NCBI GenBank assembly: GCA_035270865.1
Contig: DATESK010000149.1
Span: forward strand, 1-26,957
Origin: Clostridia bacterium
GTDB lineage: Bacteria; Bacillota; Clostridia; Christensenellales; CAG-917
DNA: 26,957 bases
Direction of reading: 5' to 3'
This document shows, one piece after another, positions 1 to 26,957 of this stretch (positions are counted from its first letter, which is position 1; every line of letters begins with the position of its first letter). A program made the translations under genes and the position numbers. The notes under the pieces were generated by a model. The model ran no database searches. It saw only the letters and a program-made list of their open reading frames with translations, and was not told the DNA's origin.

Positions 1-195
1 GAACTTAATGTAACAAGAAAAATGACAAGCAAAACAAGAAAAGAGCCGAAAGAAAAGAATATGAGGAACAAGAAAACGGAGTTAAATATACAAAACTAGG
101 AAACGAAATATTATGGTCGAAAAAAACAAATGGAACAAGAAATAGTATAAAACATAAAAAATCGAAGGGAACTAAACCAATGCAAGCAGATTTGT

Positions 196-1929
196 CTAGG
201 TTATGATGGTCGCGGGAGAAGAACGCATATAACCGTTAGCGACTGCACAAATTGAGATAGAGTTAAGGTCTGAAAGAGATGAAGGGAGATAAGGCAAAAA
301 GGCGGAGGAAGAAAGGTCTATAGTATGGGTCGCGGTTGGGGATTGTTTAGCGGGCGGTAAGTTGCAAGTAGATGATGCAATGCTCGCTACCATAACATCG
401 TTGAAGTAAATCTCAAAAAATAAAGTATCGGTGTTCGGATTGACATTAAGTGCGGTCTGGTTTGTATCGGCAAAGGTTAAAATTAAGTTTTCAAGAGATA
501 GCGGTTGTTCGGGAAGAGTTAAAGAGGTCGCCGAATTAAGCTGTTTTGTGTAAGAATAGGTAGCAGATGACGGCTCCGAATTGCGCTCCTTGTCACTTGG
601 GGTGATTGCGGTAATGCTAAACAAATAATCACCATAATCACGCAGACTTGAGAGGCTAGAAAGATAGGTATCGGGATTATAGTTACATATAAGTTCTGGG
701 ATAAAGGTGTCAAACATCGTATCAATAGAAATCCTTATATTAAGAAAAGAAGAGTCCCCAACACTTTGTATTAGAGTGCGGGACGTGGCAAGCGCAAGCG
801 AATGCGCGCCTTCTTGAGTGTCGCCCTCAAGCGCTAGAGAAAGGAAAGTCGCCTCTGGTGCAACCGCAAGCGCGGACAGCGCGAAACTGCCTTCCCAAAG
901 GGCATTATCCTTTAGAATTGAGATATAAAAGCCATAGCCGTCATTTAGCATTTCGCTTGTTGCGTTAAGTGTAAAAACCAACGAATTTTCATCGCCAAAT
1001 TGCAGAAAACCTATGTTTTTCGCGGTCAAAATGCGATTTTTGTAGAAAATTGTCAACGATGATTTGTGCGAAATTCTTCCGTTAAAAACTTCATTTCCGA
1101 CTGCTTCGATAGAAACTTTATTGTTGCTCCCCGCCAAAAGATAAGTTGCTAAATTTATTGAAGTTGAAGAAAGAGTTTGGCAAAGTTCGTTCTCCACATA
1201 GACATTATATGAAGTTGCGTTGGCGCACTCGTTCCAAGATAAAGTGTCGTTTGCTTCTGTCCAAACCGTGTTTGTTGGTGATAGCGGAATTTCTACAAAG
1301 CGAGCATCTATTGTCGCGTTTGATGAAAGTATAAAAGACAGATTGAGGGATGTTCCCTCTTGCAACAAATTGTCTTCTTGATACCATCCGCTAAACCGCC
1401 AACCGTCAGTTTCGCGCGCTGAGAGCGAAATTAAAGCATTCTTGTCATATGTTCCGCTAGGGTCTTCGACAAGTTCGGGGCGGTTGGAATTTAGGCTAAA
1501 TAGGACTTTTGGCGCAACATCTTCGCCCGTGTCGGTTGAACCATCTTCCCCCTCCCCTGAACTTGCGGCAAAAACATTTAAGCTATTATAATTTGCAATT
1601 ACGATAAAAGCGTTAGGGGTGAATGTATAACCGTATCGGCGGAAACTTAAAACATCGTCTTTTGATAATCCAACGGCATTGAAAATACCGTTTGCGTTTG
1701 AATACACCGAAGGGAAAAATTCCTCGCCGTTTTTTAATACGCTTACATTGGCAAGCGTACCTGCGCAGTTCACGATTTGCCCTGAAACCGTGAAACCTTC
1801 GTTTGCGTCTGTTGGTGAGTTGTCCTTGTTGCAAGCATATAGACAAAACAAAAGGCAAAAGCACAGCGATGCAAGCAAGGCTGAGAAAAGGCAATTTTTT
1901 AATTTTAGTTTTGATAAAAGTTTTTTCAT
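196..1929 (-). CDS. Predicted surface lipoprotein (577 aa): carboxypeptidase-regulatory-like Ig domain, InlB B-repeat-like domain, FN3-like module(s)
   Basis: Long ORF with a basic N-terminus, hydrophobic stretch and lipobox-like LYA-C (Cys33). TVSGQI..ANVSVL..SNANGIF..GYTFTP resembles a CarboxypepD_reg-type domain. GTY..ISLSA..GWRFSGWY..ATIDARF resembles a B-repeat. LSWNECANATSYNVYV resembles FN3. The Ser/Thr-rich composition fits an extracellular protein. Domain calls are by eye. Confidence 0.75.
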   Translation of the reverse strand: MKKLLSKLKLKNCLFSALLASLCFCLLFCLYACNKDNSPTDANEGFTVSGQIVNCAGTLANVSVLKNGEEFFPSVYSNANGIFNAVGLSKDDVLSFRRYGYTFTPNAFIVIANYNSLNVFAASSGEGEDGSTDTGEDVAPKVLFSLNSNRPELVEDPSGTYDKNALISLSARETDGWRFSGWYQEDNLLQEGTSLNLSFILSSNATIDARFVEIPLSPTNTVWTEANDTLSWNECANATSYNVYVENELCQTLSSTSINLATYLLAGSNNKVSIEAVGNEVFNGRISHKSSLTIFYKNRILTAKNIGFLQFGDENSLVFTLNATSEMLNDGYGFYISILKDNALWEGSFALSALAVAPEATFLSLALEGDTQEGAHSLALATSRTLIQSVGDSSFLNIRISIDTMFDTFIPELICNYNPDTYLSSLSSLRDYGDYLFSITAITPSDKERNSEPSSATYSYTKQLNSATSLTLPEQPLSLENLILTFADTNQTALNVNPNTDTLFFEIYFNDVMVASIASSTCNLPPAKQSPTATHTIDLSSSAFLPYLPSSLSDLNSISICAVANGYMRSSPATIIT

Positions 1930-1950
1930 ATTTGTTTATTTGCAAAATCC

Positions 1951-2099
1951 ACGGTTAATTTTTTTTGCTAATGTTGCCACAAATTAAACGGTCTATTTTT
2001 CTTACTAATGTTATCAAAAACGCAATGGCCTATTTTTTTTGTTATAGGTTGCCACGAAAAGCAACGGTCTATTTTCTTGCTAGTGTTACTACAAAAGCA
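1951..2099. repeat. Four degenerate tandem repeats of 36-39 bp filling the intergenic spacer
   Basis: Units 1951-1987 acggttaattttttttgctaatgttgccacaaattaa; 1988-2024 acggtctatttttcttactaatgttatcaaaaacgca; 2025-2063 atggcctattttttttgttataggttgccacgaaaagca; 2064-2099 acggtctattttcttgctagtgttactacaaaagca. Confidence 0.85.
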
Positions 2100-2109
2100 A
2101 AAGTTAAAA

Positions 2110-3006
2110 TCAACTTAGTTCTACATTAACGACTTGAGACAATTTTCCGTTGTCGCTTGAGGCTATAAGACTAACAGTTTTGCAACCGCCGTTTATCAAA
2201 GAGGTAATATTTGCAAAGTTATTCGCCGTGCTAGTGGTTGATGCTTCCAAATCAACCGAAGTAAAACCGCCCGCAAGGGTATTAGTATCGTAAAAATGGT
2301 AGTGGGAAGCTCCCAAAACTTTTGTCCAAGATAGGAAATACTCCCCCTCAAAGAAAACTATTGAAACATTGTCAGGGGCGGAAATGGGCGCGAAATAAGA
2401 AAATTTAATTGTTTGGGGCACGGAGGGAAGATAAAGGTCGCTTTGGTTTGAATTTGCCGTCACGAAAATATCTAGAGCCGCGTCGTATTTTAAGAAGTTA
2501 CTTAAATCAATCGAAGTTTTGTCTGTTGTGCATATAGGAATAAGGTTGATTAGAACTTGATAATATTCTGCGTTTTCCACACTATCCCACGCTAGCATAT
2601 TGTTTATAGTAGCATCAAGATTTGGCGGTGCGTTAAGTGTTTTTGTTATGGTGAATTCAAAAGTTGAAAAGGCGGATATCATCTCAATTCCGTCCGTGGC
2701 GCAAACTTGCAAAGTATAGTGATTAGCAGTTTTAATAAAACTTGTAATTTCAAAACTGCAATTCATTGACGAATTAAATAGATTTTCTTCTATAACTGAG
2801 CCGTTCAAAATAAGTCGGGAATATGAATTGCCGTATGAGTAAGTCCAATTCACAAAACATTGTTCATTTGCATAGACAATTTTTAGATTGGATGGCGAAG
2901 CATCGGCATAAGCCACAGGAAAAGAACAAACCGCAAGCTCAAAAATAATTGCAACAGTTAAAAAAAATATGCCGAATATAAAAGATTTTGGCTGTCTTTT
3001 TATCAT
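2110..3006 (-). CDS. Secreted or membrane-anchored protein with ~3 FN3-like repeats (298 aa)
   Basis: Start moved from 3057 to the ATG at 3006 (AAGGGA upstream, MIKRQPK followed by a hydrophobic signal ending AYA-D). Repeated P-x-N-L/V..W..Y pattern: SPSNLKI..VNW; APPNLDA..LAWDSVENAEYYQV; APDNVSI..LSWTKVLGASHY. Confidence 0.7.
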   Translation of the reverse strand: MIKRQPKSFIFGIFFLTVAIIFELAVCSFPVAYADASPSNLKIVYANEQCFVNWTYSYGNSYSRLILNGSVIEENLFNSSMNCSFEITSFIKTANHYTLQVCATDGIEMISAFSTFEFTITKTLNAPPNLDATINNMLAWDSVENAEYYQVLINLIPICTTDKTSIDLSNFLKYDAALDIFVTANSNQSDLYLPSVPQTIKFSYFAPISAPDNVSIVFFEGEYFLSWTKVLGASHYHFYDTNTLAGGFTSVDLEASTTSTANNFANITSLINGGCKTVSLIASSDNGKLSQVVNVELS

Positions 3007-3117
3007 TTGTATGTCCCTTATCGCAAAAAGGCTATATGAAAAATTTACACCACGCATCCCTTGAAGTCAAGAGAAATTTGCCCGCATTGGTTTTGGGTAT
3101 TTTTTACAAAGTTTTAA

Positions 3118-3146
3118 TTGCATTAAGGACAATATGATGATATAAT
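3118..3146 (+). promoter_or_regulatory. sigmaA-type promoter of gyrBA
   Basis: TTGCAT (3118-3123), 17-bp spacer, TATAAT (3141-3146) with extended -10 TG at 3138-3139. A second TATAAT lies at 3185-3190. Confidence 0.65.
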
Positions 3147-3210
3147 AAGTAAGTATTATATATATGATAAACAATATATTATCGTATAATATATGTATAG
3201 AGGAGAAAAA

Positions 3211-5118
3211 ATGAACGAGATTAAGCACAGCTATAATGAAACCGACATACAGGTGCTTGAAGGACTGGACCCTGTTCGCAAGCGTCCCGGAATGTATATA
3301 GGTTCGACCGAAAGCAGAGGACTGCATCATCTTGTTACCGAAGTGGTTGACAACAGTATTGACGAAGCGCTAGCAGGATATTGCGACTTAATAACCGTGG
3401 AAATTTTGAAAAACGGTTCGGTTCGCGTAACGGACAACGGCAGAGGAATTCCAACAGGCATTATAAAGAAAGAGGGGAAATCTGCAGTTGAGGTTGTTTT
3501 GACTAAATTGCACGCAGGTGGCAAATTTGGCAATGGCGGTTATAAAATTTCGGGCGGACTACATGGCGTGGGCGTTTCTTGCGTGAACGCATTGTCTGAA
3601 ACCTTGGAAGTGGAAATAAAGCAAAACGGCAAGATATATTTTCAACGCTATCATCGCGGTATACCCGAAAAGGACTTAGAGGTTATCGGCGAAACACAAA
3701 AAACAGGCACACAAATTACATTTTCACCTGACCCCACAATTTTTGAAACTCTAATTTTTGATTACGACATAGTAAAAGCAAGACTGCGTGAGCTTGCCTA
3801 TCTAAACAAAGGCTTAACGATTGAGGTTAAGGATTTAAGGGGAGAAACTGAGCGTTACGACAAACTGCACTATGAAGGCGGTATCGTTTCTTTCGTGGAA
3901 AGTTTGAACAAGAACAAGGAAACGATATTCCCCGAAGTCATTTATTTTGACGCGGTGTATGTTGACGGCGAAATCGAAGTTGCTATGCAATACAACGACA
4001 GCTATAACGAAATTATTTTGTCTTTTGCTAACAATATCAACACCGAAGAGGGTGGAACACACCTCGACGGATTTAAGACTTCCATAACAAAAGTTATAAA
4101 CGATTATGCAAGAACTTCCAACATACTAAGAGAACAGGATAAATTATCTGGCGAGGATGTGCGAGAAGGATTGACCGCAGTTATTTCCGTCAAACTTGCC
4201 GAACCGCAATTTGAAGGACAAACTAAAACTAAGCTTGGCAACAGCAGTATGCGTACGGCTGTTTCAAAGAGCGTACAAGAGGGCTTGGGCACATATCTTG
4301 AAGAACACCCGAAAGAAGCCAGAGACTTGATTCTAAAGACGATAACGGCGCGCAATGCAAGAGAGGCCGCGCGCAACGCAAGAGAACTTGCACGCAGAAA
4401 GAGTCCTCTTGAAAGCACCACGCTACCTGGAAAACTTGCCGACTGCACGGACAAAGACTCGAGCGTATGCGAAATTTATATGGTAGAGGGCGACAGCGCA
4501 GGCGGCACGGCAAAAACCGGGCGCGACCGCAGATTTCAAGCAATATTGCCACTCCGCGGAAAAATTCTAAATGTGGAAAAAGCAAGGCTTCACAGAATAC
4601 TGGAAAATGAAGAAATAAAATCAATGATAACGGCGTTTGGATGTGGAATTCACACGGAATTTGACGAGAGCAAACTTCGCTACAACCGCATTATTTGTAT
4701 GACAGATGCTGATGTGGACGGCTCACATATCCGAATTTTGCTGTTGACATTCTTTTTCCGCTTTATGAAACCGTTGATTGAAAAAGGGCATGTGTATATT
4801 GCTCAACCTCCGCTTTACAAAATCACAAAGAATCGCGTAGACAATTATTTTTACTCAGATGAAGAGTTGAACCAATTCTTGGAAAGTAACGGTAGAAAGA
4901 ACAACGAAATCCAACGCTACAAAGGTCTAGGTGAAATGAATGCAGATCAGCTTTGGGAAACGACGATGAACCCGCAAACACGCACCCTGCTTAAAGTGAC
5001 AATGAAAGATGCGATAACGGCAGACGAGCTGTTCACTCTTTTAATGGGTGATGAGCCGGAACTGCGCCGTGAGTTTATTGAGCAAAATGCAAAGCTTGTT
5101 GAAGACCTAGATGTGTAG
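3211..5118 (+). CDS. gyrB: DNA gyrase subunit B (635 aa)
   Basis: [61 protein letters not shown] and DADVDG. Start set at ATG 3211 behind AGGAG. No enterobacterial-type insert. The partner gene has a GyrA-box. Confidence 0.97.
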
Positions 5119-5129
5119 GAGGAAATAAT

Positions 5130-7778
5130 ATGTCAAAGCACCCTGAAAAAGAAAGAGATTATGTACAACATATAGACGATTCCAAAATAGTTGGAGTAGA
5201 GGTTGAAGACGAGCTTAAAAAATCCTTTATCGCTTACGCTATGGCAGTCAATGTATCGCGCGCCATTCCCGATGTTAGGGACGGATTAAAGCCTGTTCAC
5301 CGCAGAATACTTTATTCGATGAACGAATTAGGTTTGACCTCAGACCACGCATTTCGTAAATGCGCGCTGATTGTCGGCGATGTGTTAGGCAAATATCATC
5401 CGCACGGCGACAGTTCCGTTTATGATGCCCTAGTGCGTTTAGCGCAAGATTTTAGTATCCGCTGTCCGTTGGTTGACGGACACGGGAACTTTGGCTCTGT
5501 GGACGGCGACCCCGCCGCAGCATATCGTTATACTGAAGCAAGATTAAGCAAAATAGCTTCGGAGATGATAAAAGATTTAGAAAAAAACACCGTGGATATG
5601 TATCCTAACTTTGATGATACTAGAATGCAACCTACGGTTATGCCTGCAAGATACCCCAACCTTTTGGTAAACGGCGCAGACGGTATCGCTGTCGGTATGG
5701 CGACTTCAATTCCCCCGCACAATTTGGGCGAAGTTATTGACGCGACTATCGCACTTATGAATAATCCTGAACTTACCGTTGACGACCTATGCGATTATAT
5801 ACCTGCACCGGACTATCCCACAGGCGCGCTAGTACTTGGACGCGCGGGCATCCGTCAAGCATACCGCACGGGCAGAGGCAGAGCAATTATCCGCGCAAAG
5901 ACAGAAATTGAAGAACTTCCAAACGGCAAGTCGAAAATTATCGTTACCGAAATTCCTTATCAAGTCAACAAGGCGAAACTTATTGAAACCATAGCCGACC
6001 AAGTTAAGGACAAAAGGATTGAGGGCATTTCTGATATTAGTGAAGAATCCGACCGCACGGGAATGCGTATCGTTATTGAATGCAAAAGAGACGCTAACCC
6101 GCAGGTTGTGCTTAACACGCTTTTCAAACAAACCAGTTTGCAAATATCAAACAGTATGATTTTGCTTGCGCTTGAAGACGGAGTTCCAAAGATTCTGAAC
6201 TTAAAGCAAATTCTTGAAGATTACATCAAGCACCAAATTGAAGTCATAAGCCGCCGCACAAAGTTTGATTTGGAAAAGGCGGAGGAGAGAGAACACATAC
6301 TTCACGGACTGGCTATTGCTCTTGCCAATATTGATGAAGTCATTGAAACAATTAAAAAATCTTCCGATCGTCAAGACGCAATGAATAAACTTGTGGAAAG
6401 ATTTTTACTTTCCGAAAAGCAGGCGAATGCGGTTTTGATTATGCAACTTCAGCGCTTGTCGAGTATGGAAGTTGACAAAATCAACGATGAACTTTTGCAA
6501 AAGCAAGCTGAAATCGCAGAATACAGAAGAGTTTTGGGGAATGAAGAGGCAATCAAGGAATATATAATTACGGACTTGACAGATATTAAGACGAAGTACG
6601 GAACGCCAAGACGAAGCGAAATCAGTTATGATTACACAGAAATTGACATTGAAGACCTTATTGACCGCGAAGATATTGTTATCACGATGACTCACTTTGG
6701 TTATATCAAGCGTATACCCGTAAGCGAGTACAAATCACAGCGCAGAGGCGGCATGGGAGTAACGGCGCATAAGGCGAAGGAAGAAGATTTCGTGGAGAAT
6801 ATGTTCGTTTCTAACACGCACGAAGAATTATTATTCTTTACAAACTTTGGCAAGGTGTTCTCTTTGAAAGGTTATGAAATTCCTGAGGCGCAGCGCACGG
6901 CACGAGGCAGGGCAATTATCAATCTGTTGCAGTTAATTCCTGAAGAAAAAGTTACTGCCGTACTTCCGATAAAGGAAAACCCTGAAGGGTTCTTGATGCT
7001 TGCCACTAAGAATGGACTTATTAAGAAAACTCCGCTTTCGGAATTTGCAAGCATAAAGAGAAACGGCAAAAAGGCAATCACCTTTGTGGATGATGACGAA
7101 CTTGTATCCGCCATTATCACAAGCGGACATGACGAACTTATAATGGCGGCGACAAACGGTCTTTCAATCCGCTTTAACGAAGAGCAGGTGCGCGCTACAA
7201 GCCGCAGCGCTCAAGGCGTCAAGAGTATGAAACTTGCAAAAGACGAAAGAGTCGTGGATATGGCGGTACTAAGTGACGGCGCGGAAATATTGACAATATC
7301 TCAAAAAGGTTACGGCAAGCGTTCGTCATTTGAAGATTATCCGTTGCAAGGTAGAGCAGGAAAGGGCGTAAAAGCAGGCGTGTTCAACGAGAAGACGGGA
7401 GATTTAATCAATCTTAAAGTCATTGCCCCTGATACTGATGTTATGATAATCACCGACAACGGAATTATTATCCGCATACAAACTGACGAAATTTCAAAAA
7501 TCGGCAGAGCGACACAAGGCGTAAGAATTATGAAAATAAAAGAGGAAGCCAATATTGTGTCAATCGCTCTTACACCGCATGAAGACGAGGAAGAAGTACA
7601 ACTTGATGAAAACGGAAATCCGATAATTATTGCAAGCGAAAACGAACAGTCGGATAATATGTCAACAGAGGCGGAACAAAACACAATAAAGAAAACCGCA
7701 AAGAGCATTAAAACGGAAGAGTTGCCCTTGGATATGGAAGATACAAAAGAGAACAACAATGATGAGGATGATGTTTAA
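5130..7778 (+). CDS. gyrA: DNA gyrase subunit A (882 aa)
   Basis: [26 protein letters not shown], catalytic YRYTEARL, GyrA-box-like QRRGGMG (6738-6758), beta-pinwheel repeats and an acidic C-terminal tail. AGGAGG RBS. Confidence 0.97.
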
Positions 7779-7820
7779 TCCAAAAAGCTAGAAAAACCAA
7801 ATAAAAAATCTTAAAAGAAG

Positions 7821-7849
7821 AAAGCATCGCAGCGGCGATGCTTTTTTTT
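7821..7849 (+). terminator. Intrinsic terminator of gyrBA
   Basis: aaagcatcgc-agcg-gcgatgcttt followed by more T. Confidence 0.9.
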
Positions 7850-7879
7850 GCACAAAACCGCAGTATGATGAATAAACTA
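7850..7879 (+). promoter_or_regulatory. Putative forespore sigmaF/sigmaG-type promoter
   Basis: GCACA (7850-7854), 15 bp, GAATAAACTA (7870-7879). One mismatch in each element versus GYWTA-N15-GGNNANAHTR. Lies just before the RBS of the Pro-rich ORF. Confidence 0.4.
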
Positions 7880-7893
7880 TTGCGAGGTGAGCT

Positions 7894-8364
7894 ATGGATT
7901 ATCTTTTGCCGAGTGATGAAATAATGAAACGAATGGCAAGCGAATACGCTAAAATCAGGCGCATAGGCGTTCCGCAGAAAACGATAGCTTTTTCTATGGA
8001 AGAAGAGAGCGATGTAGTTCCCGTGCCAATACGAATTGTTGAGCCTATCCAAAAGGCAATTGTAAAGCCTGTTCCAAAGCCAATAGTGGTTGAGCCCGCT
8101 CCTGTCGCACCTATTCCAAAGCCAATAGTGGTTGAGCCCGCTCCTATCGCACCTGTTCCACATCCTATCGTTGTTGAGCCGATCCCAAATCCTATTGCGG
8201 TAAAGCCTTTGCCGGAAGAAGTAATAATACCAAAATCACCGCAACTGCCACAAATGCAAGTCAATTATGAAAATGCGCTGCAATGTAAAAAGAATGTTGC
8301 GCTGTTCTTAGCGTTTCTTAGCCTTATGAAAAATTGCAGTCAAGAATGTGATGATGATTGTTAG
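7894..8364 (+). CDS. Hypothetical Pro/Val/Ile-rich repeat protein with Cys-containing acidic C-terminus (156 aa)
   Basis: GAGGTGA RBS upstream of the ATG. PKPIVVEPAP[VI]AP[IV] repeats. Ends CKKNVALFLAFLSLMKNCSQECDDDC. Confidence 0.75.
   Translation: MDYLLPSDEIMKRMASEYAKIRRIGVPQKTIAFSMEEESDVVPVPIRIVEPIQKAIVKPVPKPIVVEPAPVAPIPKPIVVEPAPIAPVPHPIVVEPIPNPIAVKPLPEEVIIPKSPQLPQMQVNYENALQCKKNVALFLAFLSLMKNCSQECDDDC
8074..8187 (+). repeat. 42-bp coding tandem repeat (two near-perfect copies and one degenerate copy)
   Basis: ccaaagccaatagtggttgagcccgctcct(g/a)tcgcacct(a/g)tt at 8074 and 8116; degenerate third unit from 8158. Confidence 0.9.
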
Positions 8365-8385
8365 GGCGGACTTTCAAACACGAAC

Positions 8386-8439
8386 AGTATTGAGCTATCA
8401 AACCAATTATCAAGTAATCGTTTTGACTAGTTCAATGCT
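8386..8439. other. Long imperfect inverted repeat between convergent genes
   Basis: agtattgagcta-tcaaa ... tttga-c-tagttcaatgct can pair (with G-U pairs). No clear U-tract. Confidence 0.45.
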
Positions 8440-8493
8440 ACCGCGTTTTCACCCGTAATAGTATTTTTTTAATGTCGCTACAAAATCTAAATC

Positions 8494-9651
8494 TTAGCCG
8501 CGCTTCAAAGTAATATCTACTTCGGGAGTGAACTCTAAATTTTGCAAAAAGTTTTCGGGCTTTTCCCAAAAGCGTCCAAACTTGCGGTACATACCGTCCT
8601 CAATTTGAAAGAAGTCGGCGTTATGAGATTGAGAAATAAAGAACGCGTTTGACATCAGTAATTTTATTGTTTCCTCTGCGAGCATAATAATTTCATCTCT
8701 ATCTTTTTGCTGGAGAAGATATAGAGAACGAACTTCTTCGTTTTGTTTATACTCTCTTAGAACCAGTTTCATTTTTAGTTTTGCTTTAACTGCATTTTTT
8801 GAATAGGTCATTTTCCCTTTTTCCGAAATAATTTCAAAGTGCACCACATATCCATTTAATAAAGGCAGTTCAAAAGCTCCGCCCCTTTGTGCGTGCTTGA
8901 AAGCGTTGACGATAGCCGAACTTTCCTCTTCCAAGATAAAAGGTTCGGGGACGCTATCTCCAAAAACAAGATTTCTTCTCATTTTGAACTCAAAAGTTTT
9001 CGCAGAAGATGGTGTTTCTCCGCCCGAAGAAGAAATAATGTCGTCCGCCAACTCGCTTTTTTCAACTAATGCTATAGTAGATGTTGTGGATTTTGTGTAG
9101 TTATCCACGAATAGACTTTTAATGCTAAGTCTTGTGAGATTTTGAAACGAATCGGATTGTCGGAGAGTGCTTTGAAGATAGGTAGAACTGGAGTTTGATG
9201 CGGGAACTGACGCTTTAAGAATTTCTTCGGGGTCATCTTCTGTTGCCACGAGAATAGATTGTAGCGTTAAAAACCAAGCATCCACCAAAGTTTGAAGTTC
9301 CTCATTTATACCATATCCTAGCGCGTCTTTTGATGCGACAATCACATGACAGTGTGAGAGAACAATTGTTAGCCCAAGTTTTTCGCTAATAGCAGATAAT
9401 GCTCCGCTAAAAGTTGAGGAATTTGCGCTATAGACTTCATAGATGGATTTTGAAGCTGCTCCGGCAACGTCACCTTGCGCAATAAAGGTTTGAACAGAGA
9501 TTTCAAAGCTGTCCGGCGTTACATCAACGCCTAATCCTACAACAATTGCGCTATCGGAAATAGAGCCAACCAAATTTACACGCCCCACAAAAATTATAGC
9601 GACTGAAACTATAACAATAATAAACCATTTGGAGCGCAGAAGATTTTTCAT
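8494..9651 (-). CDS. gerAC: Ger(x)C-family germinant receptor subunit C (385 aa)
   Basis: AIVVGLGVD, SHCHVIV and C-terminal ADFFQI..MYRKF..W patterns typical of Ger(x)C. Last gene of an A-B-C cluster, with a 4-bp overlap with the B gene. The symbol is family-level only. Confidence 0.8.
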   Translation of the reverse strand: MKNLLRSKWFIIVIVSVAIIFVGRVNLVGSISDSAIVVGLGVDVTPDSFEISVQTFIAQGDVAGAASKSIYEVYSANSSTFSGALSAISEKLGLTIVLSHCHVIVASKDALGYGINEELQTLVDAWFLTLQSILVATEDDPEEILKASVPASNSSSTYLQSTLRQSDSFQNLTRLSIKSLFVDNYTKSTTSTIALVEKSELADDIISSSGGETPSSAKTFEFKMRRNLVFGDSVPEPFILEEESSAIVNAFKHAQRGGAFELPLLNGYVVHFEIISEKGKMTYSKNAVKAKLKMKLVLREYKQNEEVRSLYLLQQKDRDEIIMLAEETIKLLMSNAFFISQSHNADFFQIEDGMYRKFGRFWEKPENFLQNLEFTPEVDITLKRG

Positions 9652-10931
9652 GAATTTTCTCCTTTTTGCGGAGTGTCTAAGAGAACAAATTGCTTTAGGT
9701 CGGGAGATATGGGAGTCATTGCTGTCGAATTTTGTTGATTGGCAGGTTGTTGCGATGCAGTATTATTTTGTTCCGCTTGATTTTTCGCTCCAATATTTTG
9801 TGCTTGTTGCTGTTCTAAGGCGGGAGAAGGCTGCTCGGTATTTTCCTGTTTTGAATTTTGGGGTGAGTTTTTCTTTTTCTTGGCGTAAAGTGCAAGAAAC
9901 AAAAGAGCAAGAGGTAACACAGTAAAGCTAGCCCAACATATTGCACCCACATACGGTGTTCTAAGAAACGAAAGACCTTGTTCCAGCGTTTTGAAACTCA
10001 ACATAAAAATAACCATTGCGACAGAGTATATTCCCGCGAAAATGCTTCGTTTCTTTGATAGTAGTTCGCCGATGTCAAAAATTGCCCAAAGCAAACAAGC
10101 CATATACAATAATGCCATGAAAATCCAAGCAACAAGTCCCGCCCATTGCAGTTCTCCAAGAGTTACGGAAAAGCTATTAAAAATCGGAATATAAACGAAT
10201 ATATTTTCAACTATAAAAATCGCGCTACCGAAGGTTGCAACGGCAAGAATAACATAGATCATAACAAGAATGTAATTTAGCGGAACCGCAACTGCAAGAT
10301 AGGGGAATTTTCGTTTCTTCAATTTCAACAGCATAAAAGGCAACAAATCACCCACCCACACACCTAGGTTTAGCATACCGCTTGATAATTCGCTAAAATC
10401 GGCTCTCACAATAGGAAGCAGTCGAGTTATGTCCATTTCCGCATCGTAAAAAACTAAGCCGAAAATAATAAGTAGAAATATAAACCAAAACAGCACTTCG
10501 GTAGTTCTTGCAATGGTAACAATACCTTTATAAGCTAAAAAGAACAAAGGCAACATAAGGGAACAAATGATTATATAGGACGGTATAGCGCGGAACATTG
10601 TGCTGACAATGTAGATAGAAACAGAGGCATAAACTAAAAAAAACTTAAAAGTAAGCGGAATTAGCAACAATCCCAAAAGAAATTTTAAGGGTTTAATGCA
10701 GTTGTCTTTAGAAAGCTGAAGACCGTCCATAGAAATGTAAAAATAGATTACTAAAAATATCAAAATTTCAACAATGCAAAATAACAACTCGACAAGAAAC
10801 ACCATGTCAGAGGCATATTCTACAATGAAGCGCGGGAGTCTAGAAACCTTACAAAGAAGGCCAACACTCATTATAAGTATTGCAAGCTGACGGTTATATA
10901 TTTCATTTTTTTTCAAAATGTCGTTTTTCAT
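9648..10931 (-). CDS. gerAB: GerAB/GerKB-family germinant receptor membrane subunit (427 aa)
   Basis: About 10 hydrophobic segments, IYNRQLAIL at the N-terminus, G..TIAR..E, D..RLLPI. Lies between the A and C subunit genes. The symbol is family-level only. Confidence 0.8.
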   Translation of the reverse strand: MKNDILKKNEIYNRQLAILIMSVGLLCKVSRLPRFIVEYASDMVFLVELLFCIVEILIFLVIYFYISMDGLQLSKDNCIKPLKFLLGLLLIPLTFKFFLVYASVSIYIVSTMFRAIPSYIIICSLMLPLFFLAYKGIVTIARTTEVLFWFIFLLIIFGLVFYDAEMDITRLLPIVRADFSELSSGMLNLGVWVGDLLPFMLLKLKKRKFPYLAVAVPLNYILVMIYVILAVATFGSAIFIVENIFVYIPIFNSFSVTLGELQWAGLVAWIFMALLYMACLLWAIFDIGELLSKKRSIFAGIYSVAMVIFMLSFKTLEQGLSFLRTPYVGAICWASFTVLPLALLFLALYAKKKKNSPQNSKQENTEQPSPALEQQQAQNIGAKNQAEQNNTASQQPANQQNSTAMTPISPDLKQFVLLDTPQKGENS

Positions 10932-10941
10932 AGTTATACTC

Positions 10942-12378
10942 TCATTTGCCGGACTGGCGCGTTCTGTTATTTGTAGGAATTGAAAATGGGCGTTTTTTCA
11001 TTCTCTTTAGATTTGATTTGATAATCGTATCTTTAATATCGGGTACAAGCAGAGGCGCAATAGGTGCAAGGAAGGGCGTGCCGTAATTGTTTAAGCTCGC
11101 CATATAACCAATCAGCACTACAATACCAATCAATATTCCGTAAAGTCCCAGCACTGCGCTTATTAACAAAAAAAGGATTCTTAATAAACTTATTTGCGCT
11201 TCTTGGTCGGGAATACAGAATTTGCCGATAACTGCAAGCGCGGTTATTAGTACTGTAGGAGAACTGATAAGTCCAGCATTAACTGCGGTTTCGCCAAGCA
11301 CAATGGCGCCGACTATTGAAAGAGATACGCCCATAATGCGCGGCATTCGTATACTTGCTTGATTCATAACCTCAAAGATAATCACAACCAAAAGCATTTC
11401 GATAGCGGGAGTAAAGGGTATGCCTTTTACGGCATTCAAAATAGAAATTACAAATTTAAGAGGCAATAACTTATATTGATACGATTCAAGAGCAACATAA
11501 GTCCCCGGAAGAAGTATCGAAAGAAATGCGCCTACCATTCTAAGAAAGCGAACCATAGACGCACGCCAAGAATTGCTGTAATAGTCGCTTCCGTCCTGCA
11601 AATCTTCAAATATAACATAAGGCAGAGTCAGGACAACGGGCGAGCCGTCAACAATGATACAAAGCCTGCCCTCAAGCATTTTTGCAGCCACAACATCGGG
11701 TTTTTCAGATATGGCGACATCAGAGAAAAAGGAAAAAGCCTCTGCTTCCAAAAATTGTGCAACATACGAGGAATCAATAATGCCGTCAATATCTATTTTT
11801 GAAATTCGTTCTTTAACTTTATTTACGATATTATCGTCAGCTATACCATGCAGGTGGCAAACAGATATACCGGTGTTTGAAAATCTCCCGACTTTTATCG
11901 TTTCAACAACCAAATTCGGTGTACGGAGCTTGCGCCGAAGCATGGAAGTATTGACTTTCATATCTTCAATAAAGCCCTCGCGCGGGCCACGGTTTATATT
12001 TTCTGTCGGGGGCTCTGCAATCGAACGGTGCGAATATTCACGGAGAGAAAGAACGAATAACTCTTCGGATTTATCAATAATGAGGGCAACATCACCCTGC
12101 GCTACTCTAGTGCTTAATCCCGCGCTTGTAGTTTCAATTCCAATGTTATCCGAATAGGATATTGTTTGTTGAAGCGCATCGGCATAAGGTGGAGCAAACT
12201 CTTTTGCGGATAATAACGGGCAAAGCAAGTCGCGGTTAAGAATGTTTTTATCCGTTAAGCCGTCTATAAGAACAAATGCCATAGAAATTCCGGCTACGCT
12301 AAACTTTCGCACTACGAAGTCGGAACTGCCCAAAAAAATTTCATTTAATTCTTTTAATGTTTGTTCGATATCAATCAT
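10942..12378 (-). CDS. gerAA: GerA-family germinant receptor subunit A (478 aa)
   Basis: RSIAEPPTE..RGPREGFIE, SEKPDVVAAKMLEGR..IIVDGSP, EVMNQASIRMP, IVGAIVLGETAVNAG, GTPFLAPIAP. The symbol is family-level only. Confidence 0.93.
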   Translation of the reverse strand: MIDIEQTLKELNEIFLGSSDFVVRKFSVAGISMAFVLIDGLTDKNILNRDLLCPLLSAKEFAPPYADALQQTISYSDNIGIETTSAGLSTRVAQGDVALIIDKSEELFVLSLREYSHRSIAEPPTENINRGPREGFIEDMKVNTSMLRRKLRTPNLVVETIKVGRFSNTGISVCHLHGIADDNIVNKVKERISKIDIDGIIDSSYVAQFLEAEAFSFFSDVAISEKPDVVAAKMLEGRLCIIVDGSPVVLTLPYVIFEDLQDGSDYYSNSWRASMVRFLRMVGAFLSILLPGTYVALESYQYKLLPLKFVISILNAVKGIPFTPAIEMLLVVIIFEVMNQASIRMPRIMGVSLSIVGAIVLGETAVNAGLISSPTVLITALAVIGKFCIPDQEAQISLLRILFLLISAVLGLYGILIGIVVLIGYMASLNNYGTPFLAPIAPLLVPDIKDTIIKSNLKRMKKRPFSIPTNNRTRQSGK

Positions 12379-12392
12379 ATTGCCCTCGGTGG

Positions 12393-12421
12393 ATTTTTGC
12401 CAAATGAGTTAACGAATATAC
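12393..12421 (-). promoter_or_regulatory. Forespore sigmaG/sigmaF-type promoter of the ger operon
   Basis: The minus strand reads GTATA-N15-GGCAAAAAT, matching GYATA-N15-GGNNANAHT (also GNATA-N17-CAAAAAT). ger operons are known forespore-regulon members. Confidence 0.7.
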
Positions 12422-12451
12422 ATTGGCATAACTTTTTATCGCCACATTTTG

Positions 12452-12479
12452 TTGACTATTTTGCGTGAAAGACTATAAT
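12452..12479 (+). promoter_or_regulatory. sigmaA-type promoter of the amidohydrolase gene
   Basis: TTGACT (12452-12457), 16 bp, TATAAT (12474-12479); AAGGAG RBS follows. Confidence 0.75.
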
Positions 12480-12502
12480 TTCAAGAAGGAGCAAAAGAAA
12501 AA

Positions 12503-13303
12503 ATGAAAATCATTGATACACATTCACACATCTATCCTCAAAAAATTGCCCTAAAGGCGAAAGATAATATAGGCAAGTTTTATTCAATTAGAATGACTGG
12601 AGTTGGTGCGACAGCGGAAGACCTTATCGCAAGCGGCGAAAAAATAGGCGTGGAAAAATTTGTTGTGCATTCCACAGCCACCAAAAAAGAACAAGTTAAA
12701 AGTATCAATAATTTTATCATTGACGAGACGCAAAAACATTCTGAATTTATCGGTTTTGCAACTCTGCATCCTGATATGACGGAAGCCGAAGTACAAATGG
12801 AAACAGAGAGAATTTTAAGCGCGGGACTTAGAGGTCTAAAACTGCATCCCGATTTCCAAAAATTTTGTGTTGATGATGAAAAGGCATTTAAAATTTATGA
12901 AGCATGCGAAGGAAGACTTCCGATTTTGTTTCACGCAGGGGATTCCAGATACGAGTACTCCTCACCCGAAAAGATTGTGGGTATAGCTAAAGTCTTTCCT
13001 AAACTAACAATTATCGCAGCGCATTTTGGCGGATATACCAGGTGGGACGAAACCTTAATTTACAAAGAAGTAGACAATGTTTACTTTGACACTTCGTCTA
13101 CGCTTTTCAAATTACCTGCCGATAGAGCAAAAAAAATTATTATGGAGTTAGGCTGTGAGAGATTTATGTTCGGAGTAGATTTTCCGATGTGGAGACACGA
13201 TGACGAACTAAAAAGATTTTTGGCGGTGGGGCTAAATGACGAAATCAACGAAGCCGTGCTTTCCAAAAACGCTATGCGCATATTAAATATCAGCGAAAAT
13301 TAA
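12503..13303 (+). CDS. Amidohydrolase-family metal-dependent TIM-barrel hydrolase (266 aa), substrate unknown
   Basis: IDTHSH (HxH), GLKLHP, LFHAG, AAHFGG, DTSS and FGVDFP motifs of the Amidohydro_2 type. Confidence 0.85.
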   Translation: MKIIDTHSHIYPQKIALKAKDNIGKFYSIRMTGVGATAEDLIASGEKIGVEKFVVHSTATKKEQVKSINNFIIDETQKHSEFIGFATLHPDMTEAEVQMETERILSAGLRGLKLHPDFQKFCVDDEKAFKIYEACEGRLPILFHAGDSRYEYSSPEKIVGIAKVFPKLTIIAAHFGGYTRWDETLIYKEVDNVYFDTSSTLFKLPADRAKKIIMELGCERFMFGVDFPMWRHDDELKRFLAVGLNDEINEAVLSKNAMRILNISEN

Positions 13304-13345
13304 GCAAATCAATTACAGAACTTTTAAGTTTCATTTAATTATATA

Positions 13346-13374
13346 AACAGTTGATTGCTAGCTCACATAGTATA
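13346..13374 (+). promoter_or_regulatory. Putative mother-cell sigmaK-type promoter
   Basis: AACA (13346-13349), 16 bp, CATAGTATA (13366-13374), matching mACm-N16-CATANNNTA. Lies ~20 nt before the AGGAGGA RBS. Confidence 0.6.
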
Positions 13375-13407
13375 TAACAGAGCGATATGCTCTAGGAGGA
13401 TACTATT

Positions 13408-13584
13408 TTGGGCTTTAATCAATGTTGTTGTGAAGAGAAGAAGGAAGAAAGAAAGGAAAGCTGCTGTTGCTGTGTTATCAAATGCTGTCGTCCACAACCT
13501 CGTCCGACTCCGCCCCCAACATGCTGCTGCTGCTGTTGCTGCGAGAAGAAGGAAAGAAAAGATGAATGTGACGGAAGAGACTAA
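13408..13584 (+). CDS. Unannotated 58-aa Cys-rich microprotein MGFNQCCCEEKKEERKESCCCCVIKCCRPQPRPTPPPTCCCCCCCEKKERKDECDGRD
   Basis: Hand translation: AGGAGGA (13394-13400), 7 nt, TTG start, TAA at 13582-13584. 17 of 58 residues are Cys, using both TGC and TGT codons. Absent from the ORF track because it is shorter than 60 aa. Confidence 0.8.
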   Translation: MGFNQCCCEEKKEERKESCCCCVIKCCRPQPRPTPPPTCCCCCCCEKKERKDECDGRD

Positions 13585-13654
13585 CGACTAATTGCAAACA
13601 CCGTACAAAGAGCTAAAAGAATGAAATACCTTGGTAAACGCTGTAATATCAGCA

Positions 13655-13674
13655 ACTTGGGCATTTGCCCAAGT
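13655..13674. other. Perfect 8-bp hairpin downstream of the Cys-rich gene
   Basis: acttgggc-attt-gcccaagt with no U-tract; possibly a 3' stabilising stem or weak terminator. Confidence 0.4.
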
Positions 13675-13958
13675 ACATATTGAAAACAAACTAAATTAAA
13701 AGACAGCAACATCGCAATTAAAAAATATTTTCGAAATTCATATAAAACCCTAATTAAAAACAAAATCCTAACCAAAATAAAATTATAGTTAAAAAATATA
13801 GTCGAAATTAAGTAATAAAATATAAGATTACTTTTGTTTTTGCTTTGGATTTCAAAAGTTTTAGTGTAAACTGAGGTTTAATATATATTTTACTACAAAT
13901 AATGATATGGATTAACTTATATAAATAAAATAGTACAATTTGGTACACAAAGGACAAT

Positions 13959-16181
13959 TTGAAAACATTCTCAGAACTTAATATCAAGCAGGAAATTAAA
14001 GACGCCATAATCGAAATGGGCTTTAGTGAGCCCACCCCGATTCAAGGGGAAATCATACCTATAATACTAGAGGGCAAAGATTGTTTGGCGCAGGCGCCGA
14101 CAGGAACGGGAAAGACTTGCGCGTTTGGAGTCCCTATCGTAAATATGGTAGACACTAAAAATCCGTCTGTGCAAGCGGTAGTGCTTTGCCCTACGCGCGA
14201 ACTTGCAATGCAGACAGAAAACGAACTAAAAAAACTGGCAAAATTTATGGTAGGAGTACGCATTCTAGCAGTTTACGGCGGTCAACCAATAGAACGGCAA
14301 TTAGCGGGAATCCGCAAAAAACCGCAAATTATTGTCGGCACTCCGGGACGAATTATTGACCACTTACGCCGCCGCACGCTAAGACTTCAAGACGCAAAAA
14401 TGGCGGTGCTAGACGAGGCGGATGAAATGCTGAATATGGGCTTTCGCGATGACATTGATTCTATACTTTCGCAAATGCCTGACGAGCGTCAAAGTATGCT
14501 GTTTTCCGCAACAATGCCCAAAGAAATCCTTGAAATTTCAATGGAATACCAACATAATCCCATTTCCATAAAAACCACAATTTCTGGCGAGGATATGCCC
14601 CCCATAACTCAATATTATGTCAAACTTAAAGAAACAACAAAGTATGACGCGCTTTTGCAGATAATAAAGGACAAGGACTACAAACTTGTGCTTGTATTCA
14701 CCAATACCAAACACAAGGCGGGAGAACTTGACGAGCAACTTCAAGCAGACAACTATTTGTCCGCCGCTTTGCACGGAGATTTGCGCCAGAAAGTCCGTGA
14801 TACCGTTATGCGGAGTTACCGCGACAGAAAGTTGAATATTTTAGTCGCAACCGATGTTGCCGCACGCGGAATTGATGTCGAAAATATCGAAGCAATATTT
14901 AACTACGATGTGCCACTTGACGAAGAATACTATATTCACCGTATTGGCAGAACGGCAAGAGCTAACAAAACAGGGGTGGCGTATTCCTTTGTTACCGCCC
15001 GTGATATTCACAAACTGAATTTCTATGAAAAACTGACAGGTTCGCCAATTAACGAATTAAGACTTGCAGGAATAAGCGAGGATAAATTGAACAAATCAAG
15101 ACGAAAAGAAGACACAGGTAAAAAGTTTTTCTTAAATGTGGGTGCAAAAGACGAATTGAACGAAAGCAAGATTGCAAATTTTGTTATTTCAAAAACTCAA
15201 ATTGTTGAAGATGACATCGAAGCTATCAAGATTTTGGACATCTTTTCCTTTGTTACGGTAAGAAAAGAAGTAGCAGACGAAATGCTAACATTAAACGGCG
15301 AACGCTTTGCAAACCGCAGACTTGCAGTAGAAACCGCCGAAGAATTGCCTAGAGGCGGAAGTGAAAGAGGCTCAAGAGGCGGAAGCGAAAGAGGCTCAAG
15401 AGGCGGAAGCGAAAGAAGTTCTTCGAGGGGCGGAAGCTCACGGGGTGGAAGTGAAAGAAGTTCACGGGGCGGAAGTGAAAGAGGCTCAAGAGGCGGAAGT
15501 TATTCTAAAGATGATAAGCCGAGAAGCGGAAGTTCGCGAGGTTATTATTCTAAGGATGAAAAGCCCAGAAGCGAAAGAACAAGCGATAATGAGAGCATGT
15601 CTGTAAATTATGTAATTAACGAATACGGCACAAAAGTTGCCACAAAAGAATACGGCGACAGACCAATCAAAAAAGACAGCAACGGAAATTACAAGCCGAG
15701 AACAGAGGGCGAATATAAACCGAGAAGCGAAGGTGGTTACAAGCCTAGAACAGAAGGCGGTTACAAGCCGAGAAGTGAAGGTGGATATAAACCCAAAACA
15801 GAAGGTGGCTACAAACCCAGAACCGAAGGCGGATATAAGCCTAAAACTGAAGGCGGTTACAAACCTAGAACAGAGGGCGAGTACAAACCTAGAACAGAGG
15901 GCGAGTACAAACCCAGAACCGAAGGCGGTTACAAACCCAAAACCGAAGGCGGTTACAAACCCAAAACCGAGGGCGGTTACAAACCTAGAACAGAGGGCGA
16001 GTACAAGCCGAGAAGTGAAGGTGGATATAAACCCAAAACAGAAGGCGGAAAATCTACAACAGGTGGCGCGGGCGCAGATTATCGCAAATTTAGAACTGGT
16101 GGCACGGCAAAGAAAAAATCCCCGACCGTTACTTTTGGAGATAATAAACCAACAAGAAAGAATAGTAAGCCAAAATATTAA
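13959..16181 (+). CDS. deaD: DEAD-box RNA helicase (DeaD/CshA-like) with DbpA-type RNA-binding domain and long low-complexity tail (740 aa)
   Basis: Q motif GFSEPTPIQ, APTGTGKT, PTRELA, TPGR, DEAD, SAT, TDVAARGID and HRIGRTAR. FFLNVGAKD..IKILDIFSFV resembles the DbpA RBD. TTG start. Confidence 0.93.
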   Translation: MKTFSELNIKQEIKDAIIEMGFSEPTPIQGEIIPIILEGKDCLAQAPTGTGKTCAFGVPIVNMVDTKNPSVQAVVLCPTRELAMQTENELKKLAKFMVGVRILAVYGGQPIERQLAGIRKKPQIIVGTPGRIIDHLRRRTLRLQDAKMAVLDEADEMLNMGFRDDIDSILSQMPDERQSMLFSATMPKEILEISMEYQHNPISIKTTISGEDMPPITQYYVKLKETTKYDALLQIIKDKDYKLVLVFTNTKHKAGELDEQLQADNYLSAALHGDLRQKVRDTVMRSYRDRKLNILVATDVAARGIDVENIEAIFNYDVPLDEEYYIHRIGRTARANKTGVAYSFVTARDIHKLNFYEKLTGSPINELRLAGISEDKLNKSRRKEDTGKKFFLNVGAKDELNESKIANFVISKTQIVEDDIEAIKILDIFSFVTVRKEVADEMLTLNGERFANRRLAVETAEELPRGGSERGSRGGSERGSRGGSERSSSRGGSSRGGSERSSRGGSERGSRGGSYSKDDKPRSGSSRGYYSKDEKPRSERTSDNESMSVNYVINEYGTKVATKEYGDRPIKKDSNGNYKPRTEGEYKPRSEGGYKPRTEGGYKPRSEGGYKPKTEGGYKPRTEGGYKPKTEGGYKPRTEGEYKPRTEGEYKPRTEGGYKPKTEGGYKPKTEGGYKPRTEGEYKPRSEGGYKPKTEGGKSTTGGAGADYRKFRTGGTAKKKSPTVTFGDNKPTRKNSKPKY
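15351..15500 (+). repeat. Coding repeat RGGSERGS-like, 7 RGG units
   Basis: agaggcggaag(t/c)gaaagaggctca 24-bp units with variants. Confidence 0.9.
15690..16049 (+). repeat. 15 x 24-bp coding tandem repeat, YKP[RK][TS]EG[GE]
   Basis: Counted 15 in-phase units from tac at 15690 to the last unit starting at 16026; many synonymous differences between units. Confidence 0.95.
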
Positions 16182-16192
16182 AAACAAAATAA

Positions 16193-16229
16193 TAAAAAAA
16201 ATGACTTGCATATCGCAAGTCATTTTTTT
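16193..16229 (+). terminator. Intrinsic (probably bidirectional) terminator after the helicase gene
   Basis: A-tract, atgacttgc-atatc-gcaagtcat, tttttt. Confidence 0.9.
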
Positions 16230-16279
16230 ATCAACATAAAAGACACTGTAAATATTAAAATATAAATAAAAAAATTGCA

Positions 16280-16327
16280 AACTACTTTAGCAAAGTAGTT
16301 GACTAAAGCGATTTTATACTATAAAAT
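16280..16327 (+). promoter_or_regulatory. his operon sigmaA promoter with an overlapping palindromic operator-like site
   Basis: TTGACT (16299-16304), 17 bp, TAAAAT (16322-16327). The inverted repeat aactacttt-agc-aaagtagtt (16280-16300) overlaps the -35. Confidence 0.65.
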
Positions 16328-16362
16328 AAAAATATAAAAGTGGAAAGTTAAAAGGAGCGCGA

Positions 16363-17487
16363 ATGGAATCGGCATTAAAAAGATTAAAAAAGGACGAAAG
16401 AGTGTCGCTTGGACTTCGCGAAGCGTACGAAAAATTTGGCTATAAAAAGTACAAGATGAGCAAGTTTGAGGAATACAGCTTGTATCTTGACAACAAAAAT
16501 TTCTTAAAATGTCAGCAAGTTATCACCTTCAATTCGCTTGACGGCAGACTTATGGCATTAAAACCCGATATAACGCTTTCAATTGCTAAAAACACGAACA
16601 CCGCAAAGGGGCAGGTGGAAAAGCTGTATTATATTGAAAATGTTTACCGTCTAGCTAAGCACACAAAAGAGTACAAAGAAACGGGGCAGTTAGGGCTGGA
16701 GGCAATGGGCGACATTGATTCCTACACCACACTTGAAGTTGCCTATCTTGCGCTCAAAAGTTTGGAAGCGATTGACGCCTCGTTTGTGTTAGATGTTTCG
16801 CATGTTGGGTATATTACGGGTTTGCTTGAGAGATTAACTGTCGATTCGGATGTAAAACAAAAGCTTCTTGATTGCATTGTAACAAAAAATTTGCACGACT
16901 TAAAGAGAGAGGGAACAAAAGCGGGCGTTGATAAAGCAAAGCTAGAGAGTTTAGAGCGTATTGTTACGCTAAACGGAGATTTTGCAACCTCACTTTCTGT
17001 TGCAAGAGAGATTGCGGAAAATAAAGCGATGTTTGATGCGGTTGCCGAACTTGAAAGTTTTTATCAATCTGTAAAAAACACGCAGTACGAGGAAAAGCTA
17101 AGGTTGGATTTTTCCATAATCAACGACACTTCTTACTACAACGGCATAATTTTTCAGGGCTATGTTGAAAGAATTCCCACGGCGGTGCTAAGCGGCGGCC
17201 GCTATGATTTGCTTATGAACCGTTTTGGAAAAGATGCAGGAGCGATAGGCTTTGCCCTAAATCTTGACGAACTTAGCAGATACTATCCAAATGAAATAGA
17301 TGCAGATGTTGATATAGTATTACTATATAATGATGGCGTAAACGCAACCGAATTGTTTTTAGCGGTGCAAAAACTAAACGATGAAGGTTTTAGAGTGCGC
17401 GTTGAAAAAACGCTACCCGATAATGTTAAGTACAAAAGAATAATGAAGTTTGAAAACGGACTTGCGGTGGAGGTGAAAGATGTTTAA
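16363..17487 (+). CDS. hisZ: ATP phosphoribosyltransferase regulatory subunit
   Basis: HisRS-like: ALKPDITLSIA, KLYYIENVYR, YYNGIIFQGY, SGGRYDLL..F..AIGFA. Directly upstream of a short hisG. Confidence 0.93.
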   Translation: MESALKRLKKDERVSLGLREAYEKFGYKKYKMSKFEEYSLYLDNKNFLKCQQVITFNSLDGRLMALKPDITLSIAKNTNTAKGQVEKLYYIENVYRLAKHTKEYKETGQLGLEAMGDIDSYTTLEVAYLALKSLEAIDASFVLDVSHVGYITGLLERLTVDSDVKQKLLDCIVTKNLHDLKREGTKAGVDKAKLESLERIVTLNGDFATSLSVAREIAENKAMFDAVAELESFYQSVKNTQYEEKLRLDFSIINDTSYYNGIIFQGYVERIPTAVLSGGRYDLLMNRFGKDAGAIGFALNLDELSRYYPNEIDADVDIVLLYNDGVNATELFLAVQKLNDEGFRVRVEKTLPDNVKYKRIMKFENGLAVEVKDV

Positions 17488-18100
17488 TATTGCACTTCCA
17501 AAGGGCAGGCTTGCCGACAAGACTTGCGGATTATTGAAACAAGTTGGAATAGACACCGACAAAGTAACGGCGGACACTCGCCAGTTAGTTATTAAGGATG
17601 AAAAAACGGGCATTCAATATTTTATGGTAAAGCCTAGCGATGTGTCAATCTATGTTGAATATGGAGTGGCGGATATCGGGGTGGTTGGCAAAGATATTTT
17701 GCTTGAAAACAATCCCGATGTTTATGAACTTTTAGATTTAGGTTTGGGCAAATGTAAAGTCGTGGTTGCAGGCAGAGAAAATTTTTACGAGGACAAGGAA
17801 AGACCGCTCCGCGTAGCCACTAAATTTGTTAATATTGCAAAAGACTACTATGCGTCCATAAACCGTGAAATTGAAATCATAAAACTCAACGGTTCAATCG
17901 AGCTTGCGCCCATTCTCAATATGTCGGATGTTATTGTCGACCTTGTGGAAACGGGAACGACACTCAGAGAAAACAAACTTAAGGTTATAACGGAAATAAT
18001 ACCGATTAGCGCAAGGCTTATTGCAAACAAGTCGAAGTTTAAGTTTAAGGAAAAAGAAATTCGTGCGCTAATCTCTCAGCTTGCAGAGGTAATAAAATGA
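17480..18100 (+). CDS. hisG: ATP phosphoribosyltransferase, short form (206 aa)
   Basis: IALPKGRL, KPSDVSIYVEYGVADIGVVGKD, RVATKF, GSIELAP, DLVETGTTLREN. Confidence 0.96.
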   Translation: MFNIALPKGRLADKTCGLLKQVGIDTDKVTADTRQLVIKDEKTGIQYFMVKPSDVSIYVEYGVADIGVVGKDILLENNPDVYELLDLGLGKCKVVVAGRENFYEDKERPLRVATKFVNIAKDYYASINREIEIIKLNGSIELAPILNMSDVIVDLVETGTTLRENKLKVITEIIPISARLIANKSKFKFKEKEIRALISQLAEVIK

Positions 18101-19383
18101 AAATTATAGATGCTAGTTTAATACCAATTGAGGAAATAATTCGCCGAGAGGACTGCAACACGGCGGCAGTTGAAAAGACTGTTTTAGACATAATAAATTG
18201 CGTACGAGAAAACGGCGACAAGGCGCTTAGGGAATACACCAAAAAATTTGACGGCGCAAACTTAGATAGCCTTGAGGTTGAAAAATCGGAAATAGATGAG
18301 GCGTACGAACGCACAAATGATGAAATAAAAGAAATATTAAACTGCTCAAAAGAAAACATAGCGAAATTCCACAAAATGCAAATGCGCGAGAATTTTGAGT
18401 TGTCGAGCTCAGACGGGGCAATTTTAGGTCAGCGGTTTATTCCTGTTGAGAAAGCGGGCGTATATGTACCAGGGGGAACGGCGAGCTATCCGTCTACAGT
18501 ATTGATGAATATAGTTCCAGCAGTTATTGCGGGCGTAAAAGAAATTATTATGGTAACGCCATGCGGGAAAGACGGAAAGATCGCCGATACAATTTTGTGC
18601 GCCGCAAAGATTGCGAGAGTGTCAAGAGTGTTCAAAGTAGGCGGAGCTCAAGCTATTGCTGCTCTTGCGTACGGCACGGAGAGTATTCCAAAGGTTGACA
18701 AAATAACGGGACCCGGCAACATTTATGTAGCCACAGCAAAAAAACTTGTTTTCGGCAGAGTGGGAATTGATATAATCGCAGGGCCGAGCGAAATCCTTAT
18801 CGTTGCAGACGACAGCGCAAACGCAAAATTTGTGGCGGCGGATTTACTTTCGCAGGCGGAACACGACAAAAACGCTTCCGCAATTTTGGTGACCACAAGC
18901 CGTGACCTTGCAAACCGCGTAAGCGATGAAGTGGAAAAACAATTATCCTCAATCCCTAGAGCCGACATCGCGAGAGTGTCCATAGAGAATAACGGCAAAA
19001 TAATTATTGCGGAAAATATAGATGTTGCACTTGATATAGCAAACAAAATTGCGCCCGAGCATTTGGAACTTTGCATAAATAATCCGCGTGAAGAATTGGG
19101 AAAAGTCAAAAATGCAGGTTCGGTGTTTTTAGGAAATTTCACGCCCGAAGCTGTTGGAGATTATTTTGCAGGCGCGAACCATACTCTTCCAACTTCAGGC
19201 ACGGCAAGATTTTCTTCAGCATTATCCGTTGATGATTTTATGAAGAAAACGCAATATATTTGCTACTCAAAATCCGCCCTTTACGAAGCATCGGACAAAA
19301 TTATAAAATTTGCAGAAATCGAGGGCTTAGTCGCCCACGGGAATTCAATAGCAGTTCGCTTTGAAGATGATAAAAACAATTAG
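18097..19383 (+). CDS. hisD: Histidinol dehydrogenase
   Basis: GVYVPGG, GGAQAIAALAYGT, GPGNIYV, AGPSE, DLLSQAEHD, APEHLEL, NHTLPT. Confidence 0.97.
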   Translation: MKIIDASLIPIEEIIRREDCNTAAVEKTVLDIINCVRENGDKALREYTKKFDGANLDSLEVEKSEIDEAYERTNDEIKEILNCSKENIAKFHKMQMRENFELSSSDGAILGQRFIPVEKAGVYVPGGTASYPSTVLMNIVPAVIAGVKEIIMVTPCGKDGKIADTILCAAKIARVSRVFKVGGAQAIAALAYGTESIPKVDKITGPGNIYVATAKKLVFGRVGIDIIAGPSEILIVADDSANAKFVAADLLSQAEHDKNASAILVTTSRDLANRVSDEVEKQLSSIPRADIARVSIENNGKIIIAENIDVALDIANKIAPEHLELCINNPREELGKVKNAGSVFLGNFTPEAVGDYFAGANHTLPTSGTARFSSALSVDDFMKKTQYICYSKSALYEASDKIIKFAEIEGLVAHGNSIAVRFEDDKNN

Positions 19384-19519
19384 TGAGAATAAAGTTTTAT
19401 GACTTATCCAAAATGATAAAAGCAAGTAGTTAAAAGAAAGAATTTTTAAGACCTAATCTGCAAAATGAGCAAATTAAGTATATTGAAAATATAAAAACAA
19501 AGCCTCACATAGAGAGAAA

Positions 19520-20587
19520 ATGAGTAAGTTTTTAAGCCAAAAATTTGAGAACCTTGCGCCGTATGTTCCTGGCGAACAACCGCAGGATATGCAGTATATT
19601 AAGCTCAACACAAACGAATGTCCTTTTCCGCCATCACCATATGTTGCGGATGCGGTAGCTAGTTTTGAAGCAAACAAACTGCGTCTGTATCCTGATCCCG
19701 AAAACACGGCACTTTGCAAATCTCTTGCCAAATATTACAGAGTAGAAAGCGAGAATGTTTTTGTGGGCAACGGTTCGGACGAGGTTTTAGCGTTCATTTT
19801 TATGGGATTTTTTGACAAGGAAAAAGAGGTATGCTATCCCGATGTTAGCTATGGATTTTATCCTGTATTTTGCGACCTTTACGGACTGAAGAAAAACGAA
19901 ATTGCGTTAAATGAAAATTTTTCAATAAATGTTAACGCTTTTATTGCCTCGGATAAGGCAATAGTTATAGCCAACCCGAATGCGCCGACAGGAATTGCGC
20001 TAAGTGCTTTTGATATTGAAAAAATTGTGAAGTCAAATCCTAATAGATTAGTGGTAGTTGATGAGGCGTATATTGATTTTGGCGGAGAAAGCGTTGTTAA
20101 ATTAGTTAAGACCTACCGCAATTTAATTGTCGTGCAAACCCTATCAAAATCCCGCGCGCTTGCAGGTGCAAGACTGGGAATTGCGATTGCTGATGAGGAC
20201 CTTATCAAAGATATTAAAGCGATGAAATTTTCCTTTAACAGTTATAATGTAAACAGATTGACTGAGAGTGTTTCGATAGCGGCGGTTGAAGACAGCGCCT
20301 ACTTTGAAAACTGTAGAAAAGAAATTATTAAGAACAGAGAGTGGACAACTGGGGAATTAAAATCCTTAGGCTTTGAAGTTTTGCCATCGTGCGCCAACTT
20401 TGTGTTTGCAAAACATAGCACAGTAGGCGGAGAAGCGGTATATAAGGAATTAAAAAAAAGAGGAATTTTGGTGCGCCATTTTAGCAAAGCAAAAATTTCC
20501 GATTTTGTGCGCATAACGATAGGCAGCGCAGAGCAAATGCAAAAGCTCATTATGGAAATTAAAGAATTATTGTGCAATGTCAAATAA
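19520..20587 (+). CDS. hisC: Histidinol-phosphate aminotransferase
   Basis: YVPGEQP, KLNTNE, GNGSDE, NPNAPTG, VDEAY, TLSKSRALAGARLG. Confidence 0.95.
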   Translation: MSKFLSQKFENLAPYVPGEQPQDMQYIKLNTNECPFPPSPYVADAVASFEANKLRLYPDPENTALCKSLAKYYRVESENVFVGNGSDEVLAFIFMGFFDKEKEVCYPDVSYGFYPVFCDLYGLKKNEIALNENFSINVNAFIASDKAIVIANPNAPTGIALSAFDIEKIVKSNPNRLVVVDEAYIDFGGESVVKLVKTYRNLIVVQTLSKSRALAGARLGIAIADEDLIKDIKAMKFSFNSYNVNRLTESVSIAAVEDSAYFENCRKEIIKNREWTTGELKSLGFEVLPSCANFVFAKHSTVGGEAVYKELKKRGILVRHFSKAKISDFVRITIGSAEQMQKLIMEIKELLCNVK

Positions 20588-20689
20588 GGTGAAGTAAGAG
20601 TTTAGATATAAGCAGTAAAGTTTTTAAGAAAAGTAAAGTATATTTGAAATAATAACGATAGGAAAATCCAAAGCCGAAACGGAGGAGTT

Positions 20690-21310
20690 ATGAGACAAGG
20701 TGTTATAAACAGAAGAACCAAGGAAACCGATATAACGGTTTCGCTTAATCTTGATGGCACGGGAAAAGCGGAAATCGCAACGGGGAGCGGATTTTTTAAC
20801 CATATGCTAGAACTTTTCGCATCTCACGGAAGATTTGATTTGAAAGTCAAAGCAGTTGGCGACACCGATGTGGATTTTCACCATACAGCTGAAGATATTG
20901 GTATAGTTTTGGGCACCGCTTTCAAAAGCAATCTTGGCGACAAAAAAGGAATTAAACGCTACGGAAGTATAATTTTGCCGATGGACGAGGCTCTTATATT
21001 GTGCGCTTTAGATTTTTCAGGAAGAAGCTATCTAAGTTATGATGTAAGTTTGAAAGCCACAAAAATGTCTGATGAGGGCGAAGAAATTCCTGCGGTTGTT
21101 GGCAGTTTTGACACGGAACTTGTAGAAGAATTTTTGCTTGCGTTTGTGCGAAACGCAGGACTTACTTTGCACATAAAACAACTTGCGGGCGCAAATACTC
21201 ACCACATTATTGAGGGCGCATTCAAGGCATTTGGAAGAGCGCTTTGCGAAGCGGTTGCGATAGACGCAAAATTTATTGATGAAATTCCGTCCACAAAAGG
21301 CAGTTTGTAA
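20690..21310 (+). CDS. hisB: Imidazoleglycerol-phosphate dehydratase (monofunctional)
   Basis: RRTKETDI, GFFNHML, DFHHTAEDIGI, PMDEAL, NTHHIIEGAFKAF, PSTKGSL. Confidence 0.96.
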   Translation: MRQGVINRRTKETDITVSLNLDGTGKAEIATGSGFFNHMLELFASHGRFDLKVKAVGDTDVDFHHTAEDIGIVLGTAFKSNLGDKKGIKRYGSIILPMDEALILCALDFSGRSYLSYDVSLKATKMSDEGEEIPAVVGSFDTELVEEFLLAFVRNAGLTLHIKQLAGANTHHIIEGAFKAFGRALCEAVAIDAKFIDEIPSTKGSL

Positions 21311-21918
21311 TGATAGCAATAATTGATTACGGAGTGGGGAATTTGTTTTCACTAAGCAGTTCGCTAAATTGCTTAAATATCGAAAACAAAATAACAAAGG
21401 ATGCGGGAGAAATCTTGTCTTCTGACCGTGTCATACTTCCTGGTGTGGGAGCGTTTAAGGATGCAATCGACAAGTTGAAAGAGAGCGGACTTGACAAGGT
21501 TTTGCATCAGTTTGCCGCCACAAAAAAACCGATTTTGGGAATCTGCCTTGGAATGCAGTTGCTCTTTGAAAGAAGTTTTGAGTACGGAAATCATATCGGT
21601 TTAGGGCTAATAAAAGGTGTAGTCGCACCCCTTGAAAAAGACATCAAAAGTGGCCTAAAGGTTCCGCAGATGGGCTGGAACGAAATTGACATAATACGAC
21701 AAAACAAGCTGTTTAAGTATACAAAGCAACACGACTATCTATACTTTGTGCATTCTTATTATGCAAAAGAGTGCGAAGAAAGCGTGATTGCAACCACCGA
21801 ATATAGCATCCCGATAACCGCCGCTGTGGCATCTAATAATGTTTTTGGAACGCAATTTCATCCCGAAAAAAGCGGCGATGCGGGCTTGAATATATTAAAA
21901 GCGTTTTCGGAAATTTGA
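21310..21918 (+). CDS. hisH: IGP synthase glutaminase subunit
   Basis: IIDYGVGNL, LPGVGAF, GICLGMQ, YFVHSY, QFHPEKS; TAATG coupling to hisB. Confidence 0.96.
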   Translation: MIAIIDYGVGNLFSLSSSLNCLNIENKITKDAGEILSSDRVILPGVGAFKDAIDKLKESGLDKVLHQFAATKKPILGICLGMQLLFERSFEYGNHIGLGLIKGVVAPLEKDIKSGLKVPQMGWNEIDIIRQNKLFKYTKQHDYLYFVHSYYAKECEESVIATTEYSIPITAAVASNNVFGTQFHPEKSGDAGLNILKAFSEI

Positions 21919-21960
21919 TAGTTTTTGAAACCTAAAAACAATAATTTGAAAAGGATAAGA

Positions 21961-22701
21961 ATGGAAATATTTCCCGCTATTGATTTAATGAACGGAGTTG
22001 CGGTGCGCTTAAGACAAGGAGACTTTGAAACAAAAGAAGTCTTTTCAACTCGCCCCGCCGTTTTGCTTGACGACTTCAAAAAACAAGGAGCGACAAATTT
22101 GCATATCGTGGATTTGGACGGCGCGAGGGACGGAAGCATTGAGAACTTTGAAACCATAAAAAGCCTTGCAAGCCGTGGTGATTTTTTTATTGAAGTGGGT
22201 GGCGGAATACGGAATATGACAAGGATAGAAAAGTATCTTAAGTGCGGTGTTAACCGTATAATTTTAGGTACGGTAGCCGTTACGGATTTCGGGTTTGTGA
22301 AAGAGGCGGTAACGGAATTTGGAAGCGCGGTTGCGGTCGGGGTAGATGCAAAAGAAAATTTTGTGGCGATACACGGCTGGAAAACTGTTACGAGTGAAAA
22401 CTCATTTGAGTTTTGCAAAAAGTGCAGAGATGCAAAAGTATCCACGGTAATCTACACAGACATTGCAACAGACGGAGCAATGAGCGGAACTAACATTTCG
22501 GCATACGAAAAATTGAGCAAACTTGAAGAACTAAATATTATCGCTTCAGGTGGAATATCCTCACTTGACGAAATCAAGATTTTGAAAGAATTGAATATAT
22601 ACGGCGCGATACTTGGAAAAGCAATTTACAAAGGCTTGATAAACTTGTCGGATGCCATAAAAGTTGCAAATCCGTTGGATAAATGCGGAAGTGCAAATTG
22701 A
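21961..22701 (+). CDS. hisA: ProFAR isomerase
   Basis: IFPAIDL, HIVDLDGA, VGGGIR, YTDIATDG..SG, IASGG. Start moved to ATG 21961 (AAGGA upstream). Confidence 0.95.
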   Translation: MEIFPAIDLMNGVAVRLRQGDFETKEVFSTRPAVLLDDFKKQGATNLHIVDLDGARDGSIENFETIKSLASRGDFFIEVGGGIRNMTRIEKYLKCGVNRIILGTVAVTDFGFVKEAVTEFGSAVAVGVDAKENFVAIHGWKTVTSENSFEFCKKCRDAKVSTVIYTDIATDGAMSGTNISAYEKLSKLEELNIIASGGISSLDEIKILKELNIYGAILGKAIYKGLINLSDAIKVANPLDKCGSAN

Positions 22702-22726
22702 TGATAAAAAGATTTAGAGGTGAGAA

Positions 22727-23485
22727 ATGATAACTAAGCGTATAATTCCCTGCCTTGATGTTAGGGGCGGTCGAGTGGTTAAAGGCAGAAAATTCACGGA
22801 TATTAAAGATGTGGAAAGTCCTGTTGATCTTGCGCATTTCTACAACAAAAGCGGAGCGGATGAACTTGTGTTTTATGATATAACTGCATCGTTTGAGGAG
22901 CGCGCATTGTTCACAGACATTTTGCGACAGGTGGCAAGCGAGATTTTTATTCCGCTGACAGTAGGGGGGGGAATAAACACCGTTTGGGATTTTGACCGTG
23001 TGCTGAAATGTGGCGCGGACAAAGTGAGCGTAAATTCCGGCGCAATTAAAAACCCAAAGCTTATTGAAGAGGGCGCAAAGTTGTACGGAAATCAATGTGT
23101 AGTGCTTTCAATGGATGTCAAAAGAGTAGACGGAAAATTTAGGATTTTCGCCAAAGGCGGCAGAGAGAACACGGGTATTGACGCTATTGAATGGGCAAAG
23201 CGCGGTCAGGAATTTGGCGCGGGAGAACTTGTTGTGAACAGTATTGACACGGACGGCGTGAAAGAGGGTTTCGACCTTGAAATGCTTGAGGCAATAGGAA
23301 ACGCCGTAACAATTCCAATTATAGCATCGGGGGGCGCGGGGAACATATCGCACTTTGTGGAACTGTTCAAAACCCAACCCAAAGTGGATGCGGGACTTGC
23401 TGCTTCAATTTTCCACTTTAGAGAAGTAACAATAAAGGACTTGAAAGAGGAACTTCAAAATAACAATATAAATGTAAGATTGTAA
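22727..23485 (+). CDS. hisF: IGP synthase cyclase subunit
   Basis: KRIIPCLDV, GADELVFYDITAS, IPLTVGGG, GADKVSVNS, IASGGAG, LAASIFH. Confidence 0.97.
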   Translation: MITKRIIPCLDVRGGRVVKGRKFTDIKDVESPVDLAHFYNKSGADELVFYDITASFEERALFTDILRQVASEIFIPLTVGGGINTVWDFDRVLKCGADKVSVNSGAIKNPKLIEEGAKLYGNQCVVLSMDVKRVDGKFRIFAKGGRENTGIDAIEWAKRGQEFGAGELVVNSIDTDGVKEGFDLEMLEAIGNAVTIPIIASGGAGNISHFVELFKTQPKVDAGLAASIFHFREVTIKDLKEELQNNNINVRL

Positions 23486-23631
23486 AACGAAACGGCAGAA
23501 AAGTAATACGAAACATTGTATAGAGATTGTGTTATAAAGATACAAATTGCTAACCTTAGTTGAAAAAAGTAGTTTTATTGTAACGGGTAAAATATAAGTA
23601 GAATATAGAAATTTAATAAAGAGAGAAGAAA

Positions 23632-24279
23632 ATGTTAAAAATTGAAGATTTGAAATTTGACCAAAACGGACTAATTCCCGCCATCGTTCAAGATTTTCGC
23701 ACGAAGGAAGTTTTGACGCTGGCATATATGAACCGAGAGAGTTTGGAAATATCCATAAAAGAGCAAAAGACTTGTTTTTATAGCCGCAGCAGAAAGGAAC
23801 TTTGGCGCAAGGGCGAAACAAGCGGAAACTTCCAACATATCGTTACGATAAAGCCCGATTGCGACCGTGATGCGTTGGTTGTTGAAGTAAAAAAAGACGG
23901 ACCCGCCTGTCACCTTGGAAATGAAAGCTGTTTTTGCGATTATCTTTTTGTGAGTGATGAAATAAAGGAGTTCTCTCTTCAAAATTTATACGAGATGCTT
24001 GAGGGCAGAAAAGCCGAAAAGGTCGAAGGTTCCTACACTAGCTATCTCTTTGAAAAAGGCATAGATAAAATTTTGAAAAAGGTGGGCGAGGAATGCACCG
24101 AAGTCATTATTGCGGGAAAGGGCGGAGAAAACTTGGAGCTTACATTTGAGATTGCGGACTTAACTTATCATCTGCTTGTACTAATGATTGAAAAAGGAAT
24201 ACCTCTGTCAGAGATTTTTGACGAACTATCAAAGCGACATATTGTTGATAGCAAAATTAAGCAAGAGAAAATGAAATAA
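23632..24279 (+). CDS. hisIE: Bifunctional phosphoribosyl-AMP cyclohydrolase / phosphoribosyl-ATP pyrophosphatase
   Basis: [40 protein letters not shown], then [21 protein letters not shown]. Confidence 0.96.
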
Positions 24280-24413
24280 GTTAATTAAAACTGCGTCAAA
24301 CAAATTTGCAAATAAGCATTTGAACTGATTGACATTTAGAATAAAAACATAATGTTGATTAGAATAGCAGTAAAAAAGACTTGAAGATAAATCCAAAATA
24401 TTTAAAATAATGC

Positions 24414-24442
24414 TTGACAACACGAATATGCTATGTTAATTT
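24414..24442 (+). promoter_or_regulatory. Putative sigmaA promoter of the ilv leader
   Basis: TTGACA (24414-24419), 17 bp, TAATTT (24437-24442) with TG at 24434-24435. The -10 is a weak match. Confidence 0.5.
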
Positions 24443-24504
24443 CAAATAAAGGAAACGGATATTTTTCCTTTGCATAACATATAGTAAAAAAGACTGGGAG
24501 CAAA

Positions 24505-24621
24505 ATGTTGAACTTACTGAACTTAGCAAACATCATAATTATTATTAGCGTTATCGTACTAGTACTAGTAGATAGCGTTCATTTGAGTTTGCCAAAAAGG
24601 TGGAGTTTGATACAAAGATAG
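24505..24621 (+). CDS. Ile/Leu/Val-rich attenuator leader peptide (38 aa) MLNLLNLANIIIIISVIVLVLVDSVHLSLPKRWSLIQR
   Basis: GGGAG (24496-24500) then ATG (TTG at 24508 is an alternative start). 16 of the first 22 codons are Leu/Ile/Val, including five consecutive Ile. The stop codon lies 22 nt before the terminator. Absent from the ORF track. Confidence 0.8.
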   Translation: MLNLLNLANIIIIISVIVLVLVDSVHLSLPKRWSLIQR

Positions 24622-24675
24622 TATCACATTCAAAGATTTTTCGAAGACCTATGGCAAACGCTATAGGTCTTTTTT
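24523..24675 (+). promoter_or_regulatory. Ribosome-mediated transcription attenuator of ilvBN
   Basis: Mutually exclusive helices: 1:2 (24523-24535 with 24584-24595), 2:3 antiterminator (24587-24601 with 24647-24659), 3:4 terminator (24644-24671). Confidence 0.75.
24644..24675 (+). terminator. Attenuator terminator in the ilv leader
   Basis: aagacctatggc-aaac-gctataggtctt followed by tttt, ~125 nt upstream of ilvB. Confidence 0.9.
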
Positions 24676-24801
24676 AATAACATCGGACAAAAGAAAGTTG
24701 ATGAAGCATGCGGGCATATAGCGAGTTGTAATGCGAGTATGCAGATAAAATAAAGTAACTAGTTAAAGCTAAAACAAGTGGTTTGCAAAAGGAGAGCAAA
24801 A

Positions 24802-26469
24802 ATGAAAATGTCAGGAGCTAAGATTATAATAGAAACGCTTATTGAGCAGGGAACAGACACGATTTTTGGATATCCCGGCGGTACGGTATTGAATATTTAC
24901 GATGAAATTTATAAGGCAAGCGACCGCATTACTCATTATATTACTTGCCACGAACAGGGAGCTACTCACGCGGCGGACGGTTATGCAAGGGCAACCGGTA
25001 AAACAGGAGTTGTGATTGCAACTTCAGGCCCCGGGGCAACCAACCTTGTTACAGGAATAGCTTCGGCGTATCTTGATTCAACACCGCTACTTGCGATAAC
25101 AGGGAATGTGCCAAACGCATTGATTGGAAAGGACAGTTTCCAGGAAGTGGACATTTTGGGAATCACTATGCCGGTAACAAAGCACAACTTTATTGTAAAA
25201 AATGTGGAAAAACTTGCCGATACAATCCGAGAAGCACTCAAAATTGCAAACAGTGGAAGACCAGGGCCGGTGCTTATTGATGTTCCAAAGGATGTGCAGT
25301 TAGCGGAATGCGAATTTGAAAAGCAGGGAAAGGTTTGCCTTAATAAAAACAATACAAAGTGTTTAGATGATGAAAACCTGAAAAAAGCCTTGAAAATTAT
25401 TAGCGAAAGCAAAAGACCTTTTATTTACGCAGGCGGCGGAGTGGTGATTTCAAGCGCGAGCGAGGAGCTAACCAAATTTGCTGACTGCATTGATGCACCA
25501 ATAGGCACAAGTATGATGGGACTTAGCGGAGTTTCCGCGGACAATCCAAAATTTTTGGGAATGACGGGAATGCACGGCAAGTTTGCGGCAAGCAAGGCAA
25601 TGTCAAAGTGCGATTTGCTTATTGCAATAGGCACGAGATTCAGCGATAGGGCAACAGGGAATAAACGCGAATTTAGTAACGGCAGAAAGGTGTTGCATAT
25701 CGACATTGACCCCGCTGAAATCGGCAAAAATATTCCCGCGTATGTGTCACTTTTGGGCGATGTGAAGTGCGTACTTAACAGCCTTTTAAGAAAACTTCCC
25801 GATAGCGACAGAAAAGAATGGAAAAGTGAGCTTGAAGAAATAAAAAACAGCAAGGATTCCCACCTTGATATGAATCAAGATAAGTTGAATCCGCAAGCGA
25901 TAATCGAGGGCGTACAAAAATACGCCGATGCGGACACCGTTATTGCAACGGATGTCGGACAGCATCAAATGTGGACGGTGCAATACTATAAATTTATGAA
26001 GCCAAGAACTCTTATCACTTCGGGCGGATTGGGAACTATGGGCTTTGGAATGGGGGCAGCGATAGGTGCTGCGATAGGCGCGAAAAAAAGAGCGGTGCTG
26101 TTTACTAGTGATGGCAGTTTTCATATGAATATGAATGAAATGGCAACGGCTGTTTCAAATGAATTGCCGCTTATTGTGATTGTTATGAACAATCATGCGC
26201 TTGGTATGGTAAGACAATGGCAAACGCTGTTTTTTGAATCAAGATATTCAAATACTACACTAAACCGCAAGACTGATTTTGTCGCTCTTGCCAAAGCGTT
26301 TGGAGCAAATGCCAAAAGACTTACCGACCTTTGCGACCTTGACGAAACTTTGAAGTGGGCGTTTGAACAAAAAACGCCAGTACTCATTGATGCGTTTATC
26401 GACTCTGATGAAAAAGTGTTGCCGATGATTCCGCCAAACGGCACAATAAACGATATTATTTTAAGATAA
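24802..26469 (+). CDS. ilvB: Acetolactate synthase large subunit (555 aa)
   Basis: FGYPGG, HEQGATHAADGYAR, TSGPGATN, FQEVD, GRPGPVLIDVPKD, DVGQHQMW, SGGLGTMGFG, DGSF..MN, NN..LGMVRQWQ. Start set at ATG 24802 (AGGAG upstream). Confidence 0.96.
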   Translation: MKMSGAKIIIETLIEQGTDTIFGYPGGTVLNIYDEIYKASDRITHYITCHEQGATHAADGYARATGKTGVVIATSGPGATNLVTGIASAYLDSTPLLAITGNVPNALIGKDSFQEVDILGITMPVTKHNFIVKNVEKLADTIREALKIANSGRPGPVLIDVPKDVQLAECEFEKQGKVCLNKNNTKCLDDENLKKALKIISESKRPFIYAGGGVVISSASEELTKFADCIDAPIGTSMMGLSGVSADNPKFLGMTGMHGKFAASKAMSKCDLLIAIGTRFSDRATGNKREFSNGRKVLHIDIDPAEIGKNIPAYVSLLGDVKCVLNSLLRKLPDSDRKEWKSELEEIKNSKDSHLDMNQDKLNPQAIIEGVQKYADADTVIATDVGQHQMWTVQYYKFMKPRTLITSGGLGTMGFGMGAAIGAAIGAKKRAVLFTSDGSFHMNMNEMATAVSNELPLIVIVMNNHALGMVRQWQTLFFESRYSNTTLNRKTDFVALAKAFGANAKRLTDLCDLDETLKWAFEQKTPVLIDAFIDSDEKVLPMIPPNGTINDIILR

Positions 26470-26561
26470 CAATAAAGATGCCGCAACACTCTAAGCAGTT
26501 CAAACAACAAACAAATATCTAAAAATAAAAACAAAACAAAGTGTTATAAAGTGAGGTTGAA

Positions 26562-26957
26562 ATGGAAGAAAACATTATTCTATCAATGTTAGTGAAAAAC
26601 GAAGTTGGCGTACTAACGCGCGTGTCGGGCTTGTTTGCAAGAAGGGGCTTTAACATAGGCAGTTTGTCCGTAGGGGAAACAGAAGACAGCAAAATTTCAA
26701 GAATTACCATTGTAACGCAGGGCGACGAATACATTAAAGACCAAATAATAAAGCAGCTAGAAAAACTGCACGATGTCATTATTGTTGATGCCCTAGATGC
26801 CAAAAATATTGTTATGCGTGAACTGGTGCTAATCAAAGTCAATGTTGAATCGGGGAAAAGAAGCGAACTGCTTGAAGCGGCTTCAATTTTCAGAGCAAAG
26901 GTGATAGACCTTACCCCCGCATTTTTGACTTTAGAAATCACAGGCGAGAAAACCAAA
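26562..26957 (+). CDS. ilvN: Acetolactate synthase small (regulatory ACT) subunit, truncated by the window end
   Basis: Hand translation from ATG 26562 (GAGGT upstream): MEENIILSMLVKNEVGVLTRVSGLFARRGFNIGSLSVGETEDSKISRITIV..QIIKQLEKLHDV..RELVLIKV. Open to the end of the window. Confidence 0.95.
   Translation, partial: MEENIILSMLVKNEVGVLTRVSGLFARRGFNIGSLSVGETEDSKISRITIVTQGDEYIKDQIIKQLEKLHDVIIVDALDAKNIVMRELVLIKVNVESGKRSELLEAASIFRAKVIDLTPAFLTLEITGEKTK

What the first reader, a model, noticed from the sequence alone, without database searches (positions are those of the whole stretch)
13346..13674. Hidden 58-aa polycysteine microprotein with its own sigmaK-like promoter
Seen: perfect AGGAGGA RBS, TTG start, 17 of 58 residues Cys in runs of 3, 4, 2 and 7, an internally duplicated C-C-C-E-(E)-K-K-E-(E)-R-K motif on either side of a Pro hinge (RPQPRPTPPPT), an upstream AACA-N16-CATAGTATA and a downstream hairpin. 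The ORF track instead shows a shadow frame. Established: sigmaK drives late mother-cell coat and exosporium genes, many of them Cys-rich and disulfide cross-linked. Inference: most likely a new small spore-surface cross-linking protein; a metallothionein-like metal binder is the main alternative. No RiPP-modifying enzymes are nearby.
Basis: partly seen in the sequence, partly recalled or inferred. Interest (0 to 1): 0.8.

Follow-up and report, generated by a model that had tools for sequence, protein, structure and literature searches.

The report
Polycysteine spore-surface microprotein gene, missed by callers
A real but unannotated 58-residue protein, almost one third cysteine, sits behind a late-sporulation (sigma-K type) promoter in an uncultured Clostridia bacterium, in the genomic slot where a sister species encodes a BclA/ExsF-like spore-surface protein. 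It is therefore most likely a small cross-linking component of the spore's outer layers.

Summary
The 58-codon ORF is at 13408-13584. It has 17 Cys, an AGGAGGA ribosome-binding site, a TTG start, AACA-N16-CATAGTATA upstream and a strong hairpin downstream.

It is a real gene, not a chance frame in a (TGC)n repeat.
- A second species of the genus (Logan contigs) has a 64-aa homologue in the same frame, with the same promoter, leader, RBS, TTG and hairpin.
- All indels are whole codons.
- Synonymous differences pile up in the Cys frame: 15, against 2 and 6 in the other two frames.
- A strain of the same species differs by two synonymous SNPs and one Cys codon.
- Gene callers call nothing here, or the shadow frame. 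This is one reason protein databases return nothing.

The sporulation reading is supported indirectly.
- The genome encodes SigK, SigE, SigG and SpoIVA.
- The dpaAB operon has the identical AC-N17-(TCA)CATAGTATA element.
- In a third species the same cassette drives a 253-aa Cys/Pro-rich protein. Its C-terminal domain folds like BxpB, ExsFA and BclA.
- Across the family, BclA-like proteins carry short Cys-rich N-termini that resemble this peptide.

No expression data exist, so the function remains inferred. The other look-alikes this scan had noted elsewhere were unrelated low-complexity matches.

The parts
13346..13349 (+). -35-like AACA (AC, then 17 nt, then the -10)
   Evidence: Identical AAACAG in the sister species L018. 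Not conserved at this spacing in G001.
13366..13374 (+). -10 element CATAGTATA of sigma-K type (CATAnnnTA)
   Evidence: Invariant in strain L023, species L018 and species G001. The same TCACATAGTATA with AC-N17 precedes dpaA-dpaB in this genome.
13379..13393 (+). Conserved short 5' leader with small inverted repeat AGAGC-GATAT-GCTCT
   Evidence: AGAGCG-N-TATGCTC is conserved in three species. T13393A is seen in the contigs of all four runs laid.
13394..13400 (+). Ribosome-binding site AGGAGGA
   Evidence: AGGAGG plus TACTATT spacer is conserved in L018 and G001, and the start codon sits at the homologous base.
13408..13584 (+). CDS of the 58-aa polycysteine microprotein (TTG start, TAA stop)
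   Evidence: 64-aa homologue in the same frame in L018/L024/L025/L026 and 57-aa allele in L023. Synonymous excess only in this frame. dN 0.23-0.35 with saturated dS.
13655..13674 (+). Conserved stem-loop after the gene (8-bp G+C-rich stem, variable loop), probable 3'-end or terminator structure without a U-tract
   Evidence: fold. Unique in the genome. The stem is conserved and the loop differs in L018 and G001, where it follows the 64-aa and 253-aa genes.

Best explanation
The ORF at 13408-13584 is a genuine monocistronic gene, restricted to one genus. It encodes a 58-aa cytoplasmically made protein with 29% Cys. It is most likely transcribed late in sporulation in the mother cell by sigma-K RNA polymerase from AC-N17-CATAGTATA. 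The transcript would have a leader of roughly 27 nt and a strong RBS, and it would end at the conserved hairpin. The peptide is then deposited in the outer spore layers (coat or exosporium). There its four Cys runs would form many intermolecular disulfide, or possibly thiolate-metal, links after mother-cell lysis. The Pro hinge and the K/E/R blocks would act as spacer and solubiliser. In evolutionary terms it occupies the expression cassette that in a sister species drives a Cys/Pro-rich protein with a BclA/BxpB/ExsFA-like C1q-fold head. It resembles the Cys-rich N-terminal module of the family's BclA-like proteins, so it is best seen as an anchor-only, headless derivative. Shown: it is coding, under purifying selection, with a conserved regulatory cassette, a promoter shared with dpaAB, and a spore-surface fold in the syntenic gene. 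Inferred: the timing of expression, the localisation and the cross-linking chemistry.
For: Coding. A homologue in the same frame exists in a second species, with identical RBS, TTG position and hairpin. All indels are whole codons, and codon differences are 15 synonymous to 23 nonsynonymous in the Cys frame, against 2:34 and 6:30 in the other frames. dN is 0.23-0.35 while dS is saturated. A conspecific strain has two SNPs, both synonymous only in this frame, plus one Cys-codon indel. Three further metagenome strains have a 3-nt length difference in the masked repeat core, inferred from contig coordinates. Regulation. Promoter and leader are 58/63 identical between species, although the neighbouring gene has dS of about 4. 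The genome has SigK (301.9 bits against cut-off 252), SigE, SigG, SpoIIGA and SpoIVA, and gerA lies in the window. Only 5 of the 67 motif hits in the genome sit just before a strong RBS and ORF. The other four are dpaA-dpaB (identical TCACATAGTATA; DpaB 259 bits against cut-off 156), a CotJC-like Mn_catalase protein, a 213-aa protein with a faint coat-protein hit, and a murG-like gene. Experimentally verified SigK promoters of exosporium genes in B. thuringiensis have the same form (CAC-N16-CATATGTTA) and leaders of 24-33 nt (PMC4750369). Spore-surface context. In G001 the same -10, leader, RBS, start and hairpin flank a 253-aa Cys/Pro-rich protein. The best PDB fold matches of its C-terminal domain are BxpB, ExsFA, F-BclA, C1q and BclA. 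Relatives have a Cys-rich N-terminus, collagen repeats and Pfam BclA_C hits. The peptide has no signal peptide or hydrophobic segment.
Against: There is no transcript or protein evidence: no RNA run was listed as holding the stretch. The number of motif hits next to genes (5) does not exceed that of scrambled control motifs (1-4), so the promoter argument rests on which genes carry it and on its conservation. The -35 AC is not kept at the right spacing in G001. The resemblance to BclA-type N-termini is low-complexity and cannot be proven homologous. No BclA_C-type partner was found in this genome, which is 88% complete. The second CCC-EKKERK copy is not conserved in the sister species. The organism is an anaerobe, so disulfides could form only after release.
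Confidence: 0.6

Rival explanations
1. It is a metallothionein-like thiolate metal binder (Zn, Cu, Cd or an Fe-S-like cluster). It would either load metal into the spore or buffer metal and redox state, and would not act as a structural cross-linker.
For: 29% Cys, small size and no hydrophobic core, as in metallothioneins. In an anaerobe's reducing cytoplasm free thiols would favour metal binding. This reading is compatible with a sporulation promoter.
Against: No Pfam or NCBIfam metallothionein hit at permissive thresholds. The Cys lie in uninterrupted runs of 3-7, not in the C-x-C or C-x-x-C spacing typical of metallothioneins (own knowledge), and there is no His. The run length varies between strains (6 or 7 Cys) and species (4 Cys), which does not suit a defined cluster geometry. 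The syntenic and family relatives are spore-surface proteins.
Confidence: 0.13
2. It is a decaying remnant of a BclA-like gene that lost its stalk and head. It would still be transcribed and perhaps translated, but would have no function of its own.
For: G001 has a full-length 253-aa protein in the same cassette. The short form lacks any folded domain. Its C-terminal third evolves fast. Nothing with a polycysteine tract in an open Cys frame was found in the family genomes searched, and the peptide and its cassette were seen only in this genus.
Against: The frame is intact in two species whose neutral sites are saturated, and in every strain seen. The synonymous excess and low dN are specific to this frame. 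The RBS, start and promoter are 92% conserved. Amidohydrolase identities (75.8, 76.8 and 71.9%) do not show that the short form is derived.
Confidence: 0.12
3. It is a cysteine-sensing leader peptide. Ribosomes would stall in the Cys runs and so control a downstream gene, as in the mycobacterial polycysteine short ORFs.
For: Seven consecutive Cys codons resemble attenuator control codons. Polycysteine short ORFs are proven cysteine-responsive attenuators in mycobacteria (bioRxiv 10.1101/834739).
Against: The next gene is a DEAD-box helicase 375 nt away, with its own separately conserved upstream region, and it has no known link to cysteine metabolism. The hairpin has no U-tract and no alternative pairing with the ORF was evident. 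The same cassette expresses a 253-aa protein in G001. The residues between the Cys runs are conserved at the protein level.
Confidence: 0.04
4. It is not a gene: a chance open frame in a (TGC)n/(GAA)n low-complexity intergenic stretch. Alternatively the 78-aa shadow frame is the real product, or it is a RiPP precursor.
For: Trinucleotide repeats keep several frames open, and slippage gives 3-nt indels without selection. The protein searches found nothing: 5.8 billion clusters by word index, 1.84 billion representatives by HMMER, and the ESM Atlas. Gene callers pick the shadow frame.
Against: The frame-specific synonymous pattern argues against it. The shadow frame is truncated differently in the sister species. 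The protein databases lack this frame because it was never called. No radical-SAM, lanthipeptide or other maturase lies within the window, whose neighbours are gerA, an amidohydrolase, a helicase and his genes. There is no SCIFF or other Cys-rich peptide family hit in NCBIfam.
Confidence: 0.06

Closest known systems
BclA-family exosporium nap proteins (N-terminal targeting domain, collagen-like stalk, C-terminal BclA_C/C1q-fold head) and the ExsFA/BxpB basal-layer proteins of the Bacillus cereus group
   Same: The syntenic gene in sister species G001 uses the same promoter, leader, RBS and hairpin, and its C-terminal domain matches BxpB, ExsFA, F-BclA and BclA by fold. Family relatives have collagen repeats and BclA_C hits plus short Cys-rich N-termini that resemble this peptide. 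The promoter form is sigma-K type, as for bclA, bxpB and exsY (PMC4750369).
   Different: The 58-aa protein has neither a collagen stalk nor a C1q-fold head. It would correspond at most to the N-terminal module. Its Cys density (29%, runs up to 7) is far beyond that of the N-termini of its relatives.
Cysteine-rich spore coat and exosporium morphogenetic proteins (B. subtilis CotY/CotZ, B. cereus ExsY/CotY, C. difficile CdeC and CdeM)
   Same: These are Cys-rich proteins made in the mother cell late in sporulation, and they build outer spore layers. ExsY is described as a homologue of the cysteine-rich CotY/CotZ and is SigK-dependent (PMC4750369). CdeC and CdeM show that anaerobes use them too (papers listed; details from own knowledge).
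   Different: There is no detectable sequence similarity. Those proteins are 150-400 aa with folded domains and roughly 5-10% Cys (own knowledge). This one is a 58-aa low-complexity peptide with homopolymeric Cys runs.
Polycysteine leaderless short ORFs of mycobacteria (cysteine-responsive attenuators)
   Same: They are unannotated short ORFs with consecutive Cys codons (10.1101/834739).
   Different: Those are leaderless, very short, and operonic with cysteine-metabolism genes, and they act through ribosome stalling. This ORF has a strong RBS and its own hairpin, its non-Cys residues are conserved, the downstream gene is unrelated, and the cassette carries a 253-aa structural protein in a sister species.
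Metallothioneins (bacterial SmtA/BmtA type) and eukaryotic cornified-envelope or keratin-associated high-sulfur proteins
   Same: Small size, about 30% Cys, and Pro-rich spacers. CC-x-P motifs recall cross-linked envelope proteins of skin and hair (own knowledge; analogy only).
   Different: There is no family hit, no C-x-C or C-x-x-C spacing and no His. The eukaryotic proteins are unrelated, so any likeness is convergent.

Membership tests
Sigma-K (late mother-cell) regulon | Promoter of the form AC, 16-17 nt, CATAnnnTA at a suitable distance from the start codon | tested here: met
   AC-N17-CATAGTATA ends 33 nt before the TTG. It is conserved in sister species L018. In G001 only the -10 is kept.
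Sigma-K (late mother-cell) regulon | The organism has sigK, and the same element precedes orthologues of known SigK-dependent genes | tested here: met
   SigK scores 301.9 bits against cut-off 252. dpaA-dpaB is preceded by AC-N17-TCACATAGTATA, and a CotJC-like gene by AC-N17-CATATAATA. That spoVF (dpaAB) is SigK-dependent in B. subtilis is established knowledge, not tested here.
Sigma-K (late mother-cell) regulon | Transcription that depends on SigK during sporulation | not testable with these tools
   No RNA run was listed as holding the stretch. The organism is known only from metagenomes.
BclA family (Pfam PF18573 BclA_C plus collagen-like region) | C-terminal BclA_C/C1q-fold domain | tested here: not met
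   The 58-aa protein ends 20 residues after the Pro hinge, with 13 residues left after the last Cys run, and has no Pfam hit. The domain is present in the syntenic G001 protein.
BclA family (Pfam PF18573 BclA_C plus collagen-like region) | Collagen-like G-x-y repeats | tested here: not met
   None are present in the peptide. They are present in family relatives L045 and L051-L056.
BclA family (Pfam PF18573 BclA_C plus collagen-like region) | Homologous N-terminal module | tested here: inconclusive
   The alignment shows shared M-F-C-N..CC and CC-(P/R)-x-x-P-R-P motifs with L040, L051 and P0001, but only 16-25% identity in low-complexity sequence.
CotY/CotZ/ExsY and CdeC/CdeM Cys-rich coat or exosporium proteins | Sequence membership in their families | tested here: not met
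   No Pfam or NCBIfam hit at E up to 1 and 10 respectively. No HMMER hit among 1.84 billion representatives.
Bacterial metallothionein (SmtA/BmtA) | Family profile match with C-x-C or C-x-x-C and His ligand pattern | tested here: not met
   No Pfam hit. The Cys lie in contiguous runs, and there is no His. Metal binding itself cannot be tested here.
Polycysteine leader-peptide attenuators | Short ORF immediately upstream of, and structurally coupled to, a cysteine-related gene | tested here: not met
   The downstream gene is a DEAD-box helicase 375 nt away, with its own conserved upstream block. The cassette carries a 253-aa protein in G001.
RiPP precursors (SCIFF, Cys-rich radical-SAM substrates, lanthipeptides) | Precursor family match and an adjacent maturase | tested here: not met
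   No NCBIfam hit. The neighbours are gerAA-AB-AC, an Amidohydro_2 gene, a DEAD-box helicase and hisZGDC.

The most novel reading that the evidence does not exclude
The peptide is a free-standing anchor-only polycysteine module. It would be released into the mother cell in bulk and would act as the glue or cap of the spore's outermost layer in this genus. That is a minimalist replacement of a BclA-type nap: dozens of thiols per peptide, via disulfides or metal-thiolate bridges, would give anaerobe spores an oxygen-triggered self-hardening, redox-buffering shell. Slippage-prone Cys-run length would tune the cross-link density between strains.
Probability: 0.15. Interest if true: 0.7.

Novelty: new variant of a known kind. 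Interest (0 to 1): 0.5.

Why it matters
The case shows concretely how a conserved, selected microprotein gene is missed. Low-complexity triplet repeats mislead gene callers into a shadow frame, so protein databases cannot contain it. If the spore-surface role holds, it adds an extreme member, 29% Cys with homopolymeric runs up to seven, to the Cys-rich proteins that build the outer layers of spores. It also documents turnover between a full BclA/ExsF-like protein and a headless Cys module inside one conserved sigma-K cassette in poorly known, small-genome Christensenellales-type anaerobes from manure, wastewater and food fermentations. Finally, it gives a first view of the SigK promoter consensus (AC-N17-CATAGTATA) in that lineage.

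Tried and rejected
1. Protein homology searches with the 58-aa sequence all came back empty: Pfam, NCBIfam, the 5.8-billion word index, HMMER on 1.84 billion representatives, and the ESM Atlas. Exact look-ups of the ORF, the shadow ORF and an antisense ORF were also empty. The frame is simply never called.
2. tblastn-type search in 108 family genomes gave only chance hits with E of 0.006 or higher.
3. A scan of JGI metagenome contigs with the leader pattern found nothing.
4. The fixed-spacing leader pattern in the family found only G001. It even missed the window itself, because of a 1-nt indel.
5. A search for five or more consecutive Cys codons in the family gave about 110 hits. All those examined were other frames of real genes. 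For example, the G002 'CRCRCCCC' tracts are antisense to NGNSN tails of a 423-aa membrane protein.
6. The AF2 single-sequence model of P0001 was unusable, with pLDDT 36. Sequence searches against the PDB gave noise. Only the model built from an alignment worked.
7. Enrichment of the SigK motif next to genes, compared with scrambled motifs, was not significant by count.
8. Read laying masked the repeat core (13434-13551). Strain variation there could be read only as a length difference.
9. dS could not be estimated for the ORF because it is saturated.
10. Upstream regions of distant BclA-like genes do not uniformly show the full motif. Only L042, L052 and L055 do.

Full report
**Observation**

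- AGGAGGA lies at 13394-13400 and the TTG start at 13408.
- The 58-codon frame ends at 13584. It has 17 Cys in runs of 3, 4, 2 and 7, plus one single Cys.
- A CCC-E-K/R-rich motif occurs on each side of the hinge RPQPRPTPPPT.
- AACA-N16-CATAGTATA lies at 13346-13374.
- A G+C-rich hairpin lies at 13655-13674. It folds at -19.2 kcal/mol with z = -4.8, and it has no U-tract.
- A longer 78-aa ORF overlaps in another frame.

**Context**

The window carries gyrB and gyrA, a Pro-rich ORF, and gerAC-AB-AA on the minus strand. An Amidohydro_2 gene follows at 12503-13303, then the finding. After it come a DEAD-box helicase (13959-16181) and his genes. The genome is a 1.2-Mb, 88%-complete MAG. The named relatives of its proteins are 'Clostridia bacterium' and 'Christensenellales bacterium'. 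It encodes SigK (301.9 bits against cut-off 252), SigE, SigG, SpoIIGA and SpoIVA, so it has the sporulation programme.

**Is it a gene?**

Direct protein searches found nothing. This is partly an artefact. Neither this frame nor its neighbours is in the 15-billion-protein collection. In the sister species the public call is the shadow frame.

I reached relatives through synteny instead, by taking close homologues of the adjacent amidohydrolase and fetching their contigs.

- **Second species.** Its amidohydrolase is 76% identical (Logan contigs L018, L024, L025, L026). It has, in the same slot, AAACAG-N-CATAGTATA, the same leader, AGGAGG, the TACTATT spacer, a TTG at the homologous base, a 64-codon Cys-rich frame and the same hairpin.
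- **Codon pattern.** In the codon alignment all indels are whole codons. Of 56 aligned codons, 18 are identical, 15 differ synonymously and 23 nonsynonymously. Read in the other two frames, the same nucleotide alignment gives 2:34 and 6:30. In the first 38 codons the ratios are 12:11 against 0:21 and 4:17.
- **Selection.** dN is 0.23-0.35 while dS is saturated. The neighbouring amidohydrolase has dS of about 4. Promoter plus leader are 58/63 identical against that background.
- **Strains.** A strain of the same species (ENA food metagenome, L023) has a 57-aa allele with one Cys codon fewer. Its two SNPs are both synonymous in the Cys frame and nonsynonymous in the shadow frame. Contigs from three other metagenomes have 115 nt instead of 118 nt in the masked repeat core, an in-frame difference inferred from contig coordinates. 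One of them has an amidohydrolase only 94.7% identical.
- **Caveat.** Slippage in a triplet repeat gives 3-nt steps anyway, so the indels alone prove little. The frame-specific synonymous pattern and the conserved start are the real evidence.

I put the probability that this is a translated gene under selection at about 0.85-0.9.

**Promoter**

AC-N16/17-CATANNNTA occurs 67 times on both strands of the genome. Five of these lie within 80 nt before a strong RBS and an ORF of 40 aa or more. Scrambled motifs give 1-4 such cases, so the count itself is not significant. What matters is which genes carry the motif.
- This ORF.
- dpaA-dpaB, with the identical TCACATAGTATA and N17. DpaB scores 259 bits against cut-off 156. 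DpaA is the best match but scores below its cut-off.
- A CotJC-like Mn_catalase/ferritin-like protein.
- A 213-aa protein with a faint hit to a spore-coat family.
- A murG-like gene.

The form agrees with experimentally mapped SigK promoters of exosporium genes in B. thuringiensis: CAC-N16-CATATGTTA for bclA, and leaders of 24-33 nt for bxpA, bxpB, cotB and exsY (PMC4750369). That spoVF (dpaAB) depends on SigK in B. subtilis is established knowledge. Expression here is inferred, because no RNA run was listed as holding the stretch.

**Spore-surface link**

In the same-genus genome G001 the slot between the amidohydrolase and the helicase holds a 253-aa ORF, P0001. It follows the same ACATAGTATA, leader, AGGAGG and TACTATT spacer, with ATG at the homologous base (81% identity over 53 nt, E = 7e-9). 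The same CTTGGGC-loop-GCCCAAGTACATAT hairpin follows it.

- **N-terminal part.** About 115 residues are Cys/Pro-rich, with CCPPPCPPCPP-type motifs.
- **C-terminal part.** Residues 115-253 have distant relatives in the order and family. Three of them hit Pfam BclA_C at E between 1e-7 and 5e-6, below the gathering threshold. One of those three, and several of the family relatives found later with the profile, carry collagen G-x-y repeats.
- **Fold.** An AF2 model built from that alignment has pLDDT 80-93 over the domain. Its best PDB matches are B. anthracis BxpB, B. cereus ExsFA, F-BclA, C1q and BclA, with TM 0.5-0.59. ESM Atlas features agree.
- **N-termini of the relatives.** Almost all begin with a short Cys-rich N-terminus, for example MFFNWFNNPCCPMRPTPC or MTCFTKCGNGCCPNSPRP. 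These resemble MFCNPCCEE and KCCRPQPRP of the microprotein. The alignment is low-complexity and inconclusive.

The 58-aa protein therefore looks like a headless, stalkless version of such a protein. With a profile of the head domain, no copy was found in this genome or in G002. In G002 the slot holds a PaaI-type thioesterase instead. The slot is thus variable, while the cassette is confined to the genus. Amidohydrolase identities (75.8, 76.8 and 71.9%) do not resolve whether the short or the long form is ancestral.

**Mechanism proposed**

The steps below are inferred unless marked otherwise.
1. SigK-dependent transcription in the mother cell.
2. Efficient translation from a strong RBS.
3. No export signal, so the peptide is deposited from the mother-cell cytoplasm onto the developing spore.
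4. The Cys runs form intermolecular disulfides, or thiolate-metal bridges, once the spore meets oxidant.
5. The Pro hinge and the K/E/R blocks keep the peptide extended and soluble.

**Rivals**

- A metallothionein-like binder is not excluded (0.13).
- A decaying remnant is made unlikely by the selection signal (0.12).
- A Cys-sensing leader peptide, as in mycobacteria (10.1101/834739), does not fit the downstream gene or the G001 cassette (0.04).
- A non-coding stretch, the shadow frame or a RiPP precursor is disfavoured (0.06).

**Novelty and score**

Cys-rich proteins of the outer spore layers made by SigK are a known kind. A conserved 57-64-aa peptide with homopolymeric Cys runs, sharing a cassette with a BclA/ExsF-like protein, has no described counterpart that I could find. 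I therefore rate it a new variant of a known kind, with interest 0.5. The function remains untested and the gene is confined to one uncultured genus.

Noticed in passing
L011:2515-3276 (G001, same genus): A 253-aa orphan protein. Its N-terminal half is Cys/Pro-rich (CCPPPCPPCPP, CPPCVPCCPPCCPPCP) and takes the place of the usual collagen stalk. It is fused to a C1q/BclA/BxpB-like head. No sequence homologue was found in the 5.8-billion-protein search apart from itself.
   Followed up: yes
L051-L056, L040-L048 (other genera of the family and order): A family of BclA-like proteins: a short Cys-rich N-terminus, collagen G-x-y repeats and a BclA_C-like head scoring below the Pfam threshold. It was found in 8 of 18 family genomes sampled. 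Many have TACATA about 10-15 nt before the RBS. Two (L052, L055) have AC-N17-CATAGGATA further upstream. The role of the proximal TACATA is unexplained.
   Followed up: partly
G000 contig C213:9620-10258 (L038:171-809): A 213-aa protein beginning MSFCNN. It lies behind a sigma-K-like AC-N16-CATAAATTA and a strong RBS, and has only a faint NCBIfam hit to a BMQ_0737-type morphogenetic spore coat protein. It is a further candidate coat protein.
   Followed up: partly
G000 contig C155:944-2350 (L037): The dpaA-like and dpaB operon has its -10 (CATAGTATA) only 6 nt before GGAGG. This implies a very short leader or a transcription start within the RBS.
   Followed up: no
window 13522-13542 and L023: The terminal Cys run is length-polymorphic: 7 codons here and 6 in the ENA strain. 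Three more metagenome strains are 3 nt shorter somewhere in the masked core 13434-13551, most likely here. Slippage in the TGC/TGT run is the probable cause.
   Followed up: partly
L018:3907-4170, L024, L025, L026: Public gene calls in the sister species annotate an 87-aa shadow-frame ORF over the promoter and the first third of the real Cys-frame gene. This is a systematic miscall caused by the triplet repeats.
   Followed up: yes
window 13840-13958 and L011/L018 equivalents: A separately conserved block (GCTTTGGATTT...TTAGTGTA.ACT...AATATATATTTTA) lies upstream of the DEAD-box helicase in all three species. It is probably that gene's own promoter or 5' UTR.
   Followed up: no
L090, L091 (G002): Long TGC/TGT-rich tracts are antisense to Asn/Gly/Ser (NGNSN) low-complexity tails of real proteins, for example a 423-aa membrane protein. 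They give spurious polycysteine ORFs.
   Followed up: yes
   Followed up: partly
L012:786-1196 (G002): In the third genome of the genus the slot between the amidohydrolase and the helicase holds a PaaI-type hotdog thioesterase in place of the Cys-protein cassette. The slot is therefore a site of gene turnover.
   Followed up: partly

Follow-up and report, generated by a model that had tools for sequence, protein, structure and literature searches.

Control of ilvB in Bacillota is usually credited to T-boxes, ppGpp riboswitches and CodY. Both RNA elements are described as regulators of ilvB in members of this phylum (PMC10272879, PMC6123439). In E. coli, the acetolactate synthase operons ilvBN and ilvGMEDA are preceded by ivbL and ilvL, upstream open reading frames (uORFs) of roughly 32 aa, 11-15 of which are Ile, Val or Leu (PMC6123439, and textbook accounts). 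Ribosome-mediated attenuation of Ile/Val/Leu genes is also described for Staphylococcus aureus ilv-leu, Listeria monocytogenes Rli60 and Lactococcus lactis leu/ilv (PMC5794164, PMC6123439). In addition, the ilvB-II motif (Corynebacterium / C. glutamicum ilvBNC), the ilvB-OMG motif and the Leptospira ilvB motif have been interpreted as attenuators (PMC10272879, PMC11857589, PMC8632094).

Here we describe a leader upstream of ilvBN in a Clostridia genome, located near one end of the window, by which we mean the whole 26,957-nt stretch of DNA that was analysed. This leader very probably acts as a ribosome-mediated transcription attenuator of the leader-peptide type, in which the level of charged Ile-, Val- and Leu-tRNA governs ilvBN expression. 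The elements of such a switch are present and able to pair in alternative ways, and relatives conserve them with covariation. The features of the locus are as follows.

23632-24279: hisIE, the gene upstream of the leader region
24414-24442, + strand: putative sigma-A promoter read from the sequence, with -35 TTGACA (24414-24419), a 17-nt spacer, TG (24434-24435) and -10 TAATTT (24437-24442)
24448-24471, + strand: perfect hairpin of 8 bp, AAAGGAAA/UUUCCUUU, where the transcript is predicted to begin, read from the sequence
24496-24500, + strand: Shine-Dalgarno motif GGGAG of the uORF, read from the sequence; GGAG-like motifs precede the aligned start in most homologous leaders
24505-24621, + strand: leader-peptide uORF, ATG at 24505, 38 codons, peptide MLNLLNLANIIIIISVIVLVLVDSVHLSLPKRWSLIQR, from the sequence and the ORF list
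24523-24535, + strand: segment 1, UUAGCAAACAUCA, the 5' strand of the anti-antiterminator; 24526-24535 pairs with 24584-24592 in the minimum free energy (MFE) structure
24547-24579, + strand: inner hairpin within the Val/Ile/Leu codons S15-V25, from the MFE structure and the alignment
24584-24601, + strand: segment 2, the switch strand, coding for L-S-L-P-K-R; pairs with segment 1 or segment 3
24603-24631, + strand: spacer hairpin containing the uORF stop codon, from the MFE structure; poorly conserved in the alignment
24643-24675, + strand: intrinsic terminator, 13-bp stem 24643-24655/24660-24672, loop AAAC, U6 at 24670-24675, from RNAfold and the alignment
24647-24659, + strand: segment 3 (ACCUAUGGCAAAC), comprising the terminator 5' arm and loop; forms the antiterminator with segment 2
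24802-26469, + strand: ilvB, acetolactate synthase large subunit, the gene putatively under control (TIGR00118, 722.7 bits; cut-off 538)
26562-26957, + strand: ilvN/ilvH, acetolactate synthase small subunit, truncated by the contig end (NF008864, 162 bits; TIGR00119, 148 bits)

As read from the sequence, the uORF combines a Shine-Dalgarno motif and a start codon, lies ahead of the amino-acid biosynthesis genes ilvBN, and is enriched in codons for the amino acids that the operon makes. Leu occupies codons 2, 4, 5 and 7, five Ile codons follow at 10-14, and V-I-V-L-V-L-V spans codons 16-22. Leu, Ile and Val account for 21 of the 37 non-start codons (55% of the peptide), compared with 24.2% in the long ORFs of the genome (binomial tail 2e-5). 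The 1.2-Mb assembly contains 3613 ATG-ORFs of 30-50 codons, and no other among them reaches 55% L/I/V.

The region from 24490 to 24680 folds at -51.1 kcal/mol (z = -4.9), and none of 200 dinucleotide shuffles folds as well. Segment 2 (GUUUGCCA-AAA-AGGU, 24587-24601) has ACCU-A-UGGCAAAC at 24647-24659 as its alternative partner, and the resulting antiterminator helix excludes the intrinsic terminator, which lies between the uORF and ilvB and ends, with its U-tract, 126 nt upstream of ilvB. This terminator escaped a simple terminator scan but is clear both from RNAfold and from the aligned relatives. The 5' strand of the 1:2 helix can be reached by a ribosome stalled on the control codons at this locus, and the helix has moderate support across the family. 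These results bear out the structural core of the first-pass annotation, which had proposed a 38-aa uORF with ordered Leu, Ile and Val control codons, the pairing of segment 1 with segment 2, the competing pairing of segment 2 with the terminator 5' arm and loop, and a strong 3:4 terminator with a U-tract. The inner hairpin may, on the modelled structure, also act as an RNA polymerase pause hairpin. The spacer hairpin is probably not essential, given its poor conservation.

The leader transcript is predicted from the sequence to start near 24449 and to be about 227 nt long. The -10 hexamer TAATTT is weak, matching the consensus at three of six bases, and a consensus promoter scan did not list the site, listing instead a weaker alternative at 24381-24408. 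An exact TTGACA is nevertheless found 56-129 nt upstream of the uORF start in all 17 seed loci of the covariance model described below, in each case followed by a -10-like hexamer, often with a TG extension. The recurrence of this putative promoter at all 17 loci suggests that the leader is a transcription unit of its own. The perfect hairpin at 24448-24471 may, judging by its position, serve as a 5' stabiliser of the transcript. The stretch from the hisIE stop codon to the leader promoter (24280-24413) showed no terminator-like hairpin, either on reading the sequence or in the simple terminator scan, and read-through from the his genes may therefore feed the ilvB leader. In a search of sequencing runs, DNA nearly identical to 24300-25300 was found in manure, wastewater, food-waste and landfill metagenomes, sources that fit an organism of anaerobic digesters or gut; the leader locus was matched by these DNA metagenomes and by no RNA run.

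The same arrangement recurs in other genomes. A genome of the same genus (G001) carries the peptide MLSFIAAIVIIISISVIVLLVDSVHYNVAEIG and a terminator ahead of its ilvB. A DNA search in 40 relatives found this same-genus copy alone, and a covariance-model search was needed for the others. An L/I/V-rich uORF is present within 450 nt upstream of ilvB in about 55 of the 80 loci encoding the closest ilvB relatives, and a covariance model, R1, was built from 17 of these. R1 finds 44 homologous leaders at E<=1e-4, most of them directly preceding ilvB. Every one of the 44 has an open frame of 29-48 codons from the aligned start, with 30-61% L/I/V, and the helices of the leader covary across the set. 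The relatives conserve the Ile run and the motif S-[VI]-I-V-L-x-L-V. The run of four N-terminal Leu codons, placed first among the control codons by the first-pass annotation, is indeed present, but it is peculiar to this genome.

We next consider whether the alternative helices are conserved as pairs. Over the terminator and inner hairpin together, pairing holds in 95% of cells and covariation is seen at 17 of 18 pairs; both partners have changed in 146 cells compared with 35.5±8 in shuffles. The alignment used was fitted to those two helices and not to the antiterminator helix. Taken singly, the terminator is paired in 97% of cells with both-side changes in nine of ten consensus pairs, and the inner hairpin in 92.7% with such changes in all eight. 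For the 8-bp antiterminator core, to which the alignment was not fitted, 77% of cells are paired, and shifting the partner by 1-3 columns lowers this to at most 53%. Its 26 double-change cells, themselves a lower bound, compare with 15.6±3.5 in shuffles, and none of 500 shuffles reaches this value. The 1:2 helix is the least constrained of these pairings, and its register differs between lineages; on fixed columns 60% of cells are paired, with 14 double-change cells against 6.5±1.9 in shuffles. The leader sequences are related rather than independent, so the shuffle statistics overstate significance.

In the MAFFT alignment A1, segment 2 is mis-registered in four rows; the covariance-model alignment A3 is better, yet L002, L006, L007 and L009 are still shifted. 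With several rows of A3 still 1-3 columns off, counts by column for 2:3 and 1:2 are to be read as minimum values. An alignment-free scan of 55 loci was noisy, with terminators mis-picked in distant loci, and was repeated on the model-based alignment. In this repeat, the best upstream duplex of the terminator 5' arm and loop is segment 2 in 43 of 43 leaders, at p<=0.05 against dinucleotide shuffles in 29 of them. For 37 of the 43 leaders, the best partner of segment 2 within the 5' part of the uORF coincides with the columns of segment 1 (p<=0.05 in 20 of 43).

Changes that run through both strands can be followed in individual leaders, as in these pairs of segment 2 and terminator loop.

L012: segment 2 GAGUUUUACC, terminator loop GGUAAAACUC
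L007: segment 2 GUACUGCC, terminator loop GGCAGUAC
L086: segment 2 GCAUUUGC, terminator loop GCAAAUGC
L092: segment 2 GUCGUUUCGC, terminator loop GCGAAGCGAC
L048: segment 2 UGCUUUGCC, terminator loop GGCAAAGCA
L016: segment 2 GGGUUUUGCCG, terminator loop CGGCGGAACCC

In some cases the change extends to all three segments. Segments 1, 2 and 3 read GCAAAC, GUUUGCC and GGCAAAC at this locus, GGCAGU, ACUGCC and GGCAGUAC in L007, and GGUAC, GUUUUACC and GGUAAAAC in L012. Segment 1 thus changes together with segment 2, from GCAAAC here to UUGGCAGU in L007 and UUGGUACUC in L012. On this comparative sequence evidence, the terminator, the inner hairpin and the antiterminator are maintained by compensatory changes across the 44 leaders, and the alternative helices are under selection.

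How the helices might exchange was modelled by constrained folds in which a 34-nt ribosome footprint was held single-stranded. With no ribosome, 1:2 forms once segment 2 is made, followed by 3:4. An A-site placed at L5, I12 or V20 leads to 2:3 in the nascent RNA that ends with segment 3, and a ribosome sitting over segment 2 or the stop codon gives 3:4. These folds agree with the earlier proposal that a stalled ribosome would mask segment 1 and free the antiterminator. The terminator (-17.7 kcal/mol) beats the antiterminator at equilibrium, so the switch must be kinetic. A kinetic decision also holds for the classical attenuators (trp, his).

The promoter, ribosome footprints, pausing, kinetic folding order and amino-acid response that we infer would combine as follows. 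Transcription would begin at the leader's own promoter, near 24449, and the nascent segment 2 would be captured at once by segment 1; in the modelled structure, this pairing would close one long protector stem-loop that includes the inner hairpin. If no ribosome stalls, segment 2 would be occupied by segment 1 or by a ribosome on codons 28-33, segments 3 and 4 would pair, and polymerase would stop at the U-tract (24670-24675). A ribosome stalled on Leu 4-7, Ile 10-14 or V-I-V-L-V-L-V 16-22 would instead cover or separate segment 1 and melt the inner hairpin. The freed segment 2 would then pair with segment 3 (GUUUGCCA...AGGU with ACCU.UGGCAAAC) ahead of the synthesis of segment 4, no terminator would form, and polymerase would proceed into ilvB. 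Starvation for Ile, Val or Leu would lead, by stalling on codons 4-22, to antitermination, and ample supply, or a uORF left untranslated, would let the terminator form.

One step of the first-pass annotation has to be revised. It had a ribosome that reaches the stop codon cover segment 2, but a ribosome paused there (24619-24621) would have a footprint of about 24601-24634, which misses the segment 2 core at 24587-24594. Because the stop codon is located 18 nt past segment 2, between segments 2 and 3, segment 2 is expected to be occluded while codons 28-33 are read, and not by a ribosome resting at the stop. Once the ribosome has passed codons 28-33, segment 2 would be recaptured by segment 1.

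An extension of this mechanism, which we consider improbable, would give the peptide itself a part. The conserved and strongly hydrophobic nascent chain with its C-terminal (V/A)-L-P would slow or tether the ribosome, and a homologous peptide-plus-RNA module common to Bacillota, Lentisphaerota and Kiritimatiellota would travel with ilvB as a mobile regulated cassette, put to further use ahead of an ilvA-like gene and of a transporter. The slowing could come about by membrane or SRP capture, or by a Pro-dependent pause. If true, peptide-driven slowing would be a second input to the switch.

Three further readings, each highly improbable in our estimate, concern the attenuator itself. The first accepts the uORF as a sensor of Ile, Val and Leu but places its main action in translation, mRNA stability or Rho and not in the intrinsic terminator. 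It draws on the poor U-tract after the terminator hairpin in three relatives (L012, L014 and L019) and on the 126-nt spacer before ilvB, which is roomy enough for Rho. A canonical stem followed by 5-9 U is, however, found here and in most relatives, and the ilvB ribosome-binding site lies outside all conserved helices; there is thus little to recommend this reading over transcription attenuation.

The patterns of conservation in the peptide bear on a second reading, in which a small hydrophobic membrane peptide is the product of the uORF, itself a separate gene complete with terminator, and ilvB is transcribed independently and without attenuation. The peptide is indeed very hydrophobic, about one membrane span long, and partly conserved at the amino-acid level. 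But the conserved residues other than L/I/V (S..D-S-V and V-L-P-K) are those that RNA pairing imposes: the codons for D-S-V are the complement of those for S-V-I within the inner hairpin, and V-L-P-K, encoded by GUU UUG CCA AAA, is segment 2. The third base of the Pro codon also co-varies with the terminator, the element precedes ilvB or an ilvA-like gene in many lineages, and a pairing that competes with the terminator would be purposeless in a stand-alone gene. All of this leaves the membrane peptide with scant likelihood.

The third reading, that the leader is a riboswitch or protein-binding RNA for a metabolite or factor (ppGpp, uncharged tRNA) and its open frame incidental, has precedent in the T-boxes and ppGpp riboswitches of other Bacillota cited above and in the T-boxes elsewhere in this genome, but we hold it very doubtful against the lack of any Rfam family match at E<=10, the persistence of the frame, with its start codon and its abundance of L/I/V, in every one of the 44 leaders although their nucleotides have changed a great deal, and the lack of a conserved unpaired block of the aptamer type. 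The Rfam 15 scan of 23500-25500 covered the T-box (RF00230) together with known leaders and riboswitches (Leu, His, Thr and Trp leaders, ykkC/ppGpp and others), and found none of these at E<=10; the best Rfam match is Yfr10 with E = 1, confined to the terminator hairpin. Relatives whose ilvB is without the leader show no Rfam element at gathering score either.

The same T-box model finds two T-box leaders elsewhere in the genome (G000:C15:1630-1873 and G000:C36:3-150, both on the minus strand, 112 and 74 bits). Together with the ilvB leader, these indicate that tRNA-sensing and ribosome-sensing attenuators are both in use in this organism. A search for CodY (TIGR02787) found it neither in this genome, which is 88% complete, nor in 18 others of its family, of which most reach at least 95% completeness, and the leader may for this reason be the main sensor of Ile, Val and Leu for ilvBN. 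Three copies of CodY are present in one genome of another family in the order. A 10-of-15 match to the CodY box, picked out by eye upstream of the -35, is not meaningful in AT-rich DNA of a genome in which CodY was not found.

The leader family is sporadic in Clostridia, where it is found in Christensenellales-like MAGs. In samples of other genomes, R1 has matches in 10 of 150 for the same order and in 4 of 149 for the class; the genome studied here has one copy. Outside Clostridia, matches are found in Lentisphaerota, including the cultured Oligosphaera ethanolica DSM 24202 (L016, with its leader at 1283-1458), and in a Kiritimatiellia MAG. The earlier view of the element as an unannotated attenuator in Clostridia is thus upheld as to annotation by the lack of an Rfam match, but is too narrow as to host. 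The ilvB genes of Lentisphaerota/Kiritimatiellota that carry the same leader family are at loci L015, L016, L021, L022, L027, L029, L032, L034, L039 and L048, with organism names taken from record titles.

In a quick ilvB tree with a provisional root, all model-positive loci fall in one 57-row clade with support 100. The Lentisphaerota/Kiritimatiellota ilvB are placed as sister to the Christensenellales-like group of this locus, among Bacillota rows. This placement suggests that ilvB and its leader moved together between phyla, and hence that a leader and its enzyme gene are able to do so.

We further note variations in the setting of the leader. Members of the family precede a PALP enzyme of ilvA type (L090:1501-1669), an MFS transporter (L094:1501-1675) and an HTH-cupin-AMP-binding protein (L087:1501-1663, minus strand). 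L008, from an Oscillospiraceae MAG, has tandem leaders at 1032-1228 and 1237-1433 before one ilvB (E = 3.7e-5 and 1.9e-14), each copy with an L/I/V-rich uORF and a terminator. Ahead of ilvB, the same ilvB clade has two more types of L/I/V-rich uORF that are without an R1 match at E<=1e-3: a Spirochaetota type ending HDDFAANTGG and a Clostridia type MRR..NNLLL.NLLGVRIII..SRFCCIQ (loci L030, L036, L040, L041, L046 and L049; and L031, L033, L035, L037, L044 and L052).

Taken together, the locus appears to hold a real attenuator of the textbook kind that belongs to a new leader family, with a function that we infer from sequence. A sensor of this sort appears to be undescribed for this bacterial group: a Clostridia ilvB leader peptide is undescribed in the papers found by our literature search, the comparison being made outside the study of Lopatovskaya et al. 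2010 (Mol Biol 44:128), reportedly a survey of attenuators across phyla. The mechanism is a textbook one, and the gain is in breadth rather than principle. Leader-peptide attenuation of Ile/Val/Leu synthesis would be extended to Clostridia, in Christensenellales-like gut and digester bacteria, and O. ethanolica DSM 24202 offers a cultured carrier of the family. The family is absent from Rfam, and R1, with its 44 members, provides a usable covariance model with which small ORFs and premature terminators of metagenome-assembled genomes would be better annotated.

Among described systems, the ilvB-II, ilvB-OMG and Leptospira ilvB motifs share with this leader a conserved Ile/Val/Leu-rich uORF followed by a terminator before ilvB. 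They differ in being GC-rich or Leptospira-specific; none matched the locus in the Rfam scan, and, compared by eye, it bears no resemblance to excerpts of their published alignments. The leaders of S. aureus, Listeria and Lactococcus likewise provide ribosome-mediated Ile/Val/Leu attenuation in Gram-positive bacteria. Those hosts are Bacilli in which the leaders act with CodY, whereas CodY was not found in this genome's family, and no homology to these leaders was detected in the Rfam scan. The S. aureus peptide is Leu-rich, while the peptide described here is Ile/Val-dominated.

The closest parallel is with E. coli ilvBN (ivbL) and ilvGMEDA (ilvL), which also place a short uORF, alternative 1:2, 2:3 and 3:4 hairpins and a terminator before acetolactate synthase genes. 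Both follow one logic, and the response to more than one amino acid would also be shared, although the Rfam scan found no similarity in sequence or by covariance model. The leader described here is further set apart from ivbL and ilvL by a uORF that traverses segment 2 and has its stop codon between this segment and segment 3, by a conserved inner hairpin placed inside the control codons, and by its host, a low-GC member of the Clostridia.
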